64,000 nt of DNA. Source: Okamejei kenojei. Taxonomy: Eukaryota. A program made the translations under genes and the position numbers. The notes under the pieces were generated by a model. That model searched no databases. It was not told the DNA's origin and saw only the letters and a program-made list of their open reading frames with translations. Where the stretch lies: assembly GCA_035221665.1 (NCBI GenBank), contig CM069131.1:81344001-81408000 (forward strand), written 5' to 3'. This document shows positions 1 through 64,000 of this stretch, one piece after another. Within the stretch, counting starts at the first letter, position 1. Each line of letters starts with the position of its first letter.

Positions 1-365
1 ATCCTGCCTCCACCACTTCTGATGGAAGCTCATTCCACACAGCCACCACCCTCTGAGTAAAGAAGTCCCCCCTCACATTACCCCGAAACTTCCGTCCCTC
101 AATTCGCATGTCATGCCCTCTTGTTTGAATCTTCCCTACCCTTAATGGGAAAAGCTTATCCACGTCAAGTCTGTCTATCCCTTTCATCATTTTAAAGACC
201 TCAATCAAGTCCCCCCTTAACCTTCTGCGCTCCAAAGAATAAAGACCTAACTTATTCAACCTTTCTCTGTAACATGCTGGATCCCAGGCAACATTCTAGT
301 AAATCTCCTCTGTACTCTCTCTATTTTGTTGACATCCTTCCTATAATTAGGCGACCAAAATTGTA
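1..365 (-). mobile_element. CR1 LINE 3' ORF2 remnant
   Basis: Reverse strand reads like the CR1 ORF2 C-terminus (SLERRRLRGDLIEVFKMMKGIDRLD...FPLR); same region as other CR1 copies in the window. Confidence 0.8.
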
Positions 366-869
366 CACCTTATATCTTTTTTTGTTTTTTATTATGGGTT
401 TTACAGAGTACTGTGTTGACATATCTGTTGCGTTGCTGCAAGCAAGAATTTCATTGGTTTGTCTCGAGACATATGACTTGACTCTTGATAAAATTCAGTG
501 AAATCGTAGCTTGCATCTCTGACCTTCAGGGGGAGCAATGGTTCATAGTCAAAACAGTCAGATTAAGTGAACATTTGACCCATCAACTGACAGACGTAGA
601 ATATTTGGGAGAAAATTAAAACAGAGAAAAAACAGACACTTTATTTGAATATATAGCAAATTAGGTAAACATAAAGAATAATGTCCATGAGAGATTAAAC
701 CTAGACATTGTTTCATGTGGCACAACATTCAATGAAATAATGATGAATTCAGCATTTACTTTCATTAAAAGCATTAATTACATTTGCATTTGGAGCAACT
801 CAGTCACTTTCCATTCCTTCCAAAGGCACAAGCAGGAAATAACTTACTGTTTGCAACTAATCACAAGGT

Positions 870-1320
870 GACCATATGCCCTGGTTTCAATTGCACTTCC
901 TGAATTTATGTCACATCCTTGTACTCTGCTCCTGACTTGTCTTCGAGGCAGTGGAATGACTCTGGGTATTGAGGAGGTAAGCCATTTGCCACAAGATATC
1001 CAGACTCCGACCCTTCTTGCAACCACAGTTTCTATGTGACTGGTTAAGATAAGGTTCTGTGTTAATGGCAACCGAGAGGACATTGATGATGGATACATTG
1101 GCAATGTTAGTGTCACTGAACGTCAAGGCAGGTGGTTTGTCTCTCCCCCCTGCTTCAGATAGCCATTGCCTGGCACTTCTTTGGCATGAATATCATCTAC
1201 ATTGATCATGGCTGAGTGTGGTCTAGTTCGTGCTGTGTGTGCTGATGGACTATGAATAGAATTGAACATTGTGCCATCTGTGAACACACCACATCTGACT
1301 TACTGATAGAAATACACTGC
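870..1320 (-). mobile_element. Old LINE (CR1/L2-clade) RT remnant
   Basis: Minus-strand pieces (VARRVG.., QSHSTASK, RQVRSR) resemble the post-RT region of CR1/L2-like LINEs; frameshifted. Confidence 0.45.
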
Positions 1321-1359
1321 TGGGGATGACATTAATGATGATGATGCTGCCGCCGCCGC

Positions 1360-1980
1360 CATTCGGCCCATCAAGTCTACTCTACAATTCAACCATGGCT
1401 GATCTATCTCTCCCTCCTAACCTCATTCTCCTGTCTTCTCCCCATAACCTCTGATGCCTGTACTAATCAAGAATCTATCTATCTCAGTCTTAAATATATC
1501 CACTGACTTGGCCTCCACAGCCTTCTGTGACAAAGAATTCCACAGATTCACCACCCTCTGTCTAAAGAAAGTCCTCCTCATCTCCTTCCTAAAAGAACAC
1601 CCTCTAATTCTGAGGTTATGACCTTTAGTCCTAGACTCTCCCACTAGTGGAAACATCCTCTCCACATCCACTGTATCCAAGCCTTTCACTATTCTATACA
1701 TTACAAAGAGGTCCCCCCTCAATCTTCTAAACTCCAGCGAGTACAGGCCCAGTGCCATCAAACACTCAGCATATCTTAACCTACTCATTCCAGGGATCAT
1801 TTTTGTAAACCTCCTCTGGACCCTCTCCAGAGCCAGCACATCTTTCCTCAGATATGGTGCCCAACATTGCTCACATTATTCTAAATGTGGCCTGACCAGC
1901 GCCTTATAGAGCCTCAGCATTACATCACTGTTTTTGTATACAAGCCCTTTTGAAATAAATGCTAGCATTGCGTTTGATCA
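1360..1980 (-). mobile_element. CR1 LINE 3' end
   Basis: ORF 1423..1839 LALERVQRRFTKMIPG...LYSLEFRRLRGDL...RVVNLWNSL is the CR1 ORF2 C-terminus; followed by the CR1 3' UTR. Confidence 0.92.
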
Positions 1981-2604
1981 TGAGACTTTATTGCCACTTA
2001 TACCTAGCTAGGAATCATGAAATTATTTGTTTTTGCATACAATGTGCTCAAAAGAGTCGCCACAAAGGCGCCAATTAAATTACAAAAGGCACTCATCCTC
2101 TTATCTTTTCTTTGCCCCCACCCCCCAAACCCCCACCACCAAGTCCCCCTTAGTTCCCTGCGGTCCCCCCAGACCAAGTCCACCTTACCTCTTACCAGCC
2201 CCCCCATGCCGGCTTGGTATAGCTGTGTTCATGTCCTGAATGACAATTATATGTGCACCCACCAATGGGTGAATGCTACTACTCAAGGTGTAGAGTCCGC
2301 TCTTCAATCATAAACCTTTGGCGCAAGAAAAAGCAATCTTGCGTCATGTCTGCATGATAACCATTTTCTTCCAAATAAAAATGTATACTTCCATACCAAC
2401 CTAAAACATGACTTGCAATGTGAATTTATCAACCATTTTGGGAAGTTTATTGGAAAATTTTCAAAGTAATACAAACTTTGGTAATAAATAAGTTGCAAAA
2501 ACTTCTGGTAAATAGTGCATGTCAAGCTGAGGAAAAAAATTGGTTGTGATTTGCAATATTGAACTCCATGTCCATTGTTTCCTGAAGATGACAACACACG
2601 TTGA

Positions 2605-2878
2605 CAGATTAGTAAAGAATGGTATATGCTTGCTTTCATAGATCAGGTCATTGAGTATAAGTGTCAGGAAGTCATGATGCAACTTTATATGACTTTGGTT
2701 AGGCTGCTTTTGAAGGATTGTGTGCAGTTCTGGTCACCCCATTACAGGAAGGATGTGCAGGCTTTGGGAAGGTTGCAGAAGAGGTTTATCAAAATGAAGT
2801 TCGGGATTAAGGGGATATTGGCCAAAGGGAATGTTTGGACTAACTTGGATTGTTTTCTCTGGAACACTAGAGATTAAA
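2605..2878 (+). mobile_element. CR1 LINE fragment
   Basis: ORF 2626..2877 YMTLVRLLLKDCVQFWSPHYRKDVQALGRLQKRF matches the CR1 LEYCVQFWSP motif. Confidence 0.85.
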
Positions 2879-4464
2879 AGTACAGGTTGAACACCGATTT
2901 TCCGGTACCCTCAGTTCCAGACCTTTTCTGGATTATCTGTTTTTCTGTACCAACAGAGGTCATGTGAATATGAAATGACAATACACCCCTGGCCCGCTAA
3001 TGACACCTCTACCGTGTCTCTAAAGCACCATGAAACTTCAAAAAAACAAATATTAAATGTAAACTGAATGTGAATGGAATGACCTGCTGACCCATCGCCG
3101 GCTTCCCCAGTCTCCCTGGTCATTTAGAGCCCCAGCTTCCGACGCCACCTCCGACTTGCAAGGTGCACCAGCAAGCCCCTCTCACCTGCTACTGTTTCAT
3201 GCTGTTGGCGGTGGCTTTATCCACTTCCCAATCGACCACCGCCACTGCTTCTCCCGTCGCTGTCCAGTCGGCCTCTTCTCGTCCCCCCCCCCCCCCCCGC
3301 CCACTCCCCCACCACCACTGCCACCTCCTCATTCTTCCCTAGAATGGCTGACATACTCCACCTTGGGAGCGGCAGCAGGTGAGAGGGGAGGGAGACCCAT
3401 GGTAACCTTGCCTAGTTTTAAAGTGAAATGACACAAAGTGCTGGAGTAACTCAGCCGACTGAATACGTGTGAGGAAGGGTTCCAATGTCACCTATCCATG
3501 TTCTCTAGAGATCCTTACTCCAGCATTTTTGTTCCTTTTGTCTATTAACCATGATCAGCAGTCATCGGCAATAACTGACACCACTCCCTCTTCTATGGTC
3601 TGTTATAACGAGGGTTTATTGTGAACAGACCACAGCAGAGGTGTCGTCACTGTTAGGGAAGTATGGACTTGCCCCCTCCTCCACAAAAGGTTGGTTAACG
3701 CGTTCCACAGTTCACAATGATGTATCCCTCTTGGGATCGTACCATGCCTAGCCAGAAACCTATCCCAGTGGCAGAAATGGCAAGATGAGGAGTAAAAGGT
3801 TTAGATGGGATCTGAGGAATTTTTTTTCACCCTGAGGATGTTTCAATCATAACACAATCATTGGAGAGTGGTAGAAACGGGTACTCTCACCTGGGTCTAC
3901 AACAAGCTGACATTGTCTTTTCCCAGACATTTAGTGATGGACAATAAATGCTGGTCTTGCGAATGATTGGTCTTGCGAATGATTTAAAAATAAACAAAGA
4001 AATACAGTAGAAGCTTTAGAAAATTTTCTCCACCCCTTTGTCATAAAACAATACTTCACTTCCAAAATAAATAATTGGATTAGCAGCACGACAGGATTTA
4101 TCATGGCTATGGGTTAGAAAGAAAGATGGTCTCCTCAAAAGTGCTAATCAAGCAAATCTTGCAGCAGATTGCAGATTGCAGATAGATTCACACTGCATGC
4201 ACGCACTAGTGGTTTGGGTCACTGATCAGGAACAAATGTCTGACCTGATGAATGATTCTGGAGAGAAGACGACTGGAGAAAATCTGCCCCTGTTATGCCT
4301 TCAACACAATAGACAATCAAGTGAATCGTCGTGGAGAGCCTCAGCGCCATGCATGTTAATTCCATCTGCCATACTGCAGCACACTCGATATTTCAAGCTT
4401 AAACTCTTGGCCGACAACTAAACTGCATCCTGTGTCAGATTGGACGGGCTGGGGGATGGACAAT

Positions 4465-4785
4465 TTAGTTTAGTTTAGTCTGGTTTAGATTAGAGATACA
4501 GCACAGAAACAGGCCCTTCGGCCCACCGAGTCCATACCGACCAGCGATTCCTGTATGCTAGCACTACTAAGGACACAGACCACACTCGGGACAATTTTAC
4601 CGAGCCAATTAACTTACAAACCTGCACGTCTTTGGAGTGTGGGAGGAAACCTGAGCTCCCGAAGAAAACCCACACAGCTCAGGGGGAGAACGTACAATCT
4701 CCGTTCAGGCACCCTGACATCGTAGTCAGGATTGAACCCGGGTCTCTGGCGCTGCGAGGCAGCTACTCTACCACTGCACCACTGT
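4465..4785 (-). mobile_element. tRNA-derived V-SINE (HE1-like)
   Basis: tRNA-like head, conserved core GGTTTCCTCCCACACTCCAAAGACGTGC and (CTAAA)n tail on the minus strand; many copies in the window. Confidence 0.85.
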
Positions 4786-5297
4786 GTATGTAGACTGAAG
4801 TCTCTCAGTATTATCAGACCACATGGTTTAATCACTATGGTGTGTAATAGGAGGAAAACTGTGACTCTATGGGTCATATTTGAAGTGGCCATTTTGGATA
4901 TCACAGGACACAAGAGATTTGATGGATGAGATTAGCAGTAAGGACATCACTGGAGAGATATTAATATACTGCTGATGTTATATTTTGTTCCCTCACTCCC
5001 ACTCCTCCTTACACATTTTGTCATCTGCAGTTCCTCCTTCCTCGTTACATATTTTGTCACTGACCCGCTGAGTTACTCCAGCTTTTTGGGTTTGTCTTCG
5101 GTTTAAACCTGCATCTGCAGTTCCTCCTTACATATTTTGTCTGCTCCACTGCAAAATCCCCTCAAGGTATGCCTACTTTAAAGAAGTTCTCTCTCCAATG
5201 AGAGTGCTGAAACTCTCTCTCTTGCTGTAACCCCTCTGAGATTCATCTTGCTCCCCAGCTCTACTGTCTATATCTTTCATTCCCCATTCCCCTGACT

Positions 5298-5396
5298 CAG
5301 CCTGAAGAAGGGTCTCAACCTGAAACATCACCTAATCCTTTTCTCCAGAGATGCTGCCTGACCCACTGAGTTACTCCAGCTTTTTATGTTTGTCCT
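5298..5396 (+). mobile_element. Short Penelope-terminus-derived element with degenerate hammerhead core
   Basis: CTGAAGAAGGGTCTCAACCTGAAACATC followed by ...GATGCTGCCTGACCCACTGAGTTACTCCAGC, same as the ends of the Penelope elements at 29138 and 37416. Confidence 0.7.
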
Positions 5397-5739
5397 CAAT
5401 TCTGCACATACAGTATGCCAAACCTCTGGGAATAATACATATTGCTTATACATACTGTAGCTTTTTCTCAGATGTTTACACAGGCCCCTCTTCCTCCACA
5501 CTGATTGAGCCCCAGATGCTGCTCTGTGCTGGCACGCTGCATGAGGGTGAGCTCGCAGGAGGAGGAGAAAGAATCACCTTCCCTGCAGTAGTTCCCAATG
5601 TGTGGCTGGGCATTCTGCACTGCAACCCCCTGTGAAGCAAGACAACGTGTTGTTGTTGGTTTTCACATTATGCCCAGCAACCCGCAGTTCCAGCGAACAG
5701 TGTCCTTGGGTTCCAACCCCACTGCTTGTGCCATTCACG

Positions 5740-5900
5740 CAAGGTGATGAGCTGGGTATAGTGGACCACAGGCCTTAATCTCAATGGTTCTTGATGATTT
5801 CATATGCACTGCAGTGAAATTCGTTTTGCACAGCTTACAAGTGCACAAGTTGCCATATTGTTGCGCCGTTTACACAAAGCCACATGCTGGATACACTGGA
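5740..5900 (-). pseudogene. Possible decayed BED zinc finger of a hAT transposase
   Basis: Minus-strand frames joined across shifts give SSMW...CTCKLCKTNF...KNH*D*GLWS..AHHL.EW, similar to the BED pattern W..CxxC..GT..LW.HL..H. Confidence 0.3.
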
Positions 5901-6582
5901 GTGCCCCCAATCCAGGTAAGCCTAGGTAAGCCCCAGGTTGCTGCTGGACCTCCTCCGCCGCGCAGTCCCGACTGGCTCGGCCCCGATGAACCACGTATCC
6001 CTCTCCTCTCCCCAACCGCCTTTTTTGTGTCCCGGGGGTGCCTCCTGCGCGCAGCGGGATCCTTGAAGGCTCTGGAAAGAAGCAATAACCCTAAGTCCCA
6101 ATCTTACCTAGCCACTTCTGTGCCACCTGGTCTTCGCCAGCAGCAGGCTCCTTCTCTCCTCAACTCTCCCCAACTTGTCCAGTAATGTTTGGGGTTGGGC
6201 TCGGCTCACCCTCGGTAGCTTTCCTCTGTGTCCTTCTTCACGCAGTGAGTCCTAAGGCCTGTTCTTGCCATGGCCGGGGTGGCCCCGCCCCAGGAACGTC
6301 TTCATTCACGGCAGCCTACAGCAGATTGTGATTGCTGAGCAGATATGTCGACTGACATACAGAAACTGGTACAAAAATTTAACAAATGAGTTAACTGAAA
6401 ATAGTAAAACAGATATCACAGAAAATATTCTGCAGGGCATATATGTGGAGTGTTCGAGAATTAACATTTTAAGTTGATAACCACTCATTTACATCATGTT
6501 TAATTCATCGCCATTTCTCCTCCTGAGAAGGCCCTTCCTGCGGTATATCCCCACTGAGTTTCTGTGGGCAATTCTGCAATTA

Positions 6583-6852
6583 GTTTTTAGTTTAGTTTAG
6601 AGATACACTGCGGGAAGGAAGCAGGACCTTCAGACGAACAGCAACAGTCCACACCGTTATCATTGTTCTCTGCTCATTAACAGTAATGCTATACACACAC
6701 TAGGACATTTCATATTTACATGTTATACCAAGCCAATGCGTATAGACTTACAAACCTGTACGTCTTTGGAGTGTGGAGGAAACCGAAGATCTCGAAGAAA
6801 ACCCACGCAGGTCATATGGAGAACGTACAAACTCCGTACAGACAGCAGCCAT
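6583..6852 (-). mobile_element. V-SINE (HE1-like), partial
   Basis: (TTTAG)n tail and core CAAACCTGTACGTCTTTGGAGTGTGG on the plus strand. Confidence 0.8.
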
Positions 6853-6855
6853 AGT

Positions 6856-7345
6856 TTTATTTCAAAATTGACTTTATTTGAGAAATAAATATATACAATA
6901 CATGATCCTTACAAAACTCCATCTGACATTCTCAGAGGCTATACATACATACAATACAGTTTCCCAAAATCACACATTTATCCCCCCACCCTTGCCACTC
7001 ATGAGGCCCACTGGCGTGGAATTCCCTTCCCTTATTTTGAGGGGCATCTCCACCACACCCTGCCCCTATGTCCAGCAGCAGAAGGACTCTAGACTGTGGT
7101 CCTCTCCCACCGAGCCTTGCAGTTTGCTGCACCGAACTTCAGTGCATCCCTCAGTACGTACTCCTGCAGTCTGCAACGGGCCAGTGGGCAACATTCCCCG
7201 ATGGACATCTCGCTCCGCTGGGTGGTTAACAACGCTCGGGCAGACCAAAGAGTGTCTTTCACCAAGTTGATGACCTTCCAGCAGCACTCAATATCAGTCT
7301 CTGAATGCGTCCCTGGGAACAGTCTGAAAATCACAGATATGTAAT
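6856..7345 (-). mobile_element. Tx1/L1-clade LINE 3' end
   Basis: ORF 7089..7421 GLFPGTHSETDIECCWKVINLVKDTLWSAR...LQEYVLRDALKFG resembles a Tx1 ORF2 C-terminus; AATAAA and A-rich tail at about 6856-6880 on the minus strand. Confidence 0.7.
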
Positions 7346-7818
7346 CATAGATTACATATGATATCAGGGCTACCAAATGACAATGATTACATCGGTTCAA
7401 TTCCATTTCATGAAGTGACATTCCAAAATGTTTACTAACAATTTATGGACTGCATTTCACAACTCTGTCTACAATTTTCTGAAAACAAAACATTATTAAG
7501 CGGTTGACAAAATGCTGGAGAAATTCAGCGGGTGAGGCAGCATGTGCAGTTCTTTCTTTAACATTATTAAGTGGTTACTATGCCCGCTGTTTCGACAGGC
7601 CCATTCTTGGCTTTGAAATAGCCAAGTTTTGTCTCCAGTGCAAGGAGGTTTTGAAATCTAGATTTTTTTAATAAAATGTGCAAACTGTGACAAGCTGCTA
7701 TCCCTGATAACTATAACCACAACTGAGCACACCCAGAACAAAGGAATGGAAACTCTTTAGCTCCTTTAATCAATTCTGCTATTGTATCTGTAAATTAAAT
7801 CATGCACATAATGGATTA

Positions 7819-8268
7819 TGGGCCTGGTCCACAGGCAACTTTTTAGGCAACCTGCACAGCTCCACAGCGAGACTTTGGCAGTCCCACAATGGCATGGCCC
7901 GATGTTGACAGGTGGTTGCCCCCGCCTCCTTCAATAGTCGCCTTTCACTATAGATTCGAGACATTAGCGTGTATCTTGGCCTTCATCTGGAGCTCTGGTA
8001 AGTAACTGTGCTAGCTGTCTTAATTACTGCGCCAACCTTCCTGTTCATCGCGGTGTGTGTCTGTATCGCCTTGGCTTTACACCATGTGAATTTCAGACAG
8101 CGCCCCCCCACCCCGCCCCACCCCGCCCCCCCACCGCCCGCCCGCTAACCCTGGCCCCTGCCTTTGTGGCCCCTATTTTCCAGTTACCGTTTTGTTCAGG
8201 GGACTGCGGCAACTTGACAGTTGCCAGCAGACGCCTGAAAAATCACCTAAGTGAGTGGGACAGGCCCA
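7819..8268. mobile_element. PIF/Harbinger-type MITE
   Basis: Imperfect TIRs TGGGCCTGGTCCAC.. / ..GTGGGACAGGCCCA flanked by TTA at 7816-7818 and 8269-8271 (3-bp TSD typical of Harbinger). Confidence 0.75.
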
Positions 8269-8463
8269 TTACATTTCACTAATCCAGAATTAGTTTGTGG
8301 CAGTACTGCTTATAAAAAGAGATATTTATTTTTATAAAAATAAAAATAAAATTGTTTATAATATAAATATGTAGTACCGCTATATATAATCATGTATATA
8401 GTATAAATTGAAAACCACTATGCAACACCAACAGTATATAAAAAAATAATTATATTATAAATA

Positions 8464-8502
8464 ACACACACACACACACACACCACACACACACACACAC
8501 AC
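8464..8502. repeat. (CA)n microsatellite
   Basis: Direct dinucleotide run. Confidence 0.95.
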
Positions 8503-9499
8503 ATATACACTATTACATAGTGAATGAGTACTAGAATATAGTCATAAAATTTTGTCCAGTTTTACTTCATGAAAAGCACAATTAGTATGTGGTTGCATGA
8601 ATGATTGGTTTTACAGTGTACAAGGAAAATGAGAATTGAGCTTTATACATACCCAAATCAATATGGTGCTGATCTTTTAATCTCATTGAAACAACTGAGA
8701 CGCTACACCCTGTGCATGCAGCATTCAAGTTAAATAGTTATAAACATCATTAATATTACCTTTTTCCCGAATTTACATTTCAGAGAGACCACTTTTGAAC
8801 ATGCAATTCTTGCACAACATGGACACGAAACGCGCAGCAGGAGAAAGAATGCTTGGTACGTGATCTGCAGTTGGGACTTGCCTCATTAAGTCGGTATTGC
8901 CAGATGCACACACAGCAACTTTTCACATTGGTCCAGTATTTTACTTGCATAGTGGTATGTTCTCCCTTACAACTACAATCAGAAAGTGCTTTTATCATCT
9001 CTTTGGATATTGAAATCATGGAATAATCGAAGACCCCCACCAAACTAAGCCAGACCCTAATTTTTTTGTCAAAAGTGAATAAAATATTAAAGCTAGGTTT
9101 GGAGTAAATCTATCCAGTTAAAATGTCCTAACAGAAAGAAACGCAAAAAGAGAATTGCAAAAAAGCAATTTGTTTTAATTGCTCCTCCTTTCTTTAATGA
9201 GTATTGGAATGGCAGTGTGTGATTATGAGTGATTTTTAAGAATAAAAGTTGATTCACTGATACTCCCATTAGCTAATATTTCGTACATCCCAGGTCAACA
9301 TTCCTAGTTCTCAGCATCATCTCTTGATTCTTGATTCTCTTTGCTTATTCTTCCTCAATGTTAGGTTTTGTTCTTAACCTGATGTTGGAGATGGAAAGCT
9401 ACTAGTCACAACTAAAATCATACTCCACACCCCCCGAAACCCAGCTGCATGAAAAACAAAAAAAAAGTGACTTTTGTTTGCCCAACCACCAACCACCTG

Positions 9500-9672
9500 T
9501 TTTTAGAGATACAGCCTGGAAACAGACCATTTGGCTCACTGAGTCCACGCCGCCCATCGATCACCCGCACTCTAATTCTATGTTTTCCCACTTTTGTATC
9601 CTACACAGTAGGGGAAATTTACAGAAGCCAATTAACCTACTAAACTGCACGTTTTTGGAATGTGGGAGAAAT
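9500..9672 (-). mobile_element. V-SINE (HE1-like) 3' part
   Basis: AGAGATACAGC..GAAACAG..GCCAATTAACCTAC..GGAATGTGGGAG matches the other SINE copies. Confidence 0.75.
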
Positions 9673-10084
9673 CCCACATTTCCAACATTCACTTGTTGGG
9701 AGCATAAAAAGCAACCAAAACAAGGAAGGAATTTTGGCCTGGCTTGCTTGTTGGACAAGTAATCTTAATGTTACTGAGATCAGTGTTTGGGAGACACAAT
9801 TTTCAAAATAATTTAAATCACTCCTTTAAAAAAATAGCTTCCTTTGAAATTTCTCAGAAAACTACTCACGGGCTCTTGCCTGAATATATTTTATATTTCA
9901 AACTTTAAGCCATCTGCTGCTGAGATGGTCAATTTTAACCAAGCATATCCCACAGAGCCACTATTATTGATTATTCCATGACAATAACAGACTCATTTTG
10001 ATAAATCATTTTAACCAAACAAACAAGAATTAAGAGTTAAAGAGGAAATTACAATATTACTAAGCTCGGTATTTTTTTGAAGAC

Positions 10085-10150
10085 GTGACTTCATAGGAAG
10101 TGCCAGTGAAGCGTGCTGATGTGGATGTTGAGGAAGTGTATTTTTATAGA
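10085..10150 (+). promoter_or_regulatory. Putative proximal promoter with two ETS/PU.1-type sites
   Basis: AGGAAGTG at 10095-10102 and GAGGAAGTG at 10130-10138, TGACTTCA at 10086, and a TA-rich box at about 10141, lying 60-110 bp upstream of the Ig-gene ATG. Confidence 0.4.
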
Positions 10151-10197
10151 AACATTTGTAAGCTTGTTACTTTAGCTGCACCATAGTAAAGAGCACA

Positions 10198-10252
10198 ATG
10201 ACAGTGAAGATTTCTAGATGCTTGTTAACTACTTGGCTTTGTGTTATTTCGG
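10198..10252 (+). CDS. Ig-superfamily receptor, exon 1 (signal peptide)
   Basis: ATG at 10198, MTVKISRCLLTTWLCVIS, phase-1 donor G|GTAAGT; joins in frame to the V exon. Confidence 0.8.
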
Positions 10253-10458
10253 GTAAGTAATATAGACCGCAAAGGATTGCATTAATGGGAGACGTTCAAA
10301 CTGGAGAAGAGTCAGAAGTAATATTCTTCAACAGATTGTGTGTTTAATTGAACAGGGAGCACGCAACATTGAAATTTGAAGTTGGTGCCTATATAATCAC
10401 AAATATAAAAGTTTATTTCAGCCATATTTCAGGACTGTCTTTACAAACATAGGATGCC

Positions 10459-10782
10459 AGGGGCAGTGGTAGAGTTGCTGCCTTACAGCACCTGGGACCC
10501 GGGTTCCTTCGTGACTAAGGGTGCATGCCTATACGGAATTTGCATGTTCTCCCCATGATCTGCGTGGGTTTTCTCCCACACTCCAAAGACGTACAGGTTT
10601 GTAGGCAAATTGGCTTGGTATAAATGTAAAAGACAGGTAGGATAGTGTTTGTTTGCAGGGATCGCTGGTCGGCGGCAGGTTAGTTAGCCAGTAAATAACC
10701 TTTATAATGTCGGATTAGTGTGTGCAGATGGTCGAAGGGGTGTCGGTGGATGAGGGCCTATTTCTGTGCCATATCCCTCTAT
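10459..10782 (+). mobile_element. V-SINE (HE1-like)
   Basis: Head GGCAGTGGTAGAGTTGCTGCCTTACAGC and core CCCACACTCCAAAGACGTACAGG. Confidence 0.8.
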
Positions 10783-11391
10783 AACTGATTCTCCAAAACA
10801 GACGTGGCCATTTTATAATAATAGTGTAATTAATTTCTTCATAATTCACAACGCAAATATGCTTGATTGAAAGGTAGTGACAGTAAATTATTGTTGTATT
10901 TAAAATAGAACTGGTAAAACTGATATTCTACAATTATTTATTTCAGTTTAACTTTAATGTCAATTAATTAGTCATTTTTATACTTCATATGTATTCAGTC
11001 TTTCTCCTTATACTTCAATCTGAGCTCAGGATTAAACTCATGTCTCTCGTGCTATTAGTTGCACCAGTGTGCCCTTCATACTTCACAGTGGCTTCATTTT
11101 CTTGTTGAAGTGAAGGGCAACATAAGATAATGAGATTGGAATTCATTGGGATATATTATATATTAATAAAGCTATCTAAATTGTTGAACATGAAAATGCA
11201 ACCCTGAAAAAGTATTTCAGTTGAATACTTTGTCTATATTTAGTATAATTTGAATATAAATGAGCAGATTTATTATTTATGGCAGGCATTTGTTAAATAT
11301 AGTTATCATTTAAAATGTAAGGACATTATTTACATCTTATGGAGATGTGCTCTTGAGAAATCTAACTCTTATCTCTGGCTGACTCTTGCAG

Positions 11392-11730
11392 TTTCTATCC
11401 ATCAAGCGCAGCAAAACAAGGTGAAAGGTTCAGTTGGGAGAAGTGCAATGCTCCCATGTTATTCTCCTTTCCTCAAAGAATATTACACCAGCTTCAGATG
11501 GCTTAAGAATAATTCGTCATTAATGGCAGGAATCATTGGTAAATCTAAAATCAGTGTTCTGGATGAATCTTTCCGAAATAGGATTCAAATGCCAGCAAAT
11601 TCTTCAACTGGGAATCTCTCACTCATTATCACCCATCTGAGAGTAGAAGATCTTGGGATGTACCAATGTGAAGCCAGTAGCAAGAACCAAAGCATCAGAT
11701 ATGAAGAGATTTTTCTTTATGTTACTGAAG
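11392..11730 (+). CDS. Ig-superfamily receptor, exon 2 (Ig V-set domain)
   Basis: Acceptor TTGCAG|, 339-nt phase 1-1 exon, donor G|GTAAG; G.SAMLPC...FRWLK...RIQM...GNLSLIITHLRVEDLGMYQC is a canonical V-set signature with several NxS sequons. Confidence 0.92.
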
Positions 11731-12287
11731 GTAAGGTTACAAAGATTCAAATGAAACCATTTAAAACGTTTTCAATATACATTTTATTTTACCTAGCTGA
11801 AGCAAATGTCTGAATGTAATAGAGATTTATTTTTTTTTATTTTTATTTAACATTTCCCAGTGATTAAAGCAAAATTATTGTAAATTATAAACTTTTGATG
11901 GGTGAGTTTTGCATGCTTAACATCTCTTATGTTGCAATGCTGAACAGCAACATTGTTGTAGATAATTTATGTGTCGTCTTGATTAATCTTTGCTCCAATA
12001 ATATTAAGGGATGTGGTATACAATGAGAGAAATACTCCTTTGAGAAAAATTGAAAAAACGATTTTATACATGCATGGAAAATGTGATAAAATTTATTTGG
12101 GAATTTGGTGATCTCATTTAGCACCAGAAACAAAAAACAAATTTTAAAAAAAATTACTGCTTTGTTTGTGGACAAGAACAAGAAGAAACATAGAGCTGTT
12201 TATGATTCATTGCATGTGTTTCATTATTCCAATTAACCCTACGTTTTGTAAAATAACCTTTTTGTTTTTTTTTACCTCTCTCTACAG

Positions 12288-12625
12288 ATGGCGTTCTCAA
12301 AGACCCATTTCTTAGCTTCTTCCAGGTCAAAAACTGTTACTGAACAAAAGTTACAGTCACACTGAAATGTAGCATCAGTCACCCAGTGGGGGTTTGGGTT
12401 CATTTACCTATCATATACGTGGACAGGAATAGACCAGCAAAACAGAAGGAAAAAAAAAAAGAAAAAGCCAAGAAAAAATAAATAAACATTATCAACCAAA
12501 CATTGGTGCTTAATCCAGCAGGAGAAAGATGATAATGGCCTATTCTTCTGTGTAAAGTCAGGAGCAACAAAATTTCAGTACAGTGAATGGGAGCGGTCCT
12601 TGGCTTGGAGTATTCCACTTTACTG
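12288..12625 (+). CDS. Ig-superfamily receptor, exon 3 (second, C2/I-like Ig domain; frameshifted as assembled)
   Basis: Strong acceptor (poly-Y)TACAG|; pieces DGVLKDPFLS, TVTLKCSISHP, NQTLVLNP, DNGLFFC lie in different frames; donor G|GTAAT. Indels probably assembly errors. Confidence 0.65.
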
Positions 12626-12713
12626 GTAATCTGCCCTGCTATTATTATTTGCTGACGTAACTTCTAGATAAATATTCCACATAGAGTTATTTGGCTTGGC
12701 ATTCTTTTCTCAG

Positions 12714-12884
12714 CTTTCTGGCTACCTTCAATGGAACCACTCTCACCATTCCAAATATGCCAGCAGGTGCATCCAGGCTCCCTTGGGTAGTATCGATTCA
12801 CCATAAGTTCAGCATTGGTGTTATTACATTGTTGGTGGTCATAGTTGACAGCTCTATATGGACGGTTAAGGAAAAGGTTGAAAG
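12714..12884 (+). CDS. Ig-superfamily receptor, stalk + transmembrane exon (frameshifted as assembled)
   Basis: Acceptor TTTTCTCAG|; TFNGTTLTIPNMPAGASRLPWVVSI..VITLLVVIV..ALYGRLRKRLK then G|GTAACC; hydrophobic run followed by a basic stop-transfer stretch. Confidence 0.6.
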
Positions 12885-13099
12885 GTAACCATTTTGTTTG
12901 TCTTTCTTTTTTACAAGAATGATATAATCCATTGGTTCAATTAAGGTAAAATTGGTGCATATAATAATTATCTTCGGCTTTATATGTTATAGGTAACCTA
13001 AAACCTCATGGGACTACCACAGGAATATATATTTTTATTGGAGAACTAGACCAAGTGCAGAACCCGTGGGTTCCTTCCCAAAGTGTGGTTGTAGGGGGA

Positions 13100-14815
13100 A
13101 CACATAGAACATAGAAATTGGGTGCAGGAGTAGTAGGCCATTTCAGCTTCGAGCTGCACCGCATTTCAATATGATCATGGCTGATCATTCCAAACTCACG
13201 TATTCCTGTACCTGCCTTCTCTCTCTCATACCCCCTGATCCATTGCCACAAGGGCCACATCCAACTCCTCTTAAAATCATGGCCAACGAACTGGCCTCAA
13301 CTACTTCTGTGGCAGAGAATTCCACAGAACTTCAACCACTCTCTGATGGAGAAAAACGATTTTCTCAAACTCTGGTCCTAAAATGACTTCCCACCTTATC
13401 CTTTAAACTGTGATCACCTTGTCTGGACTTCCCCAACATCTGGGGAAACAATCTTCCTGCATCTAGCCTGTTCCAACCCTTAAGAATTTTGTAGTTCTCC
13501 TATGAGATCCCTCCCCTCAATCTTCCTAAATTCAGCAAGTACAAGCCGAGTCTTTCCAGTCTTTTCTTCATATGGGGAAGTCGTGCCTTCCCAGGAGATC
13601 AGTATGGTGAACCTCTCTCTGTACTTCCATCTTGGCAAGAATTGTCCTTTCCTCAGATTAGGAGACCAAATGTACGCAATATGCCGGTGTGGCCTCACCA
13701 AGGAACCCTCTGATAACTGCAGTAGAACTCCCTGCCCTTCTTGTACTCAAATCCTTTTGCTCATGAATGCGCAACCATTCTTTGCTTTCTTTCTTCACTG
13801 CGGGCAACCTGCATGCCTTCTTTCAATGACTGGTGACCATGACTCCCAGGTCTCGTTGTGCATCTCCCCTTTTCCTAAGTCGGGTCACCATTCAAATAAT
13901 AGTACTACTTTCCTGTTTTTTGCCACAAAGTGGTTAATAACCTCACCATTTATCCATTTATATTGCATCCTGCCATGCATTTGCCCACTCACCCAGTCTA
14001 TCCAAGTTCATCTTGCAGCCTCCTAGCATCCGTCCTCATATTGTGCAAAACTAAAACACTGCCCGCCCCCAGCTTCGTGTCATCCGCAAACCTTCGAGAT
14101 GTTGCATTTAATTACCCTCCGGTCCTCCTAAATCTTTAAGGTATATTGGTAATAAATAGCTGGGGTCCCAGCATGAAGCTTGCGGCCCCTCCCACTACGT
14201 CACTGCCTGCCAATCCTGAATAAGGACCCGTTCACTCCTACTCTTTGCTTCCTGTCTGCCAGCACAGTTCTCTATCCTACATCAATAATGTAACCACCTT
14301 AATACCATGTGCTTTTAAAGTTGCTATCACCAATCTTCTTATGTAGGGAATTTGTCGAAAGCTTGTCTCTGAATAAGTTCCAGATATAACATTCCTCTGC
14401 GTCTCCCTTATATCCACTACTAGTTACATCCTCAAAAAATTCAATATTAAGATTCTGTCAGGACATGAATCTTACGCCTTTCATAAATCCATGCTGACTT
14501 TGGCCATCTGATTTCACCACTTTCCAAATGTGCTTTGCTATCCCAAATCTTTAATAACTGATCTCTTGCAGTTTCCCCACTACAATGGTTAGGACTAACT
14601 GGTCTGTAATTCCCCGTTTTTCTCTCCCTCCCTTTTTCAAAGTGGCGTTTACTTTAGCTAGCCTCCAATTCCTCAGGAACTACTCCAGAAATCTAAAGAA
14701 GTTTTTGAAAAATTATCACTAAGGCATCTACCCGCTATGATTTCTGGGGCTACTTCCTTAAGTTACCCTGGGATGCAGCCTATATGGCCCGCCTGGGGAA
14801 TTATCAGCCTTTATT
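13100..14815 (-). mobile_element. CR1 LINE (about 1.7 kb, indel-rich)
   Basis: (CATAGAA)n tail at 13102, CR1 ORF2 motifs (FADDTK, VRPH) on the minus strand; many single-base insertions. Confidence 0.88.
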
Positions 14816-14817
14816 AA

Positions 14818-14819
<2 letters not shown>

Positions 14820-14853
<34 letters not shown>

Positions 14854-17800
14854 CCCCCCCGCCCCCCCCCATGCTGGGCCGTCCACACACATAACTACCC
14901 CCCTTGATATCTATATTAATATTATTATTTACTCCTTTTACCCCCATAAACCGCCCTATCTCACTGATGCATAAGCCCCCAAACTCGCAGGCGTGTCTAG
15001 GAGGGGGGGGTTTTGGTTTAGAGAATGAGAGGCCAGTTGAGAGAATGGGGAAGGAGGAGACAGGAGAGACGAGAGAAAGGCGGCACTAGAGCAGAGACGC
15101 ACAGTGAAGAGACAGACGGTGGAGGGGGTGTTGGAGATAGGGGGGGGGGGTGGAGAGGAGGGGATGAGAGAGATGGGAGGAGGAGAGAGGGGGAGGAGGA
15201 GAGGAAGAATAGAGGAAAGAGAGGGAGGTAAGAGTGGGGTGAGGGAATAGGAGGGAAGGCGAGGGAGGCTAGGCAGGGGATATGGAGGGGATGAGGTGGG
15301 GGGGAGGGGGTGGGCCGAGGGTGGGAAGGGAATGGGCGTGAAGGGAAGGATAGGGGGTTAGGTTAGGGGAGGGTGTAAGTGTAACGGCAAGGGGGTTTAG
15401 GGGGAGGGAGGTGTGGGGAGTGGAACAGGGGGATGAAGAGAGATGGGGACTGGGAGAGAGAGGGTGAGAGACAGATTGAGGGAGCCGAAATTCAATTGTG
15501 CATCACGCATTTCAGGTTGATTAACCATTCTCTCATGCACTGGAAAGCTGTCGGAAGCTCCCATGGATTTCAGGCCGAGCAGCCTGCTGAATTATCACCA
15601 TCCACACAATTAACCACCCTGCCTCTAACCACCCCCCTCCTGCCGACCACCCCCCTCCGAGCACCCCCCTCCGACCTCCCCCTCCCTCGCTGCTCCTGAC
15701 CACCCCCCTCCCCCTCCGACACCCCCCCTCCTCTTCCTCTCGCCGGACCCAACCCCCCTCCCGATTCCGACCACCCCCTCCCCCTCCTTGTCCAGACACC
15801 CCCCTCCCTTCCTGACCACCCTCATCCCTCTAACATCCCATCCCTCGCTAACCATTCCCCATCCCTCTCTCTAACCCCCCCCAACCCCCCCCCCCCCCCA
15901 CTACTCTCCCCCCCTCCTCTACTCCCTCTTCTCACCGCTCTCCCTCCCCTACTAAACGGGACCTCACGAAGCTGCTTACGTCACAATCCCCCAAAAAAGC
16001 CGCTTCTCTCTTGTTCATTTGGCAGCCCAGCTCCCCCACCCCCCCCACTCCAAAATAAGCACGCGCCCGCGCCTTCTCCCGCAGCTGGGAACTCACCCGC
16101 ACGCTCCAAACCCCCTCCGTTCTCAATATGGCTCGTGCCGTCGGGAAGTAGAGAAAGTAGAGATAAGGTGTTGTGTAGAGTTCCGCCTGGATCTCACTGC
16201 TGGGCGCAGCTCGCGACATAAGCCCCACTACGCCTGAGCGCCCCTTTCCCATCTCTGCCAGTGCTCCAGAGAGAGTCACAAGATCACAAGAAGCCACAAG
16301 CTCCACTCTATGCCGGTTTATTGCTTCTACACGATCGGGAGAAGTGTATAAGGCGACGGGCATGGGGTTTAATTAAGGCCCCCGACCGGTGGGGAGGTTG
16401 AAAGAGGGGGGACGTCGGAGGGATTGAGGGAGCGGACAGGAGAGGGAGTAGGTGGTTAGGGGAGTAGTGTTGCTCTTAGGGGAGTTAGGGCGGCGTGAGG
16501 GCTGTGAAGTGATATGGGGGAGGAATGGTTGAGGATGGAAGAGTGTGGGTAAATAATAGGAGGGAGAGGAGAGTGGGGGGTGGTTGGGTGTGATTAGGGA
16601 TGTGGGGAATAGTATGGACTGCCCCCACCCCTCTTCACCCTCACCCCCCTACTCTCCGCCCACATTACATTAAACACACTCACTACCCATCTTGATATTA
16701 ATTTAATATTTTGTTTAGATCTTTTACCCCGTAACCGCCATAGGCCACTGGACGCATAGCCCCCAACTCGCAGCGCGGTTGTCACAGAGAGGGTAGGGGG
16801 TGGCGTGGGGTGATAGAACTAGGGAAAATGGGGAGAGTGAGAGAGGCACAGAGAGAAGGGGAGAACAGGGAAAAGGAGTGGGTGGAGGATTGGCAAGGGA
16901 GGGTAGGCGGGGGGGGGAGTGTGGGGGAGGATGGAGGGGGTATGAGAGAGGATGGGGAAGAGGATGAGAGAGAGAGGGAAGGGTAGGAGGGGGACTGTGA
17001 GTGTCGCTCTGAGAGGGGGGTTAGGGAAGGGGGAGAGGGGAGCCGGAGGGAGACTGGGATAGAGGGGTGATAAGGAGGTTGTTTTAGGAAGCGGGAGCGG
17101 TGGGGGAAGGGATGGGCGGGGTGGGTGGCGAGGGAGAAGGTGGTGGGAGGGTGGAGGGTTGTGGAGGGGGAGGGGGAAGTGGGTTTAGGGGAGTGGCAGG
17201 TGCAGAGCAGGAGTACAGAGGAAGGGGGAGGGGAGGGGGAAAAGAGAGGGGGAGGGGGGAAGTGAGGGAGAGAGGAAAGAGAGTGGAGTTAGTGGGTGGG
17301 AGTGAGAGGGGGTATGAGAGATGACGGAGAGATAGGGGGGAGAGGTGGGGGGAAGGGAGGGGGGGGGCGGGCAGGTGGGTGTGAAGGGGGGTCAGGGGAG
17401 GGGGTGGAGTGGACGGGGATGGGTTGGCATTTGGAGGAGGGTTTGGGTGGAAGGGGGGGTTTAGGGGAGGGCAGGGGAGGAGAGGAAGGGGGGAGGAGAG
17501 AGGGGGGGGGAGAGGGAGGGGGGAGAGGGGGCTAGGGGGGAGGAGAGGGGGAGGGGGGGGGGGAGAGGGAGGTGGATACTAGAGGGGGGCAGGGGGAGAG
17601 AGTGAGAGGAGGTAGAGAGAGAGAAGAGAGGGAGAAAAGATGTGAGAGAAGAGAGGGGGAGGGAGAGCGGGGGGCATGTGAGAAGGGGTGAAAGTGAGCG
17701 GGGTTTAGGAGAGATTGAGGCTTGGGGACTGTTTATTTTGCAGAGAATGAGAGAGAGGAAGGAGCGAGACCGGACTTGGATTGTGGGGCGAGGGAGTTGG

Positions 17801-20366
17801 AGAGAGGGGTTAAGGTTTAGTGAGAAGGGGATTGGCAGATTGACGGAGGTGGAGGGAGGATGGCCGTGAGAGGGATCGAGGGGGGAGGGAAAGAGAGTGC
17901 GTGAGTTAGAGGAGGGAGAGAGCGAGGAGGGCGGGAGGGAGAGAGGGGCGGAAGGGACGTTGACGAGGAGGGGGGGGGGGGAGATAGAGAGTGCGAGAGG
18001 GACGGATTAGGGAGAGAGAGACTGGGGATGAGAGTTGGGAGAGGGCGGAGGGGGGCGAGGGAAGAGAGGGGGAGGGAGGGAGAGAGGGGCTGAGAGATGG
18101 GGGGATTGGGCGGAGATGTTGAGGTGACGAGTGGGGAGAAAAGAGAGACGAGGCGGGGCCGAGAGAGTGGGGGGGGAGGGGAGGGCTGTGAGTGAGAGAG
18201 AGTTCGAGTGAGGATTGAGGAGGGGTATAGGGGGATTGTGCGAGGAGCAGAGAGAGGGGCGGGAGGGACAGAGGAGCGGGGGGTGGAGGGTGGTGATGCG
18301 GAGAGAAGAGAAAGGGGTGAGAGATGGAGAAAAGAGAGATGAGGTGGAGAGAGAGAGTGGGGGAGAGAGAGGGGTTAGGGTAGTTTTAGAGGAGCGCGCT
18401 GGGAGAGCTGAGGGGCGGGTGTCGCAGGGGAGGGCCGCGAGAGGGTGGGTTGGAGCGCGTAGAGAGAAAAGAAAAGGAAGGAGAGGAGAGAGAGGGGCCT
18501 GGCGCCGGCGGAGAGAGTGCGAGCAGAGGGGGCTAGATGAATTTTTCGTTTGAGAAGGAGAAGGGGGGAGGAGACGGGAGACGAGAGTTCGGTGGGGGTT
18601 TTTAGAGATTTAGAGTAGAGAGTGAGGCTCCAAAGAGAAAGGGCAGAGACAGAAGAGAAGGGCAATGAGACAGTGGCGCTGGGATGGAGGGAGGGAGGAG
18701 TGAGACGGGGAGTGGTTGGTGAGTGGTGAGGGAGTGAACGAGGGGGTCTCTGGAGAGGCGGCCGAAAAGGAGGAGAAGGGAAAGTGAATGATAGGGGGAA
18801 GGGGGGGAGATGGGGGGGAGGTGGAGGTTGAATGGGAGGCCGTGGGGAGGGGATTTGGGGGTAGGGTGGGACGAACAGAGGGGAAGAATGGGGAGAGCGA
18901 GGAGGATGATTGGGATTGGGGAGGGGGAGCGTGAGGGTGAGAGGGGTCGGTAGGGGAGAGAGCGGGGATAGTGTGGGGAGGGAAGGGGAGGAGGGGGTGG
19001 GGGCTGTCCCCATTTCCCCCACCATCACTCACCCCCACTCATCTCCCTCTATTCCCACACTCTCCCTCCTCTCCCTCAATCCCCTGACTCCCCCTCTTCA
19101 CCTCCCCAGGATCGGGCCTTACCCCGCCCGCCCTTCGCCTTATCTCCTCTCCCGATCTGCAGAGTATGCCGGCGTGAGAGTGGAGCTGTTGGCTTGTGAC
19201 CAAAGATCCTGCTTGTGAGTCTCTGGAGCGCGCAGAGGACGGGAGGGGTGCGCAGGCGGGCGGGGGTTAGCGAACTGCGCCTGCTGTGAGTTCAGCGGAA
19301 CTGACACCTTATCTCACTTCCCGATCAGCAGACCATTTTGAGAATGGGGGGGTTTGGAGCGGGCGGGTGCACGGGCGATCCTGCTGCGGGAGGCGCGGCG
19401 CGTGTGTAGTTGGAGATGGGGGGCGGAGCCAGGCTGCCAAATGAAGAGAGAGAAGCGGTTTGGGATTGGTCGGCATGTGGGATTGTGACGTAAGTAGCTC
19501 GTGAAGTCCGTTTCGATTTAAAAATGAGTTAGTGGCGCTGTGGGGGGAAGGGGGGGGGGAGGATTTTATTTAAAAATGTGTACATAAAAATGTCTAAATG
19601 TAATGATCAGTAAATCTGTGAATGTAAAAGCGAAATCACTAGCGAAATGGAAAAAAAAACACGGTTTGAGCGTCTGGTTTTGGCGTACCATGGAATCAAA
19701 GGCCAAAAATCTAATCTGAAAAAAAAAGGAATGTGACATACAGATTCCTGCTTGTGATTCTCTAGAGCGCACAGAGGACTAGAGGGGTGCGCAGACGGGC
19801 GGGGCTTCACGAGCTGCACCAGCTGTGAGTTCAGCGGAACTTACGCCTTATCTCTCCTCCCGATCGGCAGAGCGGTTTGAGAATGTGGAGGGGTGGGGGG
19901 GTTTTGGAGCGGGCGATACTAGCTGCAGGAGGCGCGGTGTGGGAGCATAGTTGGGGGGGGGTTTGAACACTGTGCGCGGGCGAGTCCTGCTGTGGGAGGC
20001 GCGGCGTGTGTTGTAGTTGGAGGAGGAGGTGAGGGGGGAGCCGGGCTGTTCAAATGAAGAGGAGTGAAGCGGCTTGGATGGTCCCGGCAGTGGTGGGATT
20101 GGTGACGTCAGCAGGCTCGTGAGGTCCCAATTTCGATTTCAAATGAGTGAGTGTGGGTGAGAGGGGGGGGGGCGGGGGGGGGGGGCTCGGGGGTGGAGGA
20201 TTTTATTTAGAAAAATGTGAGCTTGTACATATAAATGTCTAAGTGTAATGAGGAGTGAATCCGTGAATGTAAAAGCGAAATCGTAGCAAAATGGAAAAAA
20301 ATCAGAGTTTTTGCGGCATGTTTAGGGCGGACCAGAATTTGATCTAAGGCCAAAAATCTTATCTGA
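14820..20366. repeat. G/C-skewed low-complexity repeat block with duplicated and inverted subunits
   Basis: Long purine-rich (G/A) and C-rich tracts; related units at about 14870-15030 and 16610-16800; a unit of about 550 bp at 19190-19730 and 19733-20366 with an inverted copy at about 15950-16240; ends at an N gap. Confidence 0.75.
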
Positions 20367-20556
20367 NNNNNNNNNNNNNNNNNNNNNNNNNNNNNNNNNN
20401 NNNNNNNNNNNNNNNNNNNNNNNNNNNNNNNNNNNNNNNNNNNNNNNNNNNNNNNNNNNNNNNNNNNNNNNNNNNNNNNNNNNNNNNNNNNNNNNNNNNN
20501 NNNNNNNNNNNNNNNNNNNNNNNNNNNNNNNNNNNNNNNNNNNNNNNNNNNNNNNN
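20367..20556. other. Assembly gap (190 N)
   Basis: Run of N. Confidence 1.
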
Positions 20557-20567
20557 TGCATCCTGTG

Positions 20568-20918
20568 TCGCACACACACACACACATTCACACACACGTG
20601 CACACACACACATACACACACTTACACACACACACCCACACACACAGGGCCACATTACACACTCACACTATACACACTCACCCACACAGCCCACACACAC
20701 AACGCACACCACGTGCACACACAACCACACACACACACATCCACAACACACACACACCACACACACACACACACGCACAGCCGCCCACGTGCACAACACA
20801 CACACACCCCCACACCACACAGCCGGACACACACACAGCCGGACACACACGGAGTTTTAAAAAGTAGATAGATTAGATAGATAGATAGATAGATAGATAG
20901 ATGATAGATGATAGATAG
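20568..20918. repeat. (CA)-rich tract followed by (GATA)n microsatellite
   Basis: Degenerate CA repeat 20568-20850; TAGA repeats 20865-20918. Confidence 0.9.
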
Positions 20919-21989
20919 ACTGTTTGTTGTCATTAAACAGTTGGTTTTAAAATACATATTAAGAAATAAAGAAACTACAATCATCAAATACACTAAGACT
21001 AAAAAAGTTTTTTTCTAGCCTTCCTCATTGCAAAATCATCCAGAAGTTCATCAAAATATTTTGTTTGTCTATGTTGGTCACTCTCAATGCACAGAATGCT
21101 CTGTGCAGACAACCTCTCTTGAGACATCGTGGCCCTTAATTCATTTTTAATTCTTTTGAGTCTTGAAAAAGACCTCTCTCCCGAGCAGTTAGTGACCATT
21201 AAGCTAAGAAACAGCCGCAGATTGCTGCCACATTAGGGAAGGCCATCTGAGTTGTTTCCTTGTATATAATTTGATAAAGGTCTGTATGAATCAGAGAGTG
21301 CTCTTCTGTATGCCTATGGCTTTGTCTCACGTACGATGTGAAAGTGCAAAAAGTATCTCTTATCAGTGATTTCAGGGTCAACATCTTCTGGGTATGCTTC
21401 CATCAACAGTTCAATACCTTGCTGAAATTCTGGCTTAGATGTTGTCAGATTAGCAAGAAAGGAAAACATTTGTGCTACATCACTGTACACAGTAGCTCTT
21501 CTTCTTAAATTGGTTTCAAGTGCATCTAGTATAGGAATAAAGGATTTTATCCTAAACTTATCTCTTGAAGAGTTTATCTAAAGCATCAGGACCTGGTGCA
21601 CTTCCATCATTTCCTTGCCATTTCCTTACTCTTTGTCTCCTTGTGACAGTTATGTAGTTAACATTTGGCAAGGTGGCCTTTGCTTGTTGCTCAAGCTCAT
21701 CAAAATCTCTAATTTTGCTTTAAGAAATTCTGAAGTGAACTGTACAAACTTGCACACTCAATAACAGTTTTGATTTCTGAATGGCTTTGTTGACCTTGTG
21801 AAAGTAACCTAGCACGCGGGTCCAAAAATGCAGCATAACACAAATTCCAGTTCTTCCATTTTCTGCAAAAGATTGTTAGCTTGAAGCCTGGTGTCACCCT
21901 TCACATTAACATCAGAGTACAAATGACTGAGGACATCAGTGATAGCACTGTAACTTTCCAAAATGCTTTTGCATTTGCCTTTCACCTAG

Positions 21990-22115
21990 TATCTTCTTCT
22001 TCTTCCTCTTGCATGTGGCGTGCACGGCCTAAAGTTGCGGGACAACTTGTTCTATTTGATCTTATTTGATTGTGCACACCAGGTTGATTGCATTAGTCGA
22101 AACAGGTTGGTTCAC
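21990..22115 (-). mobile_element. Short retroposon 3' fragment with (GAA)n tail inserted in the hAT
   Basis: Interrupts the transposase remnant and ends in AAGAGGAAGAAGAAGAAG on the minus strand. Confidence 0.4.
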
Positions 22116-22575
22116 CTTGACTGAGGTTGCAAAAATGATTTTAGAACTGCCCATCTCTTTGTGGAGAATGAAAAGAAGGTATACATTTCATTGATAATTC
22201 CAAAACAGTTCACGGCATCGGCAGTAATCAACAGCCGAACGGCCCACAAAATGTAATGAGTGGATGGAATAAATCTCGCAAATTTGTTTTTATCGATGAT
22301 TTTTTGCTGCATACCCTTGTACCTACCGGCCATGTTGGCAGCATTGTCATAAGACTGCCCTCGGCATTTTCTAAAGTCAATTTCAAGCTCAGTAGTGAGA
22401 TAGGTAAACACTAAATCAGCCATGCATCCTCCTGAGTGGCCTTTTAGCTCAAGGAAATCTTTTTTTTTTCTGTATAATATTTGGGAAATATTTCTTAAAG
22501 AATTGTTCCTTATTGACAATTATATTGCAAAATCTGAATCAAATCTGCTTCAAAAAAACCATTTACAAAACAAGT

Positions 22576-22667
22576 CTGAAGAAGGGTCTCGACCCGAAAC
22601 GTCGCCTATCTCCTTCGCTCCTTAGATGCTGCTGCACCCGCTGAGTTTCTCCAGCTTTTTGTGTACC
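22576..22667 (+). mobile_element. 92-bp Penelope-derived element with minimal hammerhead ribozyme core
   Basis: CTGAAGA-A-GGGT(CTCG)ACCC-GAAAC-GTC at 22576-22603; flanked by the 12-bp direct repeat TACAAAACAAGT (22564-22575, 22668-22679). Confidence 0.8.
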
Positions 22668-23607
22668 TACAAAACAAGTATGCTTTTTCCTATCGTTATG
22701 CTACAAATAAGCTTAGTTTTATTACTAACCTGACAGTGGCAGCCACAGCACTACACAGTAGGTTTCTAGCAATGATTATCAGCTCTACCCCTAGCATTGC
22801 TCCTTGCCAACTTCCTACTTCAAATATCTTTGCACTTTCCTACTTACCCCTGAGTTTTGACTTTTGAAGCCTGCAAGTATCCAAAGATGTTCCCTGCACC
22901 TGCCATCGCTGCTTACTGGAGCACTTGTAAAAGTTTGCAGGACCCCGGTGCCACCAGATTGACACCGATGTGCAGCCGAGCGTGGCCAATGAGATAAGGG
23001 GTTGGAAAGCTGCGCTTTTTATTTATTTATTAATTGCCAGTGCTAGTGTCGAGTTATCGGCTTAAAACAGTATTATTCTGAAATGGAGGGCCAGGAAAAT
23101 TACTGAAGGGTTGTTTAGTGACTATAGTGCATTATGACAGCATATGCAAGAAAGGCCTATGACAGTGTCATAAATGTTATACACCTTGGCCAGAGGACCC
23201 CTAGATTTTGAGGCCCTAGGCTTCAGCCTGCTAAACCATGAGGTAAATCCTGGACTGGCCGAAGAGAGGGAGGGGGGGAAAGGTGGAGGGAGGGAGAGTG
23301 GGAGGGAGAGAGAGCAGAAACTGAGACATGAGAGCAGGTTGAAAAAACGAAGACAACGAAAGAAGTTGGAGGTTACAAAAGCTGCCTTGTATAACACTGT
23401 ACAAGTGAGTAACAGAAGCAGGCAGATAGTGTAGTTACATAGATCTTTTTTGCCTTGTTTTTCTTTGTGTTGTTAATGTGTGCCCGCAAAAAAACCCAAC
23501 AAATAGCACGCAGGAAGCATTTTTGAAATTTCAGGAAATACCTTAAAAATCCAGGAAATTTGGGATTCTATTTAAGGATTTTTTTTTATGAGGTGTGGAA
23601 GCATTGG

Positions 23608-23718
23608 GTCATGGGGAGAACGTACAAACTCCATACAGTCAGCACCCATCGACAGGATTGAACCTGGGGCTCTGGTGCTGTAATATAACAACTCTACTGC
23701 TGCGCCACTGTGCTGCCT
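23608..23718 (-). mobile_element. V-SINE head fragment
   Basis: GGGGAGAACGTACAAACTCC...CAACTCTACTGCTGCGCCACTGTGCTGCC. Confidence 0.75.
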
Positions 23719-23987
23719 GTAAATTCTGAATGTATTGTATCCAGAGGAGAAAAGGTTCTTATTTTGATTAACTCGATTGGTTATCTGTATACATGTGTGT
23801 TTATGGATTTTTTTCCACATACAAAAGTGATTTGTGGAATCCAAAAGAGTGAATTCCCATGACCAGAACTGCTGATATGTGGCGGGTTTCACTGTATCTG
23901 GCTTTCCCCGCATTGATTCTGTCTGAAATGATCAAAGCGGTATGTATATATTTTAATTATATAAAACAAAATCTCGCTTTACTATAG

Positions 23988-24058
23988 GAAGGAAACAGCC
24001 GCGTTCAATTCAGCTTCAGAGATTTCATAAAGATGTCGCTGTGCAAACCAAAGAAGAG
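23988..24058 (+). CDS. Ig-superfamily receptor, cytoplasmic exon
   Basis: TTTACTATAG| ... GAG|GTAAAC; 71 nt, phase 1-0, RKQPRSIQLQRFHKDVAVQTKEE; phase fits the terminal exon. Confidence 0.6.
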
Positions 24059-24154
24059 GTAAACCCTTATCCATAAATTTATCCTTTTAAATTTTGTATT
24101 GAAGGTGCTACAGAATGCTATATTGCCCATTACACATTACTTTATTTATTTCAC

Positions 24155-24525
24155 AAGTTATAAGAGTAGAATTAGGCCATTCGGCCCATCGAGTCTACTC
24201 CGCCATTCATTCATGGTTGATCTCTGCCTCCCAATCCCATTTTCCTGCTTTCTCCTCATAACCCTTGACACCCATTCTAATCAAGAATTTGTCTATCCCT
24301 GCCTTAAAAATATCCACTGACACCCTCCACAGCTCATAGCAATGAGTTCCACAGATTATTTACACTCTGACTAAAGAAGTTCCTCCTTTCTAAAATAATG
24401 CCCTTTAATTCTGAGGCTATGACCTTTTGTCCAACACTCTCCCACCAGTGGAAACATCTATTCCACCCACTCTATCTAAACCTTCTTTAAGTTTCATGAG
24501 GACCCCCCAACCTTCTAAACGCGAT
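24155..24525 (-). mobile_element. CR1 LINE 3' end
   Basis: AGTAGAATTAGGCCATTCGGCCCATCGAGTCTACTCC CR1 3' UTR plus the ORF2 tail. Confidence 0.8.
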
Positions 24526-25465
24526 GGGCTAAATGTCCTAATTCTGCTCCTATATCTTATGGCTGTGGTTGACTAGGCCCCAAAACTGTGTACAATGTCA
24601 ATGAGCATTTTTGTGGGATGAGTTATGGTGCGGATCAGGGTCATGCTTAACTTGCACACTTTGATAACACCCGTCAGAATCAAACTGATATTATTTCAGA
24701 TTAGTTTAGTATCAGTTAATATGCAACACTAATTCAATACCAGTGCTGCTAATTTGGAGTTTAATGTTCCAGATTATTATGCATGATTGAACATGTTTAT
24801 CAGAAATAAACACTCCTGTCTCACTCCACCCCCTATCCCCGCCATGTTGCCCAACCATCTCAAACCATCATGGAATAGGCTTCTGCCTGGACCAACAAAG
24901 GATTAAGGTCATGCTCAAAAATCTGCCTAAACTGCAGCAACTCACCACCCATCCCTAATTTAAGAGGTGGGGGTATGGCTGAGCAAATTTTGCAACCTTT
25001 GCTGAAGCACCCAGCAATTGCGTTTCGCAATAATGCTGATTAGCAAACAATCAGAGCAGATATGGTGTCTGCATTGGAAATATGGTCAATGGTTAACCCC
25101 AAATCACAATAGCACTCCCATTTTCAGGACTTTTGAATTTCACATGCGCTTCCAAATCCCCACTCCCGAACTGTGTTCACTTATTACCTACGACATTGGA
25201 GCAGAATTAGGCCATTCAGTCTATTCTGCATTCCATCATGGCTGATCCATTTTTCCTTCTCAATGCCATTCTCCTGCCTTCTCTGTGTAACCTTTGACGC
25301 CCTTCAAAATCAGAAGCCAATCATTCTCCGAGAACTCAGAGAATCACCCTGCAAGAACTTGTTCAATGTTTCAATACCTGATATCATTTTAATATCTGTT
25401 GATTAATTTTACTGATTTCTAAATGATGAGTATTATGAATAATATTAGCAATTTCTCATTTATAG

Positions 25466-25639
25466 GATTTGGAACATGGAAATTATTGGAACAAAAATAT
25501 TGATGCCACCTATGCCACCATTGATCATACTAGGCGACTACCTAAACCACCAGTAAATCCAAGAAACACATCCATGCAGTTTACAGAAACTCCCTCGATG
25601 AGGCATCAACCATATACAAATTTCCATGTGACATATTGA
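25466..25639 (+). CDS. Ig-superfamily receptor, terminal cytoplasmic exon with tyrosine motifs
   Basis: TTTCTCATTTATAG| phase 0; DLEHGNYWNKNIDATYATIDHTRRLPKPP...YTNFHVTY*; ATYATI is ITIM/ITSM-like. Confidence 0.65.
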   Translation, partial: DLEHGNYWNKNIDATYATIDHTRRLPKPPVNPRNTSMQFTETPSMRHQPYTNFHVTY

Positions 25640-25874
25640 ATACGAGTGAACATAATTTGTGAAGTTCAAGAAACATCTAAAACATCCTGGGAAGTGGAAC
25701 TCTTCAGTCATTTTACTGTTACATTTTTAATAATTACTAAATACAAAAGCATTCAGTATGAAACAATTCAAGTTGTGTTGAATGATTTCAGGAATATTAA
25801 CATGATCTAAAGGCGAAGTGAAACATTATATTAAAACAAAGAATATTAATCTAAATGCCATGCCATCACAATAT

Positions 25875-26192
25875 AGGGCAACACAGTGGTGCAGTGGTAG
25901 GATTGCTGCCTTACAGCCTCCAGAGACCCAGGTTCGACCCTAACTATGGAGGCTGTCTGTACAGAGTTTGCACATTTTCCGTGACTGGGTGGGTTTTCTC
26001 AGGATGCTCCGGTTTCCTCCCACACTCCAAAGATGTACACGTTTGTAGATTAATTGACTTTGGTAAAATTGTAATAATTGTTCCTAGTGTGTAGGATAGT
26101 GTTAGTGTATGGGGTGATCAATGGTCAGTGCAGACTCGGTGGGCCAAAGGGCTGGTTCCTGCACTGTATCTCTCAAGTCTAAAGTAAAGTAA
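25875..26192 (+). mobile_element. V-SINE (HE1-like)
   Basis: Full head, core and (TAAAG)n tail. Confidence 0.85.
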
Positions 26193-26279
26193 ATATAAGT
26201 GCTGTCTAGAGATTTAATTTGTTTACAAGATTTGCAACTTTAAAGGGACATCATAAAGGCAGGTTAAAGGCAATTTAAA

Positions 26280-27887
26280 AAAAAATCTTGATTCTCGGGT
26301 TACAAACTTTATCTGGGATTATAAAACATATAGAATTCATAAACGACATCTATGTAAACCCAAAGAAACGGGCGAATTGGCTCTCCCCAATTTCTTATAC
26401 TATTATTGGGCAACGAATATTAAAAATGTAATTTACTGGCTGGATAATGCATGCCAACAGGTAGACTGGTTAAAAATGGAGGGAGAGGATTGTTCGCCTT
26501 TTAATATAGGTGCGATTCTTCTCTCCCCAACAAAGTTGAAGAACACACTATATGATAAAAATCCGATTATTCGCAGCACTCTACGAATCTGGAGACAAGT
26601 AAAATCAACTTTTAAACTAAGAAATTTATCTCTTCTCTCACCAATAGCTAATAACCTTTTGTTCAAGCCATCTATTATAGATAAAACATTTACCTATTGG
26701 GAAAGACTAGGAATTAAAAAAACTTGCAGATCTCTAAGAGATGGGAACTCGTCTGTCATTTCAGGAATTACAGTCGATATACCATCTGAAAGGTAATCAA
26801 TATTTCAGATACCTTCAAATTCAAGACTATTTGAAAACATATACCCATGACTGCCAGATATATTAGACGAATGTATGAATAGAGACTCAGAGTCAAACAA
26901 TTTAACATCATATTTGTAAAACACCCTTCTAAATATAGAAATCCCATCATCAGACGCAATTAGAAGAGACTGGGAAGAGGAACTTGGCCTAAAAATTCCA
27001 AAAGGCAGATGGGAAGAAAATCTTTTATATATATATACAACTGTTTGATTAATGTTGGACATACTTTAATTCAATTTAAAACACTGCACATACTCTACTA
27101 TTCAAAGACTAAACTGAATAAGATCTTTCCAAATGTATCTCCTATCTGTGACAAATGTCTCCTTCAAGAAGCAACTATAACACATTCCCTCTCCTCTCGT
27201 ATAAAACTACATAACTTCCGGAAAATAATTTTTGAAATTTTCTCAAAAACATTAAAAACAGAACTGGATCCCCACGCGGAACTGATTATTCTTAGAACAT
27301 CAGAAGCCTGCCCTGAGCTATCAATATTTCAAAGATGTTTCCTTAATTACGGCCTGATAACGGCGAAAAAACTAATACTTCAATTCTGGAAAAATACATC
27401 GGCCAATACTCTTAAAATGTGGATTACAAACATGTCTGAGATGCTACATCTTGAAAATATGAGACTAATCTTAGCAGAAAAACCATAGCAGTTTTCGAAG
27501 ACATGGACACCATTCATTGATTTATTACAAGAATAGTATGATGCAACACAATTTTGCAATTATATTGAATTACGGATCGGGTGTTGGGTGGGAAGAGATA
27601 CAAAGTAGGTATATCATCACTTTTTGCTTTTCTTTCTGTTTTTGTCTTTTTATTTCTTTACGTTTTTCTTATTTCGTTTATTGCACTCTTTGGCTACACT
27701 TATTTGATAGTCTTGGGTTATATTTTTGCATTCATTTTTGCTTTTCCTCCTTTCTTCTCATCTTTAGCTAAAAATTAAAATTGAAGCTGTACAATAAATG
27801 TATGATGTCATATGCCGCGGTTTATACTTTTGTACACTGCTTCTAATAAAAATATTTAAAAAATAAAATTAAAATAAAAAAGAAAAA
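26280..27887 (+). mobile_element. L1-clade LINE, 5'-truncated ORF2 + 3' UTR + A-rich tail
   Basis: LALPNFLYYYWA, QFKTLHILYYSKTKLNKIFPNVSPICDKC..H (zinc-binding C-terminal region), T-rich 3' UTR, AATAAA at 27845 and an A-rich tail. Confidence 0.88.
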
Positions 27888-28215
27888 TCATGCCTGCCCA
27901 GAATTTAATGAAAGCTCAGCTGATTACCTGAATGCCACTTCACTGTACTAACTTCATAATTCTTGAATCCTTTATTTAACAACCTCTGTCTTGATATACA
28001 TATAGAAACTACAATCCCCGTATGGATAGAAAATCCCAAAGATAACTATTCTATGGGTAAAATAAAATGTTTTCTCATCTAAATCCTAAATAGGATTTCT
28101 CAAACCTAACTAGCTGATCCCATATTTAGAGTGACTTCTGGTCCTTGACAACCCAGTCAGGCAAAATATCATCCCTGCAACCACCTTATCAAACCCTGTA
28201 AGAATTCCGCTAACT

Positions 28216-28854
28216 TCCATCCAGCACTCAAATACACCCAGGATGAGGTGTTCCAAACCAGAGCATCGGAGATGTCCTCATTCTTTAGGGAACGCGAGTT
28301 CCCCTCTTCTACTATAGATGAGGCTCTCACCAGGGTCACTTCTAAACCCCGTAACTCTGCTCTCACTCCCCAGCCCCCCCACTCGTAACAAGGGCAAAGT
28401 CCCCCTTGTCCTCATATTCCACCCTACCAGCCGTCACATATAATAATCCACCCACATTTTTGCCACCTCCAACTGGATCGCAACACTGGCCACATCTTCC
28501 CATCTCCTCCCCTTTCGGCTTTCCGCAGACTGCTCCCTCTGTAATTCCCTGGTCAATTCGTCCCTTCCAACCCAAACCACCCCCTCTCCGGGCACTTTCC
28601 CTTGAAATGGCAGGAAATGCTACACTTGTCGCTTTACCTCCCCCCTTGACCCCATCCAAGGACCCAAGCAGTCTTTCCACTTGCGGCATCGGTTCACCTG
28701 CACCTCCTCCAACCTCATCTATTGCTTCCGCTGCTCTAGGTGTCAGCTGCTCTACATCAGTGAGACCAAGGGTAGGCTAGGCGATCGCTTCGCCCAACAC
28801 CTCCGCTCGTTTCGCAATAACCAACCTGATCTCCCAGTGGCTCAGCACTTCAAC

Positions 28855-28893
<39 letters not shown>

Positions 28894-29228
28894 CATTCCG
28901 AATCCGACCTTTCTGTCCTGGGCCTACTCCATGGCCAGAATGAGGCCCACCATAAATTGGAGGAGCAGCACCTCATATTTCACTTGGGTAGTTTACACCC
29001 CAGCGGTATGAACATTGACTTCTCCAATTTCAGTGTCACTGCTTTCTCCTTCCCCCCAGCACCGTCCCCTTCCCAGCTCTCTCACAGCCCACTGTCTCCG
29101 CTTCTTCCTTTCTTCTTCCTGCCCCCCCCCCACAACAGTCTAAAGAAGGGTCTCGACCCGAAATGTCGCCTATTTCCTTCGCTCCATAGATGTTACCTCA
29201 CCTGCTGAGCTTCGCCAGTTGTCTACCT
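28216..29228 (+). mobile_element. Penelope-like element, 3' part (RT thumb + GIY-YIG endonuclease)
   Basis: ORF 28681..29208 FTCTSSNLIYCFRCSRCQLLYISETKGRLGDRFAQH..PVAQHF..PSGMN; terminal hammerhead-like repeat at about 29138. Confidence 0.9.
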
Positions 29229-31279
29229 TAAGTTTCAATATCACTTCCAATTTTTCTTAAGTTTAGAGTGTCTCCTCATAGGAAAATTTTGCCATACCAG
29301 GAATGCATTGGTGTCATCTAGTGAGCCTTCATTGCACTTCTTTTATCAGAAGTATATCCTTCGTTTGGAAGAGAAATCATGCCTACATTATATACGGTTG
29401 GTGCAGTCTGTCAGGGCCCTATATAATATCATACGTTTACTCATGCTCTTGTTTCTGTGCAACATCACTGGTTTCACAACATTCCACTGTCCTCCATCTG
29501 CCAACCCATCAATCTTCACCAAGTCTATTCCCATATGCTGAGTTATTAGCATAATTTACATATATTTTCTTTAAAAACTATTATGGATTCCATTTAAACT
29601 GCACATAAGCTTTTAACAAATTGAGATTTTGTGCAATTCATCAGCATCTAACTCCGCCAAAGAGCTACATAATTTTCTACCAGTGCAGTTATTTTCACTT
29701 CAGCATTTCCCTGCATGTTCCAATTTATTGATGAAGTCAAAATAGATCAGGTGAAGATCCAGATTCCAACCATTCAACTAAACTTTGCCTCACTGGTGTT
29801 TGCAGTTTTATTAAGCTAAATAAATCTGAGAATACTCAATTCAAAAACAATTCTCAATAAGGTTGATGCTTGAAATTTGACTGTTGAAAACGTTTAGGTC
29901 AATAAGGAGACCATGAAGTCAACCATACATTGACCTTATTTTTTTGCTCCTAGTGTCTGCCATGTATTGCACTTTGTAGAGAAACACATTGAACCAATTA
30001 TTATTATTTTTTGGGTGGAAGGACAAGCAAGAGCAGAAAAAGAGATGAAATGTTGTTGATTTCCAAGAACAGCAGAATTGGAAAGGCATGTATAGACAAA
30101 AAAAATTGACAATTTTAATCCTTGAAATTAAGTTTTCAGGTTGAAGCAGAGAAAGCAATTAAGATTCCTGAGCCTGGTCAATCAACAATAATGGTGTCTA
30201 AAACAACCATTTAGACCTTTGTGGACAAATGCAAAGCTACCTTTTAGCAACAAAAATGACCCAGTTAAGTTCAAAGTTTCATCCAGGGAAAAGACAAGAT
30301 GACACCTTTAATTTTTGATTCTATTTGAGACTCCTAAAGAATCAGGTGTATTTCTTTTTTTTCTTGACAGATTTTCATCATTTCATCAAGTGAATGTTAA
30401 TAATAAATTTGCCAGGCAAGACAAAATAAGTTTGGTACCTTCAATGGGAATTTCCTAACCAACTCATTAACATTACCTTTATTCCTTTAAATGAGAAAGT
30501 TCTCCAATCCTACACAAAGGTAATTGCCATTATCATTTAAAATTAAAAATAGTTCAAATTAGATTAAAATGATACTTTTAGATTGTTGTAAATTGTAGTT
30601 TAAACACTGACATATTTGTTTTTCATTGGCCTGATCCAATGAGTTTTGTGAATGTTCATTTTATCTGCAAACATTTGATTTTTCACCAAGCACCACAGGA
30701 TACATTTCATATTTGGAAATATTTTAAAAGCACAAAATGTAATAGTAAACAATTTTAATTTTAAGAAAATACTATTTTTTGGACAGAAACACATTTTAAT
30801 TAAAAAATTTAAATTTAATTTTAAAGCCCGACTTTAATTTTTCATTGACGAAACTCTCAAGCTTGGAGTAACCATGAAATCCTAGCTCCAGATAAGCCAG
30901 CTCATCGTCTGCAGCATGATGGTCAGAACATGCAGCCAATAACTTGAAACTATTATGAAGGTTTCATGGAAGCATAATGACAGTTTATGATTTCAAAATT
31001 TGATCTTCATTACAATCTTCACCTAAGTTACAGCCAATGTTTATTGAGATTATCTTTGTTATCAAATGATTGCAGGTGTATCTACATGATAAAGCACCAT
31101 ATGAGCACATATGTTTTATTATAAACCAGCTGAACATGCTCAGTAAGTTGTGTATGAGTACAAAATAGTTTGGTTACTCACTCCAAGAATATAACACATG
31201 GAACATCAAGGAATGTACAATGTACAAAATTATGCTGTGAATGGCTGCATCCCTCAGTTGCTTACTTTCAGCAAACAAT

Positions 31280-31285
31280 TTTATT
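31280..31285 (-). terminator. Candidate polyadenylation signal of the minus-strand gene
   Basis: AATAAA on the minus strand about 255 nt after the stop codon, within an AT-rich 3' UTR. Confidence 0.5.
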
Positions 31286-31539
31286 AAATAGGATTTGGTA
31301 AAAATAAAATACATTCATAGAATGAAAAACCTTTGTACTTAAAATTGCAAGAAACAACAGGTAAAAGCACAACATGTTTGCATTTATCATATACAACACA
31401 AAAGTACAATAAAAAGACAGTATTAACCTATCAATACTGACTTCATTTCCCTTAGATTACTACAACAAATATAATTTATAATATAAAATGTACACAACTA
31501 ATTTTGTTGAGTTAAAGTGGCAACTTCGAACATTCTGTG

Positions 31540-31651
31540 TTATCGCCTCGTTCGTTTTGGTGGCACTTCTGTTTTTTGCTTTCTTTTGCTTTCTGGACTT
31601 GCTTCTCTTTTACGTCCTTGTTTAATCACAGGGGATGGTTGATTTCGTGAT
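31540..31651 (-). CDS. BOD1L1-like protein, terminal coding exon
   Basis: Acceptor TTCAACAG|, phase 2; (R)SRNQPSPVIKQGRKREASPESKRKQKTEVPPKRTRR* resembles, from recall, the basic C-terminus of BOD1L1 (SKTQLSPSIKRKREVSP...PVKKAKR). Confidence 0.75.
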
Positions 31652-32727
31652 CTGTTGAATGACAACATTTTATGACATACTGTAGACAATACAGATTTAA
31701 GATTTGTATTTTTCATTTTGGAATTTATTCCCAATACGAGCTCTTCCAACTTCAGTTCAACATTTCCTCAATGGCTTTACAGTATACATTAGATCGGGGG
31801 TGGGGGGGAGAAAGCCGGACGAGACCAGAGGCAGGATAAATCAGACAGGTAATAGGTGAACACAGGTGAGAGGGATTTATGATTGGTAGAAGGTTGGAAC
31901 AATGGCTGGAGATTACAACAGAAGGTGTGAGAAGAACAGATTGAAAAGCTGCAAATTGTGAAACCAGAGGAAGGAATGTCAGGGGAGGGGGAAGGAGATA
32001 AATAGGTGTGAGACCAGGTGTTAAAATTCCTGCTTCTAATTTACAATGAAAACATTTCAGGACCTCCCTCTGGCTTTACATTGGAGATGCAGGCCATGTC
32101 CTGCAGGTACAATCTTTATTATTTCTCCACCTACCATAACGCAACGACTGATGTTATATCTAGCAGGATGACTGTGCAATGTTACTGCAATTTCCAATCC
32201 AGTTATTGTTGCCCAGTGACAGTCAAAATAAAATATAAATTTACACTGTAATTAGAGCAGACTGCACATTACCAGAAAGCCTTGGGTGATATGTAAAGAA
32301 ACTAGGGTAAACCTTTGTTAATATGCAATTTGGAAATGTTTTAACGTAAATTTCATACTCAATTTATTTTGACATGCAAAATAAACTGTAATTCCACCAC
32401 TGCCACCATGTTATGTTTTGTGTTGCTTTGAAGGCTATCTTCAAGATAAAGAACGGAGAAAGCACTATGTGTCATAGTTTTCTTTTACTATTACAGGGCT
32501 CTACAGGCTTCTCATTCTGCAACTGCTCGCCCTAACTAGAACACATGACTTTACAACGTCATGCACTTAATTTGCATGTTACAACCCAGTTTCAATTATA
32601 ACAATATCTCAACAATACTTATGAACTGTATACAAAAAAGAATATCACTGTACCTCAGTACATTTGACAATAAAGTACCATTGAACCATTGAGTTTGGAC
32701 CTTAGGGGATTTATAGGATGTTCTTAC

Positions 32728-32907
32728 CTTGTCACTGATACTGTTGCTGAAGATTTTCCTGCCTTTGAATCTGCTGTTAGTTTCTCTTTTGCCAAAGTCG
32801 ATGAACGTCGCTCTCGTTCAGGTACCGACAAATGCTCGAGATTGCTTACTTTCTTTGCTGCACGAGTGTTTGGTTTATTCTGGCTACTCACATCATTTGT
32901 CTGGTTT
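32728..32907 (-). CDS. BOD1L1-like protein, penultimate exon
   Basis: TTTTTAAG| ... AG|GTAAG; 180 nt, phase 2-2, open: NQTNDVSSQNKPNTRAAKK...SVPERERRSS...VSVT. Confidence 0.75.
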
Positions 32908-33602
32908 CTTAAAAAGGAAATCAGAGCTATGTATTAAGCATTCACAGCAAATATTTACCCTATGAAAATAATTCACTTCTGCAATTCCGAGGAACTCTGA
33001 ATTATCTGATGATCATTTATGCACTATCCTGATGGTGAGCTTACATACTGGTGCAAAAATAGTACAATGCTTTCTCAATCAATTGCAAACGATCTAAGAC
33101 AAAATATAGGTACTACAGAATTAGAAGTTAGTTCTGCACATTCAAGGTTTTGTGTGCAAATTGACCTGCAGCTTTTAGCTATATGGAAGAGAAACATACT
33201 TTACTCGAATGAGACCAACATAAATAGATTAATTGATCAATTAATACTTGTTTTTAAAACTTGCTCTTGCAATATTAGATGCAGAAAGAGTTGGCCTTCT
33301 CCCAAAGGGAGAATACAGATTTTCAATAAAAGGGCACATGTAATTTAAAAAAAAAGTCTCACTCCATTCATTGAAGTACCTCCCATTGGTTTGATATAAT
33401 GACAACGGGCATTTTCATGCTACATCCCAACACATAAGCTCTTTAGATGAAAATAATTATTGCAATTACACAATTAACAATACAAGTACCAACTTTAGCA
33501 GTTCAATAAATCATGGTAAATTACAAATATGTCAGTGGAGGGAGAGATTTTTTCAATCTGTCTAAACTGAAGGCAAATCTAATAACTAGATCCGAAAACT
33601 AC

Positions 33603-33717
33603 CTTGCTTTTTCTTCAACCTTTGATGTAATTTTCCCTCGAGATTGTGTTGCTTTTTCCTCATCTTGTACTTGAACTAATACAGCTTCAACAGGTTCATC
33701 CGCTGCAGATTCTGCCT
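33603..33717 (-). CDS. BOD1L1-like protein, internal exon
   Basis: ATCAG| ... AG|GTAGT; 115 nt, phase 1-2, EAESAADEPVEAVLVQVQDEEKATQSRGKITSKVEEKAR. Confidence 0.72.
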
Positions 33718-33863
33718 CTGATGCATAAAATAAAATACAGCAAGAAAACATCTAGGTAACTAAAGACTTAAATTCCTCCAAGATGTTTGTAATGCAGAAA
33801 AGGCCTCATGTTTCCTCTCTCCATAACTCAAAAATGAAAAGCTGAGATTACAGTTTAATGTAC

Positions 33864-33978
33864 CTGATTGAAGTAGTCTCCTTTTAGGAGGATTTTCCAC
33901 TGGAGTGTATGGACGCTTAGGTTTCCTTTCTCTTTTAGAGGAACTTTGCTCTTCAGCACCTTTGACAGATTCCCCAGT
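33864..33978 (-). CDS. BOD1L1-like protein, internal exon
   Basis: AATAG| ... G|GTACA; 115 nt, phase 0-1, TGESVKGAEEQSSSKRERKPKRPYTPVENPPKRRLLQS. Confidence 0.72.
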
Positions 33979-34782
33979 CTATTTTGGAAGGAAAGGCTGC
34001 ATTAATAGTTTGCATACAATTCCTTTAAAAACAAGTTACATCTGAGCATAAATGCGACACTATCATCATTTTGGTCCTTAAACAGGTTTCACCTGCTAAG
34101 ATATCTATGGAATCAATGAATTTGTATGAAAGGTTCAGTCATTACAATGCAGCAATCTGCCTATAAACTATTCACAACTTTACAAGTCATTGATTGCACA
34201 ATGCACCAATGTTTTAGATGTAAAAAGCATTACCTAAATGCATATTTAATATTGCCAGAAGTTTATATGACCAGTACGCACACCTAGATGTTTGACACAG
34301 TGAATTGAGACTAATTGCAAACAGCAATAAATACACTCATCAACTGGGCTAATGTGAGGAATAACAATAGGAATAGCCATTAGTGATGAAATCATTACAA
34401 AGTTTGGGCTAGAGCCATGGCCTCCAGGAGTGAAGAACATTGGAGAGTACAAAAATACTGTAATGAATGAAAGACTGACAGAAACCGTACAATCACACCA
34501 TAATTATTTATAAAAGAAAACTGGCTGTCATATTCTAGCATTACCAACTAAATTACAACAGAACACTCCACCTTGGTCTCAAAGTATCAGTACATCTAAT
34601 GCAGAGGCTCACCACTCTCTGTGTGAAAAATGTTTTCCTCATCTTGGCCCTAAAGGAATTATGACGATGATGAAACAATTAGCAATGCTGGCCCAAGACC
34701 TATTTTATAGGGTCTTGCAAGTATAGAATATAAACAAAGTGACAATTGGATTCTTGAACATAAACTCAGCCTTGTAAGATCC

Positions 34783-35240
34783 TAAGATGAGAAAAACATT
34801 TTTCACACAGAGAGTGGTGAGTCTCTGGAATTCTCTGCCACAGAAGGTAGTTGAGGCGAAGGAGAGAAGGGAGGTACGGGATACTGAGTTGGTTGATCAG
34901 CCATGATCATATTGAATGGCGGTGCAGGCTCGAAGGGCCGATTGGCCTACTCCTGCACCTATTTTCTATGTTTCTATGTAAGTCAGATACCAACTTCATA
35001 ACTTCTAGGAACAGAATAAGGCCATTTGGCCCATCAAGTTCAATCGTGGTTAATTTATCTTTTCCGCTCAACCCATTCTTCTGCCTTCGCCCCGCAATCC
35101 CCGACACCCTTATTAATCAAGAATCTGTCAATCTCCGCCTTAAAAATATTCATTGACATCTTCCATGGCCGTCTGCGGCAGTGAATTCCACATATTCACC
35201 ACCCTCTGATTAAAGAAATTCCTTCTCATCTCCTTTGCTG
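34783..35240. mobile_element. Two tail-to-tail CR1 3' fragments
   Basis: Plus copy ends in (TTTCTATG)n at about 34980; minus copy spans about 35000-35240. Confidence 0.75.
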
Positions 35241-35262
35241 AATCTACTCAACTCTAACTACT

Positions 35263-35563
35263 TGGGCGGCACGGTGGCACAGCGGTAGAGTTGCTGCCTT
35301 ACTGCGCTTGCAGCGGCAGAGACTTGGCTTTGATCTCGACCTCGGGTGCTGTCTGCATGGAGTTTGTACGTTTTCCCCGTGGGTTTTCTCTGAGATCTTT
35401 GGTTTCCTCCCACACTCCAAAGATGCAAAGGTTTGTAGGTTAATTGGCTTGGTATCTGTCAAAATTGTCCCTAATATGTGTGTAGGATAGTGTTAGTGTG
35501 CTGGTCGGTGCGGTCTCGGTGAGCCGAAGGGCCTTTTTCCGCGCTGTTTCTCTAAACTAAACT
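35263..35563 (+). mobile_element. V-SINE (HE1-like), full length
   Basis: GGGCGGCACGGTGGCACAGCGGTAGAGTTGCTGCC head, core, CTAAACTAAACT tail. Confidence 0.88.
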
Positions 35564-36243
35564 AGTGAACAACTTCTCACAAATCCACAGAACAAAATAG
35601 GATAAGAGAATTTTTTTCCACTTGTTGGATTATCTGGATCTAGCTGAGAACAAATACTAACATCAAACCATTGAATAAAATGCCACCCCCCCAAAAGAAT
35701 TATCCATCCATTATAACGACAAAGTTAAGAAATAATGGAAATAAAGTGATTTGCATTATTCAATGATTTTGAGACAAATCTTTTAAGTTTGGGTGAGCTA
35801 AATTTAACTGTGAATTGGGACAATAATTTGTTCCTGATAGCGAGCTAAGGCATAGTTCCATTTGGAACTGACATTACCAAAGCACAAATGAATGAAATGT
35901 TAGAATTATATAACAATCAAATCTTGGGGCAGATTCTGAAGAAATCTACAAGATATCACTGTGCATACATGAAGTCTGAAACTGAGTAGCATGGATGGCT
36001 TCAACTGTTGAAGTTAAAAGCAGGGTAAAACTGAAGGTTGATTTAGAAGAGTCTTTGGAGTGTCAACGCATATACAGAGCTGAATGGGGTTGAAGAGGAG
36101 AGGATGTCAAGGTTATACCTGGGTCAGTAAATATGAACATGAATACCAAAACTGTGGGGTCAACAGGGAGACTGAAAGCAAATGGCACAAACAGAACAGG
36201 ATAGGTAATGGAAGGAACATTTATGAATGAACTGTAAGCTAAT

Positions 36244-39200
36244 TGCAGATTGGTTACTTCACACTAACCAATGTAGTGCTTTATTATTGGAAGCTCCGCC
36301 TACTACACTGAACATGATGCTAATTTGAAAAAAGTATTAGACCATGTTAAAGACATCCACCTTAAGCTCAATCCTCTAAAATGCAAATTTCTTGTCACAG
36401 AGGTCAACTATGTCGGACATGCATTCACCAGTGATGGCCTCAGACCAACCCCTCCATGACCACTGCCATCAACGAGATGCCAGCTCCCACTGACGTTACG
36501 AGTTTACAGAGATTCCTAGAAATGGTCAACTACTTGGGGAAATTCATTCCCAACCTCAGCGATATATCTGCTCCCCTGCGAGAACTGACTCACAAGGACA
36601 CTGCCTGATCCTGGTATCCACAACACGAGAGAGCTTTTGAAATCCTTAAATTGCAATAGGCCAGTGCTCCAACCCTCGCCTACTTTGCTTTGGAGTGGCC
36701 GGTGACGCTCACGTGTGACGCATCCCAATGTGGACTTGGCACTGCTTGCCTACAGACTTCCACCGAAGGTGAGAGCAGACCTGTTGCTTACGCCTCTCGT
36801 ACCCTATCTGAGACTGAACAACATTATGCCCAGATCGAAAAAGAATTGCTGCTGTGGTATTTGCCTGCACAAAATTCAAGGACTTATTTTTTTGGCAAGT
36901 CCGTGACTGTGGAAACAGACCACCAGCCGCTGGTCATCATTCTGAACAAACCCATTCACGCCGCTCCAGCCCGCCTGCAATGGATGATGATGCAGCTACA
37001 GTGTTTCGATTTCACCATAGTCTACAAAAAGGACAAGGACTTGCACCTAGCTGACATGCGATCAAGAGCCCCACGCAAAACCTGCGAATAACAGCCCTCA
37101 GAACAAGACCAGTTCACAGTAATGATGGTGTCGTACGTACACACTGAATGCCTAAGTAGCCTGGCAGAGCACACGGCTGCAGATAAAACTCTGCAACTAC
37201 TGTCCTCAGTCATCCGGCGTGGCTGGCCAGATAAACAACATAGTACCCCACTTGCGATTCGCCCATACTACCTGGTTCGCGACGAACTGGTGCTTCAGGA
37301 CGGTGTCATAATCAAGGGTCATAATGCAGTCATCCAAGCTGTTCTTCTTGACAAGTACTTTGATGCCATCCACACGGGCCACCCCGGTGTGGAAGCGACC
37401 TTACAACAAGCATAGAAGGTAGACAGAAATGCTGGAGAAACTCAGCGGGTGCGGCAGCATCTATGGAGTGAAGGAAATAGGCAAGGTTTCGGGCCAAAAC
37501 CCTTCTTCAGACTGAGGCAGGGTATGGGGGGGGCGGGAAGAAGAAGAAGAGGAGCCAGAGGGCTGAGGGAGAGCTGAGAAGGGGAGGAGACAGCAAGGGC
37601 TACCGGACATTGGAGAAGTCAATGTTCAGGCCACTGGGGTGCAGACTGCCCAAACGGAATATGAGGTGCTGCTGCTCCAGTTTCCGGTGGTGATCACTCT
37701 GGCAATGGAGGAGGCCCAGGACAGAGAGGTCGGATATGGAATGGGAGGGGGAGTTGAAGTGCTGAGCCACCGGGAGGTCAGGTTGGTTAATGCGGACCGA
37801 GCGGAGGTGTTCGGCGAAACGATCGCCAAGATTACGCTTGGTCTCATCGATATAGATCAGCTGACATCTAGAGCAGCAGATGCAATAGATGAGGTTGGAA
37901 GAGGTGCAGATGAACCTCTGTCGCACCTGGAACAATTGCTTGGGTCCTTGAATGGAGTCGAGAGGGGAGGTAAAGCAACACGTGTAGCATCTCTTGCAGT
38001 TGCAAGGGAAAGTGTCCGGGGAGGGATGGTGTGGGTGGGAAGGGAAGTATTGACCAGGGAGTTATGGAGGGAGCGGTCTTTGCAGAAAGCAGACAGGAGG
38101 GGAGATGGGAAGATGTGGCGAGTGGTGGGGTCACGTTGGAGGTGGCGAAAATGACGGAGGACAATTTGTTGTATGTGATGGCTAGCGGGGTGGAAAGTGA
38201 GGACTAGGGGGACTCTGCCCTTGTTCCGAGTGGGGGGATGGGGAGAGAGAGCAGTGTTGCGGGGTGTGGAAAAGACCCTGGTGAGAGCCTCATCTATGGT
38301 AGGGGAGGGGAACCCCCGTTCCCTGAAGAATGAGGACATTCCCGATGCCCTGGTGTGGAACACCTCATCCTGGGAGCAGATGCGGCGTAGACGGAGGAAC
38401 TGGGAGTAGGAGATGAAGTCCTTACAGGAAGCAGGGTGGGAAGAAGTGTAGTCTAGATAGCCATGGGAGTCAGTGGGTTTATAGTGGATGTCAGTCAAAA
38501 GTTATCACCTGCAATGGAGATAGTGAGGTCAAGAAATGGTAGGGAAGTGTCGCAAATGGTCCAGGTGTATTTGAGTGCCGGATGGAAGTTAGTTGCAAAG
38601 TTGATGAAGTTGTGTGTGGGTGCAGGAGGTAGCATCAATGTAGCAGAGGTAGAGGTCAGGGATCGGGCCCTGGTACGTCTCCATCAAGGATTGTTCGACG
38701 TACCCTACAAAGAGGCAGGCTTAGCTGGGGCCCATGCACGTGCCCATAGCTACACCTTATGTTTGGAGGAAATGGGAGGAGTCAAACGAAAAGTTATTGA
38801 GGGTAAGGACCAACTCCGCTAGGTGGAGGGGAGTATCAGTGGATGGGTATTGGCTGGTTCTCCGGTCGAGGAAAAAACGGAGGGCTTTGAGACCATCCTG
38901 GTGGGGGATGGAGGTGTAGAGTGACTGGACGTCCATGGTGAAGATAAGGGGGTGGGGGCCTAGAGAATGGAATGCACGGAGACGACGGAGAGTGTCTGAG
39001 GTGTCTTGAACATAGGTCGGGAGGGATTGAACCAGGGGGATCGGATGGAGTCAAGATATGTGTAAATAAGTACAATGAGCATGTTTTACTGGCCCGGTAT
39101 GACCGAGTATATATGCAAAAAAGTCAAAGCCTGCGCTGTTTGCATTAGTCTAACGCCACATCAACAGAAACAACCCTTGTTCTCACACCCTGTTCCTCTT

Positions 39201-40539
39201 CTACCGTGGTCCATGGTCACTACCGACATATTCGAGTGGCGTGGAAAACGTTATCTGGTTCTCGTTGACTCTTATTCGGGCTGGTTCGAAATTGACCTAC
39301 TCCAAAACATCACATCCGACACAGTCATCCAAAAGCTGTCACGCCACTTCTCCATGCACGGCGCCTCTGCACGCCTCCTGTCAGATAACGGCAGTCAGTT
39401 CACCAGCCAGTGTTTCAAAAACGTTGCACAACGGTCGGATTTTCACCATGCCACCAGCAGTCCTGAATTTCCAGTCCAATGGACTCGCAGAACGGGCAGT
39501 CCGTAGCGCCAAACAATTAATGGAGCGCTCACACCGTGCTAAATCTGATGTATTCTTGGACCTGCTTAACTTATGGAACATCGCCCCGACCCAAAACTGG
39601 GGTCTCCAGCCCAACGCCTGATGTCTCGGCAGACCGGTGCTGCCCAGCCCGTGCCCCAGCAGCTGCTGCAGCCACAGATCAGTTCACCTCCTGCTGTCCA
39701 GAAACAATTCCAACTGAAATGCGATGCACAGAAGCTATTTTTTGACAAGTCCAGCAAACCACTTAAACCTCTCTCTAGTGGGCAAGTTGTTCGTCTTCAG
39801 ATCGACAAGGGCTATGGCCGTTTGGGGTACATCCACAGCCCTGCAAAAGAGCCGCACTCATACCTGGTAAGTGCCGACAGAGGAATTTACAAACACAATT
39901 GTCAACATCTCCTTCCTATGAAGGAACCACATCCTGCGGTCTCGTATCCAAGAGCCAAGCGTCTGATGTACCCTTCTACTGTCAGACTGTCTCTTCCCTT
40001 GTGCCCTGCTGCTGCAGATCTGCCACTGGCCATGTCCACTACGTTCTCACCGTAACGCTCGGCACCCTGCTCGCCGGCTTTGCCGTGTTCACCCCCGGTC
40101 TCTGGTGCTCTCCCCGCATGAGTCCCCGGTTACTTTCCCGGTGAAGGGAGGAGACGCGGATATATACCGCGCAGGACGGGTTTGTAGGCCACCCGTTAGG
40201 TACGGGGATTTTGTTTAAATCATCTGTACGTCCCTGTATGCGCTATTAATGTTTTGGGTACTGTATTATTCAGCCATCACATATTAGTGTGTTTATTCTC
40301 ATAGGTCACCTGCATTTAGATGTGCTTCATTTTTATTTCTACAAGGAAAGATGTAGATTGGTTACTTCACACTAACCAATGTAGTGCTTTATTATTAGAA
40401 GCTCTGCCTACCACACTGTTCATATTATCGTAACCCAACGTGCTGTCAGTCTATTGCTGCTACACAGCTAAAGCAACATGCTGTCGTGTAGTGCCTTTCA
40501 ATAAATAGCATGTTTGTGAGAATGACTGGGTCATTTACA
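36244..40539 (+). mobile_element. Gypsy LTR retrotransposon, internally deleted (RT end, RNase H, integrase)
   Basis: LTR starts TG(C/T)AGATTGGTTACTTCACAC at 36244 and 40352; PPT at about 40343-40351; 3' LTR ends TTACA at 40539; TSD CTAAT both sides. Motifs: CDASQCGLG, PVAYASRTL, YAQIEKELL, ETDHQPL, H..HPG, YWPGM, VDSYSGW, SDNGSQF. Confidence 0.92.
37416..39072 (-). mobile_element. Penelope-like element nested in the Gypsy integrase
   Basis: Minus ORFs 37857..38498 (YKPTDSHGYLDYTSSHP) and 37600..37935 (GIY-YIG). It splits the Gypsy integrase zinc finger between GVEATLQQA and SMFYWPGM; hammerhead-like terminus at about 37416-37513. Confidence 0.9.
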
Positions 40540-40745
40540 CTAATGACTAAAACTTGAGATGTTGGCAGAGCTATGTAGATAAGTATTTTAGCAAGAGTAA
40601 AGAAGTGGAATTGGGGAGAGTAGATCCGCTCTACCGAATACTAACAAACACATGCTACACACCATTCGGATATATAATCCAGTCCGGGTTTTACCATAGT
40701 CACCATATATTACTAACGCTTCCAGACGCTAGCGGTTAGTCGGGA

Positions 40746-41486
40746 TGTAGTCACAGTGGTGACTGCTTGTAGTATAAGTTTATTATATGCTAATAAACTT
40801 GTTGGATTGTTACTTGGCATATTTGTTAATAGCTCTACATGGTGTCAGAGTTTTTCGACCCATTCTGCTCCTAGTTTACCGTTTTTTTTTTTTCATTTTC
40901 ATTCCCCAGTATTTATTTTCCCCTTCCCACTTTATTATGGCTCAATTGTTTAAGACGCCCGACCCCCTAGTTTTTGATGCCGACCTCAATGAGCGTTGGC
41001 GGATTTTTGAAAGGGATTTCAACGTCTACATTCAAGATGCCCATCGTGGAGCGTCTCCAGACCAGATAGCTGCTGTACTTCTCAACGTCGTGGGATCTGT
41101 AGCTATTCAATGAGCTGAGCGGTTCTACCATGCCCCGGCTGTGATGGGTGACAACAATGAGGAGATCACCCCCCAAGAGTCTATAAACGACCCAGTCTTC
41201 TCGTCACCAGTGTCGACCCCCCGATCTCCAGTCTCACCACACCCGTCTCTCCGATCTCCTGTGCTTCAACAGCCCCCGGTCTCATAGTTCTCGCCGGTGA
41301 AGGATGGAGATGCGAGCTTGTAACGTATGCGAGCTTGTAACATAGTCCCCTTAGATACGGGGACTATGCTTAACCTGCTCCAGTGCTGAAGCGACTATCT
41401 ATTCTTATAGACGCCTGCTTGTAGTGTAACTTTATTACATGCTAATAAACTTGTTGGATTGTTACGGAGTATTTAATAGCTCTACA
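40746..41486 (+). mobile_element. Small internally deleted LTR element (gag remnant)
   Basis: Direct repeats ending TAATAGCTCTACA at 40839 and 41486; PBS TGGTGTCAGA at 40840; MAQLFKTPDPLVFDADLNERWRIFERDF is a Gypsy Gag N-terminus. Confidence 0.75.
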
Positions 41487-42224
41487 GGGTGTGAATATTG
41501 AAATTCAGTTCAAGACTGCAACATCTGCTCATTCTAAAAACAGACATGTCTGGTTCTTTCATGCTGAGATAAATAAACATCTTCATCCATAATTGAAAAC
41601 TATCAGGCTGAGTAGTAAGTCAGTCGAGGCAAACACTGGGAGTAGCCAGCATGTGAACAAGTAATGAGTGAAAAATCATTAACCACCAACGAGTAGGCAA
41701 GGGCTCAGTGGGACAATGTGGAATTAATCGGAAATGTCTGCAAGATCTCATCTGCACATGTTAAACCAACGAGGCAGGTCAGACACACAAGGAGAGTGAT
41801 GTTTACAAATGTGGTAAATGGAAATTGTTGAAACAACGTAAAAAGAACTCTCAATTAGATCCCACAGAGTTGTAACCTCCAATAAATAGCAGTCGATATA
41901 ACCAATCAAATGTAATCGTTAACGACATTCAATTTTCTGACCTGCGATCGTAGTTTCAAAATAAGAGAGGTCATTTTGGTGGGATACGAGTTTAAATTTC
42001 ACTCAGAGGATGGTACATTTTGGAAGGAAGTTCGAGAAGGTTGTGGAAACATGCCGTTGAATTAATTGATGACTTTCAGGACATTAATGGAATCAAAGGA
42101 TGTGTGGCTAGTACAAGAAAATAAAAATCAGTCACAATCCAGATGAATTATCTACAGCAAGATCTGGATCTGGATGTAGTACGCTGAAAAGCTCTAGGTG
42201 GAGCATCACTCAGCACTGGAAGTG

Positions 42225-42442
42225 GGACAATTTTATACTGGACAATTTTTACATTTTTTTATCAAGCCAATTAACCTACAAACCTGTACATCTTTGGAGT
42301 ATGGGAGAAAACCAACACAGATCACGGGGAGAACGTACAAACTCCAGACAGACAGCACCCATAGTTGGGATGGAACCTGGGTCTCTGGCGCTGCATTTTG
42401 CTGTAAGGCAGCAACTCTACGTCTGCGTCACCGTGACTGCCC
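42225..42442 (-). mobile_element. V-SINE (HE1-like)
   Basis: Core and head motifs on the minus strand. Confidence 0.78.
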
Positions 42443-42577
42443 AGCAACTAGACTGCCTGGTCTAGTTTCCCAAAACAAGGATCAAGAAATTCCACTTAAA
42501 TACAAACATCTGTGGTAGACTCAAGTATCTCAGAAAGGGACTGGTTGCAATAACAACTCGAGAATCGGCAAATTAAT

Positions 42578-42792
42578 ATAAGGTCATAAGGGATAGAAGT
42601 AGAATTAGGCCATTCGGCTCATCAAGTCTACTCCGCCATTCAATCATGGCTGATCTATCGCTCCCTCCTAATCCCATTCCCCTGCCTTCTCCCCATAACC
42701 TCTGACACCTGTACTGATCAAGAATCTATCTATCTCTGCCTTAAAAGTGTCCACTGACTTTGCCTCCACAGCCTTCTGTGGCAAAACATTCC
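42578..42792 (-). mobile_element. CR1 3' end
   Basis: CR1 3' UTR similar to the copy at 1360-1540. Confidence 0.8.
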
Positions 42793-43327
42793 TAACCTGC
42801 TGAGCCATTTACTTTCCAATATGAAAATCTCAAATTACTTTGTTACGACAAGCAATATTTCTGACTCCAAAATGTTTGCTCATTGTTGTAAATGAGAACT
42901 CCGATTTTTTGTTGTTGTAATGTCTTGTGATGTCTATTATGACATAATGCAGTTGGTGTGTGAAATGGAAGTGGGAAGAAATGTTGAGAAAATGGATTCA
43001 GGTTTCGGGTGAATTGTTAATTATTAACATGGCGACTTCAGAACAGGCCTTGGACAAAGTTTCAAAGCAATACTTCAAAAACCACTACCATTTGTACATA
43101 GTATTTTGTTGCTTTCACAGATCAGTACCATCAGAAGCAGTTTATTTTGCACACAGACATCTCAATAAAATCCGTAGGGGTAATTTGCCGTTCAAATTGC
43201 TAAATTGGGTTACTTGGGTGAAAATGTCTAAAGCATCTGAACAGATCATTATAAATGATATTAATTTCACAATGATTAAATAAGTCTTTGCGCTTATGAC
43301 TCAACAATTCATGAATTTAATACTTAC

Positions 43328-43384
43328 CCATCTGCTAATGGTTTTGGTGGAAACATTGTCAATGTCTTCACTGAATTCATTCAT
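43328..43384 (-). CDS. BOD1L1-like protein, 57-nt exon
   Basis: CTCTCCTTGCAGGAATAG| MNEFSEDIDNVSTKTISRW |GTAAGT; phase 0-0 fits both neighbouring exons. Confidence 0.6.
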
Positions 43385-43589
43385 CTATTCCTGCAAGGAG
43401 AGTTTGGGTGGCCAGGGATGTTAGTAATTCTGGCCTGCTTAAACCAGGTTGAATTCAAATTAAGCAGCAAATTTGGTGAAGGAGCAACAAATTTAAATTA
43501 ACTAAAAATTTGAAGCAGCAGTAAATTTTCATTAGATTTAAATTACGAGTTGAATCCAATCATAAAGATTTAAAATGATTTGCACTTCC

Positions 43590-44960
43590 CTATGGAAGAG
43601 GTTATGATTAATATAGGTTTGCAAAAATTAATGTTTTTTGAGGAGGTAACAAAGGTGATATGTGCGGGCAGTGGATGTTGCCTATATGGACTAGGCTAAG
43701 GCATTTGATGAAGTCCCTCATGATGAGCTGATCCAGAGACCTACGCATTACCAGAGATCTATGCATTAGACCCACGGCGACTTGGTTGTTTGGATTCAAA
43801 ACCAACTTACTCAAATAAGACAGAAGGTTGTGGTTAAAGGGTGTTATTCTGGCTGGAGGTCTGTTTCCAGTGCAGTTCTGCAGGATCTGTGCTTGGACCG
43901 CTTTTGTTTGAGATACATATAAACGTCTTGGATGTAAATGTAGATAGTTTCGTTTGTACGCCTACAGATAACTTCAAAATTGGTGAAGCTGCGGACAGTG
44001 AGGATGACTGTCAAAGGATACAGCAGTATGTAGATCAGCTACAGAAAAGGCAGATGGAGTTTAATCGGAGCATGTGTGAGGTGCTGCACTTTGGGAGGTC
44101 GAATATATGAGGAAATTACACAGTTCATGGAAAGACCATAAAGAACACTGATGTACAGAGGGATCTTGGGGGCCAAGCCCATAACTCCTTGAAAGTAGCA
44201 AACAAGTATGCTAATTGTATACATTAGGTATGTAGCAAATAAGTTAAATGTGCCTAGTCACATGTAACAATAAAGTATTCCATTCCATTCAAGTAGATAT
44301 GAGCAGTAAAGAAGGCATATGGTATGCTTGCCTTCGCTGATCGGGTCATTGAGTATAGGAGTTAGGAATTCTTTTTACAACTTTATAGGACATTGGTTAG
44401 GCAATAATTGGAGTATTGTATGCAGTTCCAGTCGCCCCAATACAAGAAGGATGTGAAGGCTTTGGAGAGGGTGCAAAAGAGGCTAATTAGAATGCAGGTC
44501 AGATTAGAAGGTATTGGCTATAAGGAAAGGTTGGACAAACATAGATTATTTTCTCAGGAACATCAGAGACTGAGGGGAGACCAAACAGAAACATATACAA
44601 CTATGAGAGGTATAGAAAGGGGAGGTAGAATCTTTATCCCGCAAGATGGAATTGTCAAAGACTAGAGGGCACAGCTTTAGATTGGGAGGCACAACATTTA
44701 AAGCAGATGCACAGGGCAAATTGTTTATTTAAACATAGTCATGGTGGACTGGTGGATGCCTGGAATGCGATGTAAGGAGCATTGATAGAAGCATGTATGA
44801 TAGTGGCATTCAAGAGGTTTTCAGATCAACACATTGGACAGGCAGGGAATTGGGGGGAGTTGGGGGGGGGGGGGGGGGAAAGAATATGGATCATTTGCAG
44901 ACAAAAATAAGTTTAGCTTGTCATCTTCAGCATGGACATTATGGGCTGAAGGTCCTGCCC
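43590..44960 (+). mobile_element. Old CR1 LINE (RT to 3' end)
   Basis: AFDEVPH, GSVLGPLLF, EYCMQFQSPQYKKDVKALERVQKR. Confidence 0.85.
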
Positions 44961-45238
44961 ATGGGTGTGCATTTTAAAGGTTTTGAAACAATTGAGAGAC
45001 TGGATTCAAATGATTGCTGATTCAATTTGTCAACAGTGGAAGCATGAAACCTAGATAATGGAAACTATAAAAAGGATATGGGATAGAGATAGTGGTACAG
45101 TTGAAGCAATGGTGCCAGCACAATGGTTCTTATAACCTCCTGTTATTGGAAAAAGCAGGCAACATACTAGATGGACACAGCATGGAAGAGGAGATACATT
45201 TTTTTTCCACAGACTTGTAAACTTTCCAAAATACTTAC

Positions 45239-45312
45239 AACATCTTCATCTTTCAATTCACTTTTGGCACTTGTGTTGATTTCAGGCAGGACATCCTGGT
45301 GTACTGGCAATT
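45239..45312 (-). CDS. BOD1L1-like protein, 74-nt exon
   Basis: TTCATGTAG| ... GTT|GTAAGT; phase 1-0, ELPVHQDVLPEINTSAKSELKDEDV; phase matches the donor of the large exon. Confidence 0.68.
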
Positions 45313-47409
45313 CTACATGAATGGGTAAAGACATTAAGAAAACTTATGATAGCATTATTAGTTGTCATTCTCTCAACCATAAATTCACACAAAATAATCA
45401 TCTATATGGAGGGGAAAAACCCCCAAAGTGCTAGAGGAACTCAGTAGATCAGGCAGTATCTATGGAGGGAATGGTCAGATGGTATTTAAGGTCGAGCTCC
45501 TTCAGACATGGAGTGGACGAGGGGAAAGCTGGAAGAGAGATGGGGATGAAGCAAAGCAGGCAAGTGATAGATATACAGTGCCCTTCATAGTTTTTGGGAC
45601 AAAGACCCATCAATTATTCATTTGCCTCTTATTCCACAATTTGAGATTTGTAATAGAAAAAAATCACATGTGGTTAAAGTGCACATTGTCAGATGTTATT
45701 AAAGGGTATTTTATGTAGAAATTACAGCTGTGTTTATACACAGTCCCCCCCATTTCAGAGCACCATAATTGTTAGGTATGTAATAGAAATGGTGTTACCT
45801 GCCTCCAAGTTAAAGGGGGAGGAGTGTTAGATATATAATATAATTAGCACATGTGATGTCTTGTGCAAGGACGCATGCGCAGAGAGACTCAAGGTGGCGT
45901 CCTGGAATAAAGAAGCTTGTTAGTGTACTCCAGTGTCTGAGTGTTATTTTAAGTCTGTTCCAAGCACCCAAATACACAACAATTGGTGATGAGGATAAAA
46001 GAACAGAAAATAACAAGGACAGCCAAGGAAAACGAAAACAAGTTAAAATAGAGGTTGTATTTGGAAACAAAGTGGAACAGCACCAAGCAAAACGATTTGG
46101 CGCCAAATGGTTTTGAATTGGCGCCAAAGAAAAAAAACGGTTGGAACGGGAAGCAAGAGCACAAGGAAGACAAGCGGGGCAGTAAGGGCCACCGAGCGCA
46201 GCTGGAAGCTAGGAGCGACCGTGTCAACTTACCTGGAACGTTTTCTACAGTTGTGCAGCCCACAGCCAGGCCCAAGCAGCAGCCATAGACGTCAGGTGAG
46301 GGCCTAGTACCGTGTAGGCCACGGACAGGTCCGGAGAAGCCACCGACGAAAGCCGAGTCTTCAGCCCGGCTGGGAGCAGTCAGCCCGGTGGGGGGAGAAA
46401 GCAGAGAAAGCCCGGTTGGGAGCAGAGTCAGCCTGACCGTGAGCAAAAAAGAGGGTCTGACTGCGTAAGAGAAGCGGACCGGCCGAGTGGGAATGCTGAC
46501 CGCGAGAGAGAAGCGGACCCGGCCCCGAGAGAGAAGCGGGACACAGCATTTACCCAGTCCCCGATGGCAGGGCACAGACCCGACGAGCCGAGCAGCCAGG
46601 CGGGCCATGGTGCCAGAGCAGCAGAGACGGGCCAGAGAGCCAGCGACGAGCGAGCAGCGGGTCTAGCAGAGGCCAGGCGGGCCGAGGAGCCAGCGACGAA
46701 CCGAGCAGCGGGGCCCAGCAGAGCGAGGCTGCTCTGTGGAGCCTCGACGGGCAGAGCAGAGGGGAGCCAGAGACTTACCTTCCACAGGGCGTCCACGGGA
46801 GACAGCAGGCAAGTTAGCGGAGCAGCGGGAGTAGACTTGGCAGCGAGCCAGCGGAGGCAACAGCAACGGCGGAGCCAGCGGAAGCTGCGGAGGTCCGGAG
46901 TGGCTAGCAGTATTTAAAAGTAATGGTGAGGGCCGGGGGAGCCAGCGAAAGTAGCAGCGGAGCTCCGGTGAGGCCAGCAACAAAAGCAACAGTGTCCTTG
47001 GGAGAAGCTCTGGAGAATCTGAGAGGTCGAGGATGCACCAGAGTCCGAAGACCGACAAGCTGGACCGGTGGAATCTTTCAAAGTAAAATCTCGACCGGTG
47101 AAATCCTTCACAATAAAAGCACTGGTTGAATGTAATGTATTGTTCACTATTCCTTCACAGTAAAAGCAGGACTGTTTGGATGGAATGCATTGGCCACTGA
47201 TATTAATAGTAAATCTGTGTGCATAGGAATATGGTTTAAAATGTTCTAGTTGGCTATTAACATGAAATGTTGGTTAATAGTATAAAGTTATTATAATAAT
47301 ATTAAGTAATAGTCAGTAGAATGTTAAAGCATTAAGTCCAAGGCAGAAAACACAGTGAGAGAACAGAATATAGGGCACCTGAATAATAACAGTTAGCGTG
47401 GCTTTTCAA

Positions 47410-47733
47410 ATGGCAGGAAAGTTGCCCCTGTTAGATTCTGGGTGTAATTTTGTGAAATGAACTGATGTCTTGGAGGCTTCGTTCATTTCCAATGATATCA
47501 CTGGAGAGAAGAGAGATTGGTTCATAGTAAGCTTAGGAAGAGAGGGTTATCACACCTTACGTACGTTACTGCGGCCAGCAAAGCCCACGGATAAAACGTA
47601 CGAGGAGTGTAAGGAGGCATTAACTCATTTCTCGCCAAAACCTCCAAGGGCATCCAGAGGCAAGGAGCCTGAACTAAAGAGGGCTCCCTCAACTAGGGAA
47701 TCCCTCAAAGGACAAACGGGAAGTGTAAAGTGA
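47410..47733 (+). pseudogene. Gypsy Gag N-terminal region
   Basis: MAGKLPLLDSGCNFVK*TDVLEASFISNDITGEKRDWFIVSLGREGYHTLRTLLRPAKPTDKTYEECKEALTHFSPKP matches the common Gag pattern F..NDI...G...Y..LR.LL.P.KP.DK..EE...L..HFSPKP. Confidence 0.78.
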
Positions 47734-47857
47734 CAAAAGTCAAGGGCAAAGTGACAGAAGTCAAGGACAAAGTGACAAAAGTCAAGTACCAAGTGACGAA
47801 GGTCAAGTGCAAAAGGCCAAAGGTAAAAGGCAAAGGAAAAAAAGTCAAAGGGAAATT

Positions 47858-48900
47858 GCTATCCAAAGGGCAACCGTAACTATTCAAGCTGCATTCAAGG
47901 GTATGAAGGTACGGAGAGATCCGGAACAAACAGAAGGCAGCAACAGTAATACAAGCAGTATTTAGAAGGCACAGAGTATACCATCTATACAAGGCAATGT
48001 GATTGGCAGCTATAATAGTACAAACCCATTATAGGGCACACCTTCAAATGGAAAGTGATTGCAAGACTTACATGAAGGTACGCAGCAGAGTTGTGCTGCT
48101 TCAGACTGCCTACCGAGGAATGGTTGTTCGAAAGCAATTGCGGTGCATGCACAAATCTGCCTAGGTCATACAGATTATAATCAGATGCATAAACAGTGCC
48201 AGTATTTCAAGAAACTACGCTGGTCTGCCATTGCTGTACAGCAACGATACAGAGCTTGCCAGATAAGAGATGTCCACGTGAGACATTATAATAGTTTGAG
48301 AAAAACAGTGGTTTGTATCCAGGCCTTCTACCGCGGGATTAAAGCCAGAGAATTGGTTGAGAAAATCAAGGCAGCATGCCATATTAAATCATTCATAATG
48401 ATGTGTATTACAAGAAAACGTTTCTTGATGCAAAAGGCGGCTGTAGTCACTCAGCAAGCTGCATACCGTGGTTACCGATCAAGGATATGCTACAGAGCTA
48501 TGCGACAAGCAATCATTTCGATCCAGAGATGGGTACAAAGTATGCAAAATAGGGCATTCCCAGTTTGTGCAATATCAGTCAATGAGGTATGCAACTATTA
48601 CCATTCAGGCTGCCGACAAGAGTATGGTGGTTAGGTAGTGGGTTAAGCAAAAGAGGGCTACTATAAAAGTGCAGTCAGTACTCTGTATGAGTTGGTATAG
48701 GAAAGACTTAAGAAGACAAATAGAGGCACAATAGAAAAGGCTTAAACGATACAAAAGGCTTAAAAGATATAGGAAAGACTTCCTCAAACTGAATCATACC
48801 TTGCTTATGAAGCACGAAAACTATACAGAGCACAAATCAAAACCACTGTTGTATTGCAAAGACAATATAGATCCTATTTCTTGATGAAGAACCAGAAAGG
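47858..48900 (+). pseudogene. ASPM: ASPM-like IQ-motif repeat fragment inside the LTR element
   Basis: Tandem IQ motifs: TIQAAFKGMKVRR, VIQAVFRRHR, IVQTHYRAH, LLQTAYRGMVVRK, AVQQRYRA, CIQAFYRGIKAR, QQAAYRGYRSR, SIQRW, TIQAA, VLQRQYRSY; spacing and wording as in ASPM; a few stops and frameshifts. Confidence 0.82.
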
Positions 48901-50689
48901 TGACATAAGAAGACAACTAGATGAGCAACAGAAAAGGCTTAAACGATACAAAGAACGGTTAAATAATTGTGTGACAATGAATATATAAAGTAGGTGCCCA
49001 CTTGATAACCCCAATGACGTGCTGCCTAGCCTTTCTCAACATCGGAGGAGCATAGGTGAGTGCAGAAGGCTCCCATCACCATCGGGAGTAAATTGATATT
49101 TGGTACCTTGGATTTTTAACATCTAGTCCTGTGTATTTACAAACATAGCTGCTAATAGAAAAGTCTAAAGAAGAGAGGCTTGTCGGTCGAGACAAAAGTA
49201 TGCAGGACCGATTGCGATTATGACACTTCACTTATAGTTCAGCAGGGAGCCTCCTTCACTGAGCAATGGACAAATGGTTATGCATTGCAGAATCTCATTA
49301 AACAACAAGAGCAGATAAATAAGCAGTGAATGGAAATTGAACAACAGAGGAAGCTGCCAGAAAATGAAAACTTGCAGCCATGGGTCAGATCCCACCTACA
49401 AAGAGGAAAACAAAGCAAATACATGAACCAGAAAATGAAACGCAGAATATCAGGAACAGGAAGAAATTTGCAAATTAGATCAGGACATTTAAAAGGGAAG
49501 AGATACAGGCAGAGCTAGAGCAATTAGAAAGTGTTCGTAATTTACACATAAAGGAACGAAAAATCATAACATATAAAACAAGGGGTAATGTATTTGGTTT
49601 AAGGAAGATGGGTGGAATGAAAAAATTATAAGTGCTGGTTTAGATAGGATTATTACAGTTATGAGGATGTATTGCAAGATGAATGTAATAATACCATTTT
49701 GCAACAGTGTATTAAACAATTATATTTTAGGTAAAGAGCATATTACCGTGGTTTAGATATGATTATTACAGTTATGAGGATGTATGGTGACATGACTGTA
49801 ATAATACAATTGTGCAGCAGTGTATTAATCAATGATATGTGAAGTAAAGAGCATATACCGTGCAGGTGAAATTGAGTTAAACGGGGAGGAGTGCGGTGTA
49901 TGTAATAGAAATGGTGTTACCTGTCTCCAAGTTAAAGGGGGAGGAGTGCTGGGTATCTAATAGAAATGGTGTTACCTGCCTCCAAGTTAAAGGGGGAGGA
50001 GTGTTAGGTATGTGATATAATTAGCATATGTGATGTCTTGTGCAAGGACGCATGCGCAGAGACTCAAGGTGGCGTCCTGGAATAAAGAAGCTTGTTAGTG
50101 TACTCCCGTGTCTGACTGTTATTTTAAGTCTGTTCCAAGCACCCAAATACACAACAATAATTGTTGGGACACATGGCTTCACAGGTGTTTGTAATTGCTC
50201 AAGTGAGTTTAAATGCCTCTTTAATGCAGGTATCAGAGAGCTCTCAGCTCCTAGTCTTTCCATCACCGTTGAAAACTTACATTGCTGTTTATCAACATGA
50301 GGACCAAAGTTGTGTCAATGAAAGTCAAAGAAGCCATTATGAGACTGAGAAACAAGAATAAAACTGTTAGACAGCCAAATTAAAACAGCCAAACCTTAGG
50401 CTTACCAAAATCAACTGTTTGGAACATCATTAAGAAGAAAGAGAGCACTGGTGAGCTTACTGGTGTGAAGATGGTGGCGTAGGGGAGAGATAAAAAGGAG
50501 AAAAAAGGTCTGAGATAAAAAGCGTAAAATGCAAAGCTGAACACAGGGATCTGGATAGAAGAAACAGGGGAAGGGATAAAGGAGGGGGTATTACTTGAAA
50601 TTAAAGAATTCAACGTTTATACCTTTAGGCTGTGGATTATTGTTAATCTGCAATTTGAGAGGGAGAAGGTGAAATCGGAAGTGTTGGTA

Positions 50690-52592
50690 TTGCAGCAGAG
50701 CAAAGGAGAAGCAGAGGATTTGGTTGCTTTGAAAGAACAACAGAAAACTAAAAAGGCAATAGGGGGAGAAAATATGAAATACGAAGGTAAACTAGCCAAT
50801 CATAAGATAGCAAGAGATTCTTCAGTTATATAAAGAATAAGAAAAAGGCAAGAGTGGAAGTTGGACCTCTGGAGAATGATGCAGGAGAAGTGATAATGGG
50901 GAATAAAGAAATGGCAGAGGAGTTGAATCACTTTTTTTGCATCAGTCTTCACAGTGGTGACCAGCAATGTTTCTGAAATTCAGGAGAGTCAGGGAGTGGA
51001 AGTTAGTGGAGTAGCTATTACCTGGGAGGTGCTAGGGAAGCTGAAATGGCAGAAGGTGGATCAGTCCAGATGGACTGCACCTAGGGTTCTGAAAGAGGTG
51101 GCTTTAGAGATTGTGGCGGCATTGACAGTGATATTTCAAGAATCATTGGAGACGGGGGTTGTCCCAGATGATTGGAAAATTGGCAATATTACCCCGCAGC
51201 ACAAAGAAGCAAAGCAGAATAGTGGGAACTATAGGCCGGTAAACTGTCTTTGGTGGTTGGTAAGATTTCAGAGAGTCCATTACAAAGGATGAGGTTACGG
51301 AGTATTTAGAAGTTCACAATAACAAAGGCCAAAGTCAGCATGACTTTGTGAAGGGAGGTCTTGCTTGACAAATTTGCTGGAATTCTTTGAAGTAAATAGC
51401 AGGACAAAGGGAAGTCAGTAGATGTTGTTGATTTGGATTTTCAGAAAGCCTTTGATAAGGTGCCACACATGAGGCTGCTAAGGAAGATGATAGCCCATGG
51501 TATCAAAGGGCATATACTAGCCTGGATAGAAGATTGGCTTGTAAGCAGAAGACAAAGAGTGGCAATAAAGGGGTTTTTTTCTAGTTGGCTGCCAGTGACT
51601 AGCGGACTTCCTCAGGAGTCGGTGCTGGGGCCGCTATTCTTCACGTTGAATATTAATGATATGGACGAGGGGATTGAAGGCTTTGTGGCTAAGTTTGCGG
51701 ATGATACAAAAATAGATGGAAGGGCAGGTAGTGTAGAGAAATCAGGGACTCTGCAGAAGGACTTGGATAGGTTCAGAAAGTGGGCAGAGAAGTGGCTGAC
51801 GGAATATAGTAAAGCAAAGTCATGCATTTTGGTAGCAGGAATAAAGGCGTAGACTATTTTCTCAATGGGGTGAGAATCCAGAAATTGGAGGTGCATAGGG
51901 ACTTGGGAGTGCTGGTGCAGGATTCCCAACAAGTAAATCTGCAAGTCGAATTGATAGTAAAGAAAGCAAACTCAACGCTAGCATTAATTTCAAGAGGGCT
52001 TGTATACAAAAACAGGGATGTAACGCAGATGCTCTATAAGGTGCTGGTAAGGCCACATTTGGAATATTGTGAGCAATTGTGGGCACCATATCTGAGGAAG
52101 GATGTGCTGGCTCTGGAGAGGGTCCAGAGGAGGTTTACAAGAATGATCCCTGGAATGAGGTTAACCTACGATGAGCGTTTGTCGGCATTGGGCCTGTACT
52201 CGCTGGAGTTTAGAAGAATGAGGGGGGCCTCATTGAAACATATCGAATAGTGAAAGGCTTGGATAGAGTGGATAGAGTGGAGAGGATGTTTCCACTAGCG
52301 GGAGAGTCTAGGACTAGATATCATGGCCTCAGCATTAAAGGACGTTCTTTTAGGAAGGAGACAAGGGGATATTTCTTTAGTCAGAGGGTGGTAAATCTGT
52401 GGAATTCTTTGCCACAGAAGACCGTGGAGGCCAAGTCACTGGATATGTTTAAGGTAGAGGTAGATTCTTGATTAGTACAGGCATCAGGGGTTATGCGAAG
52501 AAGGCATGAGAATGGGGTTCGGAGTGAGAGATAGATCAGGAGTAGACTTGATGGGCCTAATGACCGAATTCTACTCCTATCATATATGATTA
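50690..52592 (+). mobile_element. CR1 LINE, 5'-truncated ORF2
   Basis: PRVLKEVA, NYRPV, DFQKAFDKVPH, PQESVLGPLFF, FADDTK, VRPHLEYC, RVVNLWNSLP. Confidence 0.93.
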
Positions 52593-53167
52593 AAGATGCT
52601 GTCATCTATGGCGTCACTCTCTTATCCCGGTCACCCTGCCCCTTCCCCCTCCTCCATATATCTCATACCACCTTGGTCACCCTGCCCCTTTTGCCTCTAT
52701 TCGCTCATCCTCCAATCCTTCCACCTCTTAGTTAGCTCATTTCCCTTTTATCCCCTTCTTCCCTGAGCCCCATCCATTCCACCCATACCCCTTCCTCTGG
52801 CTTTACAATTCACTCATCTTCTTTCCTTATGACACACTTTTGTCTCCTTTTCACCCCCAGCCCTTGTCACCATTTCATCTGCAAATCACACCCCTCCGGA
52901 CACTTCTATCACCCATCACTTTGATCACAGTTTTGCTCCACCCCACCTCTCGTATCCAGTTTACTTCCCTCGACCCCAGTCTAAAGAGTTCCGACCTGAA
53001 GCACCATCTTTCCATTCCCTCAACAACTGCTGAGTGAACCGCTGAATGCCTCCAGTACAACTTTTTGCGCAAGATTCCAGCCTCTGCAGTCTCATGTTTC
53101 TATCTATCTGGAGGCCCACTGTAAATAAATCATTCTATGCACAGCCTCCGCCAAGTCAATAAATTAA

Positions 53168-53310
53168 NNNNNNNNNNNNNNNNNNNNNNNNNNNNNNNNN
53201 NNNNNNNNNNNNNNNNNNNNNNNNNNNNNNNNNNNNNNNNNNNNNNNNNNNNNNNNNNNNNNNNNNNNNNNNNNNNNNNNNNNNNNNNNNNNNNNNNNNN
53301 NNNNNNNNNN
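53168..53310. other. Assembly gap (143 N)
   Basis: Run of N. Confidence 1.
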
Positions 53311-53399
53311 AGATCAGTCAAGGGCATCTATCATGAGCTATGGGGGAATCTGCTTAGCTTATCCTGATCTTTTCAAAATTTGAACCCTGAAATCAGTTA

Positions 53400-53616
53400 T
53401 GTTCTCTGCCACAGAAGGTAACTGAGGCCAGTTCGTTGGCCATATTTAAGAGGGAGTTGGATGCGGCCCTTGTGGCTGAAGGGATCAGGGGGTATGGAGA
53501 GAAGGCAGGTACAGGATACTGAGTTGGATGATCAGCCATGATCATATTGAATGGCGGTGCAGGCTCGAAGGGCCGAATGGCCTGCTCCTGCACCTAATTT
53601 CTATGTTTCTATGTTA
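53400..53616 (+). mobile_element. CR1 3' end
   Basis: CR1 3' UTR with (TTTCTATG)n tail. Confidence 0.82.
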
Positions 53617-53959
53617 TCAGATTTGTCTTCTCAGTTGTGGATGCTTCTTCTGCTCAAATTTTTTTTTATGCCAAACAGGAAGTTTAAAATAATAGCAGAA
53701 TGAATAAATATTCCACAAATATAGACAGCATGATTCTATCTACAACTCATTGAAAGTTAGCTTTCAAAAATACTCAGAAGGGAAAAGAACAATGAAGAAC
53801 ATCTGAACTGCAGAAACTCTGATTCATTCTATTTTTCCATTGCTGTTAGAATATATTGAATGCTCCGAGAACTATTAAAAAAATCGCAAATTAACTATTT
53901 TATGAACATTAAATGGTTTAATGGTTCAAGCATTTCATGATTGAAGAATTCTCGGCTAC

Positions 53960-56900
53960 CTTGTGACTCCACTTTTGAAGGATCGCATTTGGAGTCCATT
54001 TCTTCATCTTGATGCTTGTCACCCAATTCTTCTGCAACATTTTCTGAACTATGAGCCTTTTGCTTTCCAAGACTTTCCACAGAGGGTACAAGAGATTCAG
54101 GTGCACTAGAAGGTGCCTCATAGCTAAAGGTTTCATCGAGTGTTGGAGTAGCCGGTGAAGAAGGATCATAATGAACAAACTGTGCTTTATTAGCAATTGA
54201 ATGGAGAAGCCCAGCATCATTCATTGTTGGTGTATCAGGGGAAATGGTCTCACAAGGGGTATTTAAAGATTCATGTTGTTCCACATTTGGAGGAATATTT
54301 ACCTTATTTGGTCTTACGAATTGGTCATGAGCTGGTTTTTTACTTTGTTCTTCATTTAAAAATGTTTTACATTCAGTGTTTTGTACAATTTCAATCTCCT
54401 TTTCTCCCATGTTTATATCTTTCAAAGGTCCCGCTTCATTCTTTTCATCTTCAAAGGCTTTTGTTCTTTGCTTTAATTTGTCTTCAGCTTTTATCAAACT
54501 TTCTACGTCCACTAAATTTCCTGGAGTGTTGTGCAGAATTTCCTTACTATCTGATATGCTCTCTTTTGAATTCAACTGAGAATTTTCTGTATCAGTTCTT
54601 TTTTTATCATTAATCTGATCAGTTTGATCTTCATTTGATCCTGACAGCGTATTTTCCGATTTTTCTTTTGATTCACTTATATCATTTTTGTCCAAATGAT
54701 TCTCTTTTAATTCCAAACTTTGAATATCATTTTTTTCTTCTACTATCTCTTTACTTTTAATATTTGTTTTCAGGTGAGCTTTGGATCCTGACTGATCATT
54801 CTCCACTTTATTTCTCTTGTCTGTATCATTACTTTTGGCAATTTCTGTCTGCTCCTCATCGTTTGCCACATTTACAAAGTTAGTGCTCTTCTCTCTGCTT
54901 TTTTCTTCTTCCATTGTTTCAGGCTTGGACATAGCAGTCGGCGACTTAATCGCTTTTTCTTCTGAAATCACATTACTCTGAAGATCTTGCACTTTATCCT
55001 TAGAACATGACCCAATATTTTCAACACCATCCTTCTCTAATCCTTTCCAATCGCCTTGTATTTTTTCTTTGGACTTTGCTTGCATATTTTCAGAAATGTC
55101 TTTAGATTTAGATTGAACTTTTTGTAAATCATTCTTCTTTAATTTTCCTTTTTCACAGTCCTTAATGTTTTCCTTTCCTTTCTCACTGGATTTTGAGTGA
55201 GATGTTTCAGAATGTTCCATGGATTTTGAAAGAGTATTTTCATATTTGTGCTTCCTGTCCATTCCTTTTTCATTGTTTTGAATATTTTCTTGAACCCTGT
55301 CTTTGTGTTTTGATCGGGAACTATCAGAATGCTCCTTGGATTTTGATCGTGAATGTTCAGAGCGTTCCCCAGACTTGGGCCGAGTACTTCCAAATTCACA
55401 TTTTCTTTCCATCTTCTTTGTGTTATCTTCCTGCAAGTCTTCTTTGGATTTTGAACGTGATTTTTCAAAATGTCTGATTTTAAAATCATGCTTCTTGTCA
55501 ATTCCTTTCAAAGTGCCCTGAACAGAATCTCGCACCTTTTCTTTTGCTCTTGAGTGCGAGCTTTCTGAATATTCCTTTGGTTTTGAACCAACATTTTCCA
55601 AACTATTCTTCTTTTCCATTCTTTTTTCACCTTGGAAAGCATCTCGCACTTTCTCCCTGGATTTTGACCGAGAGGCATCAACATTATCCTTAGACTTAGG
55701 TTGAGTGTTTTCAGAATCACGCTTCTTTTCTATTCTCTCTTCATTTTGAACATCTCCTTGCAATTTTTCCCTGGATTTTGATCTAGCGATTTCCGAATGT
55801 TCCTTCAATTTCAACCGAGCAGTTTCAGAATCATGCTTTTTGTCTATTCCTTTTTGAATATATTCATCATCTTCCTTGGACTTTGATCGAGACAATTCAA
55901 TGCTTTCCTTTGTTTTGGATCGAGAGCCATCAACTCTTTCCTTATATTTTGACAAGGAGCTTTCAGATTCTCTTCTCTTTCCTATTTTCTTCTCCCTTGC
56001 TTTATCTTCTTGCAAATCTTCCTTGGATCTTGACCGTGAATTTTCGAAGTTCTTCTGTTTATCTTTATTTCGAACATCCTCCTGAACGGCTTCCTTTGAT
56101 TTTGACCGAGAGATTCCAGATTCATTTTGATTCTCTTTGACTTTCTCATGACTTCTTGTGTCATCATGCAATTTCTCTCTGGATTTTGATCGGGAGTTCC
56201 CAGATTCACCTTTCTTTTCTTTTACTTTTTCATTACCTTTCACGTCCTCCTGGAAGCCTTCCTTAGATAATGATCGAGAGCGTTCAGACATGTATTTCTT
56301 GTCTTTACCTTTCTCATGGCTTTTCTCATCTACAGTATTTTCCCTAGATTTAGTTCGACCATGTTCAGATTCATTTTTCTTTTCTCTGCTTTTAGCATCT
56401 TCATGTATGCTTTCCTTGAATTTGGAGCAAGGATTTTCAGAATCATTTCTTTTTTCTTTCAATTTTTCACTGGATTTCACATCATCTTGTGAGTTTTCTT
56501 TGAACTTTGGCCGCGTGCTTTCAGATTCATTTCTTTTTTCTTTGTTTTTCTCATGACCCTTTGTATCTTCCTGTGTATGCTCCCTAGACTTTGGGCAGGA
56601 GCTTTCAGCAGTATTTTTCTTTTCTTTCCCTTTTTCTTCTTTTAGTTTAGAGTGGTCCCTAGATTTGACATCTTGACCATGTTCTTTTATTGGTAATTCT
56701 GCAGAATCTGTTGAAGAAATTAGAGCTTTGCTGTCACGCGATAGGATAACCCGGTGGCAGCTGGTTATGACATTGTCCTCTAAAGCAGATTCCTGCTTTT
56801 GATCAGCATCAATATGAACATCATGTGTCCAAGGGCTGCTTTCAGACATTACTTCCCCACTTTGTTTTACATGTTTCATCTCATCTTTGTGCTTTGACGA

Positions 56901-57152
56901 ATCTGTAAGACATTCCTCTAATCCAAAATCATCAAGCTTATTTACTCCAGACATATCCAATCGGCCCACATCTGAATCAATGTTTCTTGGTTGCTTTTGA
57001 CTAGACTCGTGATCATTTTTTAAATGGTTGTTTCTTTCACTGTCGGATTGGCTAAACTCCGAAAGTATCTGAACAGATCCGAGTGACTGATCTGTGGACT
57101 GTGCATTTTTGGAGTCTTTAGAAGTACAAGAAACAAAAGCCTTCTCCTTGTT
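53960..57152 (-). CDS. BOD1L1-like protein, very large (3193 nt) K/E/S-rich exon
   Basis: Lies inside the 1090-aa ORF; acceptor TTTCTTTTTCAG|AAC (phase 0) and donor CAAG|GTAGCC (phase 1); splices in frame through five exons to the terminal exon. Coding status is strong; gene identity rests only on the C-terminus and exon architecture. Confidence 0.85.
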
Positions 57153-57563
57153 CTGAAAAAGAAACATTGAGAAGATTTTTCAATCAGTAAATAGGTTACT
57201 TTAATATTATTCTATTTTTTGCAAGTACTATGTGAAACAAATCTCATGTGTATGATCATTATAATATGGAACTTAAATTACTTGCATTAGTTCAGCACCA
57301 TAACTCCAATGTAAGATGTGGTAGCCTGGATTAGCAAGAGCAGGACGCGGAGCAAGTGTGTAATGAACCTGATTTGATAAGGGAACTTGAAGTTAAGGAG
57401 CCATTAGGAAGTAGTGACCATAATATGGTAAGTTTTACTCTACAATTTGAAAGTGAGAAGGGTGAATCGGAGGTGTCAGCATGGGCGGAAATCACTTTTA
57501 AAACATATGGGGGGGACGGGACTGGGGGGGGGGGGGGTGGGGGTGGGGGGGGGGGGGGGGGGT

Positions 57564-57601
<38 letters not shown>

Positions 57602-57679
57602 AACGACACACAATTGCCTGGCAGCCCGATGACAAGTGTGCATGACAACTAACAATTTTATCTCCTCCCATCAAAAAAT

Positions 57680-58185
57680 TCTTTATGTATGTTTTTGTTA
57701 GTTTGTGAAAAGTTTACGTGTGTTGTTTTCTCTCTCCTCCAAGGTTAGTTCTTCTGTTTGCCTTCATTTGCTTCAGTTTTATTTAGTGTTATTTATCACA
57801 TTGTAGCTTTTGAAAGATTTAAACGGGTATCGGACGGTCGTTAAGGGTCCAGACTGTGAGCACGGGCTTCCTGGTGTGCAGGAACAGTCCCTCATCCACC
57901 CACGTTATTTAGTAATTTTGACCTATCATTTAGGGAAAATGATGGGTAAAAATTACTAAATAATGTGGGTGAATGAGGGACTGAACCTGCACACCAGGAA
58001 GCCCGTGCTTGTGGTCCGGAGCCCTTAATGGTTGTCCGAATGGTCCGATACCCGTTTAAATCTTATAAATCTAATAAAACTGAAGCAAATGAAGGCAAAC
58101 AGAAGAACTAACCTTCGAGGAGAGAGAGAGAGAGAGAAAAAACAACACACAAACTTTTCACAAACTAACAAAAACATACGTAAAT
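57680..58185. repeat. Long inverted repeat (foldback, arms about 250 bp)
   Basis: 57680-57931 is the reverse complement of about 57937-58185 (for example TTCTTCTGTTTGCCTTCATTTGCTTCAGTTTTATT / AATAAAACTGAAGCAAATGAAGGCAAACAGAAGAA). Confidence 0.9.
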
Positions 58186-58393
58186 AAACTATTGATAAAC
58201 TAACAAAAATAAACATAAACATACTTAATTTTTAAAAAAATTCATATAACATCCCTAAATGATGGGTAGAAATTACTAAATAATGTGGGTGAATGAGGGG
58301 GTATACCTGCACACCAGCTCGACCACCGAATCCCTTAATGACCCTACGATACCCGTTTAAATCTTTCCCATTCACCAATACATCCAAAGTTCA

Positions 58394-58494
58394 CAAACGG
58401 TCAGAAGAAGGGTCGAGACCCGAAACGTCGCCTATTCCTTCTCTACATAGATGCTGCCTCACCCGCTGTGTTCCTCCAGCATTTTTTGTCTGCC
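58394..58494 (+). mobile_element. 101-bp Penelope-derived hammerhead-like element
   Basis: CAGAAGAAGGGTCGAGACCCGAAACGTC; flanked by the 11-bp direct repeat TCCAAAGTTCA (58383-93, 58495-505). Confidence 0.78.
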
Positions 58495-58634
58495 TCCAAA
58501 GTTCAAATTGTAATTATAACCGCATCAGACAGTTTTAAGAAATTCTCCCGTGAATTTTACTCAAAGGAACGTGTCAGTAATACTTGAAGGTCAAAACATA
58601 ATTATATTTACTGAGGAAAGCATATCGACGTATT

Positions 58635-59068
58635 ATAGACTTATAGACAATAGGTGCAGGATTATGCCATTCGGCACCGAGCCAGCATCGCCATTCAATG
58701 TGATCATGGCTGATCATCCTCAATCAGTACCCCGTTCCTGCCTTCTCCCCATATCCCCTGACTCCGCTATAAGAGCCCCATCTAGCTCTCTTGAAAGCAT
58801 CCAGAGAACCCGCCTCCACCACCCTCTGAGGCAGAGAATTCCACAGACTCGCCACTCTCTGTGAGAAAAAGTGATTCCTTGTCTCCGTTCTAAATGGCTT
58901 ACTCTTAAAACTGTGGCCCCTGGTTCTGGACTCCCCCAACATCGGGAACATGTTTCCTGCCTCTAGCGTGTCCAAACCCTTAACAATCTTATATGTTTCA
59001 ATGAGATCCCCTATCATCCTCCTATACTCCAGAGTGTACAAGCTCAGCTGCTCCATTCTCTCAGCAAA
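58635..59068 (-). mobile_element. CR1 3' end nested in the hAT element
   Basis: ORF 58724..59086 LYTLEYRRMIGDLIETYK...RVASLWNSLP. Confidence 0.88.
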
Positions 59069-61234
59069 TGATATTGGTTGGGACATATCGAAATCAGTGT
59101 TAATACGTTGTTAACAGTAGCAGTTAACAAGCCATAACAGTGACAGTTAACACATCATTTTTGTCTCGGAGGAATGAAGTGATAAACGACTCCAATCGCT
59201 CTGCAGTACTCATTAAGCCCAAGAGCTTTTTAAAAATGTAAAATTCCAAGGCGGGTTTGCTTTTGCTGCAATCTATTTTGTGCATTGTATGAGGAATGGA
59301 TGAGTGTTTATCATTACCAAAGGATGACATTTAATTAGTTTCAGAGTCTGAGCCAGCTGACCATGCATGTGGCCGCGACTCCACAGCTCGCAGTCGGATG
59401 GGAACTGATTGCAAAATACATGTTTCACAAAAACATTGGGGGGGGGGGGGGGGTGGGGGGGGGGGGGGATTGCCCCCCCATCTCTCAAAACATGGAGGGG
59501 ACACGCCCCTGCCCCCCCCCCCCCCACCAGGATTTCCGCCCATGGGTGTCAGTATTACAGTTGAACAAAGGTGACAATGGAGCCACGAGGGAGGAATTGG
59601 CCAAAGTTGACTGGAAAGGTACCCTAGCAGGGATGACAATGGAACAACAATGGCAGGTATTTCTGGGAATAATACAGAAGGTGCAGGATCGGTTCATTCC
59701 AAAGAGGAAGAAAGATTCCAACGGCGCGACCGTGGCAGACAAGGGAAGTCAGAGAGAGTATAAAAATAAAAGAGAAGAAATATAACAGCAAAGATGAGCG
59801 GGAAGCCAGAGGATTGGGTAACTTTTAAAGAGCAACAGAAGATAACTAAAAAGGTAATACGGGGAGAAAAGATTAGGTACGAAGCCAAGAATATAAAGGA
59901 GGATAGTAAAAGCTTCTTTAGGTATGAGAAGAGGAAAAAACTAGTTAAGGCCAAAGTTGGACCCTTGAAGACTGAAAAGGGTGAATTTATTATGGGGAAC
60001 AAGGAAGTGGCAGATGAGTTGAACAGGTACTTTGGAGCCATCTTCACTAAGGAGGACACAAACAATCTTCCTGATGTACTAGCCAAAGGATCTGGGGTGA
60101 CGGAGGAACTGAAGATTTACATTAGGCAGGAAATGATGTTGGGTAGACTGATGGGACTGAAGGCTGATAAATCCCCAGGCCCCAATGGTCTGCATCCCAG
60201 GGTACTTAAGGAAGTTGCTCTAGAAATCGTGGATGCATTGGTGATCATTTTACAATATATATTAACTATTTACAATATATATTAATGATTTGGATGAAGG
60301 GATTAAAGGTAACTAGCAAATTTGCAGATGACACAAAACTGGGTGGCAGTGAGAACTGTGAGGAGGATGCTATGAGGATGCAGGGTGACTTGGACAGGTT
60401 GGGTGAGTGGGCAGATGCATGGCAGATAAATGTGAGGTTATCCACATTGGTGGCAAAAACAGGACGGCAGATTATTATCTAAATGGTGTCGTTGAGAAAA
60501 AGGGAAGTACAATGGGATCTGGGGGTCCTTGTTCTTCACTGGGCACTGAAAGTAAGCATGCAGGTACAGCAGGCAGTGAAGAAAGTTATACTAAACTCCT
60601 CATAACAAGAGGAGTTTAGTATAGGAGCAAAGAGGTCCTTCTGCAGTTGTACAGGGCCCTAGTGAGACCACACCTGGAGTATTGTGTGCAGTTTTGATCT
60701 CCAAACTTGAGGAAGGACATTCTTGCTATTGAGGGAGCTCAGCGTAGTTTCCCAAGGTTAATTCCCGGGATGGCGGAACTGTCTTATGTTGATAGATTGG
60801 AGCGACTGGGCTTGTATACTTTGGAATTTATAAGGATGAGAGGGGAGCTTATTGAAACATATAAGATTTTTAAGGGTTTGGACATGCTAGACGCAGGAAA
60901 CATATGTCCAATGTTGGGGGAGTCCAGAATCAGGGGCCATAGTTTAAGAAAAAGTGGTAAGCCATTTAGAACGGAGATGAGGAAAAACATTTTCACACAG
61001 AAAGTTATGAGTGTGTGGAATTCTCTGCCTCAGATGGATGGTGGTGGCTGGTTCTCTGAATGCTTTCAAGAGAGATTTAGGTAGAACTCTTAGGGATAGC
61101 GGAGTTAAGGGATATGGAGAAGGCAGGAATGGAGTACTGATTGTGGATGATCAGCCATGATCACATTGAATGGCAGTGCTGGCTCGAAGGGCTGAATGGC
61201 CTACTCCTGCACCTATTGTCCTCTTTAGTCTCAG

Positions 61235-64000
61235 TGAAAATGGCAGTTAGGGCAGTGGACTGCTCCTGCTGCAGGAGCAGGATGTGGGAATTCATGGAAA
61301 CATCTAGTGAACCGCAGAACTACAACTGTGGGAAGTGTGGGAAGAAACTGGAACCGGAGGTACTGAGTGAGGATCATCCGGGATACTGGGAACTTCATAG
61401 ATAAGAATTTTAATGGTTTAATGAAGTAGTCATGCCCAAGGTAAAGGCAGAAAATAGAATAACCACCAGGAAAAGGAGTAAGTGAAGTACAGGAATCCCC
61501 TATGGCCATTCCCCTTGTATAACATGTATATTATTTTGGATGCTGTAAAGGGGGCAAAGGTGGTGGTGTAAATGACGGTTCAGGGAAAAGCTGCCAGTCA
61601 GGTCTGTGGCACAGCAGGGAAGGGTGAAGTGAGGCAAGGCTATTTTGATAGGAACCCATTTGTTAGAGGGGCAGGTAACCGATTCTGTGGCCACAAAAGG
61701 GATTACACGATGGTGCAATGCCTTCATGAGATGAGAGATGCGAGAAGCATTTATTTGTCACATGTGCCAATTGGCACAGCAAAATTAAATCACCATACAG
61801 CCATACATTAAAAATAAAGAACACCACATGGAGTAGATAGGATTCAACATAAAACATCCCCCCACAGCAGGATCAATATTTCCTACTATGGGGGAAGGCA
61901 CCAAAGTCAGTCTCTTCCCCTGATGTTCCCCAATGTTCCCCCATGGTCGGGGCCTCCCCGTGCCCCCTGCAGTCGCCGCTACGGGCGGCCCGATGTTCAG
62001 GCCCGCTCCCCGGGGTGATGTAAGTCCGACGTCGGGGCTGGGGGACGTCCTCAGCGGCCTGGACCCCGAGTCGGACCCCTCCTACCGGAGTCCGCGGCTT
62101 GCAAAGTCCACTGGCCGCGCCGGGTGGAGATGCAACGCTGGAGGCCCTCGGCAAAGGGCCCCAGGACTCCGCGATGACAGTCAGCGTTGCCCGCGTTGGG
62201 AGCTCTCTAAACCAGAGCTCCATGATGTTGGAGCAGCGGCCCAACGCTGCGGAGCTCCAAACGGCGACCCAGGTAGGTATCGCCCGCTCCATGATGACTC
62301 CAGTGCCACGCTGTCGCTATTGCAGCTCTGCTCCGGTTCCCGGTCCCCGACAGGAAAGGCCGCTCGGATCCAGGTGGTAGGCCGCGAGGTGGGGGGTGAG
62401 GACGCAACTCGGAGAAACAGTCGCGTCCCCGCCAGAAAGTGACTGGGAGTTAGTTTCCCCCTTACCCTCCCCCACATAAAAAAAGTTAAAGTTTCCACAA
62501 AAACAAACTTTAAACGGACTAAAAATTAAAAAAAAAGATGGAAAAACTAACGGTTGCAGGCAGAGGCTGCTGGCAGTCCAGCGCCCCCTAGCGTCACGTT
62601 GCCTGGGTACAGGGTGCCTCATAGTGGCTGCAAAACATTCAATGGTGAGGATGAGCAGCCAGAAGTCGTTGTGCAGCAGACTGGCACAAGAGAGATAGAT
62701 AGGAAATTAGAAAAGGTTCAGCAGAATGAACTTAGGAAGTTAGGTTAAAAAATAGGACTTGAAGGGTCATAATCTCCAGATTACTCCCACTGTCATGTGG
62801 TTGCGAGGGTAGCAATAGAAAGATAAGATGTGTGTATGGCCGATGTGTTGGTGCACGGAACAGTGATTCAGATTTTTGACCATTGGGATCTCCTCTGGAT
62901 CAGAAATGACCTGAAAAGGGACCCAATAATGTGGCAGGGAGGTTTGCAAGTTAATGTTCTAAATTGGGGCAAGGTCAAGTTTAACGGTATTAGATAGGAT
63001 TTGCTCTTTTAGACAATAGGTGGTAAGAATTCAGAAAGGATTAAAGGAGGCAGAAGATTGCTCTGGCAGATAGCATTAAAGACAACCCGGAGATGTTCTA
63101 AGTATATTAAGGGCAAAGGGATACTGGGGAGCGAAAACAACCCCTCTTAAACTAAAGTGTCATCAATGTGTGGAGCTGCAGGAGATGAGCGATTTCTCCT
63201 CTGTTTTTACTGCAGACTAAGAGTAGGAGACTTGGGGAAAATGGTGATGTCCTGAGAATAGTTTGTATTACAGTTGAGGTGGTGCCGGTTGTCCTAAAAA
63301 GTATGAAGGGAGATAAATCTCTGAGGTCAGATCAGGTGAATCCAAGGACAAGATGGGAAACTATAGAGAAATTGCTGGTGTCCTGGCGAAGATATATGAA
63401 TCATTGTGAGGTAAGTAGCTGGAAGGTGGTTAATATTGTGCTTCTATTTAAGAAGGCTTGCAAAGAAAAACATGGGAACCATAGACCAGCAAGCCTAACA
63501 TCTCTGGAGGACAGGTCACTGTGATAGCTTCTGTACAGATAAGGTAATACATACATTTGGAAAGACAGGGATTGTTTAAGGATAATCGGCATAGTTTTGT
63601 CCATGGGAGATAGTGTATCATCAATTTGATTGTGGCTTTTTTGAAGAAGTAACCAAGAAGGTTGACGGGGGCAGGGAGTCAGATATTGGCACTATGGACT
63701 TTAGCAAAGACATCACTAAGGTTCTGCATGGTAGGATGCTCTGGAAGTTTAGATCAGATGGGGTCCAAGTAGAGCTAGCTGAGTGGATACAGAATTGGAG
63801 GTATAATTGACAGTGAAGAAGGTTGTCTAAGATTACAACACGATCAAGATAAAAATGGGAAAGTGAACTAAGGAATGGCAAATGAAATTTAACTCGGACA
63901 AGTGCAGAGCAATACATTCTGGCAAGTAAAACCAGGGCAGGACTTGCACAGTAAATGGTGGGGCCCTGAAAGGCTTTGCACAAAAGAGAGATTCAGAGGT
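61235..64000 (+). mobile_element. Degenerate CR1 LINE (ORF1 and ORF2 remnants)
   Basis: MAVRAVDCSCC..MWE...YNCGKC (ORF1 zinc-finger-like); KGDKSLRSDQVNPR, HRPASLTS, DFSKDITKVLHG (ORF2). Confidence 0.75.
61748..62590. mobile_element. Unclassified GC/CpG-rich interspersed repeat inserted in the CR1 ORF1
   Basis: Starts TTTATTTGTCACATG (retroposon-like tail on the minus strand), has a CpG-rich body, and the CR1 ORF1-like sequence resumes after about 62590. Confidence 0.45.

Follow-up and report, generated by a model that had tools for sequence, protein, structure and literature searches.

The window analysed here (64,000 nucleotides of the skate Okamejei kenojei; assembly GCA_035221665.1, contig CM069131.1, positions 81,344,001 to 81,408,000 of the forward strand) holds at 45770-50156 one defunct member of a non-autonomous family of Gypsy LTR elements, in which pol has given way to fragments of two host genes, ASPM and TLK2, fused to Gag. 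The explanation that we favour, at a probability of about 0.6, is that these fragments were captured by template switching, that a helper spread the family, and that its long frame was kept open for translation and not for the sequence of the cargo.

Boundaries and parts of the insertion

The first-pass annotation, made from the letters of the DNA, had reported near-identical LTRs, a primer-binding site (PBS), a polypurine tract (PPT) and the target-site duplication (TSD) ATAAT, and all of these proved correct. The 5' LTR (45770-45981) and the 3' LTR (49947-50156) agree at 95.7% in alignment; they form a TG...CA pair, and the 5-bp TSD, at 45765-45769 on the left and 50157-50161 on the right, lies within the 4-6 bp of Gypsy LTR elements. 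The insertion interrupts a high-copy repeat (3157 first-look candidates) which, from its ends, we take to be Tc1-like. All five uninterrupted copies of this repeat cross the insertion site with the 5-mer ATAAT present once (four exactly, one with one mismatch) and continue into the 3' flank. Both the PBS (45984) and the PPT (49935-49946) were found, the longer PBS of other copies matching the 3' end of the host tRNA-Ser(GCT). It had also been claimed that pol is missing, and the element indeed aligns to gag-pol relatives in the leader, gag and 3'UTR/LTR only; as the order protease, RT, RNase H, integrase is absent here and present in the parent family, the element is a non-autonomous derivative. 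Its parts are the following.

45577-45769, + strand: 5' part of the high-copy Tc1-like repeat, the insertion target; its final 5 bases are the left TSD
45770-45981, + strand: 5' LTR, TG...CA, 212 bp, made of a ~160-bp core LTR and one 55-bp unit
45984-45996, + strand: primer-binding site, CpG-decayed; tRNA-Ser(GCT) match in other copies
45997-47397, + strand: 5' leader, in part common to gag-pol relatives
47398-47645, + strand: Gag N-terminal capsid lobe, ~85 codons, one stop in the present copy
47640-47705, + strand: junction of the in-frame C-terminal capsid lobe loss, with a short remnant of the pre-knuckle gag spacer
47706-47857, + strand: 21-bp tandem linker; source, a 21-nt piece of ASPM from the beginning of the captured segment
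47846-48709, + strand: captured ASPM IQ array, drawn from the 3' portion of the large IQ exon of the host, 88% nucleotide identity
48705-48755, + strand: TLK2 exon A, first partial copy (222-nt tandem duplication, then deletion)
48768-48902, + strand: second ASPM segment, two pieces of 91-100% nucleotide identity, with a short private deletion here
48900-49562, + strand: five consecutive TLK2 exons without introns, coiled-coil region; no kinase exon
48987-49146, strand not assigned: private insertion inside TLK2 exon A, fragment of a young high-copy repeat, 98% to other copies
49563-49934, + strand: 3' untranslated region of gag-pol parental origin; tandem duplications of 113 bp and 55 bp
49935-49946, + strand: polypurine tract
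49947-50156, + strand: 3' LTR
50157-50460, + strand: right TSD (50157-50161) and 3' remainder of the Tc1-like target repeat

The first description also holds for the ATG at 47410, for a +1 shift close to 47728, for the stretch of 43 codons between 47729 and 47858, and for the IQ motifs (at least ten, degenerate). The claim of few lesions was too generous: in the present copy gag has a stop near 47458, the IQ part is interrupted several times by frame breaks and stops, and 160 bp of foreign sequence are inserted at about 48987-49146.

Gag-pol parent and captured host sequence

A Gypsy Gag N-terminus had been read from the ATG at 47410. Gag it is, but the start codon of the family lies at 47398, four codons upstream and also in frame (present in 27 of 31 aligned copies, absent from this one), and only the N-terminal capsid lobe is retained. 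Its predicted structure (pLDDT 76.5) shows the capsid fold with one lobe only; the top 35 VIA-align matches of the retained domain are all capsid domains, the best being a copia CA with a modest Z of 8.3 (rmsd 4.3, 82 aligned). The retained lobe corresponds to dArc1 residues 44-127 and the deleted part matches 106-251, the loss of the C-terminal lobe having removed ~350 nt of the parent gag in frame. A HMMER search with the gag piece gave 590 matches, and a search of a 5.8-billion set returned no longer relatives of it, which counts as weak evidence.

The parents, putative members of the Mag clade of Gypsy, have gag-N, the 3'UTR, LTR pairs and a PBS in common with the element. They carry Pfam matches to RT, RNase H, integrase and a protease-like domain in Gypsy order, the protease match being below its cut-off, and their Gag has two CCHC-like knuckles. 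All sampled gag-pol parents are broken. Beyond pol they have just a short 3'UTR and the LTR (L195, L199, L202, L203), with no room for env, and therefore the comparison with oncogene-capturing retroviruses made in the first-pass annotation is kept as an analogy only. One genome retains the gag-pol parent, an early form, a tandem-duplication intermediate (copy L192) and a late form. The early form is without the C-terminal capsid lobe and has the zinc knuckles fused to ASPM-TLK2, and in the late form the knuckles are gone and the 21-bp linker has been amplified from ASPM. The knuckle-ASPM junction is carried by 10 of 40 scored loci, and the other 30 stop at it.

ASPM had been named as donor, and comparison with the host's own ASPM locus agrees (88-91% nucleotide identity, 88% for the host exon). 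Pfam still scores IQ motifs in eight stretches of protein P0001. The donor piece sits inside one exon and is thus uninformative on intron loss; host ASPM has four repeats, none of them closer to the element than the others. The Gag-linker-IQ chimera proposed earlier stands as a fusion but was incomplete, as the linker is itself an amplified 21-nt piece of ASPM and TLK2 had been missed. The linker varies in length among copies, and in one of them (L152) the ASPM 21-mer is repeated five times almost perfectly.

TLK2 is represented at 48705-48755 and 48900-49562 by five coiled-coil exons, corresponding to residues ~195-375 of Leucoraja TLK2. The exons are 88-90% identical in nucleotides to host TLK2, apart from one at 75% with deletions; TLK1, at 75-77%, was rejected as donor. 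Because these exons are joined without introns, as in the maize element Bs1, capture must have been from mRNA. In human TLK2, as outlined in one report, CC1 is required for TLK1 and LC8 binding (PMC6023931). About 50 codons of the captured TLK2 are read outside the host frame. Early copies depart from the TLK2 frame in exon C, where four length variants all have the same phase, and the late form regained the exon-E frame; a stop in exon E is common to 20 of 39 matched copies. The family can do without the last ~100 codons.

We regard it as practically certain that the cargo was captured and spread as a unit. The 28-nt ASPM/TLK2 junction has 115 matches (control, 0), all 40 scored candidates (357 at first look) match gag and IQ, and all 40 copies hold ASPM and at least a piece of TLK2 in identical order. 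A TSD was called in 14 of the 40, and in 8 TG lies exactly at the LTR alignment start. These results bear out the earlier proposal of a non-autonomous family copied as a unit by reverse transcription. The family is present in several related species; a natural unbroken Gag-into-IQ frame exists as the Leucoraja erinacea RefSeq protein XP_055489032.1, which was the only return at E<=1e-20 in a near-length search with P0001. Another donor, a later single insertion or an out-of-frame consensus had been named in advance as refuting results, and none of them occurred.

Reading frame, amino-acid change and competing explanations

All six structural junctions keep the frame. At the five junctions inspected by eye we found microhomology of 5-8 nt, and the switch points are common to all copies, again as in Bs1; two microhomologies sit on like codons, and microhomology between two coding sequences may itself bias toward in-frame joins. 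In 14 of 16 anchor intervals the modal length is a multiple of three, the two exceptions adjoining and compensating each other, and early-form junctions are in frame in 4/5, 5/6 and 4/5 measurable copies. A hybrid open frame, the third Bs1-type feature, is seen unbroken over 509 codons in copy L021; together with the Leucoraja protein and the modal lengths, it upholds the suggestion that the parent encoded an in-frame Gag-IQ fusion. Only 11 of 31 individual copies read in frame from the Gag ATG to ASPM because of private indels in each copy, the apparent rate of which may be raised by assembly indels.

Of the disruptions in the main ASPM segment, only a single stop and a single multi-base frameshift track the tree of copies (built with FastTree), both within one five-copy clade; the remaining shared stops are dispersed across the tree, mostly at CGA, CAG and CAA codons. 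Three internal-branch "stop" calls had used host codon context, and only one proved a true shared stop. By rough hand arithmetic, some 9-10 shared-branch disruptions are expected and 2 were seen (P about 0.005). Selection probably kept the frame, and the sequence evidence makes it likely that the fusion was translated while the family spread. Junction contigs were found in one sequencing run guessed as RNA, and the RefSeq model also exists; no run on record as RNA turned up among those listed.

Amino-acid change on the element-only branches looks neutral (26 nonsynonymous to 11 synonymous against a background of 2824:1085, p=0.85), and the dN/dS below 1 that had been expected is absent there. 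Subfamily branches gave 35:13 (p=0.36 against singletons), gag on the late stem 6:3, and IQ core residues were not significantly spared (2/29 versus 38/259, p=0.39). The lower element-versus-host ratio of 39:26 (p=0.001) has two confounding factors, change on the host lineage and homogenisation among the four ASPM repeats of the host. Polarising these changes with the host's other three repeats gave 18:13 (p=0.013), which we rejected as evidence of selection, since an element equidistant from four repeats leaves room for host changes to be misassigned. For the captured ASPM or TLK2 parts no specific job was detected, and nothing points to the spindle or calmodulin targeting once speculated upon.

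We propose that host ASPM and TLK2 mRNAs would have been co-packaged and copied by a reverse transcriptase switching at the 5-8 nt microhomologies, and that the LTR, tRNA-Ser PBS, PPT and parent 3'UTR would have been the cis signals letting a helper gag-pol element copy the RNA. The long frame was likely kept open as the RNA needed translating, and not for the ASPM or TLK2 sequence; shielding of unspliced RNA from nonsense decay would be an equally possible cause. With its capsid N-lobe and very basic helical tail (pI 11.4), the chimera may have co-assembled with helper Gag and held its own RNA by low-specificity charge, which would explain both the loss of the knuckles and the amino-acid drift under an open frame. 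We put this co-assembly or RNA-binding role forward only tentatively. A bolder version, in which the knuckles gave way to ASPM IQ helices and the capsid dimer lobe to a TLK2 coiled coil, so that a working synthetic Gag, possibly calmodulin- or spindle-targeted, outcompeted the helper in skate germ lines, seems unlikely to us.

Among the alternatives, the one that survives best, improbable as we judge it, is that the cargo was a pure passenger: cis signals alone mattered, and in-frame joins came from codon-phased microhomology and chance, with no protein needed. On one hand, the neutral-like ratio, the labile 3' tail with its shared exon-E stop, the stop common to the five-copy clade and the two microhomologies on like codons are what such a history would leave. 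On the other hand, six in-frame junctions have a probability of 1/3^6 = 0.0014 if unbiased, the linker unit is 21 nt, the exon-C variants stay in one phase, the start codon is retained in most copies, and shared disruptions are too few.

More doubtful still is a function of the cargo itself, in which the IQ array would bind calmodulin or accompany ASPM to the spindle and the coiled coil of TLK2 would dimerise with host TLKs, aiding mitotic chromatin access or damping S-phase control. That both donors are cell-cycle genes fits this idea, as do the IQ motifs still scored by Pfam, the choice of the coiled-coil region, the duplicated piece of TLK2 exon A and the exon-E frame regained in the late form. 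However, amino-acid constraint is missing and ~50 TLK2 codons are out of the host frame; moreover, dividing germ cells would in any case be rich in both mRNAs, which would explain their capture without any function.

It is very unlikely that the capsid N-lobe fusion acted as an inhibitor or competitor of helper particles, which the host tolerated or favoured because it restrained the autonomous family. The model for this is RTL8, described in outline as entering PEG10 particles and lowering their abundance (PMC11684626), and the broken state of all sampled parents would suit it, but more than 100 dispersed copies decaying neutrally fit a helper parasite better than a domesticated gene, and the 6:3 ratio of gag on the late stem also argues against it. 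Finally, a one-off ASPM/TLK2 pseudogene in an LTR element, or segmental-duplication copies, might account for the few near-identical or adjacent pairs (e.g. L121/L122), but is refuted by the distinct TSDs, the 115 junction matches, the same switch points and cargo order in 40 of 40 copies over many contigs, and cargo ends that show no poly-A or separate TSD.

Comparison with known systems

LTR gene capture is already known, but the precedents compared here stay at a few copies, while in the skate family fragments of two cell-cycle genes were carried to more than 100 copies in several related species. As all steps from parent to chimera can be read in one genome, the family offers a direct test of why such chimeras are kept, be it for the protein sequence, just for translation, or for no reason at all. 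It has also corrupted annotation, at least one copy being named "ASPM homolog" in RefSeq, which affects ASPM/TLK2 copy-number studies in skates. Among the papers listed by literature searches outside subscription journals, none, judged by its title and the opening of its abstract, describes a skate ASPM/TLK2 LTR family; the family may already carry a repeat-library name.

In acutely transforming gag-onc retroviruses, the Gag N-terminus is joined in frame to host sequence, replication genes are lost and a helper is needed. The skate family resembles them in all these respects, but its parent shows no env, it is inherited through the germline, and its TLK2 fragment excludes the catalytic part. 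RTL8, as outlined in the report cited above, is likewise a capsid-NTD-only Gag derivative of Gypsy origin, but a domesticated and cargo-free host gene, whereas the skate family is mobile and multi-copy.

Crocodilian ERVs with captured nectin3 or KIT-ligand, amplified across related species, are also vertebrate LTR elements that spread with a captured host mRNA; they are described, however, as retroviruses with one near-complete ORF (nectin3 replacing env) under purifying selection (PMC4299795), and the skate Gypsy family has two fragments fused to Gag replacing pol, with no detectable amino-acid constraint. The LTR-mediated animal retrocopies of Tan et al. 2016 (PMC5131818) share with it, as far as that account describes them, partial mRNAs, microsimilarity at switch points, multi-gene chimeras and secondary retroposition. 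Those retrocopies are described as young, and the skate chimera, in contrast, is a large family with subfamilies in several species and underwent further in-frame remodelling.

The closest precedent is maize Bs1, which is summarised as a non-autonomous LTR element with three host-gene segments in a hybrid frame, part of it out of host frame (PMC5131818; PMC13317346), and as present in 1-5 copies per Zea species and reported to be transcribed and translated. Like Bs1, the skate family is non-autonomous, holds several host-gene fragments in one hybrid frame with switch points common to all copies, and reads some cargo out of the host frame; unlike Bs1, it is known here from sequence alone, exceeds 100 copies in a vertebrate, and its intermediates survive.

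The element in the window and the donors of its cargo

The first-pass annotation had described an LTR retroelement carrying a captured host gene, and the observation as a whole turned out to be real:

LTR element, window 45770-50156

Its LTR pair is 95.7% identical, and it lies in the interior of a high-copy repeat labelled Tc1-like (a name based on the repeat's ends). The 5-mer ATAAT occurs only once in 5/5 uninterrupted copies of that repeat, confirming the proposed target site duplication (TSD). At 45984 the primer site has decayed; in other copies the motif matches the 3' end of a host tRNA-Ser(GCT). Translation recovered the Gag N-terminus, the 21-bp repeat and at least ten IQ motifs, all three of which had been read before, and private lesions distribute them across several frames. 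The element also received a fragment (48987-49146, about 160 bp) of a young repeat with 919 first-look candidates at 97-98% identity; other copies of this repeat have the upstream sequence in common and diverge directly past the matched end, which by its sequence looks like a retroposon 3' end. Tandem duplications of 113 bp (49636-49862) and 55 bp (49875-50011) are present as well, and both the polypurine tract and the start of the LTR fall within the 55-bp unit, one of which is now part of the element's LTR.

As had been predicted, the best protein matches of the IQ part are to ASPM, and in the genome 47846-48709 and 48768-48902 align at 88-91% with the 3' part of host ASPM's large IQ exon. 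The C-terminal part is a second capture, with a protein match of 65-73% to TLK2, and 48900-49562 corresponds to five consecutive TLK2 exons (coiled-coil exons A-E). These lack their introns, which shows that they were captured from mRNA, and the TLK2 kinase exons are absent from the cargo. The order of donor segments is identical in all 40 first copies. TLK1 was rejected as the donor of 48900-49562 (only 75-77% match). At the protein level, most host TLK2 exons share 84-100% identity with TLK2 of Leucoraja erinacea; given also that the family occurs in that species, the host is probably a skate. The host ASPM IQ exon (L040, G000:C10:14490001-14500000) contains four tandem repeats of about 219 codons with 92-94% DNA identity, a pattern suggesting recent expansion or concerted evolution in the lineage.

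Size, spread and age of the family

Family status had also been proposed, and it was borne out. A gag+IQ query against the species' own genome yielded 357 first-look candidates; the 40 that were scored all matched, mostly full length and 83-90% identical. The LTR query gave 977 candidates. The 28-nt ASPM/TLK2 junction was matched 115 times at no more than 2 mismatches (reversed control, 0), and a TSD could be assigned in 14 of the first 40. With gag alone there were 304 candidates (150 scored), from which 40 were fetched, 20 likely divergent and 20 spread down the list: ASPM stood behind gag in 35, 31 of these carried TLK2 too, one was a deletion derivative and four had no cargo.

LTR pairs are 90.5-98.6% identical in the 21 measurable of the first 40 copies. 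Apart from one outlier, the copies form an almost star-like tree whose terminal branches measure about 2.5-7.5%. The family is old. It was also found in Leucoraja erinacea, and a sequencing-run search returned seven organisms containing 0.26-0.32 of the sampled words. Of 23 runs listed, eight (organisms A-H) were inspected; in seven of them listed contigs bridged an ASPM/TLK2 junction, and in the remaining one they crossed from linker to ASPM. No RNA records were among the runs listed as containing family sequence. In run X20, whose RNA origin is a guess, host TLK2 appears as a spliced contig and the element as low-depth contigs spanning the junctions; read with no silent-region control, these are only a hint of element transcription.

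Several variants were noted. A more diverged subfamily (L119, L121-L128, L130, L132, L134, L150, L151) lost the last TLK2 exons, has longer linkers and often lies close to contig ends or on small chromosomes. In many copies (including L081, L084, L087, L089 and L092) the tRNA-Ser primer-site motif recurs about 350 bp further downstream, and L079, L083, L117 and L132 have a third ASPM/TLK2 unit. TLK2 exons further upstream in some copies, in the 5' leader or ahead of the 5' LTR (L140:142-495, L206:720-824), suggest more recombination among family members.

From a gag-pol parent to the late form

The four gag-only loci are parent-type, and three have Pfam matches to RT, RNase H, integrase, gag or knuckles. 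A knuckle-ASPM junction query gave 10 early-form and 30 parent-type among 40 scored loci, and 20 of the 40, fetched at length, allowed the series to be reconstructed. Its start is an autonomous LTR-gag-pol-3'UTR-LTR element with no room for env. In step 1, about 350 nt of gag were deleted; the lost part matches dArc1 106-251 and the kept part has a predicted capsid-lobe fold, so that the retained portion is, on this modelling, the capsid N-lobe. In step 2, zinc knuckles were joined to ASPM, ASPM to TLK2, and TLK2 back to the parent 3'UTR; the numbering of steps 1 and 2 is arbitrary, as either could come first. A 222-nt ASPM/TLK2 unit was then duplicated (step 3, seen in L192), after which the element lost part of the first unit as well as the knuckles, and the linker arose by amplification of 21 nt from the beginning of the ASPM segment (step 4), an amplification whose onset is seen in L152. 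Parent-type L200 and L206 lack both the C-terminal capsid lobe and ASPM, pol being still present in L200, and may be intermediates or independent deletions.

Short microhomologies occur at all five inspected junctions and also at the TLK2/3'UTR join, in agreement with template switching as modelled by Tan et al. (PMC5131818). Host mRNAs would have been co-packaged and joined by template switching during reverse transcription, and the resulting family would have been mobilised in trans.

The open frame and its possible role

A single Gag-linker-IQ frame had been expected of a consensus; natural copies already carry it unbroken (longest, 509 codons), with in-frame junctions. In Leucoraja erinacea, RefSeq annotates a family copy as 'ASPM homolog isoform X1' (XP_055489032.1); this 290-aa protein fuses Gag, linker and IQ and begins at the family ATG. 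Across 31 aligned copies the modal length was 0 mod 3 in 14 of 16 anchor intervals, and the two out-of-phase intervals, TLK2 exons C-D and D-E, compensate each other; four length variants of C-D have one common phase. The linker is the weakest interval (in frame in 15/30), and 102 of 123 private indels are frameshifting. In the main ASPM segment (72 copies), tree-consistent disruptions are confined to one five-copy clade, by a rough count 2 observed vs about 9-10 expected. The tail of the frame is dispensable: in early copies the TLK2 frame breaks off within exon C, and an exon E stop is common to 20/39 matched copies.

Like the dispensable tail, the pattern of amino-acid change, which is neutral-like, speaks against a protein-specific role. 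The anticipated dN/dS below 1 did not appear on element-only branches (early to late form), where N:S of 26:11 is no different from background decay (p=0.85). Purifying selection there was probably not strong, though 37 changes would still accommodate a moderate effect. Sparing of the IQ core in element copies was not significant.

The most economical reason for the open frame would be a selected translation product whose capsid N-lobe and highly basic tail (59 K+R vs 7 D+E in 285 residues) could enter helper particles and bind RNA without sequence precision. Escape from nonsense decay would keep the frame open with the same signature. A calmodulin-, spindle- or TLK-directed function of the cargo is possible, but this analysis gave it no support, nor did it support the earlier idea of a spindle- or calmodulin-targeted Gag.

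RTL8 enters PEG10 particles (PMC11684626), and the capsid N-lobe chimera could behave likewise towards helper particles. The family did not turn up in the literature searched, and it may already have a name in a repeat library such as Repbase or Dfam. With Bs1 the skate family has multi-gene capture in common; it goes beyond the Bs1 type in being scaled to a large vertebrate family with its intermediates preserved.
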